Shown: piece after piece, positions 1-64,000 of the stretch
How positions within the stretch are numbered: the stretch's first letter is position 1
How the letters are laid out: the number at the start of each line of letters is the position of its first letter
Origin: Paludibacter sp.
GTDB taxonomy: Bacteria; Bacteroidota; Bacteroidia; Bacteroidales; Paludibacteraceae
Reading direction: 5' to 3'
NCBI GenBank assembly: GCA_019163375.1
Contig: JAFLKK010000001.1
Span: 294,638 to 358,637, forward strand
Length of the DNA stretch: 64,000 bases
The notes under the pieces: generated by a model
What the model was told of the DNA's origin: nothing
Database searches by the model: none
The model's input: only the letters and a program-made list of their open reading frames with translations
Position numbers and translations under genes: made by a program

Positions 1-515
1 GTTTTAGCTTGTTGAATGATACTTGGAATCAGGAAATCCGGATTTTGACCGGTTCCGTAAATATTAAATGGGCGGAAAATAGTAATTGAAACCTTAAAAT
101 CGCGGTTGTAACCTTCACACAAGCTTTCACAAATGACTTTTGTTTGAGCGTACGGATTGAATGCCTGTGTTGGATGATTTTCGTCGATGGGCTGGTATTG
201 GGGATGTCCGTAGATATATGAACTGAAAAACACCATTTTTGCATTGTTCAGTCGGCACAATTCCAACATATTCAAGGTGCTCAAATAATTGGTTTCGTAG
301 AATTTCTTAGGCTGTTCGTACGATGCAGGTACAAATGATAAATTGGCCAGATGCACGATGACATCCATTCCTTCATATTGCTTAACTTGTTGCCAATCAC
401 AAATATTCGTTCCATTGGCAATGTCCACCAATATCAATTCGTGCTCAGTTTTTTCAAGTTTCTTTTGTAAATAACTGCCAATAAATCCCGAATATCCGGT
501 GATTAAAATCTTCAT
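1..515 (-). CDS. NAD-dependent epimerase/dehydratase (extended SDR); 3' end lies beyond the window
   Basis: Frame is open from the window edge to ATG at 515-513 on the - strand (missing from the ORF track because there is no stop in the window). Own translation gives MKILITGYSGFIGSYL (GxxGxxG Rossmann) and later NPYAQTK (YxxxK). Confidence 0.75.
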   Translation of the reverse strand, partial: MKILITGYSGFIGSYLQKKLEKTEHELILVDIANGTNICDWQQVKQYEGMDVIVHLANLSFVPASYEQPKKFYETNYLSTLNMLELCRLNNAKMVFFSSYIYGHPQYQPIDENHPTQAFNPYAQTKVICESLCEGYNRDFKVSITIFRPFNIYGTGQNPDFLIPSIIQQAK

Positions 516-705
516 ATCGTGTGTTGAAATTTGAACATCAAAGATACGATAATCTTTTCATAGTTAATGTCTTAAAGACTGTTTTGTAGATTATATTAAG
601 TGTTTTTTCAATCTCAGCTTTGTAAATCCGTGTTTTTTAATTTATTACAAAATGAACAAATGAATGGAAATTGAACAGATATGGTAGCTTTTGGAAATGA
701 TTTGT

Positions 706-713
706 TACTTTTG
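706..713 (+). promoter_or_regulatory. Bacteroidota -7 promoter box TAnnTTTG (TACTTTTG)
   Basis: Exact match to the TAnnTTTG consensus about 70-80 nt upstream of the 785 CDS. The same GTTACTTTTGTG string precedes the tRNA at 34501. Confidence 0.4.
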
Positions 714-784
714 TGAGCAATTTAGAAAAATAAAGTGATAGTGGATTTCTTTCCTGGAATTTATGCTCTATCGTCTCACAATTA

Positions 785-1885
785 ATGTATTATATGAGAA
801 ATAAAACGCGCATTATTTATATAAAACCTGCGAATTCATCTTTTATTCGTGGTGACCAGCAAATTCTGGAAAAAGAATATGATGTGAAACCATTTTTGAT
901 GCTTCAAAATAATAGTAAACTAATTTTTGGGCTCAAAATAATAGAATTGTTTTTCTATTTGCTTTCCAATGCATTTCGCCGCAATGTTATTTTTGTTTCG
1001 TGGTTTGCCGACTATCACTCAGCTATAATGGCTCTGGTAGGAAAACTCACAGGCAAAAAATCCATTATTTTGATTGGTGGTCAAGAGGCGGTTTGTTATC
1101 CGGAGTTGAAAAAAGGAGTTTATCGGAAGAAGTTTCGTGGTTTTTGTGTGAAATTTGCCTTACGCAATACCAGCTTGATCATTGCTAATCATAAATCGTT
1201 GATTTATCATGAAAATCATTACTATAATCATGAACATCCGCATATTGATGGTATTCAGCATTATGTGTCCGGTTTAAAAACCAGGACTGAGATTGTGTAT
1301 AATGGAATCGACTCTTCGCTGTTTGAACGTACCATGTCTATTCAGAAGGTTGATAATCTGATCATAACTGTTGGCACAATGCATCAGGAAGGTGACTTTT
1401 ATAATAAAGGCTATGATTTGTTTATTCAGGCGGCAGCACGCAATCCTGAGTTGAAATTTGTATTGATTGGCCTGAACCCTAACTACTTGAATTGGACGGA
1501 AGAAAATTATCATCCCTCGCAAATTCCAAATCTTCAAATCATTCCTTCGTTTTGCCCTCAGGAAATTTTAAATCAAAAATACAACGAAGCCAAAGTGTTT
1601 GTGCAAGCCTCCATTACCGAAGGAATGCCTAACACGCTAAGTGAAGCTATGTTGTTGGAATGCATTCCTGTAGGTTCAAATATAAATGGAATCCCCGATG
1701 CAATAGGCGATACCGGTGTTGTTATAAAACAACGCAAGGTAGAAGAATTGGAAAAAGGGATCCTGGAGGCTTTGAAAATGGATTCCGGAAAAGCTGCTCG
1801 TCAGCGGGTGATGGATATGTTTACCATTAGTCTGCGTGAAGAAAAAATTCTGAAATTAGTGGGAGAAGTAGTTACAAGTAAATAG
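785..1885 (+). CDS. glycosyltransferase family 4 (GT-B fold)
   Basis: 366 aa. C-terminal EGMPNTLSEAM...GIPD resembles the E-x7-E retaining-GT motif. An alternative start at 794 is possible. Confidence 0.8.
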   Translation: MYYMRNKTRIIYIKPANSSFIRGDQQILEKEYDVKPFLMLQNNSKLIFGLKIIELFFYLLSNAFRRNVIFVSWFADYHSAIMALVGKLTGKKSIILIGGQEAVCYPELKKGVYRKKFRGFCVKFALRNTSLIIANHKSLIYHENHYYNHEHPHIDGIQHYVSGLKTRTEIVYNGIDSSLFERTMSIQKVDNLIITVGTMHQEGDFYNKGYDLFIQAAARNPELKFVLIGLNPNYLNWTEENYHPSQIPNLQIIPSFCPQEILNQKYNEAKVFVQASITEGMPNTLSEAMLLECIPVGSNINGIPDAIGDTGVVIKQRKVEELEKGILEALKMDSGKAARQRVMDMFTISLREEKILKLVGEVVTSK

Positions 1886-1967
1886 TTACTAGTATGTTTT
1901 GAATACTGTTTTCAGAAAGCTTATCAATAAATAATATAGACGATTTAAAAGGGAAATAAGATGAATC

Positions 1968-2915
1968 TTATTTCCCTTTTATAATATCAAAACCTTCGCC
2001 GTAAACACCTATGGCAGACGATTGCGAAATAAAGGCATTCGGATCGATGTCTTTTACGATGCGAAAAATTTTAATTGATTCGTTTTTTCGGGCTACTACC
2101 GTAATTACTTTCACAGGTTCTTTAGAGTACCAACCCATACCATCCAAAATAGTCACGCCCCGATGCACATCAATATTTATTCGGGTGGCAATTTGCTCGT
2201 ATTCCTTCGAAAAAATAAAAAACTGAACCGATTGGCGAACACCATTGATAACCATGTCCACCGCTATAGTGGTGATTGCCATGGCTGTAAGTCCATAAAC
2301 GATTCGCTCTATACTACCAAATTTCAGAAAGTACGAAGAGCAGATAATCAACACATCGCAATAAAGCAAAATTCTACCTAATGTAATGTTTCTGTACTTA
2401 TTTACAACTTTGGCAATTATATCGGTTCCGCCAGAGCTACCATTGGCCAGAAAAACGATTCCAATACCTACTCCCGAAAGCAACCCTCCAATGACACATG
2501 CCATAAAGTTATCGTCCTTCCCAACAAATGTTCCTTGTACAGCTTGAGGCAGCACTGAAAAGAAAAAAGTCATTATTGCTACGCCATAAATTGTTCGAAG
2601 GCTGAATTTCAAACCAATTGTACGAATAGCTATAAGTAATAAAACAGCATTGATGGAAAAGTAAGTAATAGAAATGGGAATTCCTGTTGCATAATACACC
2701 AAAGCGCCTACACCTGTTGCACCTCCACCGGTAATTTTGTGGGGTAGCAGAAAGGCTTTCCAGGCTCCGGCGTACAAAAACAATCCGAAAGCGATGAATA
2801 TGTATTCACGGATGTCAATCCAGGTTTGCTTGCCCATTTTTTTGACATTTCCTTTGACTCCCTGAAGATGGCTCAAGTTTGTTTTGCCCTTTGAGTTGTT
2901 ATTTCGAGTTCCCAT
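1968..2915 (-). CDS. YitT-family membrane protein (DUF2179 C-terminal domain)
   Basis: 315 aa with multiple TM segments, GGGATGVGALVYY, and a C-terminal VTILDGMGWYSKE...FISQSSAIGVYGEGF typical of YitT/DUF2179. The true start may be the internal MGKQTW. Confidence 0.75.
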   Translation of the reverse strand: MGTRNNNSKGKTNLSHLQGVKGNVKKMGKQTWIDIREYIFIAFGLFLYAGAWKAFLLPHKITGGGATGVGALVYYATGIPISITYFSINAVLLLIAIRTIGLKFSLRTIYGVAIMTFFFSVLPQAVQGTFVGKDDNFMACVIGGLLSGVGIGIVFLANGSSGGTDIIAKVVNKYRNITLGRILLYCDVLIICSSYFLKFGSIERIVYGLTAMAITTIAVDMVINGVRQSVQFFIFSKEYEQIATRINIDVHRGVTILDGMGWYSKEPVKVITVVARKNESIKIFRIVKDIDPNAFISQSSAIGVYGEGFDIIKGK

Positions 2916-2959
2916 AAATGTATAAAGTTGTTATTCAATTTCCCTTTTTAGTATAGAAA

Positions 2960-5716
2960 TTATATAACTATATTTACAATTTTACCGGGAACAACAATTA
3001 TTTTCTTAGGTGCATTACCGTCTAACTGTTTAATTGTTTGTTCGTTCGCCAAAGCAGTTTTTTCAACTTCTTCTTTGCTCATATCCGCAGGAAGTTCCAG
3101 CATGAAACGCACTTTACCATTGAACGAGATAGGGTATTTTACGGATGTTTCTTTCAGATACTCTTCGTTGCAAATAGGGAAAGTGGCATCACAAACACTC
3201 TCATTATTTCCCAATGCCTGATATAATTCTTCAGAGATATGTGGTGCAAATGGAGCAAGTAAAATTACCAGTGGCTCAAGAATAGCTTTCTTATAGCACT
3301 TCAAAGCGAAAAGCTCATTCACACAAATCATAAAGGCCGAAACAGATGTGTTGTATGAGAAATTCTCGATATCGAAGGTGATTTTTTTGATCGTTTTGTG
3401 CAGAATTTTCAATTCTTCGGCTGAAGGAACTTCGTCGGTCACAATAAAGTTTTCCTCTTTGTAGAACAAGGTCCACAAACGTTTCAGAAATCGATGAACA
3501 CCGTCAATTCCGTTGGTATCCCAGGGTTTTGATTGTTCCAATGGTCCGAGAAACATTTCGTACAAACGGAGCGTGTCAGCACCATATCTCACAACGATAT
3601 CATCCGGATTTACAACATTGTACATCGATTTTGACATTTTCTCAACTGCCCAACCGCATACATATTTTCCATCTTCCAAAATAAATTCAGCATTGGCATA
3701 GTCGGGCAGCCAATTTTTGAATTTGTCAATATCAAGCACGTCGTTCGAAACAATATTCACATCCACATGAAGTTGTGTTGTTTCATATTGATCTTTCAAA
3801 TTTAGCGATACAAAAGTATTGCTGTCTTTGATACGATACACAAAATTACTACGTCCCTGAATCATCCCCTGATTAACCAGTTTTTTGAATGGTTCATCTT
3901 CACAAATCAACTCTAAATCAAATAAGAATTTGTTCCAGAAACGACTGTAAACCAAATGTCCTGTAGCATGTTCGGTACCACCGATGTACAAATCCACATT
4001 TCTCCAATATTGGTTTGCTTCTGTACTAACCAATGCTTTATCGTTTTTCGGATCCATGTAGCGCAAATAGTAGGCCGATGAACCTGCAAAACCGGGCATG
4101 GTGCAGAATTCCAACGGAAAACCTTCTTCGTTTGTCCAGTTTTTTGCTCGGCCCAGTGGTGGTTCGCCTTTTTCGGTTGGCAGGAATTTATCTATTTCGG
4201 GCAATTCCAGCGGCAAACGGCTTTCGTCGAGCATATAAGGCATGTCGTCTTTGTAATAAACCGGAAACGGTTCACCCCAGTAACGTTGACGGCTGAAAAT
4301 GGCATCGCGTAAGCGGAAATTTACTTTCACACGTCCGATTCCTTTTTCCGAAATATATTCTTTTGCTTTCGCAATAGCTTCTTTTACAGTAAGTCCGTTC
4401 AAAAATCCGGAATTCATCATGATGCCTTCTTTTGCATCCAAACTTTCTTCGCTGACATCGCAACCTTCAATTAATGGAATAATTGGTAGACTGAAGTGCT
4501 TAGCAAAAGCATAGTCACGGCTATCGTGAGCAGGAACAGCCATGATGGCGCCCGTACCATAACCGGCCAGTACATAGTCGCTGATCCAAATTGGAATTTC
4601 TGTTCCGCTGACAGGATTGATGGCGTACGAACCGGAAAAAACACCCGATACTCTGCGGTCAGCAATACGCTCACGTTCGGTACGTTTTTTTGTAGCTGCA
4701 ACATAATTTTCAACCTCAGTAGCTTGTTCAGCTGTTGTCAGTTGTTTTACCAATTCACTTTCGGGCGCTAAAACCATGAAGGTTACACCATAAATAGTGT
4801 CGGCACGTGTGGTGAAAACCTCAAAATTGAAATCCTGACCTTTAATATTGAACGTCATCTCAGCTCCTTCCGAGCGTCCAATCCAATTCTTTTGTGTTTC
4901 TTTCAATGACTCCGTCCATTCCACAGTTCCCAAACCGTCCAGCAATCGTTGTGCGTAAGCTGAAACGCGCAAACTCCACTGACGCATAACACGTTGTTCT
5001 ACAGTATGTCCTCCTCGAACGGAAACACCTTCGCTCACTTCGTCGTTAGCCAAAACAGTTCCAAGTGCAGGACACCAGTTTACCTTTAAATCGGCCAAAT
5101 AAGCAATGCGATAGTTGAGTAGTACTTCTTGTTGATCTTTCTCAACTTTCGATTTCCATTCTCCGGCAGTGAAAGTCATTTCTTCGGTGCATGAGGCCTC
5201 AATGCCGGCTGTTCCCGATGTTTCGAAAGCTTTTATCAACGAAGCTATTGGTTGTGCTTTTTGTAATTTTGTATCAAAATAATGATTGAACATTTGAATA
5301 AATGCCCATTGAGTCCATTTGTAATAGTCTGGCTCACAGGTTCTTATTTCGCGACTCCAATCGTAGCAAAAACCGATTTTGTCCAATTGCTCACGATAAC
5401 GCGCAATGTTTTTCTTGGTGGTAACTGCCGGGTGTTGACCGGTTTGAATAGCATATTGTTCTGCCGGCAAACCGTAGGCATCATAACCCATTGGATGAAG
5501 TACATTAAATCCTTTTAAGCGTTTGTAGCGGCTGAAAATGTCCGAAGCAATGTATCCCAGCGGATGACCAACATGTAAACCTGCTCCCGAAGGATAGGGA
5601 AACATATCCAAAACGTAAAATTTGGGTTTGTTTTGATCAATTTCTGTTTTATAGGTATTGTTTTTCTTCCAATTAGCCTGCCATTTCTGCTCAATTTCAC
5701 TAAAGTTGTACTCCAT
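2960..5716 (-). CDS. leuS: leucine--tRNA ligase
   Basis: 918 aa with a class I HIGH motif (HVGHPLGY), KMSKS, and a CP1 editing-domain-sized insertion. Confidence 0.97.
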
Positions 5717-5782
5717 AATATATTGATAATAAGTAAATAACGATGTTGTTGGTGGGTTTCGTATTTTTTAAAAATAAACATG

Positions 5783-5790
5783 CAAAGTTA
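5783..5790 (-). promoter_or_regulatory. -7 promoter box (CAAAGTTA = reverse complement of TAACTTTG) for leuS
   Basis: TAnnTTTG match on the - strand, 67 nt upstream of the leuS ATG. Confidence 0.4.
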
Positions 5791-5923
5791 ATCAATTTAG
5801 CTGAATAATAGATGTCGGATTTGGCTAAAAAAATCATTCGTATTATTTTATATTGCAGTATTGGACAAGCGTTTCGAAAAAATGATTATTTTTGTAAGTT
5901 TTAAAATTAATCACACCTACATA

Positions 5924-6619
5924 ATGTTCAATAATCATATTACGGTTCAATTTAAAGTTCCCGAACCAACATTAAGACGTTTGCCCTGGTACCTGGCTTA
6001 TGCTCAATTGGTTCTTAAAGAGGGTGAACTATATCTTTCTTCCACTCAAATTGCTAAAAATATAGCCGTTGACGCCTCTATGGTTGCAAAAGATTTGTCT
6101 TATGTGAACATAGCGGGTCGAACTCGTGTGGGGTATGATGTGAAGGAACTCGTTGGAATCCTCGAAGAATTTTTGGGCTTTACCAACTCTCATAAGGCTT
6201 TTTTGTTTGGCGTGGGTAGTCTTGGTGGTGCTTTGATGCATGATAATGGATTGGAACAGTTTGGATTAGAAATTGTAGCCGGTTTTGACGTGAAATACGA
6301 ATTGGCCGGTACAAGCATTAACCGCGTACCGATTCATCATCTCGATCGTTTCGTGGAACTTCAACGCCAAACAGGAATTAATATTGGTGTGCTCACTGTT
6401 CCGGTAGATAAAGCCCAAATGGTATCCGAAATAATGATTGCCGGTGGAATTCAGGCTATTTGGAATTTTACTCCTTTTCGTATCCGGGTGCCCGAAAATG
6501 TAATTGTTCAAAATACATCTATTTATGCCCATTTAGCAGTTATGTTTAATAGACTTAATGCGATTAAAGAGGATGAAAAGAAACGAATTTCGAATCTCAA
6601 ACAACAATCATCAAAATGA
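5924..6619 (+). CDS. rex: redox-sensing transcriptional repressor Rex
   Basis: PEPTLRRLPWYL winged-helix N-terminus, Rossmann GVGSLGGAL, and a C-terminal AIWNFTPFRIRVP. The track ORF starts at a TTG at 5861; ATG 5924 (MFNNHITV) gives a typical Rex length. Confidence 0.88.
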   Translation: MFNNHITVQFKVPEPTLRRLPWYLAYAQLVLKEGELYLSSTQIAKNIAVDASMVAKDLSYVNIAGRTRVGYDVKELVGILEEFLGFTNSHKAFLFGVGSLGGALMHDNGLEQFGLEIVAGFDVKYELAGTSINRVPIHHLDRFVELQRQTGINIGVLTVPVDKAQMVSEIMIAGGIQAIWNFTPFRIRVPENVIVQNTSIYAHLAVMFNRLNAIKEDEKKRISNLKQQSSK

Positions 6620-7227
6620 AAATATTTGCTATTGGTCAAAATTATTCAGAGCATATCAAAGAATTAAATAGCTCTACCTCTGTAGATCCTATTGTTTTTA
6701 TGAAACCTGATTCGGCATTGTTGAAAAATAACAAGCCTTTTTTTATTCCAGACTTCAGTGAAGAGTTGCATTATGAAACTGAATTAATTGTACGGTTCAA
6801 TCGGTTGGGTAAAAATATAGATGAAAAATTTTCGCACAGATATTACGCTGAAATTGGTCTGGGTATTGATTTTACAGCACGCGATTTGCAGCGAAAACTA
6901 AAGGCTGAAGGTAAACCGTGGGAAATATCAAAAGCATTTGACAATTCGGCTGTTATAGGCGATTTTTTGCCGGTAAGTGAATTGGGAGATGTGCAAAATG
7001 TTCCCTTTCGTTTGGATATCAACGGTGTAACTGTTCAACAAGGCAATTCGAAAGATATGATTTTTCCCATAAGTAAACTTGTTAGTTATATCAGCCGTTT
7101 TTTTACCATTAAAATTGGAGATATTTTATTTACCGGTACGCCTGTTGGAGTTGGAAAAGTAGCTATCGGTGACCGGCTGGAGGGCTATATCTTCGACAAA
7201 AAGATGTTTGATTTTAATGTGAAGTAA
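6616..7227 (+). CDS. fumarylacetoacetate hydrolase family protein
   Basis: 203 aa. NYSEHIKE...FMKP...YETELIV...GIDFTARDLQ pattern of the FAH/2-keto-4-pentenoate hydratase fold. 4-nt overlap with rex. Confidence 0.8.
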   Translation: MKIFAIGQNYSEHIKELNSSTSVDPIVFMKPDSALLKNNKPFFIPDFSEELHYETELIVRFNRLGKNIDEKFSHRYYAEIGLGIDFTARDLQRKLKAEGKPWEISKAFDNSAVIGDFLPVSELGDVQNVPFRLDINGVTVQQGNSKDMIFPISKLVSYISRFFTIKIGDILFTGTPVGVGKVAIGDRLEGYIFDKKMFDFNVK

Positions 7228-7255
7228 ACTCAGACATTTTTTTTCTTGCTACTGA

Positions 7256-10200
7256 ATGCCTGACTTTATCTTTCATTCTTTCGTAAAAATGAATTCATTT
7301 TCCATGAAATATAAAACGATGCTTCTGGCATTTCTTTGCTTGTTTGTTACAACCTTGAGTTCGCAAACTGCTCTGACAACTTCATATTCGATTGCATGGA
7401 ATGGAATTGTAAAATGGACAATAAATTCAAATTCGATTAATGTTCTTTCTTTTACGGGTGCCCAATACCCGAAAGAAGACAGGTTGCCCTATTTTAATCA
7501 ACGTTTTCAATGTGACAAGGCTTTTTCGTATCTTGTAGAAGTACGGAATCCTGTTTTTTCTCCACTCACCACTCAGGAATCAGCTTTTTTTGAAGGGGCA
7601 TCAGTTCCTTCAACTGTCGAAGTCAGGACGAGTATTTTGGATCAATCAACAACTTCCTTTCTTGATATCAATGTTTTTCCATTTATAAATTGTCAGGGGC
7701 AACTGCAAAAACTTATGTCGTTCGACTTGCAGGTGACAAAGACGGCCGTTCCTCATAGAGTTGTAGCTGCTACTCGCCATGCCTACGCTTCCAATTCAGT
7801 TTTATCGCAAGGCAAATTTGTAAAGGTGAAGGTGAAAGATACCGGAATTTATAAATTGACCTTTGAGGATTTAAACTTAATGGGAATTAATCCTGCCAAT
7901 GTTCGGGTTTTTGGATATGGTGGAGCGGTGCTTGAGCAAGATTTTTCATTGCCAAAGCAGGATGATTTACCGGAACTTGCTATTTGGATGGAAAAAGGCA
8001 GCGACGGTATTTTCAATTCGGGCGATTATATTTTGTTTTATGCTCAGGGAATTAATCGCTGGATCTATGACAAAAGTATATCTGCATTTACTCATAAGGG
8101 GAATTCTTATTCGCAATATGGGTACTATTTTGTTAGCTCAGATGCCGGTGTTGGAAAGAGAATTGTGGATAAAGCCAAAATCTTGCCGGAAGCTCAAAAA
8201 GTAAATACAATAACTGAGTTTCTTGATTATAAAGTGTATGAAAAGGACTTGCTTAATATTATTGGTATCGATGCCGGAGTTGGTTCAGGTAGAGAATTTT
8301 ATGGGGAGCGATTTTCGGATGTAACTTCAATAAGTATTCCGTTCGCTTTTCCAAATATCGTTCCCGGCAGCACGACGAGTGTCAAATTAGATGTGGCAGC
8401 AAGTTCAGTGATGAATTCAAATTTCTCACTTTCGCTCAATGGTGAACAAACTAAATCACTGCCTGTATCGGCCAAATCTTCAACTGATTTTTACGAGCAG
8501 GCCAGGGGGAATACTAACACTTATTCTTTTTCGCCTTCAAGTGATAATCTAACCTTTAATTTGACTTACGATCGGCCCACGACCACTTCGGTTGGTTATC
8601 TAAATTATCTGGAAGTAAATGCTCGTCGCAAACTGAAAATGAACGGTTCGGTTATGCCGTTTCAAAATATGGACTTTTTAGGAACGAATTCATTTAATTC
8701 TTTTCAATTGACCGATGCATCAACCAATATTCAAATTTGGGATGTAACTGATCCAACGAACATTAAAAAGCTTGTTTCTGATAATAATGGAAGTACAGTT
8801 TCTTTTACAGAATCTGCGAACGAAGACCTAAGGTATATGGCAATTGATGTCACAGCTGCCTCTACATTCCCAAAACCGGAGATTGTGGGTGCTGTTTCTA
8901 ACCAGAATCTTCATGCTCTTGCATCGTCCGATATGGTTATTCTTACTCATCCTAATTTTTTGTTGCAGGCTGAGCGACTTGCACAGGCGCATAGAGATAT
9001 TGATAAGTTAACTGTTTCAGTCGTTACTACTGAGCAAGTTTACAATGAGTTTTCTTCCGGAGTTCCCGATGCTACTGCCTATCGTTGGATGATGAAAATG
9101 TTGTATGATAGAGCAATATCTGCAAATGATACTGACAATATGCCCAGGTATCTACTTCTTTTTGGCAGAGGTTCTTTCGATAACAGAAAAATCCTGCCCA
9201 ACTCGGGTGATAATTTAATTTTGACCTACCAGGCTGAAAATTCATTTGTTACAACTTTGTCGTACGTTACGGATGATTATTTTGGATTGTTGGGCGATAA
9301 TGAGGGGACTCAGGTGCCTTCGGATTTGCTTGATATTGGTATCGGTCGATTCCCGGTTTCAACTGTCGACCAGGCAAATGATGTTGTGGATAAGACGATT
9401 GGCTATATGCAGAATAAGGATAAAGGAAGTTGGAAAAATCAGATTTGCTTTTTGGCCGATGATGGTGATGCAGCTTTACACATGACCCAAGCTGATAGCG
9501 TGGCCGCTTCTGTGACGAGGTCTTATCCAGCGTTCCAGGTCAGTAAAATCTATCTTGATGCCTATTCTCAGGAAATCACAGCTAGTGGAGAATCTTATTC
9601 ATTAGCTAAAAATCGTTTTCAGAATCTGTTGCGTTCAGGAATGCTCTTGGTTGACTTTACAGGTCACGCAAGCCCCTCGGCCTGGACCAATGAACAGATT
9701 CTGACAACGGCAGATGTGATGGATTTGTCAAGCAAGCATTTACCATTATTTGTTGGGGCAACCTGTGATTTTTTGCAATTTGACATTAAAAGTGTTTCGG
9801 GTGGTGAGCAGGTATTGCTGAACCCGGTGGGGGGAGGTATTGGAATTTTGTCGGCAGCCCGTCCGGTTTATGCTTCGCAGAATTTTACCTTGAACAAGCT
9901 GTTTTGCGATAATTTGTTTAAAAAAGTAGGAGGTCAGCAGCAACGGATTGGAGATGTGCTGAAATACGCTAAAAACAATGTTGGTGCCGAAATGAATAAG
10001 TTGTCCTACGTTTATATGGGCGATCCGGCAGTGAAGTTAAATTATCCTACGAAATATAATGTTATCACTAGGACTATAAATGATAAAACTGTTCAGGGCA
10101 ATGATACCTTGCGTGCACTGTCGGTTGCAACTATTAAAGGGCTAATAGTTGATGATAATGGAAATAAAATTAATGATTTTGACGGAAGTTTGCGTGTTGT

Positions 10201-11119
10201 TATTTATGATAAAATTCAACAAATCACAACATTAAATAATCATGGTGATGGCGCGATGACTTATTCCGATCGTCCCAATATTTTATTCTCGGGAGATGCA
10301 ATTGTAAAAGACGGTGAATATTCTTTTTCGTTTATGTTGCCAAAGGATATAAAATACAATTATGGTGGCGGAAGAATGAATTTTTATGCCGGGGATGATG
10401 TACATAATTACGAAGCACAGGGCGTCTTCGAAAACTTTGTGGTAGGAGGGACTGCTAATAATTCGATAAACGATACTTCAGGTCCTGAAGTTTTGATGTA
10501 TTTGAATACCGATAATTTTGTATCAGGCGATAAAGTGAATGAGACACCTCTTTTTATTGCAGATATTAAAGATGTAAATGGTATTAATACGGTTGGGAGT
10601 GGCATCGGGCACGATTTATTACTGACAATTGATAATGACCCCATGAAATCGTTTATTCTAAATGATAATTTTCAGGCGTTGCTGAATAGTTATTCTGCAG
10701 GTACAGTGAAATATAAGTTGCCTCAACTTGAGAATGGAAAGCATACATTAACCCTCAGAGTCTGTGACTTATTGAATAATTCATCCACGACGAGTATTGA
10801 TTTTGAGGTTGTGAAAGGTTTAACCCCAACTATTTTCTCGGTCGCAAATTATCCTAATCCGTTTAGGGAAAGTACACGTATTCGTATAAATCATGATAGA
10901 CCGGAATCAATTTTAAAAACAACGGTTGAAATTTTTGATATTCTTGGAAAGAAAATCTGGAGTTTTGAGGAACCTTCTACCGACGACATAAGTTTGGATT
11001 TATCAGCAATGAAGGGTGTGAAAATAAAGTCAGGTGTGTACCTTTACCGTGTCAGTATTAAAACAACAAACAGCGAATTGTATTTTAAAACAAATAAAAT
11101 GATCATTCTTGGACAATAA
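7256..11119 (+). CDS. porU: type IX secretion system sortase PorU (C25 gingipain-like peptidase)
   Basis: 1287 aa with a signal-like MKYKTMLLAFLCLFVTTLSSQ. Its size and its position directly upstream of porV match known porU-porV pairs. The C-terminal ~80 aa resemble a T9SS sorting domain (NYPNPF...GVYLYRV). Confidence 0.75.
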   Translation: MPDFIFHSFVKMNSFSMKYKTMLLAFLCLFVTTLSSQTALTTSYSIAWNGIVKWTINSNSINVLSFTGAQYPKEDRLPYFNQRFQCDKAFSYLVEVRNPVFSPLTTQESAFFEGASVPSTVEVRTSILDQSTTSFLDINVFPFINCQGQLQKLMSFDLQVTKTAVPHRVVAATRHAYASNSVLSQGKFVKVKVKDTGIYKLTFEDLNLMGINPANVRVFGYGGAVLEQDFSLPKQDDLPELAIWMEKGSDGIFNSGDYILFYAQGINRWIYDKSISAFTHKGNSYSQYGYYFVSSDAGVGKRIVDKAKILPEAQKVNTITEFLDYKVYEKDLLNIIGIDAGVGSGREFYGERFSDVTSISIPFAFPNIVPGSTTSVKLDVAASSVMNSNFSLSLNGEQTKSLPVSAKSSTDFYEQARGNTNTYSFSPSSDNLTFNLTYDRPTTTSVGYLNYLEVNARRKLKMNGSVMPFQNMDFLGTNSFNSFQLTDASTNIQIWDVTDPTNIKKLVSDNNGSTVSFTESANEDLRYMAIDVTAASTFPKPEIVGAVSNQNLHALASSDMVILTHPNFLLQAERLAQAHRDIDKLTVSVVTTEQVYNEFSSGVPDATAYRWMMKMLYDRAISANDTDNMPRYLLLFGRGSFDNRKILPNSGDNLILTYQAENSFVTTLSYVTDDYFGLLGDNEGTQVPSDLLDIGIGRFPVSTVDQANDVVDKTIGYMQNKDKGSWKNQICFLADDGDAALHMTQADSVAASVTRSYPAFQVSKIYLDAYSQEITASGESYSLAKNRFQNLLRSGMLLVDFTGHASPSAWTNEQILTTADVMDLSSKHLPLFVGATCDFLQFDIKSVSGGEQVLLNPVGGGIGILSAARPVYASQNFTLNKLFCDNLFKKVGGQQQRIGDVLKYAKNNVGAEMNKLSYVYMGDPAVKLNYPTKYNVITRTINDKTVQGNDTLRALSVATIKGLIVDDNGNKINDFDGSLRVVIYDKIQQITTLNNHGDGAMTYSDRPNILFSGDAIVKDGEYSFSFMLPKDIKYNYGGGRMNFYAGDDVHNYEAQGVFENFVVGGTANNSINDTSGPEVLMYLNTDNFVSGDKVNETPLFIADIKDVNGINTVGSGIGHDLLLTIDNDPMKSFILNDNFQALLNSYSAGTVKYKLPQLENGKHTLTLRVCDLLNNSSTTSIDFEVVKGLTPTIFSVANYPNPFRESTRIRINHDRPESILKTTVEIFDILGKKIWSFEEPSTDDISLDLSAMKGVKIKSGVYLYRVSIKTTNSELYFKTNKMIILGQ

Positions 11120-11145
11120 AATGAAATTTTTCCGTTATCTTTAAG

Positions 11146-11153
11146 TATTTTTG
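11146..11153 (+). promoter_or_regulatory. -7 promoter box TATTTTTG for porV
   Basis: TAnnTTTG match 37 nt upstream of the ATG at 11190. Confidence 0.45.
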
Positions 11154-11189
11154 TACATTATAATAAAATGGATATAAATATTATACCTA

Positions 11190-12320
11190 ATGAAAAGTAA
11201 ACTATTAGCTCTGAGTCTTGTTATCGTGTTTTCAATGAGTGTATTAGCTCAGGAAAATAATCCCATTGTAACTGCCGTTCCTTCTCTTTCCATTGCTCCC
11301 GATGCCCGTGGTGGTGGTATGGGTGATGTTGGTGTTGCTACTTCACCGGACATAAACTCGCAGTATTGGAATCCTGCAAAATACGTTTTTATGGAGAGTG
11401 ATGCCGGTGTTTCAATTTCGTACACTCCGTGGTTGCGTAAATTGGTAAGTGATATTGACTTGGCATATTTGGCCGGATATTGGAAATTGGATAAAAGACA
11501 GGCGGTAAGTATGTCGCTTCGTTATTTTTCGTTGGGTGATATTACCTTGATGGATGAGTTTGGTTACCCGCAGGGGTCTTCACATCCGAATGAAATAGCT
11601 GTTGATGCGGCTTATTCTTTAATGTTCACGGACAAACTATCAGGGTCTGTGGCTTTTCGTTACATTCGCTCCGATTTAGGGAATGGTATTGCACAGCAGG
11701 AAATCTATCCGGGTAGCGCAGTGGCTGCCGATGTAGCTGCGTATTACAGAACGCCTATTACACTTCAAAATACAGAGGGGACATTAGCATTTGGTGCGAA
11801 CATCTCTAATATTGGGTCGAAAATATCGTATGATAAAAAAGTAACGAGTAGCTTTTTACCGACTAATATGCGTTTGGGTGCTTCGTTCGACTATCCCATC
11901 GATGATTACAATAAAATATCTGTGAGCACCGATATTAATAAGCTACTTGTTCCAACACCGAAATTGAACCCTACTACTGAAGATTTACAAGCTTATAGCG
12001 ATATGTCGCCGCTTGCAGGTATTTTCAATTCTTTTGGTGATGCACCGGGTGGCTTTTCGGAAGAAATGCGTGAGATATCCTGGTCGTTAGGTGCTGAGTA
12101 CGCTTATAATAACCAACTGTTTGTTCGTGGTGGTTATTATAATGAAAGTCAATACAAGGGTAATCGTAAGTACTTTACAGCCGGTTTTGGTTTTAAATTA
12201 AACGTGTTCCAATTGGATGCAGCCTATGTAATTTCTACCTCTCAAACCAATCCGCTTGATCAAACTCTTCGATTTACATTAGGTTTTGATATTTTTGGAT
12301 TGAAAAATCTTGTAAGATAA
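11190..12320 (+). CDS. porV: T9SS outer-membrane channel/shuttle protein PorV (LptO)
   Basis: 376 aa with a signal peptide, PDARGGGMGDVGVATSPD near the N-terminus, and beta-barrel-like alternating sequence. Adjacent to porU. Confidence 0.85.
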   Translation: MKSKLLALSLVIVFSMSVLAQENNPIVTAVPSLSIAPDARGGGMGDVGVATSPDINSQYWNPAKYVFMESDAGVSISYTPWLRKLVSDIDLAYLAGYWKLDKRQAVSMSLRYFSLGDITLMDEFGYPQGSSHPNEIAVDAAYSLMFTDKLSGSVAFRYIRSDLGNGIAQQEIYPGSAVAADVAAYYRTPITLQNTEGTLAFGANISNIGSKISYDKKVTSSFLPTNMRLGASFDYPIDDYNKISVSTDINKLLVPTPKLNPTTEDLQAYSDMSPLAGIFNSFGDAPGGFSEEMREISWSLGAEYAYNNQLFVRGGYYNESQYKGNRKYFTAGFGFKLNVFQLDAAYVISTSQTNPLDQTLRFTLGFDIFGLKNLVR

Positions 12321-12355
12321 TATAGTTTACCCGATTAAAATAAATACTCATTTAC

Positions 12356-12400
12356 AAAAACGGTTGTTCACTACCTTTCGGTTGGTTCAACCGTTTTTGT
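12356..12400 (+). terminator. rho-independent terminator after porV
   Basis: AAAAACGGTTG...CAACCGTTTTT stem followed by a T-run. Confidence 0.6.
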
Positions 12401-12432
12401 ATTTATGACAAATTACGAATAAAAATTATAGA

Positions 12433-12918
12433 ATGATGAAAGCTATACGAATTGGTTTTGGATACGATGTACATGCTTTTGCCAACGAGCGGGAGTTATG
12501 GTTAGGCGGAATAAAAATAAAGCATACAGTGGGTCTGCTGGGTCACTCGGATGCCGATGTATTGATCCACGCATTGTGCGATGCTTTGTTGGGTGCTGCC
12601 AACCTGCGTGATATTGGTTACCATTTTCCGGATACCTCAAAAATCTTTAAAAATATAGATAGTAAAATACTATTGAGAGATACAATGAAGCTCATTCGCG
12701 ACAAAGGGTATGAGTTTGGCAATGCCGATTGCACGGTGTGCGCTGAAGAGCCAAAGCTTAATCCACATATACCACTTATGCAGGTTTGTCTATCTGAGGT
12801 AATGGCGGTTGACTTGGATTCGATTTCAATTAAGGCAACAACATCTGAGAGAATGGGCTTCGTTGGGCGAAAAGAAGGAATTGCTGCTTACGCTAGTGTG
12901 TTGATTTTTAAACAATAA
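12433..12918 (+). CDS. ispF: 2-C-methyl-D-erythritol 2,4-cyclodiphosphate synthase
   Basis: 161 aa. IGFGYDVHAF...GHSDADVLIHALCDALLGA zinc/substrate motifs. Confidence 0.95.
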   Translation: MMKAIRIGFGYDVHAFANERELWLGGIKIKHTVGLLGHSDADVLIHALCDALLGAANLRDIGYHFPDTSKIFKNIDSKILLRDTMKLIRDKGYEFGNADCTVCAEEPKLNPHIPLMQVCLSEVMAVDLDSISIKATTSERMGFVGRKEGIAAYASVLIFKQ

Positions 12919-13016
12919 GTGGCTGTTGTGTGTTTTACTTTTTTAGAATATGTTTTTTCTATATTCATATAAAAAAACTCTATCGCATTTTATGGTGAAA
13001 CTTATGTGCTTGTGTG

Positions 13017-13024
13017 TATTTTTG
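13017..13024 (+). promoter_or_regulatory. -7 promoter box TATTTTTG for the peroxiredoxin gene
   Basis: TAnnTTTG match 39 nt upstream of the ATG at 13063. Confidence 0.45.
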
Positions 13025-13062
13025 TATCAGAATAAAACAAACAATTTAAAATAAAACAAAAC

Positions 13063-13695
13063 ATGTCAGTATTAGTAGGAAAAAAAGCGCCAGTATTTAA
13101 CAGCAAGGCTGTGGTAAATGGCGGCGAAATTGTAGAGAATTTTTCTTTGGAACAATTTGTAGGTGAAAAATATGTAGTATTCTTTTTCTACCCTGCAGAT
13201 TTTACTTTTGTGTGTCCAACTGAATTGCTAGCTTTCCAGGACAAAGCTGCTGAGTTTGCTGCTCTTGATACGGTTGTGATTGGTGCTTCAACCGATTCTG
13301 AATTTTCGCACTGGAAATGGCTTCAAACTCCACAAAATCAAGGTGGAATTCAAGGAGTAACGTATCCTTTGGTTGTGGATCAGAATCTAACTATCTCAAA
13401 GAACTACGATGTTCTTATCGGTGCTGATGAGTATGATGAAGAAGGAAATGAGTCATTTGTAGGTGAACCTAAAGCATATCGTGGTTTGTTCCTTATTGAC
13501 AAACAAGGTGTTGTTCGTCATCAATTGGTAAATGATTTACCATTAGGACGTAATGTGGACGAAGTACTCAGACTTATTGATGCACTTCAGTTTACCGAAA
13601 AATATGGCGAAGTTTGTCCTGCAAACTGGAAAAAAGGTGACAAGTCACTTAAACCAACACAAGAAGGTATTTCAAGCTACTTGTCTGAAAAATAA
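13063..13695 (+). CDS. typical 2-Cys peroxiredoxin (AhpC/Prx1 type)
   Basis: 210 aa with the peroxidatic FTFVCPTE motif and a resolving Cys in GEVCPANW. Confidence 0.92.
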   Translation: MSVLVGKKAPVFNSKAVVNGGEIVENFSLEQFVGEKYVVFFFYPADFTFVCPTELLAFQDKAAEFAALDTVVIGASTDSEFSHWKWLQTPQNQGGIQGVTYPLVVDQNLTISKNYDVLIGADEYDEEGNESFVGEPKAYRGLFLIDKQGVVRHQLVNDLPLGRNVDEVLRLIDALQFTEKYGEVCPANWKKGDKSLKPTQEGISSYLSEK

Positions 13696-13718
13696 GAACT
13701 GACTCCTAAAATAGAAAA

Positions 13719-13756
13719 ATCGCCATAACGAAATAGTTGTGGCGATTTTTTTTTTT
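13719..13756 (+). terminator. rho-independent terminator
   Basis: ATCGCCATAAC/GTTGTGGCGAT stem (one G-U pair) followed by a 10-nt T-run. Confidence 0.8.
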
Positions 13757-13790
13757 GTGAATACTATGGAGATTATGGGTGTATTATTCA

Positions 13791-13822
13791 AAAAAAAAGA
13801 CCGAATCAACGGTCTTTTTTTT
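13791..13822. terminator. bidirectional terminator (serves the minus-strand phosphorylase gene)
   Basis: A8-GACCG-AATCAA-CGGTC-T8 symmetric hairpin, 20 nt beyond the stop at 13842. Confidence 0.75.
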
Positions 13823-13841
13823 GAAATTTGTTTGTGGATTT

Positions 13842-16406
13842 CTAGATCCAACGTACAAAACAGAAATCCTGACGGTGAGGTAAATCCTCATTTTTAGGGA
13901 ACATACGGAAACCATATTTGAATGTGCCCGCCATGTTCAATCGTTTTTCAAGATTGAAGTATAATTTCGTACCCTCAGTTTTTATTACCTTCAATTCTTC
14001 TACGTTGTACAAAATGTCAACATTGTTTTTGCCTAGTTTTGTGGCAACCAATTCAATGCCGATTCCTTTGTCCTCGATAGATTTAGTGTCGATAACAATG
14101 TTGATGTCATACGCTTCGCCAACCTGTGGGTTGTGAATCATTTTGTCTGGTACTTCTACCGATACGATTTCAATACTATCCCAACCTTTTGCAACTTTTT
14201 CTTTCCAGCTTGCAATTTCTTTGGCTTTCGCAAAGTCATTTGCCTTTAAAGCTGCTGAACGAGTAGATAGTTTCGTGTAGAATTTTGCAATATAGTCATC
14301 AATCATACGCTTCGTTGTAAAACGAGGAGTGATTTGAGCAATTGAGTTTTTGATTACCTGTATCCATTCCGGTGAATAGCCTTTGGTATTTTTAGCGTAA
14401 TACAATGGAATAATGTCGTTTTCAAGCATGCTGTAAATAGTGGCAGCATCCAATTGGTCTTGATGTAAATCATTTTCATACGTACGTTTTTCTGTCAAAG
14501 CCCAACCGGCGCCTTTTACGTAACCTTCTAACCACCAGCCATCAAGTACAGAGAAGTTTAATACACCATTCATTTGTGCTTTTTCTCCGGAGGTACCCGA
14601 AGCTTCCAATGGACGTGTTGGAGTGTTTAACCAAATATCTACACCTGAAATTAAACGTTTAGCCAAACGCATGTCATAGTTTTCAAGGAAAATTACTTTT
14701 CCAAGGAATTGAGGCATACGTGAGATTTCGATGATACGTTTAATCAGACCCTGACCACCACCATCGGCAGGGTGAGCCTTTCCGGTAAATAAGAACTGAA
14801 CAGGATGAATCGGATCGTTTACGATTTTTTCGAGACGTTCTAAGTCTGTGAATAATAAATGAGCGCGTTTGTAAGTCGCAAATCTACGTCCAAAACCAAT
14901 GATCAATGCATTCGGATTAATTGCTTCTAAAACAGAAACAATACGTGATGGATCACCTTGATTTTTCAACCAGTTTTCGCGGAATTGACCTTTGATATAA
15001 TCTACCAATTTGTTTTTCAAGCCCATGCGTGTATCCCAAATTTCCTGATCCGGAATTTTATATACACCTTCCCAAATTTTTAAATTTGATTGATCGGCAT
15101 AAAAAGCTTTTGTGAAGTATTTTTCGTATACTGCTTTCCAGTCGGACGAAGTCCATGTTGGTAAGTGTACCCCGTTAGTTACATAGCTAACGTGTAGTTC
15201 TTCAGGGAAATATCCTTTCCATATTGGTTGGAACATCTCTTGTGATACTTTTCCGTGTAACCAGCTTACGCCGTTTACTTCCTGACAAGTATTACATGCA
15301 AAAGTACTCATGCTGAATTTTTCAGAATGATCGCCCGGATGTTCACGTCCCATATCAATAAATTCATCCCATGATAGTTGCAATTTGCCTGCAAACTCGC
15401 TCATGTATTTACTGAACAAGCCTTCTTCAAAGCTATCGTGACCTGCAGGAACCGGTGTGTGAACAGTATACAATGAACTTGCTCGTACAACTTCCAACGC
15501 TTGGTTGAACGATAGTTTTTTGTCGGCAATCAAGTCGGCCAATCGTTGTGCATTGATAAGAGCGGCATGTCCTTCGTTACAGTGATAAACCTGTTTTTCG
15601 ATACCTAATTTCTTCAACGCTAAAATACCACCCACACCGAGTAAAAACTCTTGTTTCATGCGGTTTTCCCAGTCGCCACCATAAAGTTGGTGAGTAATTG
15701 GTCGGTCATATTCGCTGTTCATATCATTGTCAGTATCTAACAGATAAAGCGAAATACGTCCCACAGCCACTTTCCACAAATATGCATACACAATGCGACC
15801 CGGATAAGGAACTTCAACTAAGATTGGTTCGTCATTGGCATCTTTTACTTGTTGAATTGGTAGATTGTTGAAATTTTGCGCTTCGTAAACTGCTACTTGC
15901 TGTCCGTCAACAGATAAAGACTGAGTGAAATAGCCGTAGCGATATAAAAATCCAACAGCTGTTAAGTCTACGTTGCAATCGCTGGCTTCTTTTAAATAGT
16001 CACCGGCCAAAACGCCTAAACCACCCGAATAGATCTTCAGCACTTCAGTCAGACCGTACTCCATGCTGAAATAGGCTACCGAAGGCTTTTCGATATTTTT
16101 CGGAGCATTTAAATACGCTTGAAAGTCTTCGTACACTGCATCCACTTTCTTGATAAATTCAACATCATTGCCCATGGCAACAAGTTTCTCGTAACTTAAA
16201 ATGTTGAGCAATAGAACAGGGTTCGATTGAGCTTCAATCCATGCAGCCTTGTCAATTTGTCTGAACAAATTTTTAGCATTTGTGTCCCATACCCACCAGA
16301 TATTTTGGGCAATTTCTTCTAATTTACTCAAGTTAGCCGGTAAAAAGGTTTTTACGCTAATCTCTTTTAAGTTTGACTCGTTTACGTTATTGACTTTAAT
16401 TTTCAT
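13842..16406 (-). CDS. glgP: alpha-glucan phosphorylase (GT35, with N-terminal DUF3417-type region)
   Basis: GT35-like length and motifs ([14 protein letters not shown] pyridoxal-phosphate region). The track ORF extends to 16517, but its first 37 codons are hydrophobic junk; ATG 16406-16404 (MKIKVNNV) is preferred. Confidence 0.9.
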
Positions 16407-16578
16407 GCTTTTTTCTTTTATAAAACCTACTATAACTAATAGAAAATGAATTATTTGAATTTTTAAAAACCGAATTATTGTACAAAAATAGGGAAAAACG
16501 AATAGATAATGTGGCATTTCGTTCGAAAACCCATTATATCGATTTCAAACGTTTGCACTTAATCCTCATATACTGGAA

Positions 16579-18237
16579 CTAACTGATTCTTTTGTTCTTA
16601 TTTGTTAGTGCTATATTATAAGCAGTATCGTAGTATTGAATAAAGTGCTTCCAAAGTGCTTTTTCAGCAATAATGGATGCTTTTTTGCGGATTTTTGTTA
16701 CTTCCGTATCTTTGCAGGCGGCAAATTGAGCAATCATTTCTGCAATTTTAGTGGCTACAACATAACCATTGTAATCCGACCGATGGATTACACCCACACC
16801 ATTCTCAATTCCCTGAGTTTCGTGAGATACCCATTGTCCGAAACCTGATAGGTCTGTAGTAATGGTTGGTACAGCAAAAGCAACGCTTTCGAGAGGTGTG
16901 TAACCCCATGGCTCGTAGTAAGATGGGAATACTGTCAAATCCATTCCAATCACTAAATCGTAGTACGATTTGTTGAAAATACCATCTGCACCGTTCAAAT
17001 AGGAAGGTACAAAAATGATTTTTACTTTTTGTGTTTGCTGGTTTGTGAAGTGAAACCAGTGAATGGACGACATGACAGAGTCATTATAATAGTCGTGTAA
17101 ATCGTGAGTTGTGAATCTATTCGAAGAGTTGAATCTCATTTCGGGATTTTGCAAACTTGTTGCCAAATCCAGTCTGGCTCCTTTGATGTGAGCCGGTACC
17201 ATAATGAAGACTACTACTTCTTTTTTTAAATCAGGATTTTCGGACAATAATTTCAAAGATTCAATGAAAGTATCTATCCCTTTGTTTTTAAATTCGTATC
17301 TACCGGCAGTACTTACAAACAAGGCATCCTCTGTTAATTCGTAGCCAAGTAGTGTTTCTGCTACATTTCGCAAGGTAGCACGTGCAGCCTTTCTCGCCGG
17401 TGCAAATTTGCGTCCCTGAGGTACAAAGTCATCTTCAAAACCGTTTGGAGTAATGATATCGGGCTTTTTCTCCAGCAATTGCTCACATTCAATCCCAGTA
17501 ATCTCGCTTACTGTGGTGAAGCAATCAACGATATGAGCCGCAATTTTTTCGGTGGAATGTTTCGAAACCATATTTAGCTCGTAAGCCATTTGGTCGCCAT
17601 TGTATTCGTTTATATAATCGTACAGAGGTTTGTGATTTCCGGCAATGGATCGACCGATGGAAGTGGCGTGCGTGGTAAATAAGGTAGCTACTTCGGGCAA
17701 ATGTTTCTGAATGTAAAAAGCTCCGAAGGTGGTCATCCACTCGTTGAAGTGTGCAACCACTTGTTGTTTCTTTTTTAATTTGAAAAAGCGGTAGAAACTC
17801 TCGATAATCATACCTGTTGAGTAACCAAACATCGATGATTCATCGTAGTCGCCATAAGCAGGCATTGAATTTACACCTGCTTGCTCCCAAATTTCGCCAT
17901 AGATTTGATCCTTTTTCTCCATTAGTGGCAAAAAATCTACAAGAATAGCTATAGGGCGACCGGGAATTGCCCATCGTCCGACACGAATTTTCAGTTGGTA
18001 CTCTTTCTCGGTAAATGTCTTCCAGTCTGCATACAGTTGAGTCGATTCTTCGAAATACGGATTAAGTTTATCACCCCAAACATCCGGGCCGATAAAAATA
18101 AGCTTATCGGGGTTGGTTTCCTGCAATGTGGCAGCGCGCGTTGATAGCACTGTATAGATTCCGCCCACCATATTACACACTTCCCAACTCGTTTCAAATA
18201 TATATTCGGGTTTCAACATTTCTGCCATGAATTTCAA
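16579..18237 (-). CDS. glycogen synthase, GT3 (eukaryote-like) family
   Basis: 552 aa with N-terminal FETSWEVCNMVGGIYTVLSTRA, characteristic of GT3 glycogen synthases found in Bacteroidota. Adjacent to the phosphorylase gene. Confidence 0.88.
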   Translation of the reverse strand: MKFMAEMLKPEYIFETSWEVCNMVGGIYTVLSTRAATLQETNPDKLIFIGPDVWGDKLNPYFEESTQLYADWKTFTEKEYQLKIRVGRWAIPGRPIAILVDFLPLMEKKDQIYGEIWEQAGVNSMPAYGDYDESSMFGYSTGMIIESFYRFFKLKKKQQVVAHFNEWMTTFGAFYIQKHLPEVATLFTTHATSIGRSIAGNHKPLYDYINEYNGDQMAYELNMVSKHSTEKIAAHIVDCFTTVSEITGIECEQLLEKKPDIITPNGFEDDFVPQGRKFAPARKAARATLRNVAETLLGYELTEDALFVSTAGRYEFKNKGIDTFIESLKLLSENPDLKKEVVVFIMVPAHIKGARLDLATSLQNPEMRFNSSNRFTTHDLHDYYNDSVMSSIHWFHFTNQQTQKVKIIFVPSYLNGADGIFNKSYYDLVIGMDLTVFPSYYEPWGYTPLESVAFAVPTITTDLSGFGQWVSHETQGIENGVGVIHRSDYNGYVVATKIAEMIAQFAACKDTEVTKIRKKASIIAEKALWKHFIQYYDTAYNIALTNKNKRIS

Positions 18238-18333
18238 ATTTAGAATGATTGCAAAGATACTATATTTTCGGGTTCCGTGGTGTTAAATCGACACAAGTTA
18301 TCAACAAAATAATTTTATTAACCGAAAAACACC

Positions 18334-18363
18334 CTATTTTTATGTTGTACAACATAAAAATAG
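18334..18363. promoter_or_regulatory. perfect 30-bp palindrome in a divergent intergenic region
   Basis: CTATTTTTATGTTGT|ACAACATAAAAATAG, checked base by base. Lies about 100 nt upstream of the glycogen synthase start. Confidence 0.5.
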
Positions 18364-18670
18364 ATTTTATGTCGATGTTTTGTTTGAAAAATGATTTATA
18401 TAGGTTTCTATTTTCAAGTTTTTTTTCTATTGCAAGAATTGAACCAATGTTTTATCCATATTCGGGAATCTGTTCTGTTATTTGCTAAGTTGACCTGGAT
18501 TTGCAGAAATGATTTTTAATTTGTCGAGTAGGTTTGAGTCTGATTTTTGTGTAAAATATATTATTGCAGATTTAATTGTCGAGTGTTATATTTTGTTCAA
18601 TATAATTCGTATATTTAGTGCACAGTATGTTGTTAATAGTTGAATGTTCATTATTAAATAGTTATACATT

Positions 18671-19996
18671 ATGGGAACGAAGAAAAATTTTGTTTTAGAC
18701 ACCAATGTTATACTGCACGATTATAAATGTCTTCATAATTTTGAGGAAAATGACATTTATATCCCCATTGTGGTATTAGAAGAGCTTGATCATTTTAAAA
18801 AAGGGAACGAGCAAATTAACTTTAATGCCCGTGAGTTTGCCCGCGAGTTGGATTTAATTGCGGATGATACTTTGTTCAAGAAAGGTGCCGATCTGGGTGC
18901 GGGGAAAGGTAAATTGTTTATTCTGACCGGTGGTGAGTACCCGGATATAATTTCGAAGTCGTTTTTGGAGAAAACATCCGATCATCGTATTTTGGCAGCA
19001 ACCTATACTTTGCGGGAGTCAAAATCCAAGCAAAAGTGTATTTTGGTGAGTAAGGATATTAATTTACGCATGAAGGCACTCTCGCTGGGGCTGGATTCTG
19101 AAGATTATATCAATGATAAGGTGACTGATTTTAATGTTTTTGAACGAAATCATGAAATATATGAAAATATAGCACCGGAGCTCATTGACAGATTGTATTC
19201 TAATGGTGGAACTATTCCGCTGGAGGATTTGGAGTTTGCCTCAGACATTGAACCGCAGGATTGTTTTGTACTAAAGAGTGTGCGTTCGAGTGTGTTGGCT
19301 CGGTATAATCCACATACAGGTATGGTGAAACGGGTGGAAAAAGAGCGCTGTTTTGGTATCGAACCCCGTAATGCCGAGCAAACTTTTGCTATGAATGTGC
19401 TATTGGATGACGATGTAAAATTAGTTGCGTTGACAGGTAAGTCGGGTACAGGTAAAACTCTGTTAGCATTGGCAGCTGCGCTCCATAAAAATGAGACGTA
19501 TAAACAGATTTTGCTCGCACGCCCCATAGTGGCTTTGGGAAATAAGGATCTTGGCTTTTTGCCGGGCGACGAAAAACAAAAAGTAGCACCGTATATGCAG
19601 CCTTTGTTTGATAATCTAAATGTGATAAAGCATAATTTTTCGTATCAGGGGAAGGAGATTAAGCTCATTGAGGATATGCAACATAATGAACAGTTGGTAA
19701 TTGAAGCATTGGCTTACATTAGGGGGCGTAGTTTGAGCGATACATTCTTTATTATTGATGAGGCGCAGAATCTTACGCCTCATGAAATAAAGACAATTAT
19801 TACGCGTGCCGGTGAGGGAACGAAGATCGTATTTACCGGTGATATTCAGCAAATTGATTCGCCTTATCTTGATATGTTGTCAAATGGTTTGGTATACATG
19901 ATTGACCGGATGCGCGGGCAGAGCATTTTTGCCCATATAAATCTGGTAAAAGGAGAGCGTAGTTATTTGTCGGAACTGGCGAGTGATTTGCTTTAG
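18671..19996 (+). CDS. PhoH-like ATPase with N-terminal PIN domain (PhoH2/YlaK type)
   Basis: 441 aa with a PIN-like VLDTNVILHD...VLEELD, Walker A GKSGTGKT, and a PhoH C-terminal region. Confidence 0.9.
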   Translation: MGTKKNFVLDTNVILHDYKCLHNFEENDIYIPIVVLEELDHFKKGNEQINFNAREFARELDLIADDTLFKKGADLGAGKGKLFILTGGEYPDIISKSFLEKTSDHRILAATYTLRESKSKQKCILVSKDINLRMKALSLGLDSEDYINDKVTDFNVFERNHEIYENIAPELIDRLYSNGGTIPLEDLEFASDIEPQDCFVLKSVRSSVLARYNPHTGMVKRVEKERCFGIEPRNAEQTFAMNVLLDDDVKLVALTGKSGTGKTLLALAAALHKNETYKQILLARPIVALGNKDLGFLPGDEKQKVAPYMQPLFDNLNVIKHNFSYQGKEIKLIEDMQHNEQLVIEALAYIRGRSLSDTFFIIDEAQNLTPHEIKTIITRAGEGTKIVFTGDIQQIDSPYLDMLSNGLVYMIDRMRGQSIFAHINLVKGERSYLSELASDLL

Positions 19997-20019
19997 TTGA
20001 GAGGCAAGAGCTAAGAAAG

Positions 20020-20055
20020 AAAAATCCCTTGCAACGGTTGTTGCAAGGGATTTTT
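20020..20055. terminator. bidirectional terminator between the phoH-like gene and gap
   Basis: AAAAATCCCTTGCAAC-GGTT-GTTGCAAGGGATTTTT, a perfect 11-bp GC-containing stem with A/T runs on both sides. Confidence 0.85.
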
Positions 20056-20075
20056 AAATTTTATAATAGGTCAGC

Positions 20076-21089
<1,014 letters not shown>

Positions 21090-21316
21090 TTAAAATTGAG
21101 TTTTTTCTGTTTTCGCCACAAAAGTACAAAATTCTGTCTGATTGACAAAATTAAGCTGTAATTAAATACATTTATTTTTCAATTGCTAGGTAGAGATTGC
21201 AAATCGTTATTTGCGATCTGTGGTGTTTAATTTTGGAATGTGTTCTTTTAACCGGATATATGGCTAAAAATCAGAATTGTATAAGAGTTGTAGAATCATT
21301 GAATATAATAAAATTA

Positions 21317-21367
21317 AAACAACAATTCATTTCTTTTTTTTTTGATATGAATTGTTGTTTTTTTTTT
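21317..21367. terminator. bidirectional terminator downstream of the DUF2892 gene
   Basis: 13-bp perfect stem AACAACAATTCAT/ATGAATTGTTGTT flanked by A- and T-runs. Confidence 0.6.
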
Positions 21368-21383
21368 AGAAGAAGAGTGAATG

Positions 21384-21587
21384 CTAATCCTTCTTGCAGG
21401 TTCTGATGTCTAGCAATGTGTAAAGTGGACAAAAGCTGACCAGACTTGTAACCGTCAGTATAAGTGCCACTACTAATGCAATGATTCCAACGGTGCCGGT
21501 TATAACTCCCGAATAAAAAAGGACAATTAATACGATAGCTGCTGCAAGACGGATTAATTTGTCCAAAGATCCCATGTTTTTCTTCAT
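21384..21587 (-). CDS. DUF2892 (YgaP-like) small membrane protein
   Basis: 67 aa. GSLDKLIRL..., two TM helices, and a C-terminal FCPLY motif typical of DUF2892. Confidence 0.75.
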   Translation of the reverse strand: MKKNMGSLDKLIRLAAAIVLIVLFYSGVITGTVGIIALVVALILTVTSLVSFCPLYTLLDIRTCKKD

Positions 21588-21788
21588 ACGAATAAATTTA
21601 AAGTGTTTCTCAGTTTGTTTTCTTTAAACAAAATTTTAAATGTTTATGTTCAGTTTATTTTTTTTTTTGAGTTGTAGAATTGTGGCTACATGCGGTCTGT
21701 CAATTGTAGTTGTAGTGAATTGGATTGTTTTCCTGCACGAAGAGATTAAATTAAGTGTTTTATTCTTTGAACTTAATTTATTCTTCAT

Positions 21789-21796
21789 TATCTTTG
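21789..21796 (+). promoter_or_regulatory. -7 promoter box TATCTTTG
   Basis: TAnnTTTG match 33 nt upstream of the ATG at 21829. Confidence 0.45.
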
Positions 21797-21828
21797 TGGT
21801 TCTAAAATAAAATAAAAGAACAAGCAGA

Positions 21829-22185
21829 ATGGAAATCTCAGGAAAAATTATTGCCGTGTTGCCGATTGCAACAGGTCAAGGAAAAAATGGAACATGGCGC
21901 TCACAAGATTATGTACTGGAAACAGCCGATCAATATCCTAAAAAGGTGTGTTTTAATCTTTTTGGTGATAAAATCGATCAGTTTCCTATCGCTATAGATG
22001 AAACTGTAAATGTAAGTTTTGATGTTGAAAGTCGTGAGTACAATGGTCGTTGGTACACAACTATCCGTGCCTGGAAAATTGATAAAAACGGTTCAGGAAA
22101 TGCACCTGTTGCTGTAAATTCAGCAGCTACTGCACCTTTCGAAGTGGCTCCGGCAGCATCTGAAGGTAGCGATTTGCCTTTCTAA
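21829..22185 (+). CDS. DUF3127 domain protein
   Basis: 118 aa. MEISGKIIAVLP...GKNGTWRSQDYVLET...KKVCFNLFGDKIDQF matches my recollection of DUF3127. Confidence 0.7.
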   Translation: MEISGKIIAVLPIATGQGKNGTWRSQDYVLETADQYPKKVCFNLFGDKIDQFPIAIDETVNVSFDVESREYNGRWYTTIRAWKIDKNGSGNAPVAVNSAATAPFEVAPAASEGSDLPF

Positions 22186-22206
22186 AAAGACAAAAGACAA
22201 AAGACG
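22186..22206. repeat. heptanucleotide tract (AAAGACA)2-AAAGACG
   Basis: Starts right after the stop at 22185. Same unit as at 30594 and 34294. Confidence 0.7.
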
Positions 22207-22235
22207 ACTGTTGTCCGTTCTCTGTCGACATATTT

Positions 22236-23276
22236 ATGAAAAAACGCATATTGTTGGGTATGAGTGGCGGCACCGATAGTTCGGTTGCTGCCATTCTTTT
22301 ATTGGAACAGGGCTATGATGTAGTAGGCATCACTTTTCGTTTTTGGGAAGAGGGTGAGAATAATCATTTGCAGGATGCCATACGGTTGGCCGCGCAACTT
22401 GGAATTGAGCATATCACTTATGATGCTCTCGATGTTTTTCGGGCAAACGTGGTGCAATATTTTATGGATGAGTATCTTGCCGGTCGCACACCCTTTCCTT
22501 GTGTGAAATGTAATAATGAGCTGAAATGGAAGCTGATATTGGAGGAAGCGGATCGACTCGGTTGCGACAAAGTGGCTATGGGTCATTATGTGAATATCAT
22601 AGAGGAGAATGGGCACTATTTTGTGACTGAAGGTAAAGATCCGGATAAAGATCAATCGTTCTTTCTTTGGGGATTGACGCAAGCGCAACTTTCGCGCATT
22701 GTTTTTCCACTGGGTCAATTCCATAAAACCGAGGTTCGCGCCATGGCTGCCAGTCGAGGATATAAAAAAGTATCGGAGAAAAGAGATAGTCTGGGAGCGT
22801 GCTTTTGCTCGGGTGATTATCGTCCATTTTTGAAAAGACAACTCGCAGAGCCGGAAAAATATATTTATCCAGGTCATTTTTTGGATGAAGAAGGAAATGT
22901 GCTGGGTAGCCATGACGGTTTTCCGCTTTACACGGTGGGGCAACGACGTGGATTGATGCATTTGAACCGAAAAGTGTTTGTAAAAGAAATTCGCCCCGAA
23001 ACGAATGAAGTAGTGTTGGCTCCGCTGAAAAGCATGTACAAGTCCGAATTTATTATCAGAGATGTAAATGTGGTCGACGCTTCGCTTTTTAGCGCAGAGT
23101 TTGATATTTATTGCCGGATTCGTTACCGCAAACAAAATACATTGTGCCGTGTCATTTTTCTGGAGAACAGAACTGCCAGGGTTGAACTTGCCGAACCGCT
23201 CGAATCCATTGCACCCGGACAAACGGCTGTGTTTTATAGAAATGGACGGATATTGGGAGGAGGGTTTATCAGTTGA
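22236..23276 (+). CDS. mnmA: tRNA 2-thiouridine(34) synthase
   Basis: 346 aa with the PP-loop SGGTDSSVAA and conserved catalytic-Cys regions (FPCVKCN, GACFC). Confidence 0.93.
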   Translation: MKKRILLGMSGGTDSSVAAILLLEQGYDVVGITFRFWEEGENNHLQDAIRLAAQLGIEHITYDALDVFRANVVQYFMDEYLAGRTPFPCVKCNNELKWKLILEEADRLGCDKVAMGHYVNIIEENGHYFVTEGKDPDKDQSFFLWGLTQAQLSRIVFPLGQFHKTEVRAMAASRGYKKVSEKRDSLGACFCSGDYRPFLKRQLAEPEKYIYPGHFLDEEGNVLGSHDGFPLYTVGQRRGLMHLNRKVFVKEIRPETNEVVLAPLKSMYKSEFIIRDVNVVDASLFSAEFDIYCRIRYRKQNTLCRVIFLENRTARVELAEPLESIAPGQTAVFYRNGRILGGGFIS

Positions 23277-23353
23277 CAGTGAACAGTTATCAGTGAACAG
23301 TTATTTAGCAACTAATATCACGAAGTAATTACCGCTTACCTCTTACCGCTATA
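23270..23353. repeat. heptanucleotide-periodic tract (CAGTTGA CAGTGAA CAGTTAT CAGTGAA CAGTTAT ... CGCTTAC CTCTTAC CGCTATA)
   Basis: 12 consecutive 7-nt units spanning the mnmA stop and the 3' end of the hlyIII gene. 23284-23300 is the exact reverse complement of 30726-30742. Confidence 0.7.
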
Positions 23354-23993
23354 TTTGGATTTTCCAAATAGCCACAAAATGGCAAATGCTTCCGCCAAGT
23401 ACAAACAAATGAAAGATGGCGTGGGTGTACTGAATTTTTTTGAAAGAGTATAATACAGCGCCAACCGTGTAAGACAATCCGCCGGCAATAAGCCAATAGA
23501 GTACAGGCATGGAATTGGTGGCACCTAGCGAATCGATCAATGGTTTGAAAGCGATAACCACGACCCAGCCCATGGCCACATAGCAAATCGTTTCGAGTTT
23601 ACTCCCTTTTTTGAGGTTCATAAAGCTCAACGAAATTCCAAAAACGGCTGCCGCCCAGATAATTCCAAATAACGACCAGCCCCAGCTTCCATTTTCGCGG
23701 AGTACCACCAGTGTAAAAGGCGTGTAGCTTCCTGCAATCTGCACATAGATGGCTGCATGGTCGAACTTGCGACGTATTGCTTTCGTTTTTTGATTTTTTT
23801 CGGCGTGATAAAGCGTTGATGAAAGGTACATGAGCACCATGGAGATGACAAAAACAATGTCGCTGGCTATTGCCCACGGGTTTTGCGATGCGATGGCTTT
23901 TTGTAGCAGGAAAGCTCCGGCTATGATTCCGAACCCAACCCCGATGGCGTGTGAGTAGGTGTTGTATCTTTCTTCTTTGGCTGAATAATTCAT
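23349..23993 (-). CDS. hemolysin III / PAQR family channel protein
   Basis: 214 aa, 7 TM. YSHAIGVGFG...HAAIYVQIAGSYTPF...HLFVLGGSICHF. Confidence 0.88.
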   Translation of the reverse strand: MNYSAKEERYNTYSHAIGVGFGIIAGAFLLQKAIASQNPWAIASDIVFVISMVLMYLSSTLYHAEKNQKTKAIRRKFDHAAIYVQIAGSYTPFTLVVLRENGSWGWSLFGIIWAAAVFGISLSFMNLKKGSKLETICYVAMGWVVVIAFKPLIDSLGATNSMPVLYWLIAGGLSYTVGAVLYSFKKIQYTHAIFHLFVLGGSICHFVAIWKIQI

Positions 23994-24015
23994 AGATGTA
24001 ATAAATGGTTAGCGA

Positions 24016-24483
24016 TTAATGATTAATAGAGCGAAGTGCTTTTTCTATCACATTGTTTTCGAATCCGCGACTTTGAGCGAAGCGGAATAACTTGCCTTGT
24101 TTCTCGTATTCAAATTCGTACTTCAATCCAACCAGTTTTGTTTTCAGGATAGAGGCCAGCAATTCCTCGTATTCACCATCGTCGATGGTGTTTAATGCTT
24201 CTGAAATCAAAGCATTATCTATTCCTTTCCCTTTGAGGGCAAAGGATATTTTAATTTTACCCCATTTGTTGAAACGGAATTTGTCTTTTACAAAGAAGAT
24301 GCAAAAGCGTTTTTCGTTGATAAAATCTTCTGCTATCAGACGTTTGATAATGGTCGATTTATCGTCGCAACCTACGCACCAAGCATCTAATTTGGTTTCG
24401 ACTTCCGATACGCAATGTTCGGAAATAGAGCAATAGGAAGCTGCTTTGTGCAACAATTCCTCTAAAGAATATTCCTTTTTCAT
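24016..24483 (-). CDS. recX: regulatory protein RecX
   Basis: 155 aa with helical repeats. AASYCSISEHC...DFINEKRF...FALKGKGI pattern typical of Bacteroidota RecX. Confidence 0.7.
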   Translation of the reverse strand: MKKEYSLEELLHKAASYCSISEHCVSEVETKLDAWCVGCDDKSTIIKRLIAEDFINEKRFCIFFVKDKFRFNKWGKIKISFALKGKGIDNALISEALNTIDDGEYEELLASILKTKLVGLKYEFEYEKQGKLFRFAQSRGFENNVIEKALRSINH

Positions 24484-24584
24484 GTTTTTTGAAAATAAGG
24501 GTAAGCAGTGATTTTTTTTTGAAAGGACAAATGTAACTATTTTTCTTGTTTTAAGAATGAATTAAAATACATTTTTACTTCAAT

Positions 24585-24616
24585 AAAAAAGAGACGCAGC
24601 CTGTGCGTCTCTTTTA
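24585..24616. terminator. bidirectional terminator after the DUF4349 gene
   Basis: A6-GAGACGCA-GCCTG-TGCGTCTC-T4, immediately beyond the stop at 24619. Confidence 0.8.
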
Positions 24617-24618
24617 GA

Positions 24619-25566
24619 TTATTTAGATTGTTGTTTTCTCAGTCTACGTTTTCTAAACCATTTGCGGATGAGGAAATATAATGCGGTTACAATAATCAGG
24701 AATGGCCACATGCCGAATAACCATAAAATAAAATCAACCATTCCAAACCAGCCTTCAACAATAGATTCTTTCCATTTTTCCCAGAAACTATCGCGTTTTA
24801 CAGGTTTGTAGGTGAAATCTTTTTCTGTTGAGATGGTGAGGTTCAAGGTGCTGTAATCAACACAATCGTTCAAAAAACGCAATCTGCCTTCCGAACTTTC
24901 AATTTCTTCCTGTAACACGCGGATGGCTTGTTCAATCTCAACAATATCTTTAACCGAGCTTGCTTTTTTCATAATTTCATTGTAACGTGCCAATGAATTT
25001 CGTTTACTTGCAAGTCGGGTTTGTAAATCAACAAACTCTTCCGTCACATCCCGAGCGGTAATTTCTTTGAAAAGCACTTTGACGCCGCCGTTTTCTGCCG
25101 ACGAAATAAATTTCTCGAAGCTGATGACCGGGATGCGTATGGTTAGTTGATAGCCCGATGATTGATCTGAATTTTGCAGATTCTCACTGGCGTAGTAGCC
25201 GCCAATACTTTTTACCAATGAATCGATATGTTGTTTTGCTTTTTCAACGTTTTTTACCTGCAATCCAAGTCTGCCATCCTTGATGATTTTTTTCTTGATA
25301 ACCTGCGGAGTTGGTTTTTTAGGTTCTTCGCTTTGTGGACTTGGAGAAGACTCATCTACGGTGGATTCTACGTCCGCAAAATCTACGGCGCCTTGTTCTG
25401 AATTACGCACATCTGCAACAGAAATAGCTACGTCATTTTTTACTTCTGCTTTACTTAATGAAGACATTGCCATAACTTCAGAGTTTGCAGGTGCCTGTTC
25501 GGAGGCTTTTGGTTCGCAAGAATATACTAATGCGGCGAGCGAAAATAGGTAAATAATTTTTTTCAT
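24619..25566 (-). CDS. DUF4349-like lipoprotein with C-terminal TM anchor
   Basis: 315 aa. Signal plus lipobox (LVYSC), a low-complexity linker, a coiled-coil-like core, and C-terminal TM helices. Last gene of the TonB_C/rSAM operon (11-nt gap). Confidence 0.6.
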   Translation of the reverse strand: MKKIIYLFSLAALVYSCEPKASEQAPANSEVMAMSSLSKAEVKNDVAISVADVRNSEQGAVDFADVESTVDESSPSPQSEEPKKPTPQVIKKKIIKDGRLGLQVKNVEKAKQHIDSLVKSIGGYYASENLQNSDQSSGYQLTIRIPVISFEKFISSAENGGVKVLFKEITARDVTEEFVDLQTRLASKRNSLARYNEIMKKASSVKDIVEIEQAIRVLQEEIESSEGRLRFLNDCVDYSTLNLTISTEKDFTYKPVKRDSFWEKWKESIVEGWFGMVDFILWLFGMWPFLIIVTALYFLIRKWFRKRRLRKQQSK

Positions 25567-25577
25567 ATTGATGTGTA

Positions 25578-26591
25578 TTAAACTGTTGGTATGTAGTTGA
25601 TAATCGGGTCTTCTTTAGCTAAAGTGCCAAAACACTGTTCGGATGCTGCCCGGCAACCGCCTTTGCACACCGACCAGTGGGAGCAGGGTTTGCATAGATC
25701 AGGCACGGAGGTCTCCCATTGGGTGGTATAGTCGGAGTAAAGAATTTCTTCCAACTCCTTTTGGTAGATATTGCCGGCCACTACGGGTGAGTGATTACAC
25801 AAGCGTATATTACCGTTTATATCCAGTGTTATTGGGCGTTTAAGTACGTCGAACGAACAATGTCCGAAACCGATAAGCGGATAGTCGGCCGGATTGAGTA
25901 AACAAATGGGTGAGCAAACGTTGGCGGTAAGGCGGAGGTCCAGCTCCATTGCTTTGTCGTTGGCAACCGCAAAAGCACTGCGCAATTCTGCAGCTGTAGC
26001 CGAAACTTCCATGGGATTGGCACAGCCTTTTCCACCGATATTATAACGGTTGAGCATGATGCGTTTGCAACCCAGCGAGTTTATAAATTCGAGCGTTTCG
26101 CCTAATTGATTTACATTATGCCGGGTAATAACCACTACCGGAACCACGCTTCCGCCAAGTTGCAGCACTTCGCGGGTGGAGGTGACTGACTTTTGCCAAC
26201 TGCCTGGCACTTGCACCATGCGGTCGTGAATATCGGCTTGCGCTGAATGGATAGGAAATTCGAACAATCCCACGCCGAGTTTAATGAGCTGCTTGTAATC
26301 CTTGGCTTTGCCCTGCGTACCGTTGCTGATAAGGGTCACCTGCTTGCCTTCCATGCGACAAAACAGTATCACTTCCGCAAAACGCTCCGACAGAAAGGGC
26401 TCACCACCCGTGAATGCTACGTATTGAATATCAGCAACACTAAAAAGTTTTTTAAGCGTCTCTATCGCTTTGGTGTACGAATTAAACGGAACCCGTTCCA
26501 CGGCATCCGTTTTCCATATATTATAACAATATACACAATCGAGGTTGCAGCGGTCGGTGGTTTCAAAAGCGATATGTTGGAGGTTAAGCAT
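25578..26591 (-). CDS. radical SAM enzyme with C-terminal SPASM domain (peptide/protein-modifying type)
   Basis: 337 aa. CNLDCVYC (CxxxCxxC), GGEPF, and a Cys-rich C-terminus CSPIC...CSFD...CNHSP...CKPCSHWSVCKGGCRA. Confidence 0.9.
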   Translation of the reverse strand: MLNLQHIAFETTDRCNLDCVYCYNIWKTDAVERVPFNSYTKAIETLKKLFSVADIQYVAFTGGEPFLSERFAEVILFCRMEGKQVTLISNGTQGKAKDYKQLIKLGVGLFEFPIHSAQADIHDRMVQVPGSWQKSVTSTREVLQLGGSVVPVVVITRHNVNQLGETLEFINSLGCKRIMLNRYNIGGKGCANPMEVSATAAELRSAFAVANDKAMELDLRLTANVCSPICLLNPADYPLIGFGHCSFDVLKRPITLDINGNIRLCNHSPVVAGNIYQKELEEILYSDYTTQWETSVPDLCKPCSHWSVCKGGCRAASEQCFGTLAKEDPIINYIPTV

Positions 26592-26597
26592 ATGTAT

Positions 26598-27296
26598 TTA
26601 TTCTTGTGTTCTGAAAATTATGGGCAATGTATATCGAACGCGAACTGCCTGCCCATTTTGCTTGCCGGGACTAAATTTAGGCATAGCTTTAATTGCTTTG
26701 ACAGCTATAGAATCTAATATTGGATCCAGACTTCGATATATTGTAATGTCTGAAATAGAACCATCTTTATTGACAATAAACCCACAAATAACTTTGCCAT
26801 TGATGTTTGAAAGACTTTCGTTGCTTGGGTATTTAATGTGTCTTTCGAGAAAATTCATTAATTCAGTTTCGCCTCCAGTAAACTGTGGTATTTGGTCAAC
26901 TGTTTCATAAATAGAATTGTCATCCACTATCTCTACTGAGTCTTGTAGGATAACTTCCGTGTCGTAGCAAGTGACCATAGGTTCTACAAAGTGAATGATG
27001 GAATGGTTACTTTTCGATTGTTTTATAGTATCACTTTTTGCAGAAGCTTTTTCTTTAATACTAACTTTAGAAGACTTCGAAACCAATTCAGTTGAATCAG
27101 TTCTTCTAGTTGCATTTGAACTTGTTTGTTGATTATCCGCTTTTTTATTACAACTCGTTAGCCCCAGCCCTAAAATCAATGACCCCAACAGCAATTTCGG
27201 ACGAACAAATACCCGCCACCCACCGGTTTTGTCGGCCAAATAGGCGAATAGTTGGAACAGCACATTAAATGTGTGGAGTTTTATTTTTCTGGACAT
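26598..27296 (-). CDS. TonB C-terminal-domain protein, paralog 4 of the tandem array
   Basis: 232 aa. Shared N-terminal module MSRKIKLHTFNVLFQLFAYLADKTGGWRVFVRPKLLLGSLI, lipobox-like GLTSC, VTCYD motif, and a TonB_C-like end (GKVICGFIV...RSLDP...PGKQNGQAVRVRYTLPIIF). Confidence 0.85.
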   Translation of the reverse strand: MSRKIKLHTFNVLFQLFAYLADKTGGWRVFVRPKLLLGSLILGLGLTSCNKKADNQQTSSNATRRTDSTELVSKSSKVSIKEKASAKSDTIKQSKSNHSIIHFVEPMVTCYDTEVILQDSVEIVDDNSIYETVDQIPQFTGGETELMNFLERHIKYPSNESLSNINGKVICGFIVNKDGSISDITIYRSLDPILDSIAVKAIKAMPKFSPGKQNGQAVRVRYTLPIIFRTQE

Positions 27297-27298
27297 AA

Positions 27299-27865
27299 TT
27301 ATTTCTTTGGGAGTTTAAAGATAACTGGTAGGGTGTATCTGACATTTACCTTTTTTCCATCCTGTTTGCCGGGAATCCACTTAGGCAAAAGTTTTACAAC
27401 TCGTATTGCTTCTTTATCACAAGCTGGTTCGAGTGAGCGTAACACGCTCACATCCCTAATTACACCTGTGCTATCTATAACTATACTTAAGGAAACTTTT
27501 CCTTCAATTTTTTTTTCTATAGCTTTTTCGGGATATTTAATATTTTTCGATAAAAATGTCATTAATTCTCCATCGCCACCCGGGTAATATGCTATTGGAT
27601 CAATAACATAACACCAGATGTTGTCTTTATCTTCATCTGATTGAATGGAGTCTTTTGTATCTTGAGTTTTGTTGATACTCGTTGATTTTTCAGTTTCTTT
27701 GTTCTCTGTCTTTGTTCCACAACTCGTCAATCCCAATCCTACAATCAACGACCCCAATAGCAATTTCGGACGTACAAACACTCGCCATCCTCCGGTTTTG
27801 TCGGCCAGATAGGCGAATAGTTGGAACAGCACATTAAATGTGTGGAGTTTTATTTTTCTGGACAT
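27299..27865 (-). CDS. TonB C-terminal-domain protein, paralog 3
   Basis: 188 aa. Same N-terminal module, GLTSC, IWCYV, and TonB_C motif (YPGGDGELMTFL...EGKVSLSIVIDSTGV...RSLEPACDKEAIRVVKLLPKWIPG). Confidence 0.85.
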   Translation of the reverse strand: MSRKIKLHTFNVLFQLFAYLADKTGGWRVFVRPKLLLGSLIVGLGLTSCGTKTENKETEKSTSINKTQDTKDSIQSDEDKDNIWCYVIDPIAYYPGGDGELMTFLSKNIKYPEKAIEKKIEGKVSLSIVIDSTGVIRDVSVLRSLEPACDKEAIRVVKLLPKWIPGKQDGKKVNVRYTLPVIFKLPKK

Positions 27866-27867
27866 GA

Positions 27868-28443
27868 TTATTCCTTTGGAAGTTTAAATTTTAAGGGTAG
27901 AGTGTATCTCACATTTGTTTTCTTTTTGTTCAGATAATCATATCCGGGAATCCATCTGGGCAAAAGTTTCACAACTCTTATTGCTTCTTTATCGCAAGCC
28001 GGTCCGAGTGACCGTAATACACTCACATCCCTCACTACACCAGTACTATCTATAACAAAGCCTAAGATTACTTTTCCTTCAATTTTTTTCTTGATAGCTT
28101 CTTTTGGATATTTTAAATTTTTGGATATAAATGCCATTAATGCTGCATCGCCGTCGGGGTAAGTTGGCATTTGCTCGGTAACATAGCACCAAACATTTTC
28201 ATCTGTTTTTTTTGATTGTGTAGTGTCTTTGTTGTTTAGTGTCTTGTCATCGTTGGACGTTTTCTTGTTTGATGGATTTTGTGCCACCGCTTGTTCGGAG
28301 CTCATGAGTCCCCAGCCCATAATGAGTGACCCAAGCAGCAACTTGGGACGTACAAATACACGCCATCCACCGGTTTTGTCGGCCAGATAGGCGAATAGTT
28401 GAAAGAGTACATTGAACGTGTGGAGTTTTATTTTTCTTGACAT
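27868..28443 (-). CDS. TonB C-terminal-domain protein, paralog 2
   Basis: 191 aa. Same N-terminal module, VWCYV, and TonB_C motif; roughly 75 percent identical to paralog 3 by eye over the C-terminal domain. Confidence 0.85.
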   Translation of the reverse strand: MSRKIKLHTFNVLFQLFAYLADKTGGWRVFVRPKLLLGSLIMGWGLMSSEQAVAQNPSNKKTSNDDKTLNNKDTTQSKKTDENVWCYVTEQMPTYPDGDAALMAFISKNLKYPKEAIKKKIEGKVILGFVIDSTGVVRDVSVLRSLGPACDKEAIRVVKLLPRWIPGYDYLNKKKTNVRYTLPLKFKLPKE

Positions 28444-28447
28444 GACA

Positions 28448-29056
28448 TTAAGGTTTAAAGATGACGGGGACAGTGTAATAAACCTTCACAACCCGACCAT
28501 TTAGCTTGCCGGGAATAAATTTTGGTAGTAATTTTAGGACTCTTATTGCTTCTTTGTCGCACGTAGGGTCTAACGATCGGAGAATAGTAAAATTGTTTAA
28601 ACTTCCATCTGTATCAACTATAAACCGGCAAATCACTTTTCCTCCAATACCATTGTAGCATTGAACTATAGGTTGTGGAGTAATGTTTTTATGGATAAAT
28701 GCTATCATAGCACTATCTCCACCAGGATACTGTGGCATTTGTTCAACCACATCAAAAATAATATTGGCAGTATCTATAGGCTCAGTTACTCTTTCATAAC
28801 ATGTAACAATTGGTTCATTGTGTATAACTAATGGTCCGTCAAATTTAAATGAAGTTTTTTTTAAACCACTAGACCCTTTTTTTAATTGAGTTTGAGCATT
28901 TATTGGCATGCTGCTTGCCAATCCTAGCCCAACTATCAATGAACCCAACAGCAATTTTGGACGTACAAACACCCGCCATCCACCGGTTCTGTCGGCCAGA
29001 TATGCGAATAGTCGAAAGAGCGCATTGAATGTGTGGAATTTGATTTTACTTGACAT
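28448..29056 (-). CDS. TonB C-terminal-domain protein, paralog 1 (promoter-proximal)
   Basis: 202 aa. N-terminal module MSSKIKFHTFNALFRLFAYLADRTGGWRVFVRPKLLLGSLI, VTCYE, and TonB_C motif (RSLDPTCDKEAIRVLKLLPKFIPG). Confidence 0.85.
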   Translation of the reverse strand: MSSKIKFHTFNALFRLFAYLADRTGGWRVFVRPKLLLGSLIVGLGLASSMPINAQTQLKKGSSGLKKTSFKFDGPLVIHNEPIVTCYERVTEPIDTANIIFDVVEQMPQYPGGDSAMIAFIHKNITPQPIVQCYNGIGGKVICRFIVDTDGSLNNFTILRSLDPTCDKEAIRVLKLLPKFIPGKLNGRVVKVYYTVPVIFKP

Positions 29057-29079
29057 AGTTCATAGATTTTAAGATTGGA

Positions 29080-29087
29080 CAAATATA
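29080..29087 (-). promoter_or_regulatory. -7 promoter box (CAAATATA = reverse complement of TATATTTG) for the TonB_C/rSAM operon
   Basis: TAnnTTTG match on the - strand, 24 nt upstream of the ATG at 29056. Confidence 0.5.
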
Positions 29088-29348
29088 GTAATTTATTGAT
29101 TATATTAACAACAAATAATATATTTATTTTCATTTTGTTTATACTGTTGATAACTTTTAGTGAGAACTATTGCATATTTAATATTGACTCGATATGTTTC
29201 GTGTGAAAATAGATGAATGGTTGATAATTAAGGCATACGTCTATGAATACCTCGAAGGAATAATGGAAATTAGGAGTTTGTAATGGGTGTGTTTAACGGG
29301 TTTTAAATAAAAAATCAATAAAAATAACAAACATAGATTACTAATTCA

Positions 29349-29621
29349 GTCAGAAACCTTGGTAAAACCGTCAGTCTGCTCGGTAAAACTGTCAGACCGC
29401 TTCGTAAAACTGTCAGACCGCTCGGTAAAACCGTCAGAACTCTCGGTAAAATTGTTTATTTGCTTAGTAAAACTGTCTGAGCGTTCGGTAATTTTGTTAT
29501 ATTCCTTCGTAAAACTGTCAGAAGCCGGGGTAAAACTGTCAGACCGCTCGGTAAAACCGTCAGAAACCTTGGTAAAACTGTCAGAACTCTTCGTAAAATT
29601 GTCTTGTAGCTTCGTAAAGTT
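29349..29621. repeat. 13 tandem copies of a 21-bp unit (consensus GTCAGAnnnnnnnGTAAAACY)
   Basis: Units delimited by hand at 29349, 29370, 29391 and so on to 29601. A conserved ~14-nt core GTAAAAC(T/C)GTCAGA alternates with a ~7-nt variable part. Units 4 and 10 are identical, as are units 1 and 11 apart from the last base. Confidence 0.95.
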
Positions 29622-29709
29622 GGAATGGAGCTGGGTGACTTTTTAATCACAGGGGGTAAGCGCAACTCAAAAGCTCAGCCCCGAAGGGGTTGAATATCTC
29701 GATTAGATA

Positions 29710-30576
29710 CTATTTTCTATTCACCAAATAAATCCCCACCAACACCACTACTGCCCCCGCCATTTCTTGCAGCGTAAGCATTTCGCCAAGAATAGGAACC
29801 GAGAAAATAGCTGTGAAAACGGTTTGGCTCAGCAAACTTACCGACGCCACCGTTGGGCGGATATGTCCCAGTGCCTGATTGATGGCCAGCCAACCAAGTA
29901 GTTGTGGTATGAAACCCAATGTACCCAATGCCAACCATGTTTGGGTGCTAAAACCCCAGAGTGGGGTAGAAGTGAAGAGGCAAATCAGACCCAGTAATAC
30001 CGTGCTCGAAATCATGGATATGGTGGTGAATGAAAAGGTGTCGAGCGAGTTTCGGCCTTTGCGCACGGTGAGCAGGTAGGCGCCGTAGAACATGCTGGCA
30101 AAAATGGCCAGCGCATTGCCAAAGTTCAGATGTGCTTCCAATATCTGATTTACACCAATAATAATGGTTACCCCTAAAATGGAAATAATGGTGCCTATCC
30201 AGAAAATTCTGGTGGGTTTCTCTTTCATAAAAAGGAGCGCACCAATGCCCACCCACACCGGAGCCAGATTGGCCAAAAGGGTAGAGATAGACGCTTTTGA
30301 AAGCATGATGGAGCTGTTCCACAACGCAATGTCGCAGGCAAAAAGCAGTCCGCAGATAATGGCTACTTTTACCCCTTTTATGTCGGTAATGGGCTTTTTG
30401 AAATAGAGCCACACGGGAATGATACCAATGGTCCCGAACAACATGCGATAAAATCCTGACCCAAATCCACTAATCCCGGCCAGTTTTACCAATATTGCCG
30501 ACCACGAGATGCATAGCACACCAAACAGTAATAAAAGGTAATGAATCCAAGGGTGGTTTTTATGCATTTTAATCAT
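29710..30576 (-). CDS. EamA/DMT-family transporter
   Basis: Ten predicted TM segments in two EamA-like halves. The track ORF extends to 30678 only by translating the heptamer repeat (SFVFCLL x3), so ATG 30576 or 30567 is preferred. Confidence 0.85.
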   Translation of the reverse strand: MIKMHKNHPWIHYLLLLFGVLCISWSAILVKLAGISGFGSGFYRMLFGTIGIIPVWLYFKKPITDIKGVKVAIICGLLFACDIALWNSSIMLSKASISTLLANLAPVWVGIGALLFMKEKPTRIFWIGTIISILGVTIIIGVNQILEAHLNFGNALAIFASMFYGAYLLTVRKGRNSLDTFSFTTISMISSTVLLGLICLFTSTPLWGFSTQTWLALGTLGFIPQLLGWLAINQALGHIRPTVASVSLLSQTVFTAIFSVPILGEMLTLQEMAGAVVVLVGIYLVNRK

Positions 30577-30593
30577 AATAGTGGGTAGATAAG

Positions 30594-30770
30594 AAAGACA
30601 AAAGACAAAAGACAAAAGACAAAAGACAAAAGACAAAAGACAAAAGACAAAAGATGAAAGATGAAAGATGAATGACAACGGACAGCAGATAAAAGATAGA
30701 CGAACTGATTACTGATTACTGATTACTGTTCACTGATAACTGAAAAGATTACTGATCACTGAACGAATCA
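30594..30770. repeat. ~25 consecutive heptanucleotide units: (AAAGACA)8 (AAAGATG)3 ... (CTGATTA)3 CTGTTCA CTGATAA CTGAAAA ...
   Basis: Counted by hand: AAAGACA x8 at 30594-30649, AAAGATG x3 at 30650-30670, CTGATTA x3 at 30705-30725. Lies between the EamA start and the prmC stop. Confidence 0.9.
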
Positions 30771-31590
30771 TTCTGTTATTACCCGAAATATCTTTTCGCA
30801 ATTCAATTTCCGAGAAACCCAACGAAGCGAGTAATTCCACACATTCCTTTCCGTAGTCGCGATGGATTTCGAAATATAGTTTTCCATTCGGGTTTAATTG
30901 CTTTTTTGCAAAAAGTGCAATGTGACGGTAGAAAAGTAGAGGGTCATTATCCGGTACAAACAAAGCCAGATGGGGCTCATGCTCCAGTACATTTGCTTCT
31001 ATCTCGCTTTTTTCCAACTCAGGAATGTAAGGTGGATTGCTGACGATAATATCCCATTTCTTGCTTTGATCCGCCACGTTTAGAATGTCGACTTTCGAAA
31101 ACTCAACGTCCAGTTTATTTAACCCGGCATTGCTGCGAGCTGTCTCTAGCGCTTTGTCCGAGATATCAAAAGCCTCGACTGTCGCATTTGTAAATTCATG
31201 CTTCAATGCAATGGCAATGCAGCCGCTTCCGGTTCCAATATCCAAGATGTTCAAGGCCTCGCTGCGGTTATTTTCGGAGCGAATCCAATCCACCAATTCC
31301 TCTGTTTCGGGGCGGGGAATAAGTACCGAATCGTCTACCATAAATGGGAGTCCGTAAAACTCCGTTTCACCCAAAATGTATTGAATTGGAACGTGTTTTT
31401 TCAACAATTCGATAAAACTTTCAATTTCATGACGTTGTATATCAGAAAAAAGAGTATTTTTGTTAAGGATAATTTGAGTGCGCGAATAACCGGTTAGCTT
31501 TTCGATGATCAGATTCGTGAAGCTTCGGATTTCCGTTTCGGGATATAGTCCCTGAAGTTCCGTTTGAATATGGATAATAGAGGATTGCAT
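30730..31590 (-). CDS. prmC: peptide chain release factor N(5)-glutamine methyltransferase
   Basis: SAM motif DIGTGSGCIAI and catalytic NPPY (VSNPPYIP). The track start at 31608 overlaps a promoter-like TGCAAAGATA, so ATG 31590 is preferred. The last ~12 codons read into the heptamer tract. Confidence 0.88.
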   Translation of the reverse strand: MQSSIIHIQTELQGLYPETEIRSFTNLIIEKLTGYSRTQIILNKNTLFSDIQRHEIESFIELLKKHVPIQYILGETEFYGLPFMVDDSVLIPRPETEELVDWIRSENNRSEALNILDIGTGSGCIAIALKHEFTNATVEAFDISDKALETARSNAGLNKLDVEFSKVDILNVADQSKKWDIIVSNPPYIPELEKSEIEANVLEHEPHLALFVPDNDPLLFYRHIALFAKKQLNPNGKLYFEIHRDYGKECVELLASLGFSEIELRKDISGNNRMIRSVISNLFSYQ

Positions 31591-31675
31591 AGTGCAAAGA
31601 TAACTCAAATGTGCTAATATGACAATAATGCAATGTGCTAATTGGAAACATTGCGTTAATTACTAATTGTGAATT

Positions 31676-32725
31676 ATGAATTATGAATTAAAGTACATGC
31701 ACCGCTGCCTGCAGCTGGCACAATATGGTGTTAGTTACGTGGCGCCAAACCCCATGGTAGGGGCGGTGTTGGTCATTGACGACAAAATAATTGGCGAAGG
31801 GTATCACCAACGATTTGGCGAACCGCATGCCGAGCCTAATGCTATTCATTCGGTGAAAGACAAAGAATTGCTGAAAAGTGCCACTTTGTATGTCAATCTG
31901 GAGCCTTGTTCGCATTATGGTAAAACACCGCCATGTGCCGATTTGATAGTGAGGAGTGGTATTCCGAGAGTGGTCATCGGCACGCTCGATCCGAACCCGA
32001 AAGTGGCAGGACGAGGAGTGGAAATACTTCGCAATGCCGGTATTGAAGTGGAAGTTGGGGTGCTGGAAGAAGAATGTCGGGAATTGAATAAGCGTTTTTT
32101 TATTTTTCAAGAACAACAACGTCCTTATGTTTTGTTGAAATGGGCACAGACCCACGATGGCTTTATCGACCGAAAACGGACGGATGTTTCAGAACCGCCG
32201 CTGATTATTTCGAATAATATCACCCGACAACTGACGCATCAAATGCGCTCCGAAAACCAGTCGATAATGGTAGGCTCCAATACGGTTTTGTTGGATAATC
32301 CGTCGCTTACAGTGCGCAATTGGTCCGGAAAATCGCCTATCCGTGTGGCGCTCGACAGGCAAGGACGTATTCCGGAAAATTCAAATTTGCTGGATGGAAG
32401 TGTACCGACCATTGTTTTTAGCGAGATAGAAAAACCAAATAAGACCCATTTGGAGTTCGTAAAAGTTGATTTTGAGAATGATGTTTTACCCACTATTCTC
32501 CAAAAACTGTACGAACGAAATATCCATTCTGTTTTGGTAGAAGGCGGTGCGCAGTTGTTGACCAGTTTTATTCAATCGGGGCTTTGGGACGAAGCAAACG
32601 TTGAGGTCTCGCCGGTTATAATTAATGACGGCATTGCTGCTCCGTTACTACCGTTGCAACCTTCGTGCTGTAGAACATTCGAGGGTCATGAATGGTTATT
32701 TTACACCAATATAAGAAAAAAATAA
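31676..32725 (+). CDS. ribD: bifunctional diaminohydroxyphosphoribosylaminopyrimidine deaminase / 5-amino-6-(5-phosphoribosylamino)uracil reductase
   Basis: 349 aa. CMP/dCMP deaminase zinc motifs HAEPNA and PCSHYGKTPPC, plus a C-terminal RibD reductase domain. Confidence 0.93.
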   Translation: MNYELKYMHRCLQLAQYGVSYVAPNPMVGAVLVIDDKIIGEGYHQRFGEPHAEPNAIHSVKDKELLKSATLYVNLEPCSHYGKTPPCADLIVRSGIPRVVIGTLDPNPKVAGRGVEILRNAGIEVEVGVLEEECRELNKRFFIFQEQQRPYVLLKWAQTHDGFIDRKRTDVSEPPLIISNNITRQLTHQMRSENQSIMVGSNTVLLDNPSLTVRNWSGKSPIRVALDRQGRIPENSNLLDGSVPTIVFSEIEKPNKTHLEFVKVDFENDVLPTILQKLYERNIHSVLVEGGAQLLTSFIQSGLWDEANVEVSPVIINDGIAAPLLPLQPSCCRTFEGHEWLFYTNIRKK

Positions 32726-32856
32726 ATATTTGTTTGCCTAAGATATATAAGTCAGAATAATCAAACGTAGTTGATGATTTTTTTACACACTATTCAGATC
32801 AGCAGACTTGTAACCCGTAACTATTTACTTGTAACTACATAAATTGTTAGCTATCG

Positions 32857-34287
32857 ATGACTCGATTACTGTTTTTTGTTTTTTTAGCTGTATATATTTA
32901 TACATTGATAAGTATTATCTCTGTGTTGTTGCTCGAGAACAGAAATCCCGCGCGTTCTCTTTCGTGGGTCCTGGTATTGCTGTTTGTTCCGGTGCTCGGC
33001 ATGTTTTTCTATGTGCTTTTTGGGCAGGATTTGCGTAAAAAGAAAATCATATCCAAAAAAAGTATCCGTCGCGTAACCGACAGACCTGTTGCTTCGTTCG
33101 ATATTAGCAAGTTAGATGCCGGTTTGATGAGCGATAATCAGCTGAACCTCATTAAGATGCTTTACAAGAACAGCGATGCTGCCGGATATGCATATAATAA
33201 AATAGAAATTCTACCTACCGGTGAAAGAACTTTTGATGCCGTTTTCAATGCCATTCGCAATGCTAAAGAGCATATTCATATTGAGTTTTTTATTTTTGAT
33301 GATGATAAAATATCTAACCAATTGCGCGAAATACTCATTCAAAAAGCTAAGGAAGGCGTTCGGGTGCGTATGATCTACGATTATTGGGGGAGTTTTGATT
33401 TGTCTAAAAAATATCTCAAATCATTGCGGGATGCAGGCGTGTATGTCTGTTCGTTTTTGCCGTTTCGTTTCCGTTTCCAGTTTTCCAGTAGTCGCATTAA
33501 TTATCGTAATCACCGCAAACTGGTTATTGTTGATGGAAAAATTGGTTTTACAGGTGGCTTGAATGTGGCCGACCGCTATATTTATGGAAATACGCTTGGT
33601 AAATGGCGCGACACTTTTGTCAGTTTTGAGGGCGCTGCGGTTCATGGGTTACAGTTGCTGTTCCTGGTGGATTGGTATTTTGTAGAAAGGAAACTGATTA
33701 CTGATGAGAAATATTTTCCCACCCCCGAAGTTTTTGATACAAATATGGTTCAGATAGTGAGTAGTGGTCCTGATAGCGACTGGGAAGCCATCATGCAGGG
33801 CATTGCTTCGGCTATCATGTCGGCCACCAGGTATATCTATATTCAATCGCCCTATTTTATGCCCAATGAAGTGATTGCGTCCTGCATTCAAATGGCATCG
33901 CTGAGTGGGGTGGAAGTGAGGCTGATGATTCCGTTTCGTTCCGACTCGCGACTGTCCGACGCAAGTACCTTTAGTTTTCTTGGGCAGGCGCTCGAAGCGG
34001 GTGTGCGTGTTTTTCATTACAAAAACGGATTTTTGCACAGTAAAGCTATTGTTATCGATGACTCAATATCTATTGTTGGCTCCTGCAATCTGGATGAACG
34101 GAGTTTTGTGCATAATTTTGAGGCCAATGCATTTATCTACGAGACTAAAACAGCCTTAAAGCTTAAAGATCTTTTTGTAAATGATATGGAAAATTGCGTT
34201 GAATTTACATTAGAAGCCTGGGTAAACAGAAAAAGACGGCAGAAACTAAAAGAATCATTTGCACGACTTTTCAGCCCGTTGATGTGA
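32857..34287 (+). CDS. cls: cardiolipin synthase
   Basis: 476 aa with two N-terminal TM helices and two HKD motifs (HRKLVIVDG, HSKAIVIDD). Confidence 0.93.
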   Translation: MTRLLFFVFLAVYIYTLISIISVLLLENRNPARSLSWVLVLLFVPVLGMFFYVLFGQDLRKKKIISKKSIRRVTDRPVASFDISKLDAGLMSDNQLNLIKMLYKNSDAAGYAYNKIEILPTGERTFDAVFNAIRNAKEHIHIEFFIFDDDKISNQLREILIQKAKEGVRVRMIYDYWGSFDLSKKYLKSLRDAGVYVCSFLPFRFRFQFSSSRINYRNHRKLVIVDGKIGFTGGLNVADRYIYGNTLGKWRDTFVSFEGAAVHGLQLLFLVDWYFVERKLITDEKYFPTPEVFDTNMVQIVSSGPDSDWEAIMQGIASAIMSATRYIYIQSPYFMPNEVIASCIQMASLSGVEVRLMIPFRSDSRLSDASTFSFLGQALEAGVRVFHYKNGFLHSKAIVIDDSISIVGSCNLDERSFVHNFEANAFIYETKTALKLKDLFVNDMENCVEFTLEAWVNRKRRQKLKESFARLFSPLM

Positions 34288-34293
34288 TTTTTG

Positions 34294-34377
34294 GACAAAA
34301 GACGAAAGACAAAAGATAAAAGACGAAAGACAAAGGTCAGCAGACAGCAGAATAAAGACAAAAGAGGAACGATAATT
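34294..34377. repeat. 12 heptanucleotide units (GACAAAA GACGAAA GACAAAA GATAAAA GACGAAA GACAAAG GTCAGCA GACAGCA ...)
   Basis: Begins 7 nt after the cls stop. Same unit family as 30594 and 22186. Confidence 0.85.
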
Positions 34378-34500
34378 TAAATAAAATTGAGGAGCAGAGC
34401 CGGAAAGAGAGGGCTAAACAAAGATTTTAAGCGAAAAAAAAGGATTGAAATTTTAGTGCAAATAATAGGGTTTATATTTTTCAGGAATTAAATTTTTTGT

Positions 34501-34508
34501 TACTTTTG
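34501..34508 (+). promoter_or_regulatory. -7 promoter box TACTTTTG for tRNA-Pro
   Basis: TAnnTTTG match 18 nt upstream of the mature 5' end of the tRNA. Confidence 0.5.
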
Positions 34509-34525
34509 TGCCACTAAAAAAATAG

Positions 34526-34601
34526 CGGGATGTAGCTCAGCCCGGTTTAGAGTACTGGTCTGGGGGACCAGTGGTCGCAAGTTCGAATCTTGTCATCCCG
34601 A
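34526..34601 (+). tRNA. tRNA-Pro (anticodon GGG)
   Basis: Folded by hand: acceptor CGGGATG/CATCCCG, U8-A9, D stem GCTC/GAGT, anticodon stem CTGGT/ACCAG with loop CUGGGGG (GGG anticodon, G37), variable loop TGGTC, T arm GCAAG-TTCGAAT-CTTGT, discriminator A. No encoded CCA. Confidence 0.9.
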
Positions 34602-34649
34602 CTGCTATTTATCAAAGGTTTACACGAAAGTGTAAACCTTTTTTATTTG
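34558..34649 (+). repeat. attL: left direct repeat of the island (3' 44 nt of tRNA-Pro plus its terminator)
   Basis: 92 nt, identical to 56730-56822 except for one extra T in the T-run of the right copy. Confidence 0.9.
34614..34646 (+). terminator. rho-independent terminator of tRNA-Pro
   Basis: AAAGGTTTACAC-GAAA-GTGTAAACCTTT followed by a T-run. Duplicated at 56786-56817. Confidence 0.8.
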
Positions 34650-35102
34650 CTACTCTACCGTTTTTCTACCCTTTTTGAGCGATTTAAATATAATAAAATA
34701 CAAATCGAGTGATTTGTAACTCGCTTTGGCTCAATTCGAAACTAAATTTTCAAAAGTGATTATCTCGCTTATTATCGCACATTTTTCATTGCTTGGATAT
34801 GTAAGGTAGCTTATCTTCATTGCAGCGCTATATGAGTCTCTAAATGAGTTTGTATGCTATTTGCATTTGAAGTCTATGCTTGCAATAATGATAAATAAAG
34901 TATATAGTTGTTGTGAAAATTTCATGAAGACATCTCCATTTTCTAATCTGAAACTAAATAGAATATCGGTTTTAATTCTTAGGGTTCTTAAGCGCATTGA
35001 AATTCAGTATTTAGCATTATTTATATATTTATAACATTATCATTTATTTAGTATTTTTGTAATAGAAATTTGACTTAATGAATTTCGTTAATACTTATTA
35101 TT

Positions 35103-35921
35103 ATGGCAAGGCAACTTGGACATGTAAAGTACGGAGGTACTATCGGCGAAATTCGCCATTTCAAGATTAAAGGTATGAAAGGCAATTTTGCCGGTTTAAA
35201 AGGAGGAGCAACAGGTGATCAAATTAAAAATGATCCGGGCTTTGTGAGAACACGTGAAAATATGAATGAGTTTGGTGGTTGTGCCAATGCAGGGCGTTCT
35301 GTACGAGTAGGATTGAATATGCTTATGAAACAAATGAGTGATTCACAATTGACTGGTCGATTAACTGGGATTATGAAGAAAATCAACTTGGAAGATCAAA
35401 CAGAAGCTCGTGGATATCGTGCAATTTTGATTTCTACACAAGGTAAGTATTTACAAGGGTTGCATTTCAACAAAAACGTTAGTTTTGACAGTTCTTTCTT
35501 GCCTCTTGTAAACTTGACAAACTCAGGTGATGCTGTAAGTTCCACCATGGAAATTGCACCATTCAATCCAATGAATAGTGTAATTGCTCCTGCAGGTGCT
35601 ACTCATTTCCGTTTGATTAATGCATTATCAGTTATTTCGGATTTTGCTTACAATGCAACTACTGGCATTTATGAGGCAATTGAGCCATCATTAAATGAGC
35701 TTTCGAATGTTGCTTATTCGGATTATTTGGATTTGAAGACTGAAATTACTGCACCAACATTAATTGAAAGTGCCCTTCCAGGAGCACCACAATTGACAGG
35801 AAGTACAACTGTTTTGAATTCTGTTGGTATTGAGTTTTATCAACAAGCTGGTTCAGGGTATTATTTGCTAAATGCAGGTCATGCTTTAAAAATTCAAAAC
35901 GTAGTTTTACCAGTTTCTTAG
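35103..35921 (+). CDS. hypothetical protein (272 aa), the only plus-strand CDS in the island
   Basis: Clean ORF with a TATTTTTG box at 35052-35059 and a terminator at 35977-36007. No recognisable catalytic motif. The N-terminus MARQLGHVKYGGTIGEI...VRTRENM vaguely recalls small conserved Bacteroidota proteins of unknown function. Confidence 0.65.
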   Translation: MARQLGHVKYGGTIGEIRHFKIKGMKGNFAGLKGGATGDQIKNDPGFVRTRENMNEFGGCANAGRSVRVGLNMLMKQMSDSQLTGRLTGIMKKINLEDQTEARGYRAILISTQGKYLQGLHFNKNVSFDSSFLPLVNLTNSGDAVSSTMEIAPFNPMNSVIAPAGATHFRLINALSVISDFAYNATTGIYEAIEPSLNELSNVAYSDYLDLKTEITAPTLIESALPGAPQLTGSTTVLNSVGIEFYQQAGSGYYLLNAGHALKIQNVVLPVS

Positions 35922-35976
35922 GATTCCAGTAAAAAAAGCCTCCAATTATAACATTGAGAAAATGTTATATTTCAGA

Positions 35977-36007
35977 AAAGGGTGTTCCGCAAGGATCACC
36001 CTTTTTT
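35977..36007 (+). terminator. rho-independent terminator
   Basis: GGGTGTTCC-GCAA-GGATCACCC (one mismatch) followed by TTTTTT. Confidence 0.75.
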
Positions 36008-36025
36008 AGTTGTTATGCACAAAGG

Positions 36026-36033
36026 TATTTTTG
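36026..36033 (+). promoter_or_regulatory. -7 promoter box TATTTTTG at the start of the ORF-free region
   Basis: TAnnTTTG match directly after the terminator and directly before the four CTTATGTA repeats (36045-36088). Confidence 0.35.
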
Positions 36034-36039
36034 TCATGA

Positions 36040-37626
36040 GTGCACTTATGTAGGGCTTATGTATGACTTATGTATGCTTCATGTATGGATAGCGGTGTTA
36101 GAAATTTGAGGTCGTTAGAAGCCATGAAATGGCTAAAAATGCTCAGTTGTAAAAATCCTCGTTGAGTTACGTAAATTCTAATCCAGATAAAAACTACTTC
36201 ACATACAAAACCAAAGGTAAACCACTCTTTCTGCACGCGCAGCGTAAACCATCTTTATTTTTCTTTTTCCGAAGTATTATTATGTCGCAAAATAAGAAGA
36301 CGGTAGTAATCCACATTATATTGCACGTAGTGCCAAGCACGTTCACAAAGAATGAAAAGCGATAAATGCCCCTCATAAAAAGGGGCTGGGGTTTTCATTG
36401 TTTGTATTCCGCTGTCCCCTATTGGTCAAAAGCGGTTCGGGAAAAACCACATTGATAAATTTACCTATTTTTGCCGAACGGCTTTTGCGGGGCATTAAAG
36501 TCAACTCGTCACATTTCTTACTTGGTTTTATTTAAACCAAGCAAGGTATGTGTACCGTTCTGCCTATTTGAAAAATGGTTTTGATAAGCTATTCGGTTAT
36601 CAATATCATTTATATGCGATATTGGCGGAACGCCTTAAAACGCAAGCTTTGCTTGTATTCATTCTTTCCTTACTGCCTATTTGGCGTTTATCTTTTTTGG
36701 GGCTAACTCGTCGCAGGGAAAGAAAAATATACCATTGGGTTAGCGTTGGAAAAAGCATAGGTGGCGAGGAAACGGAATGGCACAAGGCGTTGGGGAATGG
36801 AATGGAGTTTAACTGGTTGCTTTTGTGGGAGGAAGGTTGCAAATTTTGCAAGGTTTTCAACGTGGGTGGATAAGCAACCGTTGAACGAAATGGAATGACA
36901 GCGTGGATTTGTGGCATGGAGTGACTAAACCACTTATGCTGTGGGGTGCTGAGGTGGGTGAAATGAACGAAAGCGGAATGAAGTGTAAGGAATCGTAGTG
37001 AATGAGTATTTCGAAATGAATGTAGAGTCTGGAACGAAATGAGCAAAGAGAATGAACCGACTGCAAGCACATGGAAATAAAACACGATATGTTTTTCTTT
37101 TCACTGCGCAACTGTTGGGTGGTGGGGAAATCTTGAGGTTTTATATTGCCGGAACGGCTAAACAACTCACCGATTAGGTGTTTTATTCTTTCCGCTCTCC
37201 CTTTAGGGGCTTATTCTTCGGGCAGCGGAGCGGGACAAAGCGTTGATTTTGTGCGGCTATTATACATAATTTGGTTATGGGCTTCCCTATTGATTTGCCG
37301 TCAGGCAAGGGAACGACCATAACTACATGTTATGTATAATAGCTTTGAGTTGTTTTTTTTCTGGCGCAAGTGCAGTACGGTGGTGGTGGTTGGAGTGCAA
37401 ACGTCTTTTTTGCCTTTTGCAAAAAGTGTGACAGAAAAAAACAACAGAAGGGTGGATTGTGCGGAAGCCGACAAAAAGACCGTGCAAGCCCAGAGGAACG
37501 AGGGGCGGGGATTTTTGGCGGCTGGGGATTGCCCCGTGGAGCTGCCCGTAATTTACTTTCAGGTGAAGCCTGACCGCATTTTTGATAAATACTCTTCGTT
37601 TGATTTGAAGTGTGGAAATAAAAAAA
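36040..37626 (+). ncRNA. candidate long non-coding transcript, or a decayed remnant (ORF-free, G-rich on the + strand)
   Basis: No credible ORF in 1.6 kb. G:C is about 3:1 over 36781-37080 (98 G, 34 C by hand count), with 8 GAATG copies, several hairpins, and promoter-like and terminator-like elements at the ends. Strand and ends are inferred only. Confidence 0.25.
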
Positions 37627-37653
37627 ATATCCTACTTGTAATTAGTAGGATAT
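37614..37653 (-). terminator. rho-independent terminator of the Panacea-associated operon
   Basis: Perfect 10-bp stem ATATCCTACT/AGTAGGATAT (37627-37653) abutting the stop codon. On the - strand it is followed by an 8-T run. Confidence 0.85.
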
Positions 37654-38141
37654 TAAATAAGATTATATTTCTTTTTTATTTTTGGCTCAATGGTTTCTGA
37701 ATTTTTTATGAGTTTTAATGCATCGACAAAGTCTGATTCAGATAGTAGGCCTTTATCTTTGCCATCTGATTTAAGTCTTGTTCTGTCGATTGGAAATAAT
37801 TGACTACAATCTAAAGTGCTTTTATACTTTAAAAAATGTGGATAATCTTTTTGCAGTAAAGGATATTGAAGATCGGAAAGTTCAGTCGTAAGTTCATTTG
37901 ATTCAGAATTAATAAGAAAAGTAGCATATAGATAGCGGTCGTTGTCATTAGAAATAATTACAACATATTTTCTTCTTGTATCGTATTTTCCCTTTAATAT
38001 TAAACCATCTTCTTCAGATAATATAATTTCAATTATCCTTCCTGGAACTAATTTTTCATCAGTGACTTTTTCTTTTTCTTTTTGCTCAATGACCTTGTCC
38101 ATTTTTAATTTTTCGAGCACTTTCTTCCAATCAGCAACCAC
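37653..38141 (-). CDS. hypothetical protein, candidate toxin partner of the Panacea-domain protein
   Basis: 162 aa. Overlaps the upstream DUF4065 gene by 11 nt. The segment PGRIIEIIL...RRKYVVIISND...YATFLINSE loosely resembles the PemK/MazF-type SH3-barrel pattern (weak). Confidence 0.6.
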   Translation of the reverse strand: MVADWKKVLEKLKMDKVIEQKEKEKVTDEKLVPGRIIEIILSEEDGLILKGKYDTRRKYVVIISNDNDRYLYATFLINSESNELTTELSDLQYPLLQKDYPHFLKYKSTLDCSQLFPIDRTRLKSDGKDKGLLSESDFVDALKLIKNSETIEPKIKKKYNLI

Positions 38142-38703
38142 CTTTCAGAGATATATTTAAAATATGCATGTTGCGTATATAATCCAACATTCCATCTGTT
38201 GCATTATCAGCTTTAGCTATCTCCAATATGGTCATACGATCATTTTCTGGGTCTACCATTCTACTTTTACTTGCACTTAACCACGCTGCATCATGTGATT
38301 TTTTAGACAATAGATAAGATTTCTTATCCTTGCATTTTTCAAAAGAATAATCTAAACATTTAATATCAGAAACTGATAATTCGTCTAAATCAGGTTCTAT
38401 CTGAGAAAAAACGATTTTATTCTTGATTTCTATACCAGAAATAAATGTTTGAACATCATCAGAATTCTGATTGTTTTTATTCTCCAAAGCTAGAAAAGCG
38501 TTGTATGCAAATGACGGAACTGGGCCGTGCTGTTTTGCATGAAAAGTTTCGTTAATTATAACTCTGCCATAGGTTGATAGGTGTCTTTGTTGGGCAAAGT
38601 AAATAATTTTGAAAAGTTTTATATAGTCTACACCTTCTGGAAATTTGTTTAGAATGTACAGAACGGTGGCTCTAATCTTTAATAAATCGTCTTTAGACTT
38701 CAT
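38131..38703 (-). CDS. Panacea (DUF4065, SocA-like) domain protein, putative antitoxin
   Basis: 190 aa. KLFKIIYFAQQRHLSTYGRVIINETFHAKQHGPVPS matches the DUF4065 core pattern as I recall it. Confidence 0.7.
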   Translation of the reverse strand: MKSKDDLLKIRATVLYILNKFPEGVDYIKLFKIIYFAQQRHLSTYGRVIINETFHAKQHGPVPSFAYNAFLALENKNNQNSDDVQTFISGIEIKNKIVFSQIEPDLDELSVSDIKCLDYSFEKCKDKKSYLLSKKSHDAAWLSASKSRMVDPENDRMTILEIAKADNATDGMLDYIRNMHILNISLKGGC

Positions 38704-38802
38704 TTTATTATAATATTTAAGTACTAATTTAGAGATTTCTAACTAATACTAACTTAAAAATCACATTTTGAACTAATGATTTTTTCCTTTAAAATCGGTG
38801 TG

Positions 38803-38810
38803 CAAAAGTA
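38803..38810 (-). promoter_or_regulatory. -7 promoter box (CAAAAGTA) for the Panacea operon
   Basis: Reverse complement of TACTTTTG, 100 nt upstream of the ATG at 38703. Confidence 0.35.
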
Positions 38811-39136
38811 AGTCAATTTATTTCTAATAACAAAGCATTTTATATAAAAGTTTTAATGTGTTTTGTTATTTAGAATTTTCTCAAATAATAAATTTTCAAT
38901 CATCATGGAATCAGGTAATTGAAAATAAATGAATAAGAAGAATGAGCAACGGGGAAATAATAACCTTTGTTGTGCAACAATTCAGCAGAATCAAGATTTA
39001 TTTCTGCTTTGCTTTGGAGTATGCTCATAAATTGGCTGCAAAAGTAATACAATTCTCAAAGGTATGAAAATATTTTAGAATAAACAAACGTAAAACTTGT
39101 GCTAATGGAAGTATTTGAATTAAAAATAGTTGCAAA

Positions 39137-39164
39137 ATACGCAGTCTCTTTTGAAACTGCGTAT
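39137..39164 (-). terminator. putative terminator after 39189-39725
   Basis: ATACGCAGT/ACTGCGTAT 9-bp stem, followed on the - strand by a short T-run. Confidence 0.5.
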
Positions 39165-39188
39165 AACAAACAGAAATTTAAACATTGA

Positions 39189-39725
39189 TTATAACATTGA
39201 TTTTGCTTGCTCCAGATATGTATATAGCGTTATTAAATCTTCGATATTAAGCCATACATAGCTTTTGCTATCGAATTTTTCTAATTTTAAATAGGTAGAC
39301 CAAGTACCTTTGCTAGTGAAACAGCCACCCTCAAAACCTCCACGACTGCGATAATTTACTTCAGTATAATTTGTGGGTGTTGTTGGGAAAATTTTATCTT
39401 GCATCAGTTTTATGGATTTCATTAAACCAGTAACTTCGTCTGGGTCGAGAAGTGCTGCTTTTGTGTCGGTAGAGTAACTTGAAACATATTCGTATTCAAA
39501 TTTTAAAGCAGATTGTTTTGTACTTGAAATTAAATCAGTGAAATATACAACTTGAATTTTGCACTTTTTTAAGGTGCCAATTTCAATAAATTCTTTTTGC
39601 ATAAGTGCTCCTGCTTTTGCTGAGAAAACTTCTGCATTACTAAGTTCTTTATCTTTGACTGGAGTTTGTGCATTTAGACCTATGCACAACAATGTGATTA
39701 GAAATGAATAAATAATTTTTTTCAT
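39189..39725 (-). CDS. secreted protein of unknown function
   Basis: 178 aa with signal peptide MKKIIYSFLITLLCIGLNAQ. No recognisable domain. Confidence 0.6.
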   Translation of the reverse strand: MKKIIYSFLITLLCIGLNAQTPVKDKELSNAEVFSAKAGALMQKEFIEIGTLKKCKIQVVYFTDLISSTKQSALKFEYEYVSSYSTDTKAALLDPDEVTGLMKSIKLMQDKIFPTTPTNYTEVNYRSRGGFEGGCFTSKGTWSTYLKLEKFDSKSYVWLNIEDLITLYTYLEQAKSML

Positions 39726-39796
39726 GCTGTTACTTTTTTAGAATGATTTATTAGTTAGATAAATAAAGCACAAAGTAACGTTAGTAAATTGACAAC

Positions 39797-40708
39797 TTAT
39801 GACAATGAAAATTTATTTTTCATTTTATTTAAAATTTCTGCAATGTGTTGCTCAAATTCTTGTGAATCAATTATTTCAATATCGTCTAATAATCCCATTA
39901 CAAAGCGACCTACACCATCATAAGAGCAAACATCGATATCGAGTAACCATTCATTATTTGGGAGTTTCTGGAGGTGTTTTGTGGCTAGTGGAAATTCTTC
40001 AATAAGGAGGTTTGCGGAACGTAAACCGAGTTTTAATTTAACGTGTTTCATTTCGCAGCTGTTCATCCTGAAAATATCAATACAACCGGACTGGTGATTT
40101 TCTTCGTGTTTCCAGTTTTCTGGTAATACTTCGACTGAACCAATGCGTGAAACCTTGAAAAGTTTATTCGTGTTTTCTTCGGGACAATAACACCATACCT
40201 GTACATAGTTGGTTGTGAATGCGTAGGCTTCTACATGACGGTCACGTATATCGTTGCCGTGTGCTGAAGAGTAATTGCGAAGGATTACTGGACGTTTGTT
40301 TTCTATTGCTTCAACCAACTGTTGTACATTCTTACCATTTTTGCCACTTACAATGGTTTCGGCAAGTATGTTGTAGTTATAAACGGTATAGAGTTTCTTT
40401 TTGAGGTTTTGTTTGAGTAGGTTGTTTTCGTCGATATTCTCAATGGCAGATTTGAGAATAAAAGCTTCTTCTTCGGTAAAGTGAATTAATTCACTTATGT
40501 CTTTAAAATAAGGCGAAGATTTATCGAGCTTTATGTAATTATCCACTTTTTTAATGACAAAACCTGCTTCCCTGAATGTATCGATATAGCGATAAACGGA
40601 ACGTTGTGAAATTGAGAGCTTAGCTGCAATTTCGTCAACGTTTAATGAATTGTTTGCTGTAAGCAATTTCATTAAACGTAAAAGGCGTTCAAGTTTTGGC
40701 TGATCCAT
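39797..40708 (-). CDS. WYL-domain transcriptional regulator (HTH + WYL)
   Basis: 303 aa. N-terminal HTH LSISQRSVYRYIDTFREAGFVI, and a central segment RHVEAYAFTTNYVQVWCYC consistent with a WYL domain. Confidence 0.75.
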   Translation of the reverse strand: MDQPKLERLLRLMKLLTANNSLNVDEIAAKLSISQRSVYRYIDTFREAGFVIKKVDNYIKLDKSSPYFKDISELIHFTEEEAFILKSAIENIDENNLLKQNLKKKLYTVYNYNILAETIVSGKNGKNVQQLVEAIENKRPVILRNYSSAHGNDIRDRHVEAYAFTTNYVQVWCYCPEENTNKLFKVSRIGSVEVLPENWKHEENHQSGCIDIFRMNSCEMKHVKLKLGLRSANLLIEEFPLATKHLQKLPNNEWLLDIDVCSYDGVGRFVMGLLDDIEIIDSQEFEQHIAEILNKMKNKFSLS

Positions 40709-40796
40709 GAATAGTTTTTTTATTTTTTTTAAATTAACATTTTGGCTATTATCGCATTATACGATATAAAAAATGCTAGCCTTCCTGAAAAGTCAG

Positions 40797-41552
40797 CTAA
40801 TTTAACAAACGTCTAATATCAAACACCAACTTATGCACCCACACACTGTAACGCTGTTTTCGTTTTACCCATTTTTCTAACTTGCCAATAAATTCAGTTA
40901 CAGCAGGACGGTAATTGTCAATTTCAGTTTGTTTCCATTGCTCCACCAAATTACTCGAAATACGGTATAATTCAGGATCTAGTTTGCGTAATTTTACTTT
41001 TGCTGACGAATAATCCAAATCCGGATTTGGGTCGCATAAAACAGCAAATAACTTACCTAAATGTGTATCTAAACATGAATAGCTAAGATTTTGATATAAA
41101 AACTCTAAACTTGATAATTCTGCTTCCGTACATTTATGTGCATTATAATCAATAGTAAACTTTGTTTTATCAAATCCTAATTCAAGATATAAATCATAGA
41201 ACCTGATATGTTGCAATACATTTCCAATATGATCGCCTAATTCTGTTTTCAATAACACTGACAATACCGGACTATCTGCCATATAAATTTTCAGGCAACC
41301 ATTGATATAACACCCATTCATGCTCATTTGGGCATGTAACAGTTCGTGAGCAAACGAATCTTTGCAAAGATTCTGAAAATCAATATATATTATTGCTTCC
41401 TCGTCAAGTGTAAAACAACCATAATTACCATCCTTAGTTTGTTCAATTGATACCGTAAAATGTGCATTAATTTCCTGCCAAAGTTTTTGGCTTCGGGAGT
41501 CGATTAAGTTGTTGATTATTTCAGAGTTGTTCATAATAGTATGCTCCATCAA
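40797..41552 (-). CDS. hypothetical protein with an HExxH zinc-metallopeptidase-like motif
   Basis: 251 aa. The single FAHELLHAQM motif is the only functional clue. Confidence 0.55.
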   Translation of the reverse strand: MMEHTIMNNSEIINNLIDSRSQKLWQEINAHFTVSIEQTKDGNYGCFTLDEEAIIYIDFQNLCKDSFAHELLHAQMSMNGCYINGCLKIYMADSPVLSVLLKTELGDHIGNVLQHIRFYDLYLELGFDKTKFTIDYNAHKCTEAELSSLEFLYQNLSYSCLDTHLGKLFAVLCDPNPDLDYSSAKVKLRKLDPELYRISSNLVEQWKQTEIDNYRPAVTEFIGKLEKWVKRKQRYSVWVHKLVFDIRRLLN

Positions 41553-41594
41553 AACCTGCTGATTGTTAGCTAATTCTCGATAAACAAACGATAG

Positions 41595-42623
41595 TTATTC
41601 AAGATTTGGCTTATCGCCAGTCTTAATAATTGATATGTTATTTAATTTTACATTACCTTTTTGTGGGCTTGCATTATCGGCATACACTATCCATGTAATT
41701 TCGCATTCAACTGATTTATAATTAGCGTCCAATTTTATCTTTTCTGATCTGCCTCTTAAACCGGGTAATACGGGGTCGAAACGTGAAGGACCATATTCAG
41801 GAACGCTTTGTAAACCTGCATTTTTAAATCCTACAATATCTCTGAAAGTATTCTCTCCATAAAATTCAACCCATCCTTCATTCGGTTTGTTAAGATATTT
41901 TACAGCGTCTGAATCACAAATTATTTCAGGTAGTTGTACAAAATAATTGATATAATTGGCAAAAGTCTTGCCGTTATTCACCGGAAAAACTTTTAATGTA
42001 TAAATTGTAATATACTTTTTGGGAGGATCTACAGCTTCTTTACTCAACGAAAATGGCTTATATTGAGGAAAAATTGAGTTTTTACCTTCTTCATAAGTAT
42101 ATTCTTCAATCTCAAAATTCAGTCCAATTACCGGATATTTCAATCGATTCATTATATCTTTAATTTCATAGTCGAGCATGGGAACTACCTCGAAATTATA
42201 TCTCTTATAGTATTTGAATTCTTTTGTATTTTGGTGTGCTGTTGAACTTTGTGGAACCTCAACGACATAAACTACTTCATCAACTTGTTCTAAAGCAATA
42301 GGGTAAATCCGTAGACCATCAATTTTGGGGCTTATTCCGTTCGAAATCACCTGATCCAGCCATTCTTTTGAAATTACGGAACGTTTCACCGGTGTTATTT
42401 TCTCCGGCAAATGTTTATTTTCTCCAGAACCAAACTCTTTTATACCATAAATGATTACTCCACCAGCAGAATTTGCCATAGCACTTACGTCCTTAGCAAT
42501 TTCTTTTTTATAATGCTCAGTGTTCTGGAGGGCATCAGCCGACTTATATTCATGATGTATGCTTTCTTCAACACCATCTGAAATAAGGGTTTCCAGATCT
42601 TTTAAACTTTTTGGGACTATCAT
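41595..42623 (-). CDS. AlbA_2 (Schlafen-like, divergent AAA) domain protein with an uncharacterised C-terminal half
   Basis: 342 aa. EESIHHEYKSADAL...IAKDVSAMANSAGGVIIYGIKE fits the AlbA_2 pattern (E.K ... AfaN..GG.i.iG). 4-nt ATGA overlap with the upstream ORF6N gene. Confidence 0.65.
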   Translation of the reverse strand: MIVPKSLKDLETLISDGVEESIHHEYKSADALQNTEHYKKEIAKDVSAMANSAGGVIIYGIKEFGSGENKHLPEKITPVKRSVISKEWLDQVISNGISPKIDGLRIYPIALEQVDEVVYVVEVPQSSTAHQNTKEFKYYKRYNFEVVPMLDYEIKDIMNRLKYPVIGLNFEIEEYTYEEGKNSIFPQYKPFSLSKEAVDPPKKYITIYTLKVFPVNNGKTFANYINYFVQLPEIICDSDAVKYLNKPNEGWVEFYGENTFRDIVGFKNAGLQSVPEYGPSRFDPVLPGLRGRSEKIKLDANYKSVECEITWIVYADNASPQKGNVKLNNISIIKTGDKPNLE

Positions 42624-43180
42624 TCCTTTATTCCTTTCCTTAAAATGAGTTGTTCGGCATCCGGAGTTGAAACTGACATTAACTGCCGTAATGCCTCAAA
42701 AACTTCTTTGAATTGACTATCGTATTTAGTTTCCAGAACTGATAATTTTTGGGAGAGTTCGTGATTGGAGGAAACAATTTCGCGTATTTTTACAAATACC
42801 CTGACTACCTGTAGGCTTGCAGAAATGGCTTGGGCGGTATTCAACACACTTGCCAGCATTAATGCGCCATGTTCGGTAAAGACAAAGGGAAGTTTACGAC
42901 GACCACCTCTGTTTGATATCGCATTTTGCGACATCAAATCTTCTCCCACGTTTGATATCGCATTTTGCGACATCAAATCTGCCCATTCCTGTTTACTCAG
43001 TTGAAACATAAAATCGGCAGGAAAGCGAAGCTGATTGCGTTTTACCTGTTCATTGAGCCTACTGGTAGTTACCCCATAAATCTTACCCAAATCCGAATCG
43101 AACATTACTTTTTTTCCACGAATAGAATATACAAGATTTTGTATGTCTGATTCAGTTGCTGCAATTAATCCATTTTCCAT
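42620..43180 (-). CDS. ORF6N (KilA-N-related) DNA-binding domain protein
   Basis: 186 aa. IRGKKVMFDSDLGKIYGVTTSRLNEQVKRNQLRFPADFMFQLS...RGGRRKLPFVFTEHGALMLASVLN is the typical ORF6N pattern. Contains an in-frame 13-aa tandem duplication. Confidence 0.8.
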   Translation of the reverse strand: MENGLIAATESDIQNLVYSIRGKKVMFDSDLGKIYGVTTSRLNEQVKRNQLRFPADFMFQLSKQEWADLMSQNAISNVGEDLMSQNAISNRGGRRKLPFVFTEHGALMLASVLNTAQAISASLQVVRVFVKIREIVSSNHELSQKLSVLETKYDSQFKEVFEALRQLMSVSTPDAEQLILRKGIKE

Positions 43181-43235
43181 TTGTCTTAATCCTTGATTCT
43201 TTAATTATTTTACTTTTCGCAATCTAACAATTTTC

Positions 43236-43370
43236 TTAAATATCTATTGCAACATACTCCTTTTCACTCAGCCAAAAATCTGGACATACCACCAGCACTT
43301 CGGCATACGTTAAGTCGTAGAGCTTGAAAGCCATTTCATCTATTTTTTGCTCTAAAGCGGTAATGTTAGA
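43236..43370 (-). pseudogene. relic 3' end of an Eco57I/TaqI-C-type restriction-modification gene
   Basis: Own translation gives SNITALEQKIDEMAFKLYDLTYAEVLVVCPDFWLSEKEYVAIDI*. The IDxxxYxLYxLTxxE tail is characteristic of type IIG/BREX-type MTase C-termini. There is no upstream coding body. Confidence 0.5.
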
Positions 43371-43375
43371 TTTTT

Positions 43376-44593
43376 TTATCTTTCCAATATTTTCCCCAAG
43401 TGATATTCTGCCAATTGGTTTTCACCATCGTAGGTGGTATCTGTTATTTCTACCAAAGCAGTTTGTCTGTCTTTGCTGTAGCCGACATAAAATCGAATAA
43501 GGTCATATTTAGTGAGATAACGTTTTCCGTCCTCATTACTAACCCAAGTGTATTTTCCTAATTGTGCTTGCTTTAGTTGGCGATATTCAACGTCCTTTCT
43601 ACCGGCAAGTATTTCATCTAACCATACTTGTTTGATAATGAGTGTCAATACTTTTAATCCGGTGGTGTCAAATTTCTCTTTTGAGTTTTCTTTTTCCGGT
43701 AATTGTTCCAACGTAAATAACGAAGGATTGTATTTGTAATGAATAATGCTTCCATCAATTATTCTGTTTATTACGCTTTCAATAATACCCAAAGGTGCAA
43801 CATACCATTCACGAGCCGCAAAACGAGCACCCATAGCATCAACTAATTGCATTCTGAACTGAACTGCACTAAAAAATGAATGAATGAGTGCTTCAAATTT
43901 CTGGGTGTTCATATTAAAGGTTTTCCATGTTGCCACAATATCCACATTATCCATCAAGTAGGTAGTGTCATTTTTGGCGTTAGCAATTCGTGTTTCAACG
44001 GGAGTAGTGGAAAATCCTATTTTATATAAGTCGTTTTGACCGCTAATTTGCGGATTTGAAGAAAGTGAGCGTAATACATATATCCAACCGTCCTGAATAT
44101 CGTCAACAGTTACTTCAAACTTGGAATCAAAAACAGTGTCGTTAGTATCAATACTTTCAGTAACAAAATAGCCTTCTGAAGTTAATGATCTCCTTAATGT
44201 ATCGAGAAATATATCTGATTCAGTGCCGTTTTCATAAATACAACGTGTTCGGGCATCTTTCTTTTTCCTTTTAGTTTTTTCTACTAAGTCATCAACATAA
44301 TCCAAGAAAAGTACAACACCACCGATTACGTAATAATTGCCAGCTTTCAACGCATTTGCATTAAACTTCTTAATGCTTCTTTTCCCTGTTTTGAGTTCAA
44401 CATGCACCTTTTTAAAACCACCTTCGTAATCAGAAAAATTGGCACACTGAACGCGACGAGCCACATAGTCAGGCTTGTCTTTTTCCAACGTTTTTAAATT
44501 TTCAGGGACATTAAACAGGCTCAAATCCTCTTTTCCAATATCATTCAGTAAAGGGTCGTTGAAGAGTTCTTCTAATTCTTTATCAATTGGCAT
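43376..44593 (-). CDS. T5orf172 (GIY-YIG-like) domain protein with a C-terminal ASCH/PUA-like domain
   Basis: 405 aa. DLYKIGFSTTPVETRIANAKNDTTYL...FEALIHSFF fits T5orf172. The C-terminus LKVLTLIIKQVWLDEILAGRKDVEYRQ...IRFYVGY fits ASCH. Confidence 0.7.
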   Translation of the reverse strand: MPIDKELEELFNDPLLNDIGKEDLSLFNVPENLKTLEKDKPDYVARRVQCANFSDYEGGFKKVHVELKTGKRSIKKFNANALKAGNYYVIGGVVLFLDYVDDLVEKTKRKKKDARTRCIYENGTESDIFLDTLRRSLTSEGYFVTESIDTNDTVFDSKFEVTVDDIQDGWIYVLRSLSSNPQISGQNDLYKIGFSTTPVETRIANAKNDTTYLMDNVDIVATWKTFNMNTQKFEALIHSFFSAVQFRMQLVDAMGARFAAREWYVAPLGIIESVINRIIDGSIIHYKYNPSLFTLEQLPEKENSKEKFDTTGLKVLTLIIKQVWLDEILAGRKDVEYRQLKQAQLGKYTWVSNEDGKRYLTKYDLIRFYVGYSKDRQTALVEITDTTYDGENQLAEYHLGKILER

Positions 44594-44597
44594 GTTT

Positions 44598-44879
44598 TCA
44601 ATAGTATAAGAGGTTGGCTGTATCGTAGTCTTTTAGAAAAGCACTTCTTTCTTCGTCTGAACGAATACTTAATAAACGTCTGTAAAGTTTACGCTCACTG
44701 AAATCTGCACCTTCTTCTTTTGGTTCACATCCATTTGTCAATACCCAATCACATATTTCCAAAAACGATTCAACTAATCTATCATCGCTTGTTATCCTTG
44801 GAGCAAATGGTCTGACATCTGACAATATGGGATCATTGAAAAGTTCTATTAAATCTTCTGCCCAACTCATAGTTTTCAA
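44598..44879 (-). CDS. 93-aa protein sharing the ELFNDP(I/L)L N-terminal motif with the downstream T5orf172 protein
   Basis: 4-nt overlap with the helicase stop and a 4-nt gap to the next gene. LIELFNDPILSDV here compares with LEELFNDPLLNDI in the 405-aa protein. Confidence 0.6.
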   Translation of the reverse strand: MKTMSWAEDLIELFNDPILSDVRPFAPRITSDDRLVESFLEICDWVLTNGCEPKEEGADFSERKLYRRLLSIRSDEERSAFLKDYDTANLLYY

Positions 44880-46840
44880 TTTTGTTTAGATTGACTTAAC
44901 CCGCTCAAATATCTGCGTTTTTCATTACTTATAATGGTGTATGCCTGTTCTAATTTTCGTATTTGGGGTGAAGCATTATCCTTTGTTGGCAATACGTTAT
45001 TGTTGCTTGCAAGATATTCTTTTAATGGACCTTTGAATAGTATTTTTGCTTCATCGAGTGTCATATCGTATTTCTGCTCGGCAATAGTGTCCTGAATAAT
45101 TTTAAGAATAGGAGCTGAAACACTTTTGGACATAATCTCATAAGCCCGCTGGAACGGATTGATACTGTCTATAAGAGTAATATTTAAATCGTCGATATTG
45201 ATAAAACGATTTGTTAGCTTTAATAAACGGTTGCCTTCACTTTCGACAATATCGTTACCTTTTATAATGGTATCAAGGATAGCACGTTGCCGAACTTCTT
45301 CTACTTCTCCCTCAGATAAATCGGGATATTTTTCACGTATGATTTTTGGTATTAATACCTGATTGATAACTTCCGGTGGAGTGTTACCATCGAGCGCACG
45401 AACAATCATATTATTTTGAAGAATGGTAGCCTTTAGGTCGTCCAATTGTTCCGAAACAATCTGTGCGACTTTAGCCGAAGAAAGGGGTTTTAATCCTTCT
45501 ACAAATAATTCTCTTGCTCCGGTTGGTTTCTCAAATGGATCTTTTCGCGTTTTGAAATTCCAAGAGGGTGACATTACTTGTTCCATAAGTAATGAAGCCA
45601 CAATGGCTTTCAACATATCGTTAACTGATTTTGCCACATCATCCTGCTTAGCATCGGGCGCAGCTATCAGGTTGGTGAACTGTGCATGTTCTTTGCCCTC
45701 ACAATCGCGTGTACACCGACCGATAATCTGTACTACTTCAGTAAGAGAGCCGCGAACACCAATAGTAATACAACGCTCACACCATTGCCAATCGAAACCC
45801 TCCTTGGCTGTACCAAGTGCAATAATTACATCTACATGTTCTTTACGGCTCATACGTTGCAAATAGCCTTGCAATATGGTACGCTCTTTTGGATTATCTT
45901 CCACCAAATCAGCGAAGTATAGTATTTTGCCATCAGGGGTAACTACCGGTGTAATGCCCGTATCGTAGTTTTTATCACCCTTTACACCATAGAGGTTCAT
46001 AATATCTTCTACTTCGGTGTGTTTTCCTGTGCCTGAAGCAGCTCTCGAATTTACCGAAGGAATATGTATTAATGTTTTCTTAGTAGGATCTAAAAGTGGC
46101 TTTATGCCTGACAAATAATTGCCATTGGAATAAAAGTGATAGCCTAAACCCAATGTTTTAAGGTGTTTGTAACCATTGAGTTGCTGGTAATAATTATAGG
46201 TAACAGGATAAAACCGCCTTTCGTCTTCGGGACGCAGCACAAAATCGCCATCACCACGAAAATAGGAACCAGTCATAGCAATAATATGAGCCGAAGTTTC
46301 GGTCATAATTTCGCGAACGATATTACCTAAACCGCTATCTGCTGAAGCCGAAGCATGATGAAACTCATCAATGGCGAGCAAACAATCATTAAACACGTCG
46401 TTACTGAGTTCTTTCATGGCATTGCGTAACGTTGCGTGTGTACAAACAAGTTTGTTTGCGCTCCTCTGAATGAAAAACTCTTTGAAACGACCAATTTTAT
46501 CGCGCTCGTTTTCTGTGTCACAAAGATTGAAATACTGTGTGACTTCCCAGTCGTAAAGAAAACCTTGTTTTTTGAGATTCGTGTTTTGAAAAGAACGACC
46601 GATTGTTTTTTCGGGAACAACAACTATTACTTTGTTGATACTTTGATTGGCAAGTTTGTAAAGTGCAACATACATTAATGCTCTTGACTTGCCGGAAGCA
46701 GGAGGTGCTTTTACTAAAAGGTATTGTTCGTCGCGAGCTTTATATACTTTTGCTTGCATTTCGCGCATACCTAATTCGTCTGTGTTCGACGAATTACCAG
46801 TTTGCTCGTATTTAATTTCAACAATGTTGTTTGATTCCAT
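44876..46840 (-). CDS. SF2 DEAD/DEAH-box helicase (type III restriction Res-like ATPase)
   Basis: 654 aa. Walker A PPASGKSR, DEFH box, QIIGRCTR (motif VI), and a ~200-aa C-terminal extension. Confidence 0.85.
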   Translation of the reverse strand: MESNNIVEIKYEQTGNSSNTDELGMREMQAKVYKARDEQYLLVKAPPASGKSRALMYVALYKLANQSINKVIVVVPEKTIGRSFQNTNLKKQGFLYDWEVTQYFNLCDTENERDKIGRFKEFFIQRSANKLVCTHATLRNAMKELSNDVFNDCLLAIDEFHHASASADSGLGNIVREIMTETSAHIIAMTGSYFRGDGDFVLRPEDERRFYPVTYNYYQQLNGYKHLKTLGLGYHFYSNGNYLSGIKPLLDPTKKTLIHIPSVNSRAASGTGKHTEVEDIMNLYGVKGDKNYDTGITPVVTPDGKILYFADLVEDNPKERTILQGYLQRMSRKEHVDVIIALGTAKEGFDWQWCERCITIGVRGSLTEVVQIIGRCTRDCEGKEHAQFTNLIAAPDAKQDDVAKSVNDMLKAIVASLLMEQVMSPSWNFKTRKDPFEKPTGARELFVEGLKPLSSAKVAQIVSEQLDDLKATILQNNMIVRALDGNTPPEVINQVLIPKIIREKYPDLSEGEVEEVRQRAILDTIIKGNDIVESEGNRLLKLTNRFINIDDLNITLIDSINPFQRAYEIMSKSVSAPILKIIQDTIAEQKYDMTLDEAKILFKGPLKEYLASNNNVLPTKDNASPQIRKLEQAYTIISNEKRRYLSGLSQSKQN

Positions 46841-46845
46841 AATTT

Positions 46846-49500
46846 CTATTTTGTCATTTTCTCGTATAATTTAAACAAACACGCCAAGCGTTCTTCATCA
46901 TTGTTGAATGGAGCGGACTGATAGCAACCATCCACAGCCAAGTCTAAAGCATGGTGTGCTGCCCGTAAATCAGTCGGCATTTTGTTGGGGTCGTACATTT
47001 CGGCCAATGTTTTCTCAGTGTAATTTTCTCGTGTCAGCAGTACTTCTTCGGCTAAGGCTTCTATAATCTTTTTCTTGTTTAAAGAGATTTCGGGGAAGGG
47101 GAAAGAATTATAACATAAGCTTGTATATCGATAATCCATTTTTAGTTTGCCTCCAATTGTTTTAAGCCATACAATATTCATAGCGGAAGTCATTACACCA
47201 AATAACCATAATGGTGCATCAGAGATTGTATAACATGCATTTGTGACTACTGAATTACTATCAGAATAATCCATAGGTATATATATTCTATTTGAAGACG
47301 AAGTTGAAGGAATTATTAATGTTTTAGAATTGCATGCGTTAAATTCCCGAAACTGGTGAGGTCGTTGTGCTAACTTTCTTGCACCCTCGTCAGAACTTTG
47401 AATACGAATTTGAGCAGTTTTTTCGATTCGTTGTTTAATAAATGGAATTTGCTCTGCATTTTCGCGTTCTTCATCGGAAATCCATAAGCAATAACGAACT
47501 AGCCCATTTATAAAATCAGCAGAACTAAACAATTTTTTTATGTATTTTATTGAATCCGGGAATTGAGTTGTCAAATCGACTCTATCTGTTTCTGACAGCA
47601 AAAGATTGCCACCATCATAAGGCATACACCCTCTTATTATTAATGGAAATTTTGATAAACTATTTGTATGCTTTTTTACAATCAAATTATCACCCACGAT
47701 TAAATATGGATTTATATTGCTTACTTCCATTTTTGATACACCTTCGAAAATTGTACTCTTTTTGTGTTTTTCCTTATTTATTAAGCCAATTATAACACAA
47801 AAGACAGCTGCATTCTGCGTAGCATTATTACTCCACTTAAATGATAAATGAGCAAAGTCAATAAGTATATCTGAATTTAAAATAGGTGTCCATAATGGAT
47901 CTACCATTTCGCCTTGACATACTGAATTTGTACTTACAAAAGCACATTTAGCATTCGAGGATTTTAAATACTCAGACCCTTTAATGAACCAAATTCCAAT
48001 GTAATCAATTTTTTTATAGTTTGCATATTTTCCGATTGCAATGGTTCTATCTCTTTGTTGAAATTCATCAAGCTTTGCACTTCCCAAATACGGCGGATTC
48101 CCCATAACAAAAACCTCTTCTTCCGGAGTATGCGGACATACCTCGTTCCAATCTATGCGACAGGCATTGTCTTCACGAATGTTGTCGATATTTTTGAGTG
48201 GAAGCGCTTCAATCTTTACATCAGAAAATGCTTTTGTGAATAGCGCGTTCATTTGGTGTTCGGCAAGCCACAGTGAGAGCATGGCTATTTCGTGGGCAAA
48301 ACTATCTATCTCAACACCATAGAACTGCTTGATACTGATATTAGTAAAAGGAAAAGCGTGTGAACCGGTGAGTTCGGCAATGCGTTTCCATATACGGATT
48401 TCAAGTTCGCGAAGTTTTTTATATGTAATTATAAGGAAGTTACCGCTGCCACAAGCAGGGTCAAAGAATTTCATTTTGGAAATGCGAATCAACAAGGTGT
48501 TGAGTTGCTTTTCGCTGTTTTCAGCTTTTAAGTATGCCTCATTCAATTCGTTCAGAAAAAGTGGTTGTATAAGTTTTAGGATATTAGGCACGCTGGTGTA
48601 GTGCATCCCGAAATTTCCTCGAAGTTCAGGTGTCACTACCCCTTGAAACATTGAGCCAAAAATATCGGGGTTAATTTCGCCCCAATTAAGTGTACCACAC
48701 TCTAAAATGATTTTTCGAGCTTTGTATCCCAATTGTGGAATGGTAATACGTTGGCTAAACAATCCTCCGTTTACATAAGGAAACTGTTTAATCACGTTAG
48801 GCAAGTCGAGGCGAGCATTGTTATCCATCACATTGAAAATGGTATCTAATGCTTCCGCTAAATCACTACCATCGTCTTGCGTACATTGCTTAATGTAGTT
48901 TGAGAAAATGTCTTTTTCGAAAATTTTGGTATCCTCGGCAAAAAAGCAAAAAAGCAGGCGGGTCATAAATATATTCAAATCGTGCACATCCGATTCGGAC
49001 GAAATTTCGTTCTGTCTGCGGATTTCGTTGTGAAGCTTTGCCATTTTTACTGCTGCTTTTACATCTGCATCAGCTTCTTCTGCAATGAAAAAACGATCAT
49101 TAGCTTCGCCTGCCAACGGATAAAAGAATTGAAAATCGAGCCAGATTTTATCTACCTTGTTTTCATACGATTCTCTTTCTTTGGTATCGTAGGCAAGCAG
49201 TGTTTCGCCATCGCTAACAGCTATTATCCGTGGGTTTTGTTTAGCAATTTTATCATCTTTCTTTAATGCTTCTAATTCTTCAGTAAGTTGGATAGTTGTT
49301 ACTGGTTTGTAGGCAAATTGTTTTTTAACAAGTACGCCATCAAAAGTAGCCAAATTACCTTTGCCAGCTTTGTAACGCTTTATATAGGTGTCGCTTGTAC
49401 CAAATGCCTTCAATAGTTTGTAACCAATTTCTAAGGGGAGAGTTTCTGAACTTAACTTTTTGAGTTCTTTTTCAATGTCAGAGTATTTGATAGAAGCCAT
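46846..49500 (-). CDS. MmeI-family (type IIL-like) N6-adenine DNA methyltransferase
   Basis: 884 aa. MHYTSVPNILKLIQPLF, motif I FFDPACGSGNFLI, motif IV GNPPYLG, and an MmeI-type C-terminus MYDPNKMPTDLRAAHHALDLAVD...ERLACLFKLYEKM. Confidence 0.85.
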   Translation of the reverse strand: MASIKYSDIEKELKKLSSETLPLEIGYKLLKAFGTSDTYIKRYKAGKGNLATFDGVLVKKQFAYKPVTTIQLTEELEALKKDDKIAKQNPRIIAVSDGETLLAYDTKERESYENKVDKIWLDFQFFYPLAGEANDRFFIAEEADADVKAAVKMAKLHNEIRRQNEISSESDVHDLNIFMTRLLFCFFAEDTKIFEKDIFSNYIKQCTQDDGSDLAEALDTIFNVMDNNARLDLPNVIKQFPYVNGGLFSQRITIPQLGYKARKIILECGTLNWGEINPDIFGSMFQGVVTPELRGNFGMHYTSVPNILKLIQPLFLNELNEAYLKAENSEKQLNTLLIRISKMKFFDPACGSGNFLIITYKKLRELEIRIWKRIAELTGSHAFPFTNISIKQFYGVEIDSFAHEIAMLSLWLAEHQMNALFTKAFSDVKIEALPLKNIDNIREDNACRIDWNEVCPHTPEEEVFVMGNPPYLGSAKLDEFQQRDRTIAIGKYANYKKIDYIGIWFIKGSEYLKSSNAKCAFVSTNSVCQGEMVDPLWTPILNSDILIDFAHLSFKWSNNATQNAAVFCVIIGLINKEKHKKSTIFEGVSKMEVSNINPYLIVGDNLIVKKHTNSLSKFPLIIRGCMPYDGGNLLLSETDRVDLTTQFPDSIKYIKKLFSSADFINGLVRYCLWISDEERENAEQIPFIKQRIEKTAQIRIQSSDEGARKLAQRPHQFREFNACNSKTLIIPSTSSSNRIYIPMDYSDSNSVVTNACYTISDAPLWLFGVMTSAMNIVWLKTIGGKLKMDYRYTSLCYNSFPFPEISLNKKKIIEALAEEVLLTRENYTEKTLAEMYDPNKMPTDLRAAHHALDLAVDGCYQSAPFNNDEERLACLFKLYEKMTK

Positions 49501-49538
49501 TTAATAGAATGATTTAATTGATTGGATTTGTCGAATTG

Positions 49539-49546
49539 CAAAAATA
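49539..49546 (-). promoter_or_regulatory. -7 promoter box (CAAAAATA) for the MTase-helicase operon
   Basis: Reverse complement of TATTTTTG, 39 nt upstream of the ATG at 49500. Confidence 0.45.
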
Positions 49547-49586
49547 CTGATTAGTTTTGACAATTAATGACAATGATAGAAAAACA

Positions 49587-50633
49587 TTATACTTCAATTA
49601 GCTCTAATTTATCAATTAGAAATATGAGTGCTGGATTTTCCTCAATCATTGATTGAAGTTCTGGAGTAAAAGTGCTTTGAATCTGCTTTTCACTGGTTTT
49701 AGTTTTCAATTCTTCAATCATATAATCAGCAATATCAAGCCCTTTAGTTCTCTGCTCTTCCGTGGCAATGTCTTCGAGTATCGTTGAGACTTTGATTTCA
49801 CATTCAATAAAGAGTTTGATTTCGTCAGCTTTTATACACCATTTGTCATAACCGCCCAAATCAGGGAATAAAATCACATTCCTATCTTTTAAAACCTTTG
49901 CTTTTTCAACGGATAGTCCGTTGAGTTGGCCAGTTGATAACCAAATGGAATCTGAAATAATTGCACTGGCAATAATGGCTGATTTTTCACTTTCGACAAT
50001 TGCCACTGTATTGTCGGGGTAGAGTTTCAGAAGGTGTTCTCCGAAAAAACATTGCTGAAGGTTATAATCTTCGGGCAATGTGCCTGATTTCTTTAGTTTA
50101 TTATGAACCCAATCAATCGAACCACTTTCGTGTTTAATTCTTCGACCTGTTTCATGGTTGTATTGCATGATTTTGCCTGTGCGGACACTTTTATTTATAT
50201 CTATCTGCCAGAAGATTACTTCTTTGTTTTTGGTAGCTCCTAAGGCGTAGTTTTGATATACTTCTTCTATCTGCTTGTCTGTAAGGAAATCGAATAGAAA
50301 GCGGACGAAATTGCTTTTATAACTTGCTGAACGTTCGACGTAGGAAAATGGGATTGTTCCGGCTGGTGGGGGCGGGGTGATTGTTTTTGGGATAGACCCC
50401 ACCCAACCTCCCCCAAGGGGAGGAGTAAGAGACGGATTATCAATGAAAAATTGTTTCGGTGTGTAATGATACCCGCATTTAGATTCCCGGTTGCATTTGC
50501 CAACTTTTGAATTTATTGGTTGGTTGGTGTTGGCATCAATGTAAAGCGTGAAGCTTTCTTTCATACCACATTCCGGACAGGTGTGGCGTGTGGTTTTACC
50601 TTTGTATTTTTCGAGGTATGGAGTTGCGTACAT
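49587..50633 (-). CDS. primase-like protein (N-terminal zinc finger + Toprim-like domain)
   Basis: 348 aa. HTCPECG...GKCNRESKCGYHYTPKQFF zinc ribbon, with IVESEKSAIIA and LFPDLGG consistent with Toprim acidic motifs. Confidence 0.6.
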   Translation of the reverse strand: MYATPYLEKYKGKTTRHTCPECGMKESFTLYIDANTNQPINSKVGKCNRESKCGYHYTPKQFFIDNPSLTPPLGGGWVGSIPKTITPPPPAGTIPFSYVERSASYKSNFVRFLFDFLTDKQIEEVYQNYALGATKNKEVIFWQIDINKSVRTGKIMQYNHETGRRIKHESGSIDWVHNKLKKSGTLPEDYNLQQCFFGEHLLKLYPDNTVAIVESEKSAIIASAIISDSIWLSTGQLNGLSVEKAKVLKDRNVILFPDLGGYDKWCIKADEIKLFIECEIKVSTILEDIATEEQRTKGLDIADYMIEELKTKTSEKQIQSTFTPELQSMIEENPALIFLIDKLELIEV

Positions 50634-50673
50634 AATTTAATCAACAATTAATAATTAGTAATGCATGTGCATA

Positions 50674-50833
50674 GTGAATAATGAATAATGAATAATGGAG
50701 CAAAGTATTGAATAATAATACAATGTGTTGAATTTGATTATTCATAGTACTTTTAGTGATAAAATAGAGTGAATAATGATACGTGTATTAACTGGCTAAA
50801 TTGCAGGTTGATAAGGCAATATTCATTATTCAC
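50674..50833. repeat. iteron cluster (GTGAATAATGA / GAATAAT) between the primase-like and DUF3987 genes
   Basis: GAATAAT x3 in tandem at 50676-50696; single direct copies at 50710 and 50771; inverted copies at 50737-50743 and 50821-50833. Confidence 0.7.
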
Positions 50834-50848
50834 TATTCAACAACTATC

Positions 50849-52213
50849 TTATTTTAATCTACTTATTGTGGATTGTGATAGGCCAGTTAAGCGAGCTGCT
50901 TTCAATTGAGTTTCTCCTTTTTCTAAAAGAAATTTTGCAACCTTTTTCATGTCCAAAGCATTATTTTCACTACTTTCAAGCTTTTCCAGTACCATGTACA
51001 TGGTGTTTTCGAAATATTTACAAAGTTTAGCCGCATTTTCGGCAGCTTTTATACTTATCATACTTGTATTGTTACCTTCCATTATTTCCAGTATTAAAGC
51101 AAACCGAAGGTAATGAACATCAAATTTGTTCAGTTCTTCACTTAGCAAACTGTCTCCGGCTGCATTTACTTTATTGGCGTTTTCTGCTTGCCATTTATAG
51201 AAAAATGCTCTTGCCTCAGGTGTAAAAGTGTACACTTTTGACATGGGCTGACCATCAGGGAATACACGGCCAGGATTATTCTCAATATATGCTCTAATCC
51301 ATCTGTTATAATCTTCAAGAATAGCATTGTTTAACTCATTCTCAGTAATAATTTGCTTTTCTGATTTTGCGGGATATGCCCACAAGAACCGCTGCAAAAA
51401 TCCACTGTCTGATTTGTCCATAGGAAACATTTTCTTTAGTTTACGAGGCTGAGAAGTGCCAATAATACAAAGAAATGGTCGCTCAATTGTCATTGGCTTT
51501 TGGTGTTGACCTACTCTGTCAATATCAGTTCTTTTGACGCTCCACATACTTAAATAAGTACTACTCTGGTCGGCTTTTGAATAGTTGTTCATACCCAATA
51601 GCCATGTTTCAAGCTCCTCGCTTATAACGCAAACTGACCTCTTATTGTCGGCAATTCTTTTTGCAAGAATCTCAGGTGTGAAGTTCGACATCAAGGTTTT
51701 GGTGAGTATTGGTTCTTCGACGGCAATAATATTTTTCTTTTCTTTTTTTGTCAAAGATTGATACTCAATAAACTCCGTGTATAATGGCTCGTAATTGTTG
51801 TAATTTTCCTTGTCGATAGTTTTTAGGATATCAAATAACATATCTAAAGGGTGTGATTTGGAAGCTCCTGCATTGCCGATCAAACTCATGTACAATGGAC
51901 AAAATTCTTTCCAACCATTCTTGACTTGCAATAAAGCCGTTTTTCCAATAGCAGTTGCAACGGCTGCAAGAATTGTAGCCGCTGAATAGTCAACTGGAAA
52001 GTTTAAGGTGTCCCTTGTTTCCATAATGATATTACGGAAAACAGGTGAGAAGACTTCAATAGGAAAAGGGTTATCTTTTGCTTCGGATTGCTTTGAATTG
52101 GATTGAATATCTGATTTCAACAAATTGATAAAATCAGTATTTTTGTTTTGCATTATTTCGTTAGCCCCTTCTGACTCTGGCAAGTCCGAGGGGGTTTGTT
52201 TTTCGTCTATCAT
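50849..52213 (-). CDS. DUF3987-type P-loop protein (replicative helicase/primase-associated) with a C-terminal HTH
   Basis: 454 aa. LIGNAGASKSHPLDML P-loop-like motif and a C-terminal ARLTGLSQSTISRLK. This gene type commonly accompanies integrases in Bacteroidota integrative elements. Confidence 0.65.
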   Translation of the reverse strand: MIDEKQTPSDLPESEGANEIMQNKNTDFINLLKSDIQSNSKQSEAKDNPFPIEVFSPVFRNIIMETRDTLNFPVDYSAATILAAVATAIGKTALLQVKNGWKEFCPLYMSLIGNAGASKSHPLDMLFDILKTIDKENYNNYEPLYTEFIEYQSLTKKEKKNIIAVEEPILTKTLMSNFTPEILAKRIADNKRSVCVISEELETWLLGMNNYSKADQSSTYLSMWSVKRTDIDRVGQHQKPMTIERPFLCIIGTSQPRKLKKMFPMDKSDSGFLQRFLWAYPAKSEKQIITENELNNAILEDYNRWIRAYIENNPGRVFPDGQPMSKVYTFTPEARAFFYKWQAENANKVNAAGDSLLSEELNKFDVHYLRFALILEIMEGNNTSMISIKAAENAAKLCKYFENTMYMVLEKLESSENNALDMKKVAKFLLEKGETQLKAARLTGLSQSTISRLK

Positions 52214-52578
52214 CTTTTGTTTCCTCCTTTTGCTTTTGCTTTGTGATAGTTGTCGTTTAGAAGTTTTTCAATATCACTTTTACGATAGTATATTTTGCCC
52301 GCAATTTGACTGTAGCCAATTTTTTCTTCGTCTCTCCAAACTTGTGCTGTGCGTGTGCTAATTTCCATTAGCTCCATAAATTTGGTGTTTGGAACAAAAG
52401 GATCATCCATTTTCAAATCTGCTTCTTTCAATGTGTTGGTAATTTCTTCCAACTGCTTGAATGCTTTGTCGAAATTGGTAGTGAGAACCTTGATTGATTC
52501 TTTTCTTTCTTCATCTTCGTCGAACTTTTTATAAAGGTCAGCAACGAGTTTGTCTAAGTATGTTTTGTAGTCCATCAT
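52210..52578 (-). CDS. helix-turn-helix (excisionase/MerR-like) DNA-binding protein
   Basis: 122 aa. ELMEISTRTAQVWRDEEKIGYSQIAGKIYYRKSDIEKLL. 4-nt overlaps on both sides. Confidence 0.65.
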   Translation of the reverse strand: MMDYKTYLDKLVADLYKKFDEDEERKESIKVLTTNFDKAFKQLEEITNTLKEADLKMDDPFVPNTKFMELMEISTRTAQVWRDEEKIGYSQIAGKIYYRKSDIEKLLNDNYHKAKAKGGNKR

Positions 52579-52949
52579 CGTTTCCTCCCATTCGTTAAGC
52601 TATTTTCTTTTTCTTCGATAAACTCTTCGACGGTTTGAATCCGATTGGATAAAAGCCAGGCTTCTATTTCCTCTCTTTTGAAAATTACCCGAGCATTTTT
52701 CTTGTAAAATGGAATTGCCTTCTCGCATATCATTTTATTGATTGTGTTTACAGCATAGCCGGAAAGTTGACTACATTCTTTTTTGCCAAATGTTTCGGGA
52801 AAAGAATTTTCTTTTGATTGAATAATTGGCTGCGGTTGAATCATTGATCCAACTAGCTCTTTGAACTGACCAATTGTTAGGGCAGCTAAAGGAGTGTCGT
52901 TTGTAGGTTGGAATTTTGTTTCCATGATTAATGTGTTTTTTTGTAACAT
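52575..52949 (-). CDS. helix-turn-helix (excisionase-family) DNA-binding protein
   Basis: 124 aa. KKECSQLSGYAVNTINKMICEKAIPFYKKNARVIFKREEIEAWLL. Confidence 0.65.
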   Translation of the reverse strand: MLQKNTLIMETKFQPTNDTPLAALTIGQFKELVGSMIQPQPIIQSKENSFPETFGKKECSQLSGYAVNTINKMICEKAIPFYKKNARVIFKREEIEAWLLSNRIQTVEEFIEEKENSLTNGRKR

Positions 52950-52990
52950 GCTTCAAAATAGCCGGCCGGTTTATCTTGAATTGCATGATG

Positions 52991-52998
52991 CAAAATTA
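52991..52998 (-). promoter_or_regulatory. -7 promoter box (CAAAATTA) for the HTH/replication operon
   Basis: Reverse complement of TAATTTTG, 42 nt upstream of the ATG at 52949. Confidence 0.4.
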
Positions 52999-53035
52999 CA
53001 ATTTAATTATGACTCAAGTTCTTGATTATCAAACT

Positions 53036-53060
53036 AAAAACCGACACCAGAGCCTGTCGG
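53036..53060 (-). terminator. putative terminator after the 695-aa gene
   Basis: CCGACA-8 nt-TGTCGG hairpin, followed on the - strand by TTTTT. Confidence 0.5.
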
Positions 53061-53141
53061 CTGATGTCGGTTCGTGTCGGTTAAGGAGTTGTAAAGTGTA
53101 GAGAGTCAATTAAATGACAGGACAAATAATATGTCGGAAAG

Positions 53142-55229
53142 TTATTTCAACAAATCATCGATTTCTTTGAATGTAAGTTGATATTTGTCCTTACTATATA
53201 TGTCAATGTTAAAAATTTTGCGTGCTTTTGAATAATCAATACTATGATCCATTGAAATCTTCTCAATAAAATAGCTCAATGCCCTTTTAATACCACCTTT
53301 AAATACCCATTTTATCTGTTTGGGATTGTTGAGAGGAATGCCGCCAAACCAATATAACCACGTATTTAAATCGCATTTCAATAATTTATTTAACTTTGCA
53401 TGAGCTGTTTTCAATTCATCAGTGGTTTTCCAGATTGTCTGAATTGTTGGCGTGTAACTTTCTGATTCATTATTTTCTGTTGTTTCGGTGATTTTTGCAT
53501 ACTCATCTTCAGCAAATTCTGAGAAGTGCAATAGATCATCAATGTTACATCTGAATTCAGCAAGAGGGATTTTTTCTAAGATTAATTTATATCTTTCGAA
53601 TAATGTGTAGTTTTCTGGAATATTGTGTTTTAGTCTATACATTTGAGGTGTGCTGCCATCCCAATCGGTAATAGTTTCAATTGAAAATTCATCCCAGTTG
53701 TTGATAAAATTAAAATAATATTCACATGTAGGAATAGGAAAACCGTAATACCCTGTTTCGCAGTCGTATGGCTTTGATTCTGTACCATCTTGATAGATTT
53801 TAGGTAAATGAAAAGTCATTGAATATGCATAATCTCGAATGTCTGCAATAAGATGTTTAAAGCTTGTCTTGTCAAAATCATCAGTGTTGTGTTTAATGAA
53901 CTGATACATGATATGTTCTGTGACCTTCTCTTCTCTGGTATTGTTATAGTAATCAGTTTCTTCCAGTCCTGTTTTTGGAGGATATAAAGCATCGCAAAAT
54001 TGGTGAGTTGTCAGTTCGAGATATTTTTTATTCGTAAAAATATCATTTTTTGTGTGTGGAACTCTGATAGTCTGTGATTGTTCAACAACATAGTTATCGG
54101 AGTTGAAGTTTTCTGATTCAGTTCGGAGTCTATACTGTTTCTCTGCTATTTCTGAAAAATATAACAAATCTGTGAGTCCAGCTCTAAATTTTGCTTCGGG
54201 AATGTGATTTTTTAGTGTTCTGATTTTTTCTCTTAATGTTTCCTGTTCGTCAACTTCAGACTCGATATTGAAAATTATTGATAGTGTAATTGGGTCTGTG
54301 TCGTAGTACTTGTATTTGTTTTCCTCGAAACTGTCATTTTCATTATCATCATTTTTTTTGATAATTTCGTTTTCGGGTCTCGGAATTAAAATCTGTATTT
54401 TATGAGCAAAATTTCGGATTTCGGACAATAAGTATTCGAAGTCGGGTTTGTTGTAATTCTTAGTGACAGATTTTATATACTTCTCCATTTGTGAAGGTGT
54501 AACATCATCATCATACGAACGTCGGCCGTGAAGTTTGTATAACATGCTGCAAAACTCAGCGGGTGTTGCATTGTAGTTTATTTCATCATTGATTTGTGCT
54601 TGTTTGGGTTGTTTTATAATAGGTTTTTCTTGTAGTACTGAATTGGTAGTATGATTTTCTTCAAGCTTTAATTGAATGATATTGTTGGGAGTTGTTTTGG
54701 AAGACTCTATGATACGAGCATATTCTTTCTCTGCTAAATCTGAAAATTTTAAAAGGCTATCTAAGTCGTGCAGGAATAACGCACTTGGAAGTGCTTTGTG
54801 GAATAATTCAACCTTTTGCCTTAATGTTTGTTTATCTGTGAATTTTAATTTACATTTAAAATCGAAAATGCAGATTAAACTGGATATACCATATTCGAAA
54901 ATTGAGATAATATCGTTAAAATTATGTTTTAGATAGTATTTGTGGCTTTCTCTTAATTCTTTGTTTTCAGTGCTTTGAAGACCAGTGGCTTGGTCAATTT
55001 CAATCTCAGGGCAAGCTGCTGGGTTTATAGTGTTAAATTCAATATTGATATGAAAATTCCTAATATCTTGGATAAGGTATTCGAAAGATTTTAAATCAAA
55101 ATTATTTGACTTTTCTTCGATAAACTGATACATGTCAACCAAGGGAATTTGAGTTCTGTCAGATGGAACTTCAAATAAGCTATAAACCTTTTCACAAAAT
55201 TGATAAATTGAATAGTCGCTAAACTTCAT
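53142..55229 (-). CDS. hypothetical protein built from three ~200-aa internal repeats plus a C-terminal domain
   Basis: 695 aa. Each repeat has FC..LY, then DF.K.SF(E/K).LI.DIR(N/D)(F/Y), then L.DLL.FSE.AE.EY. Confidence 0.65.
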   Translation of the reverse strand: MKFSDYSIYQFCEKVYSLFEVPSDRTQIPLVDMYQFIEEKSNNFDLKSFEYLIQDIRNFHINIEFNTINPAACPEIEIDQATGLQSTENKELRESHKYYLKHNFNDIISIFEYGISSLICIFDFKCKLKFTDKQTLRQKVELFHKALPSALFLHDLDSLLKFSDLAEKEYARIIESSKTTPNNIIQLKLEENHTTNSVLQEKPIIKQPKQAQINDEINYNATPAEFCSMLYKLHGRRSYDDDVTPSQMEKYIKSVTKNYNKPDFEYLLSEIRNFAHKIQILIPRPENEIIKKNDDNENDSFEENKYKYYDTDPITLSIIFNIESEVDEQETLREKIRTLKNHIPEAKFRAGLTDLLYFSEIAEKQYRLRTESENFNSDNYVVEQSQTIRVPHTKNDIFTNKKYLELTTHQFCDALYPPKTGLEETDYYNNTREEKVTEHIMYQFIKHNTDDFDKTSFKHLIADIRDYAYSMTFHLPKIYQDGTESKPYDCETGYYGFPIPTCEYYFNFINNWDEFSIETITDWDGSTPQMYRLKHNIPENYTLFERYKLILEKIPLAEFRCNIDDLLHFSEFAEDEYAKITETTENNESESYTPTIQTIWKTTDELKTAHAKLNKLLKCDLNTWLYWFGGIPLNNPKQIKWVFKGGIKRALSYFIEKISMDHSIDYSKARKIFNIDIYSKDKYQLTFKEIDDLLK

Positions 55230-55253
55230 AGTTAGAATGTAATATTATTGTGA

Positions 55254-56558
55254 CTACAATACCTTCACTGCTTCATCAATTACATTGCTGTTAAAGCTAT
55301 CGAGATAGGTGTTTGTTGTTTTAAGGTCTTTATGACCTAAGATTTGAGAAATGACTTCTCTTGGCACTTCATTGTTCTGTAAACTCATAGCCATAGTATG
55401 ACGACTAACATAAGAGGTCAGATTTATGTCACTGATTTCAAATTCATCTGCCAAGCCATCAAGATATGAATTTAGTTTTTTCAATCTTGTTTTAAGGTGA
55501 TTGTAAAGTTTTTCGCCAGTGAGATTTTCAATAGTTACAATTGGCAATAAGTAAGTATCAACAGGCTTCTTCATCTCGGAAAGTTCATTGATAAGCGTTT
55601 GAAGCTCTTCTGATAGCTTGATATTTATTGCCTTAGAACCTTGGCTGTTTTTTGTTTTGTGGCGTTTATATACAATATAAAGCCCATTCTCATACCTCTT
55701 AATATTGTCAGGTGTTAAGCGTGCCATATCCACGAAACTCATTCCATAGCAAAAGTATGAAAAAAGAAATAACTTTCGAGCATATTCATTAACTTTTTTA
55801 TCTGAACTTGTGGTTTTGATCTTAATGAGGTATTCAGAAGGTAAATATCGTTTCTCGGTCTCTTCTCCTAATTTGGCAACTTCAAAACCTCCTTTTCCAA
55901 ATGGATATGTCGTTGGACTTGCTTCTTTTGCCTCAATGGCCATATTTAATGCTGCACGCAATGATTTGAAATAAATTCTTCGTGTATTGCCGGAACAACC
56001 TTTCCGTTGAACTGTTCTTTTGTTGCCTTTAGTGCTTGTGTAGATAGTTTCTCGTGGCATCTGCATGAAAGTGTCTAATGCCCGGATATATTTAATGTCT
56101 ATTTCCGAAAATAGTTTCTTATCGAAATTTTTATCGAAAAGTTCGAGCATATCCAAAGTGCGTTGATAGCAAATTGCATTTCCTGTGTGATCTGTTTCTT
56201 TCAACGTTTTTATGAGATTCTCAAAAAAAGGTTTAACTTTGCCTTTCTTTGAGCGATTAAGGAATGCTTCTTCAAATTGGTTGAGTGTCCAGTCGATTTT
56301 GTTTTCGTCAAAATCTTTTATGGTCTTTTCCGCTTTCGTTTCCTGTTCGTTCAGATAAGCATTGTTTTTTTCGTGGAGTGGATTAATACGTTTATCTTTT
56401 TTGAAACGACCGAAGACTTCATCCCATTGGCTTGGTGTTGCAGTCATATTTAAGCCAATGAATTTCTTTTGACCGCTTTTAGAAATGCGTAAACAGATTG
56501 GATTTGTACCGTCTTTATTGGTATCAAAAGTGCGAAGGAAAATTTTAAACTTTGCCAT
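55254..56558 (-). CDS. tyrosine-type site-specific integrase (Bacteroidota arm-binding N-terminus)
   Basis: 434 aa. Catalytic-region motifs MSFVDMARL, SYVSRHTMAMS, ILGHKDLKTTNTYL. Sits 171 bp from attR. Confidence 0.9.
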   Translation of the reverse strand: MAKFKIFLRTFDTNKDGTNPICLRISKSGQKKFIGLNMTATPSQWDEVFGRFKKDKRINPLHEKNNAYLNEQETKAEKTIKDFDENKIDWTLNQFEEAFLNRSKKGKVKPFFENLIKTLKETDHTGNAICYQRTLDMLELFDKNFDKKLFSEIDIKYIRALDTFMQMPRETIYTSTKGNKRTVQRKGCSGNTRRIYFKSLRAALNMAIEAKEASPTTYPFGKGGFEVAKLGEETEKRYLPSEYLIKIKTTSSDKKVNEYARKLFLFSYFCYGMSFVDMARLTPDNIKRYENGLYIVYKRHKTKNSQGSKAINIKLSEELQTLINELSEMKKPVDTYLLPIVTIENLTGEKLYNHLKTRLKKLNSYLDGLADEFEISDINLTSYVSRHTMAMSLQNNEVPREVISQILGHKDLKTTNTYLDSFNSNVIDEAVKVL

Positions 56559-56577
56559 GGCAATACATTTTTGTGTT

Positions 56578-56620
56578 TACTCTACCTTTTTACTCTACCT
56601 TTTTTCTACCCTTTTTGATA
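56578..56620. promoter_or_regulatory. candidate integrase arm-type sites (CTCTACC / CTACCC x3, 13-bp period)
   Basis: CTCTACC at 56580 and 56593 and CTACCC at 56606, separated by T5-6. A near-identical 28-nt string, TACTCTACC(G/T)TTTTTCTACCCTTTTTGA, occurs just inside attL at 34651-34678. Confidence 0.45.
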
Positions 56621-56729
56621 AAAGTTAGTACAAATTTATCTAAACGAGGGTATTTTGAATGGTTGATTATCAAGTACAAATATACACAAATACAATGAAT
56701 TACCAAAATATATTATATAGTATTCTCTC

Positions 56730-56822
56730 GTCTGGGGGACCAGTGGTCGCAAGTTCGAATCTTGTCATCCCGACTGCTATTTATCAAAGGTTTACACGAA
56801 AGTGTAAACCTTTTTTTATTTG
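56730..56822 (+). repeat. attR: right direct repeat (non-functional 3' tRNA-Pro fragment plus terminator)
   Basis: Matches 34558-34649. Lacks the 5' 32 nt of the tRNA. Confidence 0.9.
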
Positions 56823-56881
56823 ATAAACCTTTATTCGCTAAAGATGTATTCGCCAGGAAATCAATACTCAAGATAATAAAA

Positions 56882-59800
56882 CTACGAGTTGATGTAATGA
56901 GAAGGTGAGCATCCAAACTGTGCTTTGAAACACTTGCTGAAGTAAAATGGATCGTTGATACCCACCATATACGAAACTTCCGAAACATTATATTTATAGG
57001 TTTTCAGCAGTTCAGCAGCTTTTTTCATTCGTCTGACACGTATAAATTCGTTTGGAGAATAACCGGTCAAGTACTTGATTTTCTTGAAAAACAAGGTTCT
57101 ACCGGTGTTTGTCATGGCAGCAAAATCGTCAACCGAAAAATCGGCATTGGTTAGATGTTGTTCCAATAAATCCTCCACCAACTTCAAGAACTGATGATCT
57201 CTTTCGGGTATTATGGATTCATTTTCATTCTCGTTTTCCTGTTGTAATTCTTCAAACGATTCATTTGTAGCATAGTGCCTGTGTAATTTCTCACGTTTCT
57301 CTATCAGTTTATTTATTTGAAGGAGCAGATGAGTCATGCTGAACGGTTTGCTGATATAGGCATCGGCACCGGCTTGTATTCCTTCTGTATGATGCTCATC
57401 AGAAATATATGCTGTTAATAATATAACAGGGATATGACATGTTGCAAAATCATCTTTTAATTTTTTTGTCAAATCAAAACCGTTCATGCCCGGCATCATT
57501 ACATCACAAATAATAAGATCCGGATCTTCTTCCATTCCTTTTTTGATACCGACACTTCCGTTTTCGGCAGTAATAACTTCGAAATGCGAAGACAATTTTT
57601 CGAACAGAAAATCACGAATGTCGTCGTTATCATCAATAACCAGAATTTTGAATTTTTTGCCTGCCAAAGGAGCAATGGGGAGTAAGTTGAGATGTACATC
57701 ATTGCCGTTTTGTTCTACAAATTCGGATAGCTTGTACAGTACTTTTTTCTCTTCTTTCAAAACGGTTATTTGTTCGTTGACAAAATCATCGCTTTCGTAC
57801 ACATCCTTTTTGAGGGGTAATTCTACGATAAATACCGAACCTCCGCCTTCATTTTCTTTAAACTCCACCTTTCCCTTGTGTAGGTTTGTAAATTCATTTA
57901 CCAACGAAAGTCCCACTCCGGTTCCATTTGCCGAAAAATTGATTTGCATAAACCGGCTAAACAAGAGGCTCTGTTTTTCCTTCGGAATACCCATTCCATT
58001 GTCGTAAACGGCTATTCGAAGCATTTGAGAGTTGTTGTCAATTTCTGCTATGAGCGAAATCTTGCCACCTCTGGGGGTAAATTTAAACGCATTCGAAAGC
58101 ATATTGAACACAATTTTATCCACCTTGTTTTTGTCAAGATAAATGGGAATGGAAGCCGGTGATGGTCTGAACTGATAATCAATATTTGTTTTAGAAGCCA
58201 CATTGCTGAAGCTGTTGAATATCTCCCGGAGAAACACAACAGCGTCGGTTGGCTGCAAATTTAGTTTTTGTTTATTGTTCTGAAGTTTACGGAACTCCAT
58301 TAGCTGATCAATCAATCGCATTAAGTGCGACGTGTTTTTGTCCAGGTCTTCAATCAGATGCTGCGATGGAGCGTTCATTTTGTCTTTTTGCTCGTTCAGC
58401 GTGTCCACACTTCCTTTTATTAAAGTAAGCGGAGTGCGGAATTCATGACTAATATTGGTAAAAAAACGTAGTTTGTAATCAGTAAGTTGTCGTTCAACTT
58501 TTACAGCATTATTTAAACGGGTGAACTTCATGATTAGCCCGTAACTAAAGTAACCTATTGCTCCAAGAAGAATGAGATATAGGAATATAGCGAAATTCGA
58601 TTGCCAGAATGGCGGTTGTATTTCAATTTCAAGTGTAGTAACATTTTTGTCCCAAACTCCCTCGCTGTTGACACTTTTTACCATGAACTGGTATTTCCCG
58701 GGTGGCACATTCCGATACGTTGCCACGTTGATAGAGCCGGAAAGGTTCCAGCGCTTTTCGTAGTTTTCAAGTATATACATAAATTGATTTGCATTCGGAT
58801 CTCTGAAATTGAGATTGGCAAATTCAATATGGAAAACCTTATCGGAGGCCTTTAGTTCTATTTTGTCGGAAAAAGAGATTGATTTCTCGAGTGGTGCATT
58901 TTTTGCTTTGATTTTAGCATTCTCATCAAAAATGGTGAATCCGGTCAGAATAACCGTATTTTTTTCATTTTTATTTAGTTGAATGTCCTTTGGATTGAAA
59001 ATATAGAACCCATTCAAACTTCCCCATAGCATTGTGCCGTTTTTGATAGTCAAACAGGCTGCCTCCGAGAAAATATTTGACGAAAAATCATTCGTGAATT
59101 TATAATACTGGAATAAGTTATTCTTAGGGTTTAACTTGTGCAATCCACTCTCAGTGCTTATCCACAAACAGCCCGTTTTGTCTTCCTGTATAGCCATAAT
59201 ATTATCGTTGGCCATGCTGTGTTGTTTGTTGTAAACTTTGAAGATGCCGTTACCGGTTGAAGATTCACCAATAAATTTATTGATGCCACCTCCTGCAGTA
59301 GCCAGCCAGATATTTCCCTTCGAGTCCTGAAAGATATAACGTACTTCGGGGTTACTCAACCCATCCTTACTTTGGGGATTGGATGTGTAGTATTTATAGG
59401 CTTTGGGGTTGCGGAGCAGTGCGTCGGGATTGAACCGAAGCACACCGTTGGAAGTGGCCACCCAGATGTCTCCTCCACGATCCTGAAAAATGTAACGGGC
59501 AAAGCGCACCCACTCATCTTGTTTGAAAAATGTTTTGAAGCCTTCATTGCCTTCAGCCGTGGTTTTTACACACACTCCACCGCCAAAAGTAGCTACCCAT
59601 AGTCGCCCTTTTTTATCTTTTAGCAGCGAAAAAACGGTGTTGTTGCTTAAGCTGGTTGGATTGTCGGTTTTGTAATAGTAATTGGCGCTTGCCGGATTTC
59701 CATTTTTAAGTTCAATAATTCCATTCCCTTTTGTGCCGAGCCAAATGGATCCCGAATTGTCCTGATACATGCTGTATACATTAAACTTTTTTTCAAAAAG

Positions 59801-61252
59801 TGTTTTTTTTGAGTTCAATGTCCGGTCGTACTGATAAAGCACGCCTGCTTTTGTAGCTACCCATATATTTTGGTTTTTATCTTCTAAAAAGGATCTGATG
59901 ACATTGCCATCTCTTAGATTGTTTTCGGGGTCGGGGTATCGTATCTGCACATTTCTGTTGGCAAAAGATAGCTTGTTGATACCCATGTTTTCGGTGCCAA
60001 TCCAAATATTCTCGTTCTTGTCGAGGACGATGGATAGCAAAAAATTGGATGCGAGTCCGTTTATATCTTTGCTGGAACTGTAGTGAGTCAGGTTTCCCGA
60101 GGCAAGGTTATAACAAAACAAGCCATTACCGTAGGTGGTAATCCACACATTGCCATGCTTATCACTTTCGAGTTGAAAACGTTCCTCGTCGATAAGATGC
60201 AAAATGGAGGGTGGGATAAGGTTTAGTTTTACCGTTTTTTTGTTGTTTTTATCCAACAACCAAATATTACCGGTGAAATTGAATGCCCAAACATTGCCGT
60301 ATTTGTCTGATTTTAAATAGACATCGGAGCCAATTTGTTCGCCCAAAATAGATTCGGAAGTGCTGTATTGATTGGTGAGCGTATTGTAAATGAAAAGCCC
60401 TTTTCTTTCGATAGATACCAGAATTTTTGTGGCACCTAAAGTTGCAATTTGGAAGGTAGATGTTTGCACAACCTTGTTTGAAAATTTAAGCGCTACAAAT
60501 CGTTCGAATTTCTCTGTACCTAAATTATAAACCATTATGTCTCCATTAATAGAAACAAAATATATCTTTTTGTTCAATTCATACGCCTTTATATAGCTAA
60601 TGTTGTTGTTTTTATCCTGTCGGAGTTTGATAACCTGATTGTTCTTTATCAGACAAATACCTTTGGAAGTGAGAACCCAATTGTTGAAATGACTGTCCTG
60701 AAAAATATCATTCACTGCATTTGATGAGATGCTATTTTGACCTGAACCGGCTTTGAAGGTTTGCGCAGTAGCTTTTTCTCCCGAAAAAGATATTTTGACG
60801 CAGCCTGTAGACACACTTCCGAGCCAGATATTTTTTTGTTTGTCTTCGTAATAGAGATTGTGTTTTACAAGAAAATCGGCTTTATCTTCGTAGATTTGCA
60901 CAAAGCTCTCAGTGGTAGGGTCGTAACAATGCATCATGTCCCGGTAAGTTCTCACCCAAATATGTCCGTAACTATCCTGATGCAGTTCCTTGATTTTCTC
61001 GCTCGAAAGAGTTGTCATATTTGACGGATCGAGTTTGAAATTTTTAATTTTCAGGCCGTCGTATCTGTCTAAACCATTCAAGGTGCCAAACCACAAGAAC
61101 CCGGTTTTGTCCTGCAGCATGTAGCGTATTGTATTGTGCGAAAGTCCATTGTTGGAGGTTATGTGTTCAATGGTCGGTTGGTTTTCGGCATATATAGCCA
61201 GAGGCAATATGGTTGCAAAAAAGGCAATCCAAATAGTTGCTTTTATACGCAT
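56882..61252 (-). CDS. hybrid two-component system sensor kinase/response regulator with AraC-type HTH (HTCS)
   Basis: 1456 aa. Periplasmic beta-propeller repeats (W.GT..GL), a TM segment, HisKA SHEFRTPL, HATPase GTGVGLS, a receiver domain, and a C-terminal AraC HTH. Confidence 0.92.
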   Translation of the reverse strand: MRIKATIWIAFFATILPLAIYAENQPTIEHITSNNGLSHNTIRYMLQDKTGFLWFGTLNGLDRYDGLKIKNFKLDPSNMTTLSSEKIKELHQDSYGHIWVRTYRDMMHCYDPTTESFVQIYEDKADFLVKHNLYYEDKQKNIWLGSVSTGCVKISFSGEKATAQTFKAGSGQNSISSNAVNDIFQDSHFNNWVLTSKGICLIKNNQVIKLRQDKNNNISYIKAYELNKKIYFVSINGDIMVYNLGTEKFERFVALKFSNKVVQTSTFQIATLGATKILVSIERKGLFIYNTLTNQYSTSESILGEQIGSDVYLKSDKYGNVWAFNFTGNIWLLDKNNKKTVKLNLIPPSILHLIDEERFQLESDKHGNVWITTYGNGLFCYNLASGNLTHYSSSKDINGLASNFLLSIVLDKNENIWIGTENMGINKLSFANRNVQIRYPDPENNLRDGNVIRSFLEDKNQNIWVATKAGVLYQYDRTLNSKKTLFEKKFNVYSMYQDNSGSIWLGTKGNGIIELKNGNPASANYYYKTDNPTSLSNNTVFSLLKDKKGRLWVATFGGGVCVKTTAEGNEGFKTFFKQDEWVRFARYIFQDRGGDIWVATSNGVLRFNPDALLRNPKAYKYYTSNPQSKDGLSNPEVRYIFQDSKGNIWLATAGGGINKFIGESSTGNGIFKVYNKQHSMANDNIMAIQEDKTGCLWISTESGLHKLNPKNNLFQYYKFTNDFSSNIFSEAACLTIKNGTMLWGSLNGFYIFNPKDIQLNKNEKNTVILTGFTIFDENAKIKAKNAPLEKSISFSDKIELKASDKVFHIEFANLNFRDPNANQFMYILENYEKRWNLSGSINVATYRNVPPGKYQFMVKSVNSEGVWDKNVTTLEIEIQPPFWQSNFAIFLYLILLGAIGYFSYGLIMKFTRLNNAVKVERQLTDYKLRFFTNISHEFRTPLTLIKGSVDTLNEQKDKMNAPSQHLIEDLDKNTSHLMRLIDQLMEFRKLQNNKQKLNLQPTDAVVFLREIFNSFSNVASKTNIDYQFRPSPASIPIYLDKNKVDKIVFNMLSNAFKFTPRGGKISLIAEIDNNSQMLRIAVYDNGMGIPKEKQSLLFSRFMQINFSANGTGVGLSLVNEFTNLHKGKVEFKENEGGGSVFIVELPLKKDVYESDDFVNEQITVLKEEKKVLYKLSEFVEQNGNDVHLNLLPIAPLAGKKFKILVIDDNDDIRDFLFEKLSSHFEVITAENGSVGIKKGMEEDPDLIICDVMMPGMNGFDLTKKLKDDFATCHIPVILLTAYISDEHHTEGIQAGADAYISKPFSMTHLLLQINKLIEKREKLHRHYATNESFEELQQENENENESIIPERDHQFLKLVEDLLEQHLTNADFSVDDFAAMTNTGRTLFFKKIKYLTGYSPNEFIRVRRMKKAAELLKTYKYNVSEVSYMVGINDPFYFSKCFKAQFGCSPSHYINS

Positions 61253-61881
61253 TGGTTGTGTGATTTTAGTGGGTATAAGATGGTACTGGATGTAAAGAAA
61301 TAAAGTTACTACGAAGATATGAAAAGTAATTGTTTCTACGAAGTAGTTTAGAGTAATTGTTTCTGAATATGTAATGAATTTAATCTATTTGATTGAAATA
61401 CAGTTTTTTTGAAAATAGCTTATTGTAATATGCAGTTCTATGTGTTTTTTATCGTTACAAGTATTGATATTTGCCCGTTAAATTAAGAATTGATCCCTTT
61501 ACGAGCAATTCATATCTATTTGCTACAAAGATAAGTTTGATCGGATACTGAATTTATATGAAATTTGATATAAAAACCATACTTTTTGATAAATATAGTT
61601 TCAATTGAAGCTGATTAGTCATTGCAATGTTGGATGAATCGTTCTTGTAGCTCCCTATTCTCGTTCTATTGTTCATTTAGTCATATGTTTATAACTTGTG
61701 TATGATTTGATACTATCCGGCTTAAATTGAATTGTAGTTCATAAATCTGTACATTTGTCCATTTTGAATTGGGATTAATTATTGTTCTTTTGTACTCCAT
61801 TTAAAAGAGAAAATGGGTTTTCTATTTATTGTAGTGTGATTTTAGTTAAGTATGTTTATGTCGAAAAACAGTTTTTATTTT

Positions 61882-64000
61882 ATGAGAAAATTAGTGGGTT
61901 TGTTTGTGTTGATGTGTCTGAGTATTCACCTGTTTGCAAGTGCCGATAAAGTTATCAATTTGAAAGGCAAGTGGAGTTTTGCAATTGATGAGCATGATCA
62001 GGGAATTTCTGCGAAATGGTTTTCTAAAAAACTGAGCGATTCTATAAACCTTCCGGGTTCGATGGTAGAAAATATGAAAGGCTATAAAATAACTTTAAAT
62101 ACAAAGTTTACCGGCAGTATTTACGACAGCTCGTGGTTTTTTAATCCTCGTATGGCAAAATACCGTCAACCAGAAAATTTGAAAATGCCATTCTGGCTAA
62201 CGCAACTTAACCGTTATGATGGTTTGGCATGGTATCAGAAAGAAGTATCTATTCCGGCATCGTGGAAGGGTCGTTTTATTTCGTTGAAATTGGAACATCC
62301 GCATTTTATTACTCAAGTGTGGATAGATAATACAGAGATTGGTACTCAAAATTCAATGACTGTTCCACATGTTTATGGTTTGCCGGCAACTATTAAGTCG
62401 GGGAAACACCGCATTACGGTGCGCATCGACAATCGCCTGAAGAGTATGGATGTGGGGACTAACTCTCACAGTGTTACCGACCACACTCAGGGGAACTGGA
62501 ACGGTATGGTGGGCGATTTGCAACTAGAAGCGCGACCAACTATCTATTTTGAAGATATTCAGGTGTATCCAAACCTGAAAACGAAAACAGCATTGGTGAA
62601 AATTCATGTACTGAATGTAAATGGTAAACCTGTAAGTGGAAAAATAAATATATCAGCTAAAAGTTTCAATAGCGGTATTTCTCAAACAGTTGCTCCTATA
62701 GAACTTCCGATAAAGCTGACAGGAAAAGAAGCGTCATACGAAATATCACTTCCAATGGGTGATAATATGCAAACATGGGATGAATTTAATCCGGCACTTT
62801 ATAACCTGAATGCCACGCTTACCGTAGGAAAACAAACTGATACCAAAGAAGTGGAGTTTGGTATGCGTGAAATAACTATTCAGGGAAAATATTTTTACGT
62901 AAATGGTAATAAAACGATGCTTCGCGGAACGGTTGAAAATGCATTATTCCCGCTAACCGGTTATCCACCAATGGATGTTGCCTCGTGGGAACGTGTATTC
63001 CGTATCTGTAAATCTTATGGTTTGAACCATATGCGTTTCCATTCATATTGTCCGCCGGAAGCTGCATTTAAAGCCGCAGATAAATTGGGCTTTTACCTTC
63101 AGCCCGAAGGTCCAAGCTGGCCAAATCACAGTACTCAGTTGGGTAGAGGGTTGCCAATTGATACGTACCTGATGGATGAGACTAAACGAATGACCAAAGA
63201 ATATGGTAACTATGCTTCTTTTGTATTTTTAGCTTCGGGTAATGAGCCTCGTGGTGCATGGGTTCCATGGGTAGGTAAATTTGTAGATTACTGGAAAGCT
63301 ACCGATGCACGTCGGTTGTATACAGGTGCATCAGTAGGACAAGGTTGGGCATGGCAACCTAAAAGTCAGTATCATGTAAAAGCAGGTGCGCGGGGTTTGA
63401 CCTGGAGTACGGCTCGTCCTGAGACAATGGGCGATTATGCTTCACGTATAGACACGATAAAAGAACCTTACGTATCGCACGAAACTGGTCAATGGTGTGT
63501 TTTCCCTAATTTTGATGAGATAAAAAAATACACGGGAGTAACCCGTGCTAAGAATTTCGAACTTTTTAAAGAAGATTTGTACGATAGTGATATGTCTGAT
63601 TTGAGTCATGAATTTTTGATGGCGTCGGGTAAATTACAATCATTGTGTTACAAGCATGAAATTGAAAAGACACTTCGTACTCCTAATTATGCCGGGTTTC
63701 AGTTGCTTTGTTTGAATGATTATTCGGGTCAGGGAACTGCTTTGGTGGGTGTGCTGGATGCATTCTGGGATGAAAAGGGCTACATGAATGCTCCAACTTT
63801 CCGTCGCTTTTGTAACTCCACTGTTCCGTTGGCAAGGATAGAGAAGTTTGTTTTCAGAAACAACGAAACGCTTGAAGCCAAAATACAGATAGCACATTTT
63901 GGAAAAGAAGCTTTGAAAAATGTACGGACACTTTGGCGTATACGCGATACTGATGGGTTGACATTGAAAGAAGGTGTGTTGACCGAAGACGAGATACCTG
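61882..64000 (+). CDS. glycoside hydrolase family 2 protein (5' part; continues beyond the window)
   Basis: Open frame from ATG 61882 to the window edge (not in the track because there is no stop). Own translation shows signal peptide MRKLVGLFVLMCLSIHLFASA, a GH2 sugar-binding pattern GLAWYQKEVSIP...VWIDNTEIG, and a TIM-barrel SGNEP. Confidence 0.8.
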   Translation, partial: MRKLVGLFVLMCLSIHLFASADKVINLKGKWSFAIDEHDQGISAKWFSKKLSDSINLPGSMVENMKGYKITLNTKFTGSIYDSSWFFNPRMAKYRQPENLKMPFWLTQLNRYDGLAWYQKEVSIPASWKGRFISLKLEHPHFITQVWIDNTEIGTQNSMTVPHVYGLPATIKSGKHRITVRIDNRLKSMDVGTNSHSVTDHTQGNWNGMVGDLQLEARPTIYFEDIQVYPNLKTKTALVKIHVLNVNGKPVSGKINISAKSFNSGISQTVAPIELPIKLTGKEASYEISLPMGDNMQTWDEFNPALYNLNATLTVGKQTDTKEVEFGMREITIQGKYFYVNGNKTMLRGTVENALFPLTGYPPMDVASWERVFRICKSYGLNHMRFHSYCPPEAAFKAADKLGFYLQPEGPSWPNHSTQLGRGLPIDTYLMDETKRMTKEYGNYASFVFLASGNEPRGAWVPWVGKFVDYWKATDARRLYTGASVGQGWAWQPKSQYHVKAGARGLTWSTARPETMGDYASRIDTIKEPYVSHETGQWCVFPNFDEIKKYTGVTRAKNFELFKEDLYDSDMSDLSHEFLMASGKLQSLCYKHEIEKTLRTPNYAGFQLLCLNDYSGQGTALVGVLDAFWDEKGYMNAPTFRRFCNSTVPLARIEKFVFRNNETLEAKIQIAHFGKEALKNVRTLWRIRDTDGLTLKEGVLTEDEIP

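Follow-up and report, generated by a model that had tools for sequence, protein, structure and literature searches.

A radical SAM/SPASM enzyme and its candidate exported substrates with a Cys-Tyr motif in Paludibacter and other Bacteroidales

An operon of Paludibacter sp. holds genes for four tandem paralogs with a C-terminal TonB_C domain and, directly downstream of them, those for a radical SAM/SPASM enzyme and for a protein with DUF4349. This arrangement raises the question of whether the paralogs are what the enzyme acts on and, if so, which part of them is recognized and which part is modified.

Operon layout and genomic coupling

The window (a 64,000-nucleotide stretch of a Paludibacter sp. 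contig) contains six minus-strand genes separated by 4, 2, 2, 6, and 11 nt, and both their coordinates and these gaps agree with the initial annotation (Table 1). In the 5'-to-3' direction, the genes encode four TonB_C proteins (PF03544; E values of 6e-13 to 7e-21), an identification that likewise held, followed by the radical SAM/SPASM enzyme and the DUF4349 protein; a candidate -7 box of the Bacteroidetes type precedes the six genes, and a terminator-like hairpin follows them. The -7 box, of which the consensus in Bacteroidetes is TAnnTTTG, ends 24 nt 5' of the first ATG. A generic scan for sigma-70 sites and terminators found sites no more commonly than in shuffled sequence, and the assignment of a candidate promoter and a terminator-like hairpin as the bounds of the operon is therefore based on position and the Bacteroidetes consensus rather than on statistics.

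Table 1. Features of the operon in the window
Feature	Nucleotides	Residues	Strand	Basis
Partner 1, 202 aa	28448..29056		-	ORF and PF03544 match
Partner 1 N-module	28919-29056	1-46	-	
Partner 1 signal-peptidase I type end, PINA↓QTQ			-	Pattern
Partner 1 first CY, IVTCYE	28796-28801	86-87	-	
Partner 1 second CY, VQCYN, within TonB_C domain	28655-28660	133-134	-	
Partner 1 TonB_C		135-201	-	
Partner 2, 191 aa	27868..28443		-	ORF and PF03544 match
Partner 2 N-module	28306-28443	1-46	-	
Partner 2 signal-peptidase I type end, AVA↓QNP			-	Pattern
Partner 2 CY, NVWCYV, directly 5' of TonB_C (aa 109-188)	28183-28188	86-87	-	
Partner 2 O-glycosylation-type sequon, DTT		73	-	Pattern
Partner 3, 188 aa	27299..27865		-	ORF and PF03544 match
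Partner 3 N-module	27728-27865	1-46	-	
Partner 3 lipobox, LTSC		Cys49	-	Pattern
Partner 3 CY, NIWCYV	27608-27613	85-86	-	
Partner 3 TonB_C		108-185	-	
Partner 4, 232 aa	26598..27296		-	ORF and PF03544 match
Partner 4 N-module	27159-27296	1-46	-	
Partner 4 lipobox, LTSC		Cys49	-	Pattern
Partner 4 CY, MVTCYD	26964-26969	110-111	-	
Partner 4 TonB_C		153-229	-	
Radical SAM/SPASM enzyme, 337 aa	25578..26591		-	Profile matches
Enzyme CxxxCxxC, C15-x3-C19-x2-C22	26526-26549	15-22	-	
Enzyme, eight family-invariant C-terminal auxiliary-cluster Cys	25653-25916	226-313	-	
DUF4349 lipoprotein, 315 aa, C-terminal hydrophobic segment	24619..25566		-	DUF4349, E 4.8e-52
Candidate promoter -7 box, TATATTTG	29080..29087		-	Sequence reading; TAnnTTTG type
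Terminator-like 12-bp hairpin, then T run	24587..24615		-	Directly after DUF4349 stop

Neighborhoods were surveyed at 80 genome loci seeded with the enzyme (enzyme identity, 44 to 98%), 71 of which were informative, i.e., an upstream ORF was present. A partner was defined as a protein with a signal-peptide-like h-region and a Cys-Tyr (CY) dipeptide downstream of it. The first same-strand gene upstream of the enzyme showed this arrangement in 65 of the 71 loci; a chance CY is expected in ∼11% of proteins of the same size, as estimated from a background of 0.093 CY per 100 aa. Partners total 142 over the enzyme-seeded genome loci, at one to nine per locus, and the last partner gene overlaps the enzyme gene or lies ≤15 nt from it in 50 of the 65 loci, with a 4-nt overlap in 17. 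Because the definition demanded a CY, enrichment figures computed over partners are partly circular; independent of the definition are the 65/71 first-upstream genes and, as described below, the 106/4/10/0 table and the neighbor control. At one locus (L141), no enzyme gene adjoins the CY partner.

The reverse survey started from the conserved N-terminal module (N-module) alone, which served as the seed for 79 metagenome loci. With 27 of these ending too early, 52 were informative, and the enzyme lies directly downstream in 50 and is missing in 2. Thus, enzyme and N-module proteins co-occur in both directions across diverse Bacteroidota, and the conserved N terminus belongs to the enzyme-partner system. 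In an all-against-all clustering of neighbors, the enzyme and the partners were the only two conserved families. This comparative evidence makes the upstream proteins very probable substrates of the radical SAM/SPASM enzyme. The proposal that the paralogs are substrates is retained on the strength of the two-way coupling and of an NCBIfam and profile check of the enzyme, in which no curated family assigned another substrate; its emphasis on TonB_C is not, as that domain does not define the substrates.

A predicted extended signal peptide on the partners

The near-invariance initially noted for the N termini of the paralogs was confirmed, with 39 invariant positions in the first 41 residues. 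Over codons 1 to 46, dS is 0.5 to 0.9 and dN/dS is 0.02 to 0.15, so the likeness does not stem from recent duplication or gene conversion alone; the protein sequence of the N-module is under strong purifying selection. The module had been read as a cytoplasmic leader-like or recognition sequence ending near a GG. It is not simply cytoplasmic, and the GG is not a double-glycine leader cleavage site. The GG is not conserved (TNGA, TKGF, and RGKSE occur there in other clades), and neither a C39 peptidase nor an ABC exporter recurs in the neighborhoods of enzyme loci. The N-module is a helix-turn-helix, with an N-terminal hydrophobic or amphipathic helix and a basic turn (MSRKIKLHTFNVLFQLFAYLADKTGGWRVFVRPK in the window) ahead of a second helix that is a signal-peptide h-region, ending with a lipobox Cys in paralogs 3 and 4 and with an AxA↓Q signal-peptidase I site in paralogs 1 and 2. 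In the AlphaFold2 model of partner 3, helices span residues 7 to 23 and 27 to 43, residues 45 to 89 are disordered, and a confident TonB_C fold begins at residue ∼90.

A strict export pattern occurs in 112 of the 142 partners (88 with a lipobox and 24 with AxA↓Q), and most of the remaining 30 have a Cys shortly after the h-region. Linkers are rich in T, D, P, and K and in Bacteroidetes O-glycosylation sequons, D-(S/T)-(A/I/L/M/T/V), of which the mature parts hold 278, compared to 63 ± 7 in shuffled sequences. From these patterns, we infer signal-peptide cleavage, lipidation, and glycosylation of the linker. For a Sec substrate, an extension of 30 residues ahead of the h-region is unusual. The N-module is kept and well conserved in a lineage without the enzyme (L122) and may accordingly serve some purpose besides recognition by the enzyme.

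Alternatively, the N-module could stay on as a permanent helical-hairpin anchor in the inner membrane, perhaps docking the enzyme, in which case the Cys after the second helix would not be lipidated. The modeled helix-turn-helix, a conservation far above that of ordinary signal peptides, and the persistence of the module in L122 are in keeping with an anchor, and the first helix in distant clades, at ∼22 hydrophobic residues, has the length needed to cross a membrane, making an uncleaved hairpin possible there. In the clade of the window, however, this helix is amphipathic and only ∼15 residues long. Moreover, either a Cys or an AxA with Gln next to it stands at the expected distance past the h-region in most partners of all clades, and the alternation of lipobox and AxA↓Q ends among paralogs of one operon is easier to explain if these are cleavage sites. 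We therefore regard a permanent anchor as improbable.

The Cys-Tyr motif, the enzyme, and the passenger domains

Between the h-region and any C-terminal domain, the partners carry one to four copies of the motif (V/I)(T/S/M)-C-Y-(D/E) in a disordered linker; in the model of partner 3, the CY falls within residues 45 to 89, where pLDDT is <50. This dipeptide, which the initial annotation does not mention, is the best marker of the likely modification site. An alignment of 138 partner sequences has only three nearly invariant positions, namely, the C, the Y, and one signal-peptide Gly. Tyr follows 244 of the 358 Cys residues downstream of the h-region, whereas 14 ± 3.7 CY arise when these sequences are shuffled; in the neighbor control (788 proteins), Tyr follows 6.2% of Cys. 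When the 120 best-matching homologs of paralog 3 are sorted by the two features, 106 have both N-module and CY, 4 have the N-module only, 10 have neither, and none has CY only (Fisher P = 9e-12). L122 shares its downstream neighbors with the window and is missing the enzyme and the DUF4349 gene; the two N-module proteins of this locus are without CY, one having FIEY where the window has WCY. The invariant motif is thus probably the site that the enzyme modifies. As to chemistry, we hypothesize an intramolecular Cys-Tyr thioether ring or a Cys oxidation as the favored candidates, while Cys-Tyr could also be a metal or redox site needing no enzyme.

If the enzyme modified the partners away from CY, either in the N-module, from which a product derived from the signal peptide would result, or at another linker residue, Cys-Tyr would have a separate function, for example, to bind metal, to act as a redox site, or to be cross-linked later in the periplasm. 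Other bacteria do make bioactive peptides from signal peptides, and within clades no part of the partners is as conserved as the N-module. Between clades, however, the sequence of the N-terminal helix is wholly different while C-Y is invariant; L122 lost CY along with the enzyme and kept the N-module, and CY occurs 0 times in TonB_C homologs without the N-module. We consider modification elsewhere in the partners quite unlikely.

The enzyme matches Radical_SAM (E value of 3.5e-20) and SPASM (23.6 bits; cutoff, 21.5), and its initial description as a radical SAM protein with CxxxCxxC and a Cys-rich SPASM end was upheld, eight C-terminal Cys residues being invariant. It has no signal peptide. 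Its AlphaFold2 model (pLDDT, 93) shows a confident SPASM fold, to which the nearest solved folds are anSMEcpe (TM, 0.72 to 0.74) and the peptide maturases SuiB, PqqE, and SkfB, the last of which is also the best PDB sequence match (E value of 4e-14). The cofactor enzymes AhbD, NirJ, PqqE, and MoaA are among the best profile matches, at similarly low scores, and no N-terminal RRE/PqqD-like domain was found. Both observations would suit an enzyme acting on a small molecule or a distantly encoded protein, with the upstream genes merely coregulated envelope proteins. Such a target is very unlikely in view of the near-obligate two-way adjacency maintained over 44 to 98% enzyme identity, with frequent 4-nt overlaps, a neighborhood without any other conserved gene family, and the joint loss of CY and enzyme in L122.

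The partners are not unified by TonB_C: it is present in 50 of 138 partners and lacking in 88, CarboxypepD_reg is present in 10, about half have no Pfam domain, and mature parts are as short as 26 to 60 aa. By this census of predicted domains, the TonB-like domain is one of several interchangeable passengers. The DUF4349 gene ends the operon in many loci of the Paludibacter clade, is absent outside that clade, and was found in 2 of the 80 enzyme-seeded loci; it is clade specific rather than a general member. That TonB_C proteins are the specific substrates in a radical SAM-modified, TonB-like envelope system, their N-terminal 41 residues a cytoplasmic leader cut near the GG, and DUF4349 a component, is therefore hardly credible and largely refuted by the neighborhood survey: TonB_C is on 4/4 window partners and is the commonest passenger, and DUF4349 is missing with the enzyme in L122, but many mature parts are 26 to 100 aa with no domain, and the residues after the nonconserved GG form an h-region that a lipobox or AxA↓Q closes. 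In L111 and L120, TonB_C paralogs located 3' of the enzyme have ordinary signal peptides and no CY.

Related systems and proposed maturation

The anaerobic sulfatase-maturing enzyme (anSME), a cytoplasmic SPASM enzyme, has as its substrates full-size sulfatases that are later exported, and its target in them is the Cys of a short linear motif; the system is also present in Bacteroides. Like the window enzyme, anSME is a radical SAM/SPASM protein of ∼340 to 370 aa without an RRE, and the two folds are similar. The motif here, (V/I)(T/S/M)CY(D/E), nevertheless differs from the C/S-x-P/A-x-R of anSME, and it occurs in proteins other than sulfatases. The 25 best matches listed for the window enzyme do not include the NCBIfam model of anSME, and, unlike anSME, the enzyme is encoded directly 3' of presumed substrates that share a dedicated N-terminal module. 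The partners of the window, in turn, have the C-terminal fold of TonB and are publicly annotated as "TonB family protein." Unlike TonB, they have no proline-rich spacer, an N terminus that has the look of an extended, cleavable signal peptide and not of an anchor coupled to ExbBD, and no exbB or exbD in the operon, and TonB_C is dispensable for the system.

Bufferins are RiPPs with long precursors that bear a Sec signal peptide at the N terminus in place of a classical leader; their Cys residues undergo modification in the cytoplasm, and Sec export and signal peptidase cleavage yield a periplasmic product (PMC11626156). Their signal peptide is dispensable for modification (PMC11626156), which counts against the N-module as a recognition element. 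The bufferin enzymes are DUF692/MNIO and DUF2063 proteins rather than radical SAM enzymes, and bufferins bind copper, of which there is no sign for the partners here, and are without the lipobox, N-terminal extension, and Cys-Tyr motif that the partners have. Among sactipeptide and ranthipeptide maturases, SkfB, CteB, PapB, and enteropeptin synthase are SPASM/twitch radical SAM enzymes that convert a substrate Cys thiol to a thioether. Enteropeptins contain a radical SAM-made six-membered thioether ring between adjacent residues (PMC12395415), so a thioether between neighbors is feasible. These maturases process short cytoplasmic precursors, usually with an RRE and with dedicated proteases and exporters, whereas the present system has no RRE, protease, or exporter, its signal-peptide substrates reach 390 aa, and the thioether is hypothetical.

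The uncharacterized pair TIGR04133/TIGR04134 follows the same concept, a SPASM enzyme next to a "radical SAM-associated putative lipoprotein." Against TIGR04133, the window enzyme scores 56.5 bits (cutoff, 425), which places it in a different family. At an E value of ≤0.01, TIGR04134 matched 0/4 window partners and 0/7 other scanned partners; a CarboxypepD_reg partner (L025) gave a weak, subthreshold match of 22 bits (cutoff, 39.8). We found no curated family or publication describing the enzyme together with CY partners.

Comparative genomics shows the anatomy of the partners, their two-way coupling to the enzyme, and the co-occurrence of N-module and CY; CY would be the modified site, the N-module the recognition element, and modification would come ahead of export. 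With somewhat better than even confidence, we propose a two-component maturation system in which one substrate protein or several precede a radical SAM/SPASM enzyme that acts at Cys-Tyr before export, as anSME does on sulfatases. The precursor would have four parts: a helix with a basic turn, an h-region with a lipobox or AxA↓Q, a CY linker, and a variable passenger. The cytoplasmic enzyme would recognize it ahead of export, with the conserved helix and turn of the extended signal peptide as the probable contact, although the absence of an RRE counts against leader binding, and would install, at the Cys-Tyr dipeptide, a radical modification that is small and local. Sec would then export the modified protein, and signal peptidase II or I would remove the extended signal peptide, so that most members would become lipoproteins with a probably O-glycosylated linker. 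As judged from the surveyed loci, the system is common in Bacteroidales and comprises one radical SAM/SPASM enzyme and one to nine predicted exported proteins, most of them putative lipoproteins.

Architecture of the operon and its flanking regions

The initial annotation described a minus-strand operon of six genes, and this description was confirmed as a whole. All six open reading frames (ORFs) were recovered where it had placed them, separated by 4, 2, 2, 6, and 11 nt, and Pfam and NCBIfam bore out their identities: four TonB_C proteins (the partners, or paralogs 1 to 4), one protein with Radical_SAM and SPASM domains (the enzyme), and one DUF4349 protein. The four paralogs share a near-invariant N terminus, with 39 invariant positions within the first 41 residues. 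The candidate promoter element fits TAnnTTTG, the Bacteroidetes −7 box consensus, and the last stop codon of the operon is followed by a 12-bp hairpin and a T run. A second box of the same type is compatible with a separate transcription unit for the adjoining RecX-like gene. An Rfam search of positions 23900 to 31000 returned no RNA family.

The region upstream of the operon is repetitive. A 21-nt tandem repeat occupies the intergenic space between an EamA-like transporter gene and the operon promoter; its consensus was absent from 15 related loci searched at ≤5 mismatches. In two relatives (loci L003 and L122), translated ORFs preceding the first partner gene are also repetitive. Two heptamer repeats lie farther out, one of them inside the long ORF call of the EamA-like gene; translation of that gene probably starts later, at MIKMHKNH.

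Features of the operon region and of related loci (positions refer to the window unless a locus is named)
Feature	Position	Strand	Sequence	Remark
Operon	24619-29056	minus		
Enzyme gene	25578-26591	minus		
DUF4349 gene	24619-25566	minus		Last gene of operon
Candidate −7 box	29087-29080	minus	TATATTTG	Ends 24 nt before first ATG
Second −7-type box	24526-24533	minus	TACATTTG	Directly past terminator hairpin, ~40 nt upstream of RecX-like gene
RecX-like gene	24016-24483			
21-nt tandem repeat	29349-29603		GTCAGAACCCTTGGTAAAACT	~12 copies; higher-order periods of 42 and 63
Heptamer repeat	30594-30654		AAAGACA	8.7 copies, perfect; in EamA-like ORF call
Heptamer repeat	30704-30762		ACTGATT	8.7 copies; just upstream of EamA-like ORF, overlaps 3' end of next gene
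Next gene	30730-31608			
Tandem genes for tiny partners	L062: 2117-4774			
Region of enzyme loss	L122: 5435-7392			Compared with window 24619-27296
Extra TonB_C lipoprotein genes	L111: 7709-9315			Between radical SAM gene and DUF4349
Extra TonB_C lipoprotein genes	L120: 7728-8240			Between radical SAM gene and DUF4349
Gene for MSRKIKF-starting protein	L111: 8239-8748			

Pairing of enzyme and partner across Bacteroidota

An alignment-based scan seeded with the enzyme, in which a single genome represented each species, identified 80 loci (44 to 98% identity), almost all of which belong to Bacteroidales or Bacteroidota. Among cultured bacteria, the enzyme occurs, for example, in Dysgonomonas gadei, D. 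hofstadii, and D. termitidis; the family also has a member in Parabacteroides sp. FAFU027, and the window is 97 to 98% identical to Paludibacter-type assemblies. A neighborhood survey had been proposed in the initial annotation. Counting the 71 loci with an upstream ORF, the neighboring same-strand gene encodes a protein of partner architecture in 65, and in 50 of these 65 the last partner gene lies ≤15 nt from the enzyme gene or overlaps it. This architecture begins with an N-terminal helix that is, depending on the clade, amphipathic, of membrane-spanning length, or short; next come a basic turn that has a conserved Gly and frequently a Trp or Phe, a K-x-K-x-G h-region, and then, usually after a lipobox Cys, 1 to 4 copies of the motif (V/I)(T/S/M)-C-Y-(D/E)(P/V)..P..D. 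The partners total 142, with 1 to 9 per locus and lengths of 71 to 392 aa. When all neighbors were clustered, only the enzyme and partner families were conserved, with no conserved protease, exporter, RRE protein, or DUF4349 protein.

The reciprocal metagenome scan was seeded only with the conserved partner N terminus (aa 1 to 46, referred to here as the N-module), in an alignment narrower than one covering all clades. It retrieved 79 loci, with the enzyme directly downstream in 50, a contig that ends too soon in 27, and the enzyme missing in 2, such that 50 of the 52 informative partner-seeded loci carry the enzyme. Enzyme and partner thus form a near-obligate gene pair whose partners have a predicted extended signal peptide in common. 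We regard their coupling as highly probable, and we infer that the gene neighbor is the substrate of the enzyme. In some loci (L062, L051, L059, and L061), 6 to 9 tandem genes for tiny partners (precursors of 71 to 151 aa), each with a lipobox and 1 to 3 Cys-Tyr motifs, precede one radical SAM gene, an arrangement that resembles a RiPP precursor array.

The DUF4349 protein does not belong to the system in general, having been found in just 2 of the 80 genome loci. In the window, its gene is co-transcribed with the other five, and in many metagenome loci of the Paludibacter clade it likewise comes last, in some cases behind extra TonB_C genes. It is most reasonably viewed as an accessory or passenger specific to this clade. 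In loci L111 and L120, the extra TonB_C lipoproteins have ordinary signal peptides and none carries a Cys-Tyr dipeptide; one L111 protein starts with MSRKIKF, as the N-module does, with the helix and turn missing.

The enzyme itself matches Pfam Radical_SAM (E value of 3.5e-20) and SPASM (PF13186; 23.6 bits, cutoff of 21.5). The CxxxCxxC cysteines (C15, C19, and C22) are invariant across 74 homologs, as are C226, C230, C245, C265, C300, C303, C309, and C313, in agreement with the 7 to 8 Cys of SPASM domains with two auxiliary clusters. The AlphaFold2 model is confident (pLDDT of 93), and its nearest solved folds are SuiB, anSMEcpe (TM scores of 0.72 to 0.74 for the latter), PqqE, and SkfB, the last two also being the best PDB sequence matches. 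With its radical SAM core beginning as early as residue 8 (of 337 aa) and no additional N-terminal domain in the model, the protein has no RRE domain; it also has no signal peptide. Neighbor clustering revealed no conserved third gene near the enzyme that could encode a separate RRE, which sets it apart from RRE-dependent maturases. The top NCBIfam match is the GeoRSP radical SAM model (TIGR04303), at 93.6 bits against a cutoff of 400, and distant homologs likewise stay below this cutoff (80 to 102 bits). Searches of NCBIfam, Pfam, and PDB sequences yielded no specific name for the enzyme, and no NCBIfam model came close to its cutoff. The family comprises 846 clusters at 90% identity (E value of ≤1e-20) from Bacteroidales in gut, rumen, termite, peat, and sediment samples. 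Two homologs (P0030 and P0034; 73 to 74% identity to the enzyme) reach 585 aa, and precomputed Pfam annotation assigns them an additional PF14903 domain, which suggests that they are maturase fusion variants.

The predicted extended signal peptide and the Cys-Tyr motif

In the conserved N terminus, DNA differences among the four paralogs are mostly synonymous (dS of 0.5 to 0.9, dN/dS of 0.02 to 0.15), while the TonB_C parts are near saturation; therefore, the paralogs diverged long ago and strong constraint acts on the N-terminal peptide. The N-module opens with a helix of hydrophobic or amphipathic character (LHTFNVLFQLFAYLA), which a basic turn (DKTGGWRVFVRPK) connects to a stretch that reads as a classic h-region of a signal peptide (LLLGSLIxGLGL). 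Paralogs 3 and 4 have a lipobox (LTSC) at the end of this stretch, and paralogs 1 and 2 have AxA and then Gln, as is usual for signal-peptidase I sites in Bacteroidetes. By pattern, 88 of the 142 partners have a strict lipobox, 24 have AxA followed by Gln, and most others have a Cys soon after the h-region; the 30-residue extension at the N terminus is atypical. An N-module profile covering all clades gave only 5 short matches in a collection of 5.8 billion proteins, a number that is no gauge of family size, as the word index limits short queries.

The N-module has somewhat less than an even chance of being a leader for the enzyme; against such a role, the signal peptide of bufferins is dispensable for modification (PMC11626156). 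Possibly, the N-module instead stays on the protein as an uncleaved hairpin anchor. The AlphaFold2 model of paralog 3 (77 sequences) places helices at residues 7 to 23 and 27 to 43, a disordered linker at 45 to 89, and a confident TonB_C domain from about residue 90. A double-glycine leader, with cleavage at the GG near which the initial annotation had the conserved module end, can be dismissed, since this position reads NG, KG, or GK in other clades and no C39 peptidase or ABC exporter family is conserved in the 80 loci.

Downstream of the h-region, Cys is followed by Tyr (CY) in 244 of 358 cases, compared to 14 ± 3.7 expected from shuffles of the same sequences; in a control set of 788 neighboring proteins, only 6.2% of Cys residues precede Tyr. 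Only C, Y, and one signal-peptide Gly are nearly invariant in an alignment of 138 partners (mean column identity of 6%). Because a CY was a condition for being counted as a partner, independent evidence comes from the 65/71 rate, the neighbor control, and the counts for paralog 3 homologs. Among the best 120 of the latter, 106 proteins with an N-module have a CY and 4 do not (three being of the L122 type), whereas the proteins without an N-module divide into 0 with and 10 without a CY (Fisher P = 9e-12). The dipeptide lies in a disordered segment and tracks the N-module. In some close relatives, it does not precede the TonB_C domain but falls within one of its loops (QCYNG, like the second CY of paralog 1), which suggests that the dipeptide is more important than its exact position.

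The CY is also gone where the enzyme has been lost. Locus L122 retains the downstream neighbors of the window, from the RecX-like gene onward, and has neither the enzyme nor DUF4349. Its final partner ORF encodes 463 aa with repeated TonB_C domains and breaks off within one such domain, in what looks like a deletion scar. Both surviving N-module proteins lack a CY, one reading FIEY-ETMP versus WCYVTEQMP in the window. Two observations run counter to the proposed model: the N-module remains well conserved in the L122 lineage despite the missing enzyme, and locus L141 has a CY partner with no enzyme adjacent. On balance, CY is probably the modified site. Other roles for the dipeptide fared poorly. 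Many small partners carry just the lipobox Cys plus CY, contrary to a structural disulfide; a second lipobox is at odds with the lack of a hydrophobic stretch before CY and with T, M, or S at position −1; and the anSME-type (C-x-P-x-R) and spliceotide-type (x-Y-G) motifs both misfit the motif logo.

Passengers, known systems, and a proposed model for maturation

The initial proposal of TonB_C proteins as candidate substrates was too narrow: all four window partners carry this domain, yet it is present in only 50 of 138 partners overall. CarboxypepD_reg occurs in 10, and roughly half match nothing in Pfam. In 49 partners, the mature part is ≤100 aa, with T, D, P, K, and E abundant. Partner linkers are strongly enriched in the sequon for general O-glycosylation in Bacteroidetes, D-(S/T)-(A/I/L/M/T/V), which was observed 278 times, compared to 63 ± 7 in shuffles, with at least one in 125 of 142 partners, including all four window paralogs (aa 67 to 131). 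This enrichment supports a predicted periplasmic or surface destination, and the partners may be glycoproteins.

With the TonB energy transducer, the window partners share the TonB_C domain (PF03544, E values of 6e-13 to 7e-21; TIGR01352 above cutoff). However, TonB has a Pro-rich spacer and an uncleaved anchor coupled to ExbB/ExbD, whereas the window linkers abound in K, T, S, N, and D, with no Pro-rich stretch, and a lipobox or AxA plus Gln follows the h-region. Scores against TonB equivalog models were 17 to 20 bits (cutoffs of 265 to 315), and neither exbB nor exbD was found among the six operon genes or their immediate neighbors. The "TonB" annotation is misleading, and these proteins are probably not energy transducers.

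No anSME model is among the best 25 NCBIfam matches listed for the enzyme. Substrates of anSME are sulfatases with C/S-x-P/A-x-R, in contrast to xCY(D/E) in the partners, and neighbor clustering found no sulfatase family conserved near the enzyme. The uncharacterized TIGR04133/TIGR04134 pair is alike in concept, but the enzyme scores 56.5 bits against a cutoff of 425 and the best partner scores 22 against 39.8. The system therefore falls outside anSME, GeoRSP, TIGR04133/4, RRE-dependent maturases, double-glycine leaders, and TonB proper, and we classify it as a radical SAM/SPASM maturase for which both the class of substrates and their motif are new. A literature search that included a graspetide survey and a Bacteroidales RiPP-mining paper gave no account of this system.

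We propose that the cytoplasmic enzyme would modify CY ahead of Sec export, much as anSME modifies sulfatases in the cytoplasm before their export. The helix-turn part of the signal peptide would be recognized, perhaps also slowing export; signal peptidase II or I would then cut off the signal peptide, and the linker would be O-glycosylated. Weighing against this model, cleavage and lipidation are read from sequence patterns. Bufferins, which are Sec-signal-peptide RiPPs, work similarly with a different enzyme class, and it has been argued for them that a modification must be compact because the product passes SecY, so a compact modification is expected here as well (PMC11626156). Options include an adjacent-residue thioether ring, given the enteropeptin precedent for a ring between neighboring residues (PMC12395415), or Cys oxidation, with any one specific chemistry unlikely to be the right one.

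On the most far-reaching interpretation, which is less likely to hold than not, these loci could represent an unrecognized Bacteroidota class of lipoproteins and lipopeptides that are made ribosomally, modified by a radical SAM enzyme, and exported by Sec. Their extended signal peptide, bipartite in structure, would double as maturase leader and be removed by signal peptidase II or I, CY would carry a new compact modification, such as an adjacent-residue thioether, and the leader-plus-CY cassette would be mounted on passengers ranging from 30-residue glycosylated lipopeptides up to TonB_C and CarboxypepD_reg proteins. If the model is true, radical SAM/SPASM maturation would reach lipoprotein precursors, with a signal peptide serving as leader for the maturase; so far, this logic has been documented mainly for bufferins. 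The model also predicts a Cys-Tyr modification of a novel kind, made by a large enzyme family in Bacteroidales that public databases nonetheless name merely "radical SAM protein," beside neighbors named "TonB family protein."

Follow-up and report, generated by a model that had tools for sequence, protein, structure and literature searches.

The window analysed here, a whole stretch of 64,000 nucleotides from an uncultivated Bacteroidales bacterium from peat, carries a tandem array of 21-bp units between an EamA-family transporter gene and an operon of TonB_C-domain paralogs that ends in a radical SAM (rSAM) gene. Read on the - strand, which is the direction of all flanking genes, the order is PrmC, EamA, a stem-loop with a T-run, the array, 292 bp of AT-rich DNA and four TonB_C paralogs, followed by the radical SAM/SPASM gene and then by DUF4349, RecX and HlyIII (Table 1). 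The wider window is housekeeping in character, with genes for LeuRS, a Rex-like regulator, PorV, IspF, glycogen enzymes, GAPDH, MnmA, RibD and cardiolipin synthase. Past tRNA-Pro there follows an integrated element, which carries an integrase and defence genes.

The EamA stop codon (29710-29712) lies 88 bp from the array, and the first TonB_C start codon (at 29056) about 292-293 bp from it. A longer EamA ORF, which begins at TTG and extends to 30678, merely reads through a heptamer repeat. The stem-loop that forms the putative EamA terminator has an unexceptional folding energy (z = -0.69). On the operon side, the Bacteroidetes-type -7 box of the proximal promoter is kept in four related loci (L003, L004, L005 and L006), and as this box lies at 29087-29080, the array is placed 260-540 bp upstream of a conserved promoter. 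Both distances, to EamA and to the operon promoter, agree with those given in an initial annotation of this DNA. A second, -7-like box lies close to the operon-proximal end of the array. Within the 851 bp scanned (28950-29800) we found three matches to TAnnTTTG where about 1.1 are expected by our own estimate, and the reading of this second box as an array-adjacent promoter, made from its sequence, is speculative.

Table 1. Positions of the array, its neighbouring genes and associated sequence features (window coordinates)
Feature	Position	Strand	Remarks
13 x 21-bp tandem array	29349..29621		+ unit GTCAGAnnnCTysGTAAAACy; - unit rGTTTTACsrAGnnnTCTGAC
Degenerate 14th unit, EamA-proximal end	29622..29642		- strand CTCCATTCCAACTTTACGAAG; from the Tandem Repeats Finder row 29589-29632 and the L003 alignment
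Segment without counterpart in L004/L005	29175..29662 (approximate, ~490 bp)		From alignment
EamA-family transporter gene, upstream of array	29710..30576	-	ATG start
Putative EamA terminator	29675..29693, T-run to 29668	-	Stem-loop UCAACCCCUUCGGGGCUGA then CUUUUG; stem also in array-less L004
Bacteroidetes-type -7-like box	29328..29335	-	TATGTTTG; 13 nt past last unit; TTTC, not TTTG, at the -33 place
Operon proximal promoter, -7 box, Bacteroidetes-type	29080..29087	-	TATATTTG; 24 nt upstream of first TonB_C start codon
TonB_C/rSAM operon	25578..29056	-	Four TonB_C-domain paralogs and radical SAM/SPASM gene (26591-25578)
TonB_C paralogs	29056-28448, 28443-27868, 27865-27299, 27296-26598	-	Common 45-aa N-terminal region

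Anatomy of the array

We found 13 head-to-tail units in exact register and without indels, as the initial annotation had claimed; direct reading and Tandem Repeats Finder agree on this (29349-29603, period 21, 12.1 copies, 69% matches, 0% indels, score 167). The program also reports super-periods of 42 bp (score 206) and 63 bp (score 239), and a degenerate continuation of the array at 29589-29632. Good conservation is confined to units 1-5 and 9-12, with 6-8 and 13 degenerate; the array is sharp-edged at its operon-proximal end and decays at its EamA-proximal end. Units 4 and 10 match at all 21 positions, 1 and 11 at 20 and 5 and 12 at 19, so that the relations described earlier (4 equal to 10, one base between 1 and 11, degenerate 6-8) all hold. 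Together with the 63-bp super-period, the pairings of units 4 with 10, 1 with 11 and 5 with 12 point to internal block duplications. Overall divergence among units is nevertheless ~30%. Arrays of this type are also denoted GTAAAAYYGTCAGA-type.

Variation is distributed unevenly along the unit. Positions 7-9 and 12-13 are variable, positions 1-2 and 14-17 are invariant, and C10 and T11 are nearly invariant (12/13); thus the variability previously ascribed to a 7-nt segment is real, but the segment is not a block of seven, as C10 and T11 lie inside it. Across the nine good units, 12 of the 21 positions are the same throughout, and some others carry three or four letters. Among the eight distinct good units, 18 of the 24 differences from the consensus fall at five of the 21 positions (P about 0.001 against uniform scatter), in a test that treats units as independent when they are in fact related by duplication. 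The conserved core proposed in the initial annotation is supported by this result. At no more than one mismatch, the core GTAAAACYGTCAGA has nine in-phase copies within the array, and outside it the 64-kb window holds a single match, with two mismatches, at 62464. The chance expectation is 0.76 ± 0.85 matches per window, and none of 100 shuffles reached 10 matches. A wider search for the core had been suggested as a check; it yields only this two-mismatch match elsewhere in the 64 kb, and a related array on another contig of the same sample, which is described below.

The array is not an assembly artefact, since it is carried by two JGI contigs (L001 and L003) and by Logan contigs of four runs. 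L001, from peat, has an identical array, and the Logan contigs from the four public runs tile the array, with doubled depth over a 36-mer that is internally duplicated in it. Apart from a single 1-kb Logan contig, exact-protein look-ups with EamA and the first TonB_C paralog led only to the same JGI contig. When JGI metagenome contigs were scanned for two adjacent perfect cores, there was one match, L003; because the scan missed L001, which bears the pattern, the JGI collection is incomplete.

Relatives, copy number and a second locus

A scan with the rSAM protein gave 19 loci from Paludibacter, Microbacter and other Bacteroidales genomes. In the closest relatives, the 4.4-Mb chromosome OW818663.1 (L004, rSAM 98% identical) and an uncultured Paludibacter metagenome-assembled genome (L005, rSAM 97% identical), EamA lies directly upstream of the TonB_C paralogs, which are followed by the rSAM gene, and the promoter-proximal sequence with its -7 box is kept, but the intergenic regions (292 and 160 bp, respectively) hold no array. 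Besides the array, the segment that has no counterpart in these two includes ~175 bp of AT-rich sequence towards the operon and ~40 bp towards EamA. A search of its edges for terminal inverted repeats, a target-site duplication or a shared leader or tail was negative. One contig of peat run X3, with a depth of 67x, runs directly from 29087 to 29717 and skips what lies between, which fits an array-less allele. In another of the related loci, L006, the same intergenic slot is occupied by a different, 42-bp array with a perfect 16-bp palindrome.

Neither the core motif nor the unit profile has a match in any of the 19 related loci or elsewhere in the window, and an nhmmer profile of three-unit blocks gave only matches with E >3 against all related loci and the masked window. 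An array at locus L009 that shares a GTTTTA tract is thus not detectably homologous. Two adjacent cores occur in none of 185,579 GTDB species genomes (one genome per species, OW818663.1 included), and a looser core pattern has no match in IMG/VR.

These comparisons bear directly on the initial annotation, which counted a cooperative regulator-binding array among its readings and named absence from close relatives with an unchanged operon as refuting. That absence is what we see: L004 and L005 have an unchanged operon and promoter and no array. Since the closest relatives keep the same genes and the same promoter without it, the array is not a required switch of the operon, any effect that it has on the operon would be modulatory and dispensable, and it matters little for the biology of the operon.

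Copy number differs between strains. L003, a contig from another sample, has one additional unit of exactly 21 bp and three substitutions, so that it carries one unit more than the 13 of the window (14 with the degenerate one). The extra unit, CTCTATAACAAAATTACCAAG, adjoins the degenerate 14th unit at the EamA-proximal end. All three intergenic substitutions between the window and L003 sit inside the array, with none in the 292 bp beside it, and this lack of substitutions beside the array may reflect recent recombination rather than constraint. Identity between the window and L003 is a mosaic (97.1% in EamA, about 99.4% in the intergenic region and first paralog, 92% in rSAM), and there are four TonB_C paralogs in the window against two in L003. 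Given the mosaic of divergence, the array-bearing tract looks recently exchanged by recombination. The slot between the EamA terminator and the TonB_C/rSAM promoter would be a hypervariable intergenic region, in which slipped-strand mispairing or unequal recombination could account for whole-unit change and block duplication.

A second locus was found in the sample of the window strain, on an 8,320-bp contig. Its depth is 11.8x, compared with 10.4-12.1x for the array locus, and the two may lie in the same genome; the second array is seen at the contig end only. There, a terminal stretch of 59 bp has 88% identity to units 9-12; past these it reads ...GGTAAAATCGTCAGAGCC (also given as CGAAGGTAAAATCGTCAGAGCC) and then unrelated DNA. 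Short related pieces with other flanks are present at 110-190x in other peat runs, and also in wastewater runs. Because of the second contig and of these pieces in other runs, we regard the 21-bp repeat as a small dispersed family. The array has the properties of an intergenic minisatellite or variable-number tandem repeat (VNTR), namely head-to-tail units within the 10-100-bp range and a whole-unit difference between strains.

In architecture only, the closest described system is BrickBuilt of Porphyromonas gingivalis, a minisatellite in intergenic DNA whose 23-nt units follow one another without spacers, are conserved at some positions and variable at others, and differ in copy number (Klein et al. 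2015; PMC4596501). BrickBuilt has 19 mapped copies and promoter activity and lies inside a miniature inverted-repeat element (MITE) with IS5-like ends; its unit consensus is AGAYCATARTATCCTCTCRTRTG and its IS5-like terminal inverted repeats are GAGACCTTTGCA, sometimes with target-site duplications (PMC4596501). The two systems are alike in belonging to the same order, in being intergenic and spacer-less with imperfect units of about two helical turns (23 versus 21 nt), in their variable copy number and in lying tens to hundreds of bp from coding sequences; in both, short-read assemblies break in the array and there is evidence for more than one locus. They differ in that the unit sequences are unrelated, that no leader, tail or inverted repeats are recognised here, and that two or three loci are glimpsed here against 19 mapped copies. 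The BrickBuilt consensus has no matches at up to three mismatches, and its inverted repeats give chance-level matches only, none of them near the array. A MITE was rejected, as the segment has no inverted repeats or duplications at its edges and there are no BrickBuilt inverted repeats or units. The array belongs to a known kind of element, in which it forms a new family, and it extends the constrained-core, two-turn minisatellites, so far described for P. gingivalis, to an environmental Bacteroidales lineage.

TAACTGA-type intergenic heptamer repeats are found in Bacteroidetes, Cyanobacteria and Beggiatoaceae, and Paludibacter is among the genera named (PMC4679880). The window and its relatives likewise have many intergenic tandem repeats with a period divisible by seven. 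Unlike these, the array has a composite core, and its 21-bp units are far more diverged than the near-perfect heptamer runs. We also considered a 21-mer built of three heptamers, and dropped it because the three consensus heptamers are mutually unrelated.

Coding, RNA, CRISPR and replicon readings

Four of the six frames are open across the core, and two long ORFs cross the array, one of 95 aa on the + strand and one of 69 aa on the - strand, both with TTG starts; the initial annotation was right about the open frames but had counted a single long TTG ORF. It had also raised, as less likely, the alternative that the array encodes a heptad-repeat peptide related to the rSAM system. Such a peptide would be read in the VKLSDRS, VLPSGLT or VRxLGKT frame and might be modified by the rSAM enzyme as its substrate. 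The four open frames and the two ORFs are what would be expected of such a peptide, but only TTG starts are available to it, the VRxLGKT frame contains two stop codons, and the rSAM gene already has adjoining precursor-like partners. Homologues of the three array frames are absent among 5.8 billion proteins, a collection from which the window's own ORFs are also absent; the array ORFs contain no Pfam domain, and the JGI gene call places no gene over the array. Synonymous and non-synonymous differences between units are alike in the four open frames (9-11 versus 28-32), so that no frame has the synonymous excess of a coding sequence. A translated peptide is therefore highly improbable. Judged by its sequence, the array is non-coding.

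The array might instead be transcribed, as part of the EamA 3' UTR, by read-through or from a promoter of its own, and act as an RNA with many sites and no structure, for instance to sponge up a protein that binds single-stranded RNA. RNA-level sites have been proposed for the intergenic heptamer repeats of Bacteroidetes (PMC4679880), and the - strand RNA of the array is predicted to be less structured than 99 of 100 shuffles (z = +2.04; + strand, z = +0.14). Contigs of 44 bp matching units 4-6 are present in two runs labelled RNA-Seq, although these libraries are also labelled METAGENOMIC and may contain DNA, and the true metatranscriptomes that share words with the locus (X31 and X33) come from array-less relatives at ~94% identity. 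Moreover, the stem-loop with its T-run stands between EamA and the array, and there is no Rfam match over the array. On balance we consider a functional repeat RNA very unlikely. A structured non-coding RNA was rejected outright, as the array matches no Rfam family and its folding energy is not below that of shuffles.

CRISPR repeats are 23-50 bp long, alternate with unique spacers of similar length and are accompanied by cas genes or a leader. A CRISPR array was rejected here: the period is 21 bp, there are at most five variable positions per unit, and Pfam scans of the window ORFs found no Cas domain. The earlier statement that the locus has no spacers and no cas genes is thereby upheld, the units being spacer-less.

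The initial annotation had further inferred an iteron or centromere-like array. Plasmid iterons and parC/parS-type centromeres do resemble the array, in that they are ~20-bp direct repeats, phased to the helix and located beside AT-rich DNA; the unit length and two-turn phasing are like those of plasmid iterons, and an AT-rich stretch adjoins the array. The array differs from them in being chromosomal, without replication or partition genes, without plasmid similarity and absent in sisters. Pfam scans of the window ORFs of at least 90 aa found no replication initiator, partition, Cas or LytTR proteins, and among these ORFs there is no Rep, DnaA, ParA, ParB or ParR gene. The neighbours are housekeeping genes (GAPDH, MnmA, RecX, RibD, PrmC and cardiolipin synthase), there is no GC-skew switch in the window, and BLAST of the array against 72,556 plasmids and 50,697 phages gave no match. 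With the sister chromosomes array-less as well, the suggestion that the array is an iteron array of a replication origin or a centromere-like partition site fails, and we regard it as almost certainly wrong. A partition site (parC/parS) in particular was rejected, as there are no parA/parB or parM/parR genes among the window ORFs scanned.

Core conservation, predicted curvature and possible function

The array is thus, judged by its sequence and that of its relatives, a strain-specific, accessory and non-coding minisatellite of a 21-bp family in a Paludibacter-like lineage. It could in principle be a neutral VNTR, that is, a functionless product of slippage whose core reflects only common descent and homogenisation of units. 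Its strain specificity and whole-unit change in copy number would be expected under neutrality, as would the abundance of intergenic tandem repeats in the lineage and the location of all three intergenic strain substitutions inside the array. However, homogenisation affects whole units and not chosen positions, and the unit differences are far from uniform, with three or four letters at some positions and none of 12 of the 21 ever varying. A divergence of ~30% among units is also hard to square with recent expansion when the sisters are array-less. We therefore consider neutrality rather doubtful. As a recent local expansion would have left the units less diverged than they are, and yet ~16 of the 21 positions are fixed, we infer that the core is under constraint. 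Likewise, because the divergence is too high for a fresh expansion and the sisters are array-less, the array probably came as a block with its core kept.

Every unit has one A4 tract (GTAAAAC) and one dyad (CTGTCAG), 21 bp from those of the next, and this exact spacing supports the phasing by two helical turns that the initial annotation had proposed. When A-tracts are repeated every two helical turns, their bends add up. Two dinucleotide wedge models predict an end-to-end/contour ratio of 0.29 and 0.21 for the array, figures that are approximate and are model predictions. By comparison, the window median is 0.90 and shuffled arrays give 0.91, and no other 273-bp stretch of the window is predicted to be as bent. 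Curvature is likewise predicted for the unrelated 21/42-bp array of L009, but not for the heptamer arrays or for those of L006 and L021. Given the exact two-turn spacing, all cores would face one side of a strongly curved duplex.

In this respect the array is like the phased A-tract curved DNA found upstream of bacterial promoters: one A4 per 21 bp keeps phase over 273 bp, and no other segment of the window has so high a predicted curvature. Bends that activate in the classical way are located no more than about 150 bp from the start site. In the array, unlike these, 260-540 bp intervene before the conserved promoter, a long way for a bend or an activator to act over, and this counts against the explanation that we prefer.

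That explanation, to which we give even weight for and against, is that of an accessory minisatellite with a constrained core. Displayed on one face of a curved duplex, this core would act as a platform to which a protein binds cooperatively and/or as a static bend, and its influence on the promoter would be dispensable. Each unit would add a CTGTCAG dyad and a GTAAAAC A-tract at intervals of two helical turns, and the most likely mode of action would be a one-face platform for the cooperative binding of some DNA-binding protein, intrinsic bending, or both; we infer protein binding, in vivo bending and whatever influence there is on expression. No regulator gene adjoins the array. The observation in the initial annotation is sound, and most of its interpretation fails. 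Of the cooperative regulator-binding array put forward in the initial annotation, the phased, conserved-core anatomy thus stands, and the role as a dedicated element of the operon does not, in view of the array-less sisters.

A dedicated cis-regulatory array would be a stronger version of the same idea: a response regulator would bind the 13 phased cores cooperatively and activate or silence the TonB_C/rSAM operon. The exact 21-bp period, the conserved core and the less conserved spacer positions are compatible with two models of spacing, one of LytTR type (9-bp box and 12-bp spacer, ACAGTTTTA) and one of OmpR/PhoB type (AAAA-CTGTCAG). Known operators of the LytTR and OmpR-type families have 2-6 repeats, compared with 13 here. 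LytTR operators consist of 9-bp direct repeats with 12-bp spacing, about 10 bp upstream of the -35 element (PMC6193735). In a LytTR-regulated promoter the boxes stand about 4-11 bp before the -35 element. The array shares with them the exact period and a conserved box of ~9-10 bp (ACAGTTTTA on the - strand) that alternates with less conserved positions, and its - strand core contains ACAGTT, a likeness to the LytTR consensus that is partial and was noticed post hoc. It differs from them in having 13-14 repeats rather than two, in the lack of a LytTR gene nearby and in its distance from the conserved promoter; promoter placement is not that of a LytTR operator, as the conserved promoter is 260 bp off and the near -7-like box is at chance level. 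As to the second model, no pho-box motif of E. coli is more conserved than CTGTCAT (PMC4415409), and AAAACTGTCAG in the array (AAAA-CTGTCAG) resembles half a pho box.

The -7-like box (29335-29328) could be the regulated promoter of such an array, the last complete core ending ~26 nt upstream of it, but the box is within chance expectation and has no proper -33 TTTG. The different, palindrome-bearing array in the same slot of L006 would also suit a regulatory role for the slot. Against a dedicated array, the motif likenesses are partial and were found post hoc, no LytTR, OmpR-type or other regulator gene is adjacent, the scanned ORFs of the 64 kb contain no LytTR domain, no other copy of the core occurs in the promoters of the window, and the closest relatives, with the same operon and proximal promoter, are array-less. 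We therefore treat the dedicated array as a possible but not a probable explanation.

A more far-reaching proposal is that 21-bp arrays are portable, curved binding-site platforms that move or recombine between intergenic slots of Paludibacter-like genomes and rewire the promoters there; at this locus, 13 sites with LytTR-type spacing and a -7-like box of their own would have been placed before a precursor/radical-SAM cassette. We consider this unlikely. If it were true, one strain would have gained signal-dependent control that its sisters lack. Should the core prove to be a protein site, or the predicted bend prove real, nature would have supplied in this array a case in which repeats rewire a promoter in one strain. 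It is in any case a ready strain marker, as a VNTR, for the Paludibacter-like population that recurs in peat metagenomes, and it explains why short-read assemblies break at this locus.

The TonB_C/radical SAM cassette and its variable upstream slot

In the window and in the 19 related loci retrieved with its radical SAM protein (L004-L022), the radical SAM/SPASM gene always comes after the TonB_C paralogs, which share a 45-aa N-terminal region, MSRKIKLHTFNVLFQLFAYLADKTGGWRVFVRPKLLLGSL, and number from one to four depending on the strain. The partner of the radical SAM gene in Rikenellaceae and other relatives is just 81-133 aa long and lacks TonB_C. The radical SAM/SPASM protein of the cassette scored below every NCBIfam cut-off. 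Together, the paralogs and the radical SAM/SPASM gene look like an uncharacterised precursor/maturase cassette.

The intergenic slot from EamA to the first TonB_C paralog differs in all genomes examined. That of L004, a relative without the 21-bp array, holds an inverted repeat; in L006, whose radical SAM protein is 89% identical, a DUF6261 gene on the other strand shares the slot with a 42-bp array unrelated to the window's. This array is organised around a perfect 16-bp palindrome, TTCTCAGTACTGAGAA, and the ORF that spans it is 111 aa long and contains a repeat of 14 aa. Beside the window's own array, the AT-rich segment carrying a 29-aa ORF is found only in array-bearing strains; the ORF matches no known family and is probably spurious.

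Features of the window and of related loci
Feature	Locus	Position	Strand	Remarks
TonB_C paralogs and radical SAM/SPASM gene	window	25578-29056	-	
29-aa ORF	window	29194-29283	+	JGI pipeline call
AAAGACA x8.7, perfect	window	30594-30654		intergenic heptamer array
ACTGATT x8.7	window	30704-30762		intergenic heptamer array
GACAAAA x10	window	34294-34365		intergenic heptamer array
TAATGAA x8.7	window	50638-50697		intergenic heptamer array
tRNA-Pro (GGG), then integrated element	window	34526-56600		
MmeI-type restriction-modification enzyme	window	46846-49500		integrated element
Tyrosine integrase	window	55254-56558		integrated element
Heptamer tandem arrays	L004	927-1084, 4860-4938		intergenic
Inverted repeat, 15-bp stem	L004	5920-5964		GGCTTTAGCCAAATA...TATTTGGCTAAAGCC; slot
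Heptamer tandem array	L005	2125-2199		intergenic
42-bp tandem array, about 4.5 copies	L006	6212-6398		slot
Tandem array, period 21/42/126 bp	L009	4275-4501		TGTTTTAGAG...
AT-rich tandem array, period 21/63 bp	L021	1122-1281		intergenic

Tandem repeats with periods in multiples of seven

Across the 19 related loci, tandem-repeat periods are mostly multiples of 7 (7, 14, 21, 42, 63 and 126). The L009 array follows a terminator-like hairpin, with a GAF/PAS histidine kinase gene about 310 bp downstream of the array. It equals the window's array in predicted curvature, with no detectable homology between the two; curvature is not predicted for the L021 array. Heptamers also occupy the corresponding slots of relatives, in differing copy numbers (TCTTTTG x22 in L004), and the window's ACTGATT is one letter apart from TAACTGA, the published intergenic heptamer repeat of Bacteroidetes and others (PMC4679880).

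The longest EamA ORF (29710-30678) runs across the AAAGACA heptamers, and its TTG start at 30678 would give EamA an extra, repetitive SFVFCLL N-terminus; the JGI gene call starts at an ATG at 30576.

Integrated element

Besides its integrase and restriction-modification enzyme, the element that follows tRNA-Pro carries DUF3987, two HTH_17 genes, a DUF6371/zinc-ribbon gene, a helicase, Schlafen/AlbA_2, a WYL regulator, SocA/Panacea and T5orf172.

Follow-up and report, generated by a model that had tools for sequence, protein, structure and literature searches.

A modular, kilobase-scale structured non-coding RNA located beside attL in tRNA-integrating islands of Paludibacter and other Bacteroidota

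The question

A genomic island of Paludibacter sp. contains a stretch of about 1.6 kb that is devoid of recognisable genes, rich in G on one strand and studded with the pentamer GAATG, and this raises the question of whether it encodes a functional RNA or is what is left of a gene. The window analysed here, by which is meant the whole stretch of 64,000 nt of contig JAFLKK010000001.1 (assembly GCA_019163375.1), had previously been annotated from its letters, and that initial annotation offered both answers, namely a structured or protein-sponging RNA, possibly with G-quadruplexes, carried as island cargo, or alternatively a pseudogenised foreign fragment.

A G-rich stretch without genes

It had been claimed that no credible ORF exists between a terminator hairpin at 35977-36007 and a second hairpin at 37627-37653, and this was confirmed. 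The ORFs of at least 40 aa in 36009-37626 do not look like proteins and overlap one another on both strands, and 10 ORF translations from the non-coding stretch produced no match in Pfam. Within 36781-37080 there are 98 G, exactly as had been counted by hand, and 35 C, where 34 had been reported, together with 96 A and 71 T; the GC skew reaches its maximum of +0.53 at 36750-37049, in a vicinity where it lies between about 0 and 0.2. The eight copies of GAATG do occur, within 36775-37054, although each lies one position higher than originally given (36775, 36795, 36800, 36893, 36976, 37000, 37018 and 37050), and compared with the 0.78 copies expected from composition-matched shuffles of 36775-37054 this is a large excess, none of 5000 shuffles reaching eight. 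The same displacement by one affected the three GAACGAAA modules, which are genuine and lie at 36883, 36965 and 37032, and the G-runs are present as described (GGGTGGTGGGG at 37117, GGTGGTGGTGGTTGG at 37379 and a G-rich run at 37501-37526). The enrichment of these motifs is far beyond chance, and homologues outside the class have also kept GAATG, GAACGAAA and the G-runs.

The island and the left-hand part of the locus

The features that define the setting of the stretch are as follows.

34526-34602, + strand: tRNA-Pro(GGG), into which the island is integrated (ARAGORN, Rfam)
34558-34644, + strand: attL, an 87-nt direct repeat made up of the tRNA 3' half plus 42 nt (blastn within the window)
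35103-35921, + strand: encodes a 272-aa protein that belongs to a large, uncharacterised family and is genetically linked to the RNA as its conserved partner
35977-36007, + strand: intrinsic-terminator-like hairpin and T-run AAAGGGTGTTCCGCAAGGATCACCCTTTTTT, which ends the 272-aa gene (seen in the sequence)
36044-36087, no strand assigned: four 11-nt tandem direct repeats, ACTTATGTAGG, GCTTATGTATG, ACTTATGTATG and CTTCATGTATG (repeat family D1)

The attL repeat is identical to attR at 56730-56816, with a 22-kb island between them, and TCTACC arm-like repeats occur at 34651-34678 and also at 56591-56618. Next to attR, at 55254-56558, lies an integrase with Phage_integrase, Arm-DNA-bind_5 and SAM-like domains. 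With border repeats that carry the tRNA 3' end and a tyrosine integrase, this is a tRNA-integrating genomic island. The cassette to which the RNA belongs starts about 500 nt downstream of tRNA-Pro(GGG); among 68 related loci there are 26 in which a same-strand tRNA (eight different species in all) directly precedes the cassette, with arm-type repeats after it, integrases adjoin the cassette in at least nine loci and an HTH_17 excisionase-like ORF lies immediately 5' of the RNA in many. Defence genes are numerous in the island of the window (an MmeI-type RM system, a helicase, T5orf172, ORF6N plus AlbA_2, WYL and a Panacea toxin-antitoxin pair), which also encodes the primase-like proteins DUF3987 and DUF6371, and the flanks in other loci include pAgo and helicases. 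The element does lie within an island, as had been proposed, but it is not free-standing cargo, since it is linked genetically to the 272-aa gene and to the attL end. Two other ideas about this setting were discarded. A small self-contained integrative element was rejected because at 13 loci the 6 kb that follow the cassette contained no tRNA 3'-end repeats, and a guide RNA because no match was found between att or tRNA sequence and the RNA in the window.

A family of homologous RNAs

Homologous non-coding DNA is found 3' of homologues of the 272-aa gene in 35 of the 48 Bacteroidota loci with at least 3 kb of sequence downstream. Searches with blastn and nhmmer recovered same-strand non-coding homologues from Paludibacter, Sphingobacteriales, Chitinophagaceae, Cytophagales, Saprospiraceae and Flavobacteriales, RNA homologues occur in at least 120 metagenome contigs, and the scale of the family is about 500 matches among species-representative genomes, the search for homologues having been made by profile nhmmer. 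Carrier isolates include Pedobacter cryophilus AR-3-17, Flavobacterium taihuense NAS39, F. agrisoli SE-1-e and Mariniflexile fucanivorans DSM 18792, and Porphyromonadaceae sp. NP-X is a further cultured carrier. Identities of 70-90% exclude that the homologous regions are recent copies of one sequence; there is also a 3.55-kb unit that is 96-98% identical across classes, and one Paludibacter genome contains three paralogous units. A blastn comparison of the region with plasmid and phage databases gave no match, and the 2.9 million viral contigs of IMG/VR yielded one match to the protein and two to the RNA, a near absence on which a phage origin was ruled out.

The initial annotation had recommended cmscan against Rfam and a search for homologous regions with covariation. 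When these were carried out no Rfam family was found, and homologues with covariation were. At the gathering threshold the 4227 models of Rfam 15 matched tRNAs alone in the window and in eight homologous loci, and when cmscan was run at E up to 10 over 35500-38200 the best sub-threshold matches were terminator look-alikes. No description of this RNA was found in the literature on DUF6943, on large Bacteroidota RNAs or in recent work on GOLLD and ROOL. It was also observed that gene callers place spurious ORFs on the RNA, two contigs (L001 and L002) having called 'genes' of 107, 41, 67 and 122 aa.

The general plan of the family is a variable 5' part, followed by one to five tandem closed domains (about 320-480 nt), one terminal domain of about 330 nt and a short 3' hairpin, giving a total length that ranges from about 0.5 to more than 2.5 kb. 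The repeated domain contains GAAUG and GAACGAAA purine stretches that are unpaired or non-canonically paired and it ends in GGGUGGUGGGG, and the terminal domain consists of a four-helix junction with a GGUGGUGGYGGUUGG loop. The window has a minimal version with one repeated and one terminal domain (36.2-37.6 kb, + strand), the parts of which are listed here.

36191-36600, + strand: variable 5' region, 'Q5' (nhmmer mapping to L028, L045 and L053)
36713-37107, + strand: GAAUG-rich closed domain, modules A-M-B (RNAalifold, covariation)
37117-37127, + strand: G-tract GGGUGGUGGGG, conserved in 53 module copies, at the end of every B module
37143-37213, + strand: inter-domain linker with three small hairpins (direct-repeat families D2 and D3)
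37219-37548, + strand: terminal (T) domain, the best conserved part (RNAalifold, covariation)
37379-37393, + strand: GGUGGUGGUGGUUGG, the G-tract loop that caps P3 and may form a two-tier G-quadruplex
37560-37585, + strand: 3' hairpin CAGGU-GAA-GCCUG, then ACCGCAUUUUUGA, with a covarying stem
37627-37653, no strand assigned: hairpin ATATCCTACTTGTAATTAGTAGGATAT, the terminator of a convergent 162-aa gene (37653-38141, - strand)

Structure and covariation

Hairpins had been noted by the initial annotation, and all of them proved to be real, although their place is in the variable 5' part, outside both main domains. That at 36367-36385 was confirmed in the sequence, that at 36510-36552 shows 84% pairing over 19 nt and the long-range pairing of 36427-36446 with 36468-36487 amounts to 90% over 20 nt. 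The Q5 region contains the hairpins at 36427-36487 and 36510-36552, which are compensated in alignment A5, and a linker-type hairpin, UAUUG-GCAC-GUA-GUGC, at 36316-36339; it is limited to loci without DUF6943, and this DUF6943-less variant recurs in other loci at 76-89% identity. The TAnnTTTG box that had been reported at 36026, TATTTTTG, is likewise present, but is conserved only in near-identical copies. It is a candidate promoter; a TAnnTTTG promoter block that is conserved in relatives just upstream of the RNA is missing in the window copy.

The GAAUG-rich domain contains all eight GAATG and all three GAACGAAA motifs. It is closed by a helix of 17 bp (36713-36730 with 37089-37107), inside which lie helices formed by 36754-36764 with 36930-36940, 36814-36819 with 36875-36880 and 36946-36959 with 37056-37070. 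RNAalifold gives 62 pairs, 34 of them compensated, and 94.6% of the cells are paired as against 35-48% in slid controls; the window's own sequence adopts the same fold with an MFE z-score of -3.5. In the consensus fold many AAUG face AAUG within long irregular helices, and the motifs of the B module are at least 90% conserved in 53 aligned module copies. In arrays the GGGUGGUGGGG tract recurs with the modules, whose period is about 300-630 nt. Beyond it the linker hairpins, GCCGGAACGGC at 37148, CACCGAUUAGGUG at 37168 and CUCCCUUUAGGGG at 37197, have stems that covary between loci, GGCG/CGCC being exchanged with GCAC/GUGC and GCCG/CGGC.

In the T domain four helices are present, P1 (37219-37234 with 37533-37548), P2 (37255-37288 with 37308-37344), P3 (37349-37368 with 37427-37445) and P4 (37466-37491 with 37503-37523). 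The RNAalifold structure from 18 genome sequences has 81 pairs with 34 compensated, and 95.7% of cells are paired compared to 40-47% when slid, a value equalled by none of 500 shuffles. Projection of this structure on 30 independent metagenome sequences gave 96.0% paired cells, again against 40-47% slid, with 26 compensated pairs, and for the window's own sequence the same fold has an MFE z-score of -3.3. The loop motif ACGGUGGUGGYGGUUGGA occurs in 95 instances and 20 variants whose changes cluster at the single-nucleotide spacers, a pattern of conservation of the GGUGGUGGYGGUUGG loop that is consistent with a two-tier G-quadruplex. Downstream of the T domain the stem of the 3' hairpin also covaries (CAGG/CCUG with GUGG/CCAC), homology to relatives stops at about 37581, and the hairpin at 37560-37585 is likely to be the 3' end of the RNA and the right-hand limit of homology. 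The hairpin at 37627-37653 falls outside the homology common to relatives, and so outside the conserved RNA. Counts of G·U to A·C are 88:12 and 36:6, with some columns invariantly G·U, and this large excess of G·U indicates that the + strand is the one that folds.

Homologues across the Bacteroidota, together with strong covariation in two domains, thus bear out the suggestion of a structured non-coding RNA within the island. As judged from this comparative evidence, the region is shown to encode a functional, highly structured, + strand non-coding RNA, a member of a new modular family of kilobase scale in the Bacteroidota. The opposite view, that it is a decayed remnant, either a pseudogenised foreign gene or a dead fragment of a mobile element without function, might draw on the lack of an ORF, the odd composition, the overlapping junk ORFs and the fact that the window copy lacks both DUF6943 and the promoter conserved in relatives. 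It is nevertheless hardly credible. The non-coding sequence is conserved over several classes with more than 60 base pairs showing compensatory changes, the Q5 variant is itself kept at 76-89% identity elsewhere, and three observations contradict a pseudogene: a 3-nt periodicity is absent (variability per codon phase of 0.17, 0.17, 0.19 and of 0.22, 0.23, 0.22), indels break the frame (those that are not a multiple of three outnumber those that are by 118:9 and 168:8) and the ORF translations match no protein family in Pfam. In addition, a tblastn search revealed no remnants, hidden in the window, of the DUF6943 and SNase genes that relatives carry.

The adjacent gene

The 272-aa protein has at least 909 homologues at 60-98% identity, forming 2873 clusters at 50% identity, and no match was obtained for it in Pfam, NCBIfam, PHROGs, PADLOC or a PDB sequence-profile search. 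With a deep alignment AlphaFold2 gave a model of pLDDT 96.4, an earlier model from a shallow alignment having reached 65, and Foldseek against PDB and viral models returned generic beta-sandwiches at best (TM no higher than 0.25). The idea that the protein is capsid-like was abandoned, there being no structural neighbour in either collection. An equivalent of the terminator hairpin lies 3' of the gene in all relatives inspected, and YTTATGKNNG repeats are found 3' of the gene in loci from Paludibacter, Pedobacter, Crocinitomicaceae, Porphyromonadaceae and Flavobacterium; the 11-nt repeats at 36044-36087 are candidate protein-binding iterons.

The link between RNA and protein is genetic, but it is not absolute. 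In a search that started from the RNA, 16 of the 25 metagenome loci with room upstream had the gene there on the same strand and nine did not, and in two further loci (L022 and L023) the gene is present with no detectable RNA. At L045 the RNA is 89% identical to that of the window and the protein just 65%, which argues against tight co-evolution of the two. The accessory genes differ between loci: SNase, DUF6943, and an M15 peptidase together with a 209-aa ORF are the alternatives found elsewhere, and the window has none of them.

Comparison with known RNAs

GOLLD (RF01998) and ROOL (RF03087) are, like this RNA, very large, ornate, carried on mobile DNA and often adjacent to a tRNA. This RNA, with its invariant terminal domain and variable upstream modules, matches the covariance model of neither, and whereas GOLLD is found in phages and prophages it belongs to tyrosine-integrase islands and is almost absent from the viral contigs. 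Unlike both, it consists of whole closed domains in tandem, over its range of about 0.5 to more than 2.5 kb, and it is syntenic with a dedicated protein gene, whereas for ROOL a protein partner has not been identified (PMC12286853).

The closest precedent for reading the RNA together with an adjacent protein is the OLE ribonucleoprotein. The oap genes adjoin the OLE RNA gene. In two reports OLE is described as a highly structured RNA of about 600 nt that forms a ribonucleoprotein with the dedicated partners OapA, OapB and OapC (PMC9723947, PMC12054373). However, OLE is encoded on the chromosome of Bacillota extremophiles and has housekeeping or stress functions; it has a single domain, is not modular and lies off mobile islands. 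It has no similarity to this RNA in sequence or model, and the 272-aa protein shows no relationship to known families.

CsrB and RsmZ likewise carry many copies of a short purine-rich motif per transcript, but there the motif is GGA in hairpin loops and here it is GAAUG or AAUG in long irregular helices, and this RNA differs further in its large closed domains with long-range helices and in having no Rfam match. Type III toxin-antitoxin systems (ToxI) also have tandem structured RNA units that adjoin a gene for a protein and are carried on mobile or defence DNA. Their units are of about 34-36 nt as opposed to 300-630 nt here, and their repeats lie upstream of a ToxN/AbiQ-type endoribonuclease gene, whereas this RNA is downstream of its protein gene, has no ToxN-like endoribonuclease (the 272-aa protein being without Pfam or PADLOC match) and ends its array with a unique terminal domain. 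For a group II intron or retroelement there was no Rfam intron match and no reverse-transcriptase domain in the neighbouring genes scanned.

Possible functions

The best explanation, to which roughly an even chance is given, is that the structured modular RNA and the adjacent protein constitute a ribonucleoprotein scaffold serving the island. The RNA would be a multi-domain scaffold that combines with the conserved 265-272-aa protein encoded upstream, and its purine-rich internal loops and G-tracts may be repeated sites of contact or of tertiary structure. The RNA-protein pair would form the attL-proximal module of tRNA-integrating islands and would probably serve the island, in maintenance, propagation or conflict with phages, and not host metabolism. 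We infer both the ribonucleoprotein and the role at the level of the island, and the former reading is weakened by the fact that the 272-aa protein has no recognisable RNA-binding fold or structural neighbour.

Another way of accommodating the protein is to suppose that the RNA is a component of an anti-phage defence of the abortive-infection type, in which RNA and 272-aa protein would sense infection or restrain an effector, be it a cytoplasmic staphylococcal-type nuclease, DUF6943 or an M15 peptidase. The island of the window is packed with defence genes, pAgo and helicases occur in flanks elsewhere, the accessory genes vary in the way that defence effectors do and the cassette is horizontally spread and nearly absent from viral contigs. 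This seems unlikely, however, as neither the 272-aa protein nor DUF6943 has a PADLOC match, the window copy and several others lack any candidate effector, and the fixed attL position, the excisionase-like neighbour and the differing integrase arm types point to a backbone rather than to shuffled cargo. If the protein is instead a syntenic passenger, the RNA might assemble on its own into a homo-oligomeric cage or lattice of the GOLLD and ROOL type. It shares with these great size, ornateness, a conserved 3' and a variable 5' part, mobility and proximity to tRNA genes (PMC12286853), its protein gene is missing at nine of 25 RNA loci and RNA and protein gene recombine independently. Yet there is no Rfam match to GOLLD or ROOL even at E up to 10, the carriers are islands and not phages, the synteny of gene and RNA is maintained across classes and tandem repetition of whole domains is foreign to GOLLD and ROOL, so that an assembly of RNA alone must be considered distinctly improbable.

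Two further roles make use of the composition. One is that of a sponge, as had been suggested at the outset, in which the GAAUG sites would sequester an RNA-binding protein that recognises this sequence, in the way that CsrB and RsmZ act on CsrA. The density of the motif (eight in 280 nt where 0.78 is expected) and its conservation of at least 90%, multiplied by repetition of modules, would suit such a role, but the facing of AAUG by AAUG in long irregular helices suggests a structural one; CsrB-type RNAs are simple arrays of hairpins rather than closed 400-nt domains with a separate conserved 330-nt domain, no CsrB-type Rfam match was found and a candidate binding protein is lacking, all of which makes a sponge a poor prospect. 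The other is a cis-acting element for replication or transfer of the island, whose G-rich transcript would give rise to R-loops or act as a primer at an origin, like ColE1 RNA II or mitochondrial CSB, with the iterons as initiator sites. It gains something from the strong skew of G over C on the transcribed strand, from G-tracts conserved at every module end, from the 11-nt iterons conserved nearby and from the primase-like DUF3987 and DUF6371 proteins on the island. Nonetheless the RNA helices that covariation maintains extend across about 700 nt, with G·U tolerated, far beyond the needs of a primer, module copy number varies from one to five, and the iterons are at least 600 nt away and in most loci separated from the RNA by a gene on the opposite strand, and the cis-acting role is considered very improbable.

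With regard to the ribonucleoprotein, a more specific proposal can be made tentatively, as a possibility on the doubtful side. The ribonucleoprotein, made of repeated RNA domains that fold independently and of a protein with a fold that has no precedent, may be a machine that forms the conserved attL-end module of a very widespread family of Bacteroidota islands and is either needed for their horizontal spread or replication or acts as an RNA-based sensor of infection with swappable effectors (nuclease, peptidase), in which case the tandem domains and G-tracts, possibly as quadruplexes, would be multivalent assembly sites. If true, this would represent a new class of RNA-dependent mobile-element function.

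Significance

To our knowledge bacteria have few large RNAs with an intricate fold, the majority of these (GOLLD, ROOL, OLE and raiA) are without known function, and every new class has so far brought with it new RNA biology and new structures. What is unusual in the present case is the arrangement of closed domains of about 400 nt in tandem followed by an invariant terminal domain, the existence of a testable partner, a protein whose family comprises about 2900 clusters and has neither a Pfam model nor a structural neighbour, and the well-defined genetic location, next to attL in islands that integrate at tRNA genes. The family is experimentally accessible because several cultured isolates carry the RNA, and it offers a direct handle on the use of large RNAs to mobile elements as well as new targets for RNA structure determination.

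Conservation and linkage to a protein family

The stretch at 36009-37626 carries a large, modular, structured RNA of a new family, which is genetically linked to a large family of uncharacterised proteins represented here by the 272-aa product of the gene at 35103-35921. That the stretch holds no credible ORF, as the initial annotation had stated, is borne out: the ORFs of at least 40 aa overlap one another on both strands, and ten translations gave no Pfam match. A recount of 36781-37080 gave 98 G and 35 C, in keeping with the strong skew reported there, and GC skew in this region reaches a maximum of +0.53. The eight copies of GAATG in 36775-37054 (0.78 expected; eight reached in none of 5000 composition-matched shuffles) and the three GAACGAAA modules had been counted correctly and placed one base too low, while the G-runs, hairpins and TAnnTTTG box at 36026 were all found in the sequence. 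Every listed GAATG and GAACGAAA motif lies inside one closed domain (A-M-B, below). At two related loci, L001 (1906-2929) and L002 (2718-3086), the DNA equivalent to window 36550-37700 bears public gene calls of 107, 41, 67 and 122 aa, almost certainly artefacts of calling ORFs across a structured RNA.

The Rfam scan that had been proposed (4227 models) gave the tRNA-Pro at 34526-34602 as the sole match in the window, and plasmid and phage databases held no DNA similar to the region. More than 900 homologues share 60-98% identity with the 272-aa gene, and a scan of species-representative genomes produced 505 stretches encoding relatives, with more than one copy in several genomes, the carriers being Paludibacter and other Bacteroidales, Sphingobacteriales, Chitinophagaceae, Cytophagales, Saprospiraceae and Flavobacteriales. 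Comparison of the window non-coding region with these loci by blastn and nhmmer revealed homologous sequence, which without exception follows the gene on the same strand, and iterated profiles placed the RNA region in 35 of the 48 loci with at least 3 kb downstream (cultured carriers among them: Pedobacter cryophilus, Flavobacterium taihuense, F. agrisoli and Mariniflexile fucanivorans). Starting from the RNA, a two-block pattern taken from the GAAUG domain matched at least 120 metagenome contigs; among the 25 in which over 3.2 kb precedes the RNA, the protein gene lay upstream on the same strand in 16 and was not found upstream in nine. The linkage is thus seen from both directions and is not absolute. 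Two loci that carry the partner gene, L022 and L023 (1846-11019), have no detected RNA; there the gene lies between an integrase gene (83% identical to that of the window) and HTH_17, HTH_17, DUF3987 and DUF6371 genes, and so can be island backbone without the RNA. At another related locus, L045, the RNA is 89% identical to that of the window and the protein only 65%, and RNA and gene recombine independently of each other.

Searching 1.8 billion representatives with a profile yielded 2873 clusters of the protein at 50% identity, all stand-alone proteins of about 265 aa. Pfam recognises no domain in the 272-aa protein and matches none of 81 diverse family members, and NCBIfam, PHROG and PADLOC have no model for the family. 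AlphaFold2 with a deep alignment (pLDDT 96.4, pTM 0.87) predicts N-terminal beta-hairpins, a helical bundle and a beta-sandwich, for which Foldseek found no neighbour at E<=0.001 in the PDB or among viral models (BFVD), with TM at most 0.25. Neither sequence nor predicted fold reveals a function.

Folding of the RNA

Covariation was assessed for the A-M-B domain and for the terminal (T) domain.

Pairing and covariation in the consensus structures, with slid controls
T domain, 18 genome sequences: 81 pairs, 34 compensated; 95.7% of cells paired against 40-47%; covariation 0.278 against about 0.045
T structure, 30 independent metagenome sequences: 81 pairs, 26 compensated against 3-12; 96.0% paired against 40-47%; covariation 0.204 against 0.03-0.06
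A-M-B domain, 12 sequences: 62 pairs, 34 compensated; 94.6% of cells paired against 35-48%; covariation 0.383 against about 0.08

None of 500 shuffles in each of the three tests reached the observed pairing or covariation. The metagenome sequences, onto which the T structure was carried by projection through the window sequence, all fell below 93% identity to every sequence from which that structure was derived. The window sequence by itself gives the same helices (z-scores -3.3 and -3.5), and the A-M-B fold is closed by a long-range helix of 17 bp. The preponderance of G·U over A·C (88:12 and 36:6, counts partly biased by the acceptance of G·U by RNAalifold), together with some columns that are invariantly G·U, indicates that the plus strand is the folded one. 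Homologues across Bacteroidota and compensated pairs in two domains, both among the checks proposed in the initial annotation, support its main reading of a structured non-coding RNA. Its alternative, a pseudogenised fragment, is ruled out together with coding sequence, since variability is the same across the three codon phases and indels that are not multiples of three outnumber those that are by 118:9 and 168:8.

The consensus fold sets many AAUG motifs opposite AAUG within an irregular rod made up of short helices and internal loops rich in purines. Covariation is no test of this pairing because the AAUG positions hardly vary, but the motifs may form A-U steps with G·A pairs on either side and so have a structural or protein-platform role rather than serving as free sponge sites. 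A G-tract loop, ACGGUGGUGGYGGUUGGA, occurs in 95 instances and 20 variants with the changes gathered at one-nucleotide spacers, a pattern that a two-tier G-quadruplex would predict and that does not prove one.

Anatomy of the cassette

The window segments were mapped onto relatives, where the RNA follows the plan (A-B)n, then A-M-B, then T, with one to five A-B modules of about 300-480 nt and a T domain of about 330-450 nt.

Features of the window copy
36044-36087: four 11-nt direct repeats (YTTATGTAKG; repeat search), about 40 nt past the terminator of the 272-aa gene
36191-36600: variant 5' region, common only to other DUF6943-less loci
36713-37107: A-M-B domain, single copy
37143-37213: linker with three small covarying hairpins
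37219-37548: T domain
37560-37585: 3' hairpin and U-run
37627-37653: hairpin belonging to the convergent gene, not to the RNA

Homology with relatives ends at about 37581. Repeats of the same 11-nt type follow the gene in every lineage inspected and look like a candidate binding-site array for a conserved DNA-binding protein. Next stands, in most loci, an oppositely oriented DUF6943 gene, then a conserved rightward TAnnTTTG box (12 of 12 loci checked) and, in many, an excisionase-like HTH_17 ORF of 110 aa. This ORF sits between the box and the first RNA module in L036 (7632-7964), L041 (3670-4002) and about ten more loci, so ORF and RNA may share a transcript in those lineages. The copy in the window has neither this ORF, nor DUF6943, nor the conserved promoter block of its relatives, and is the minimal form of the plan. 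In 53 aligned module copies, conservation is at least 90% both for the AAUG motifs and for the GGGUGGUGGGG that closes the module. The module array is split in L017 (8324-10673) by an IS21 element (IstA, IstB) and in L025 (9273-10433) by an opposite-strand 386-aa gene, judged AlbA_2-like from sequence alone.

Island setting and mobility

In Bacteroidota, the cassette occupies the attL end of islands that integrate at tRNA genes. Here 87-nt perfect repeats enclose a 22-kb integrated island (34.6-56.8 kb), with the cassette first inside.

Features of the island
34558-34644: attL repeat, 87 nt (3' half of tRNA-Pro plus 42 nt), with an exact copy (attR) at 56730-56816
37653-38141, minus strand: 162-aa ORF, no family match
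38131-38703, minus strand: SocA/Panacea-domain antitoxin gene, overlapping the 162-aa ORF
55254-56558: tyrosine integrase gene, adjoining attR

Also near attR are two HTH_17 proteins, DUF3987 and DUF6371 with a Zn-ribbon. TCTACC-containing repeats (CTACTCTACCGTTTTTCTACCCTTTTTGA) at 34651-34678 and 56591-56618, just within both island ends, are probably arm-type sites of the integrase. The pair at 37653-38703 probably forms a Panacea toxin-antitoxin system whose genes run towards the RNA 3' end. It is part of the defence cargo of the interior, along with a helicase, T5orf172, ORF6N with AlbA_2, a WYL regulator and, at 46846-49500, an MmeI-type enzyme.

In 26 of 68 loci the cassette has a same-strand tRNA gene immediately before it. 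Eight tRNA species are represented, and each tRNA is followed by a terminator and by lineage-specific tandem 9-12-nt repeats of arm-site type, unlike those of the window; at least nine loci have an integrase gene abutting the partner gene. Three paralogous 5.2-kb units of 81-94% identity occur in a single Paludibacter genome. A 3.55-kb unit (SNase, protein gene, DUF6943, 71-aa ORF and RNA; L069, 5290-8834, also L064, L068, L070, L072, L074, L076-L081 and L090) contains no recombinase and, between unrelated flanks, is 96-98% identical across MAGs of five orders (Saprospiraceae, Chitinophaga, Cytophagales, Flavobacteriales and Sphingobacteriales by assignment), which implies either very recent horizontal spread or mis-binning. 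The accessory gene is a cytoplasmic staphylococcal-type nuclease in most lineages and an M15 peptidase with a 209-aa ORF in Paludibacter, none of which is present in the window. Hardly any of 2.9 million viral contigs carry the protein or the RNA.

Possible roles and comparison with known large RNAs

The reading that we favour, and hold about as apt to prove wrong as right, is that the RNA would be a multi-domain scaffold, that scaffold and partner protein would act together as an RNP, and that the pair would serve the biology of the island itself. A defence system with swappable effectors, to be set beside the defence cargo and the differing accessory genes, is a serious rival of distinctly lower probability. 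Ranked after it, and rather improbable, is an RNA-only assembly like those of GOLLD and ROOL, large ornate RNAs of mobile DNA found near tRNA genes, GOLLD being conserved in its 3' part and variable in its 5' part (PMC12286853). A pure protein sponge, which the repeated GAAUG would recall and the predicted AAUG rod speaks against, is unlikely, and a cis-acting origin or primer role marginally more so. A decayed remnant is regarded as excluded.

GOLLD and ROOL are nearest in kind to the RNA described here, and OLE is a large RNA acting with dedicated proteins; membership in any of the three was rejected, their Rfam models not being matched. The present RNA differs from them in that whole closed domains are repeated in tandem, in having by genetic linkage its own protein partner, in being carried by an island, not a phage, and in its restriction to Bacteroidota. 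No description of the RNA or of DUF6943 was found in the literature, where one may nevertheless exist. The RNA is new at the level of family, and in kind is a variant of the large, ornate RNAs of mobile elements. The family matters in that it is widespread and rich in structure, occurs in cultured strains, and has a defined, uncharacterised protein partner.
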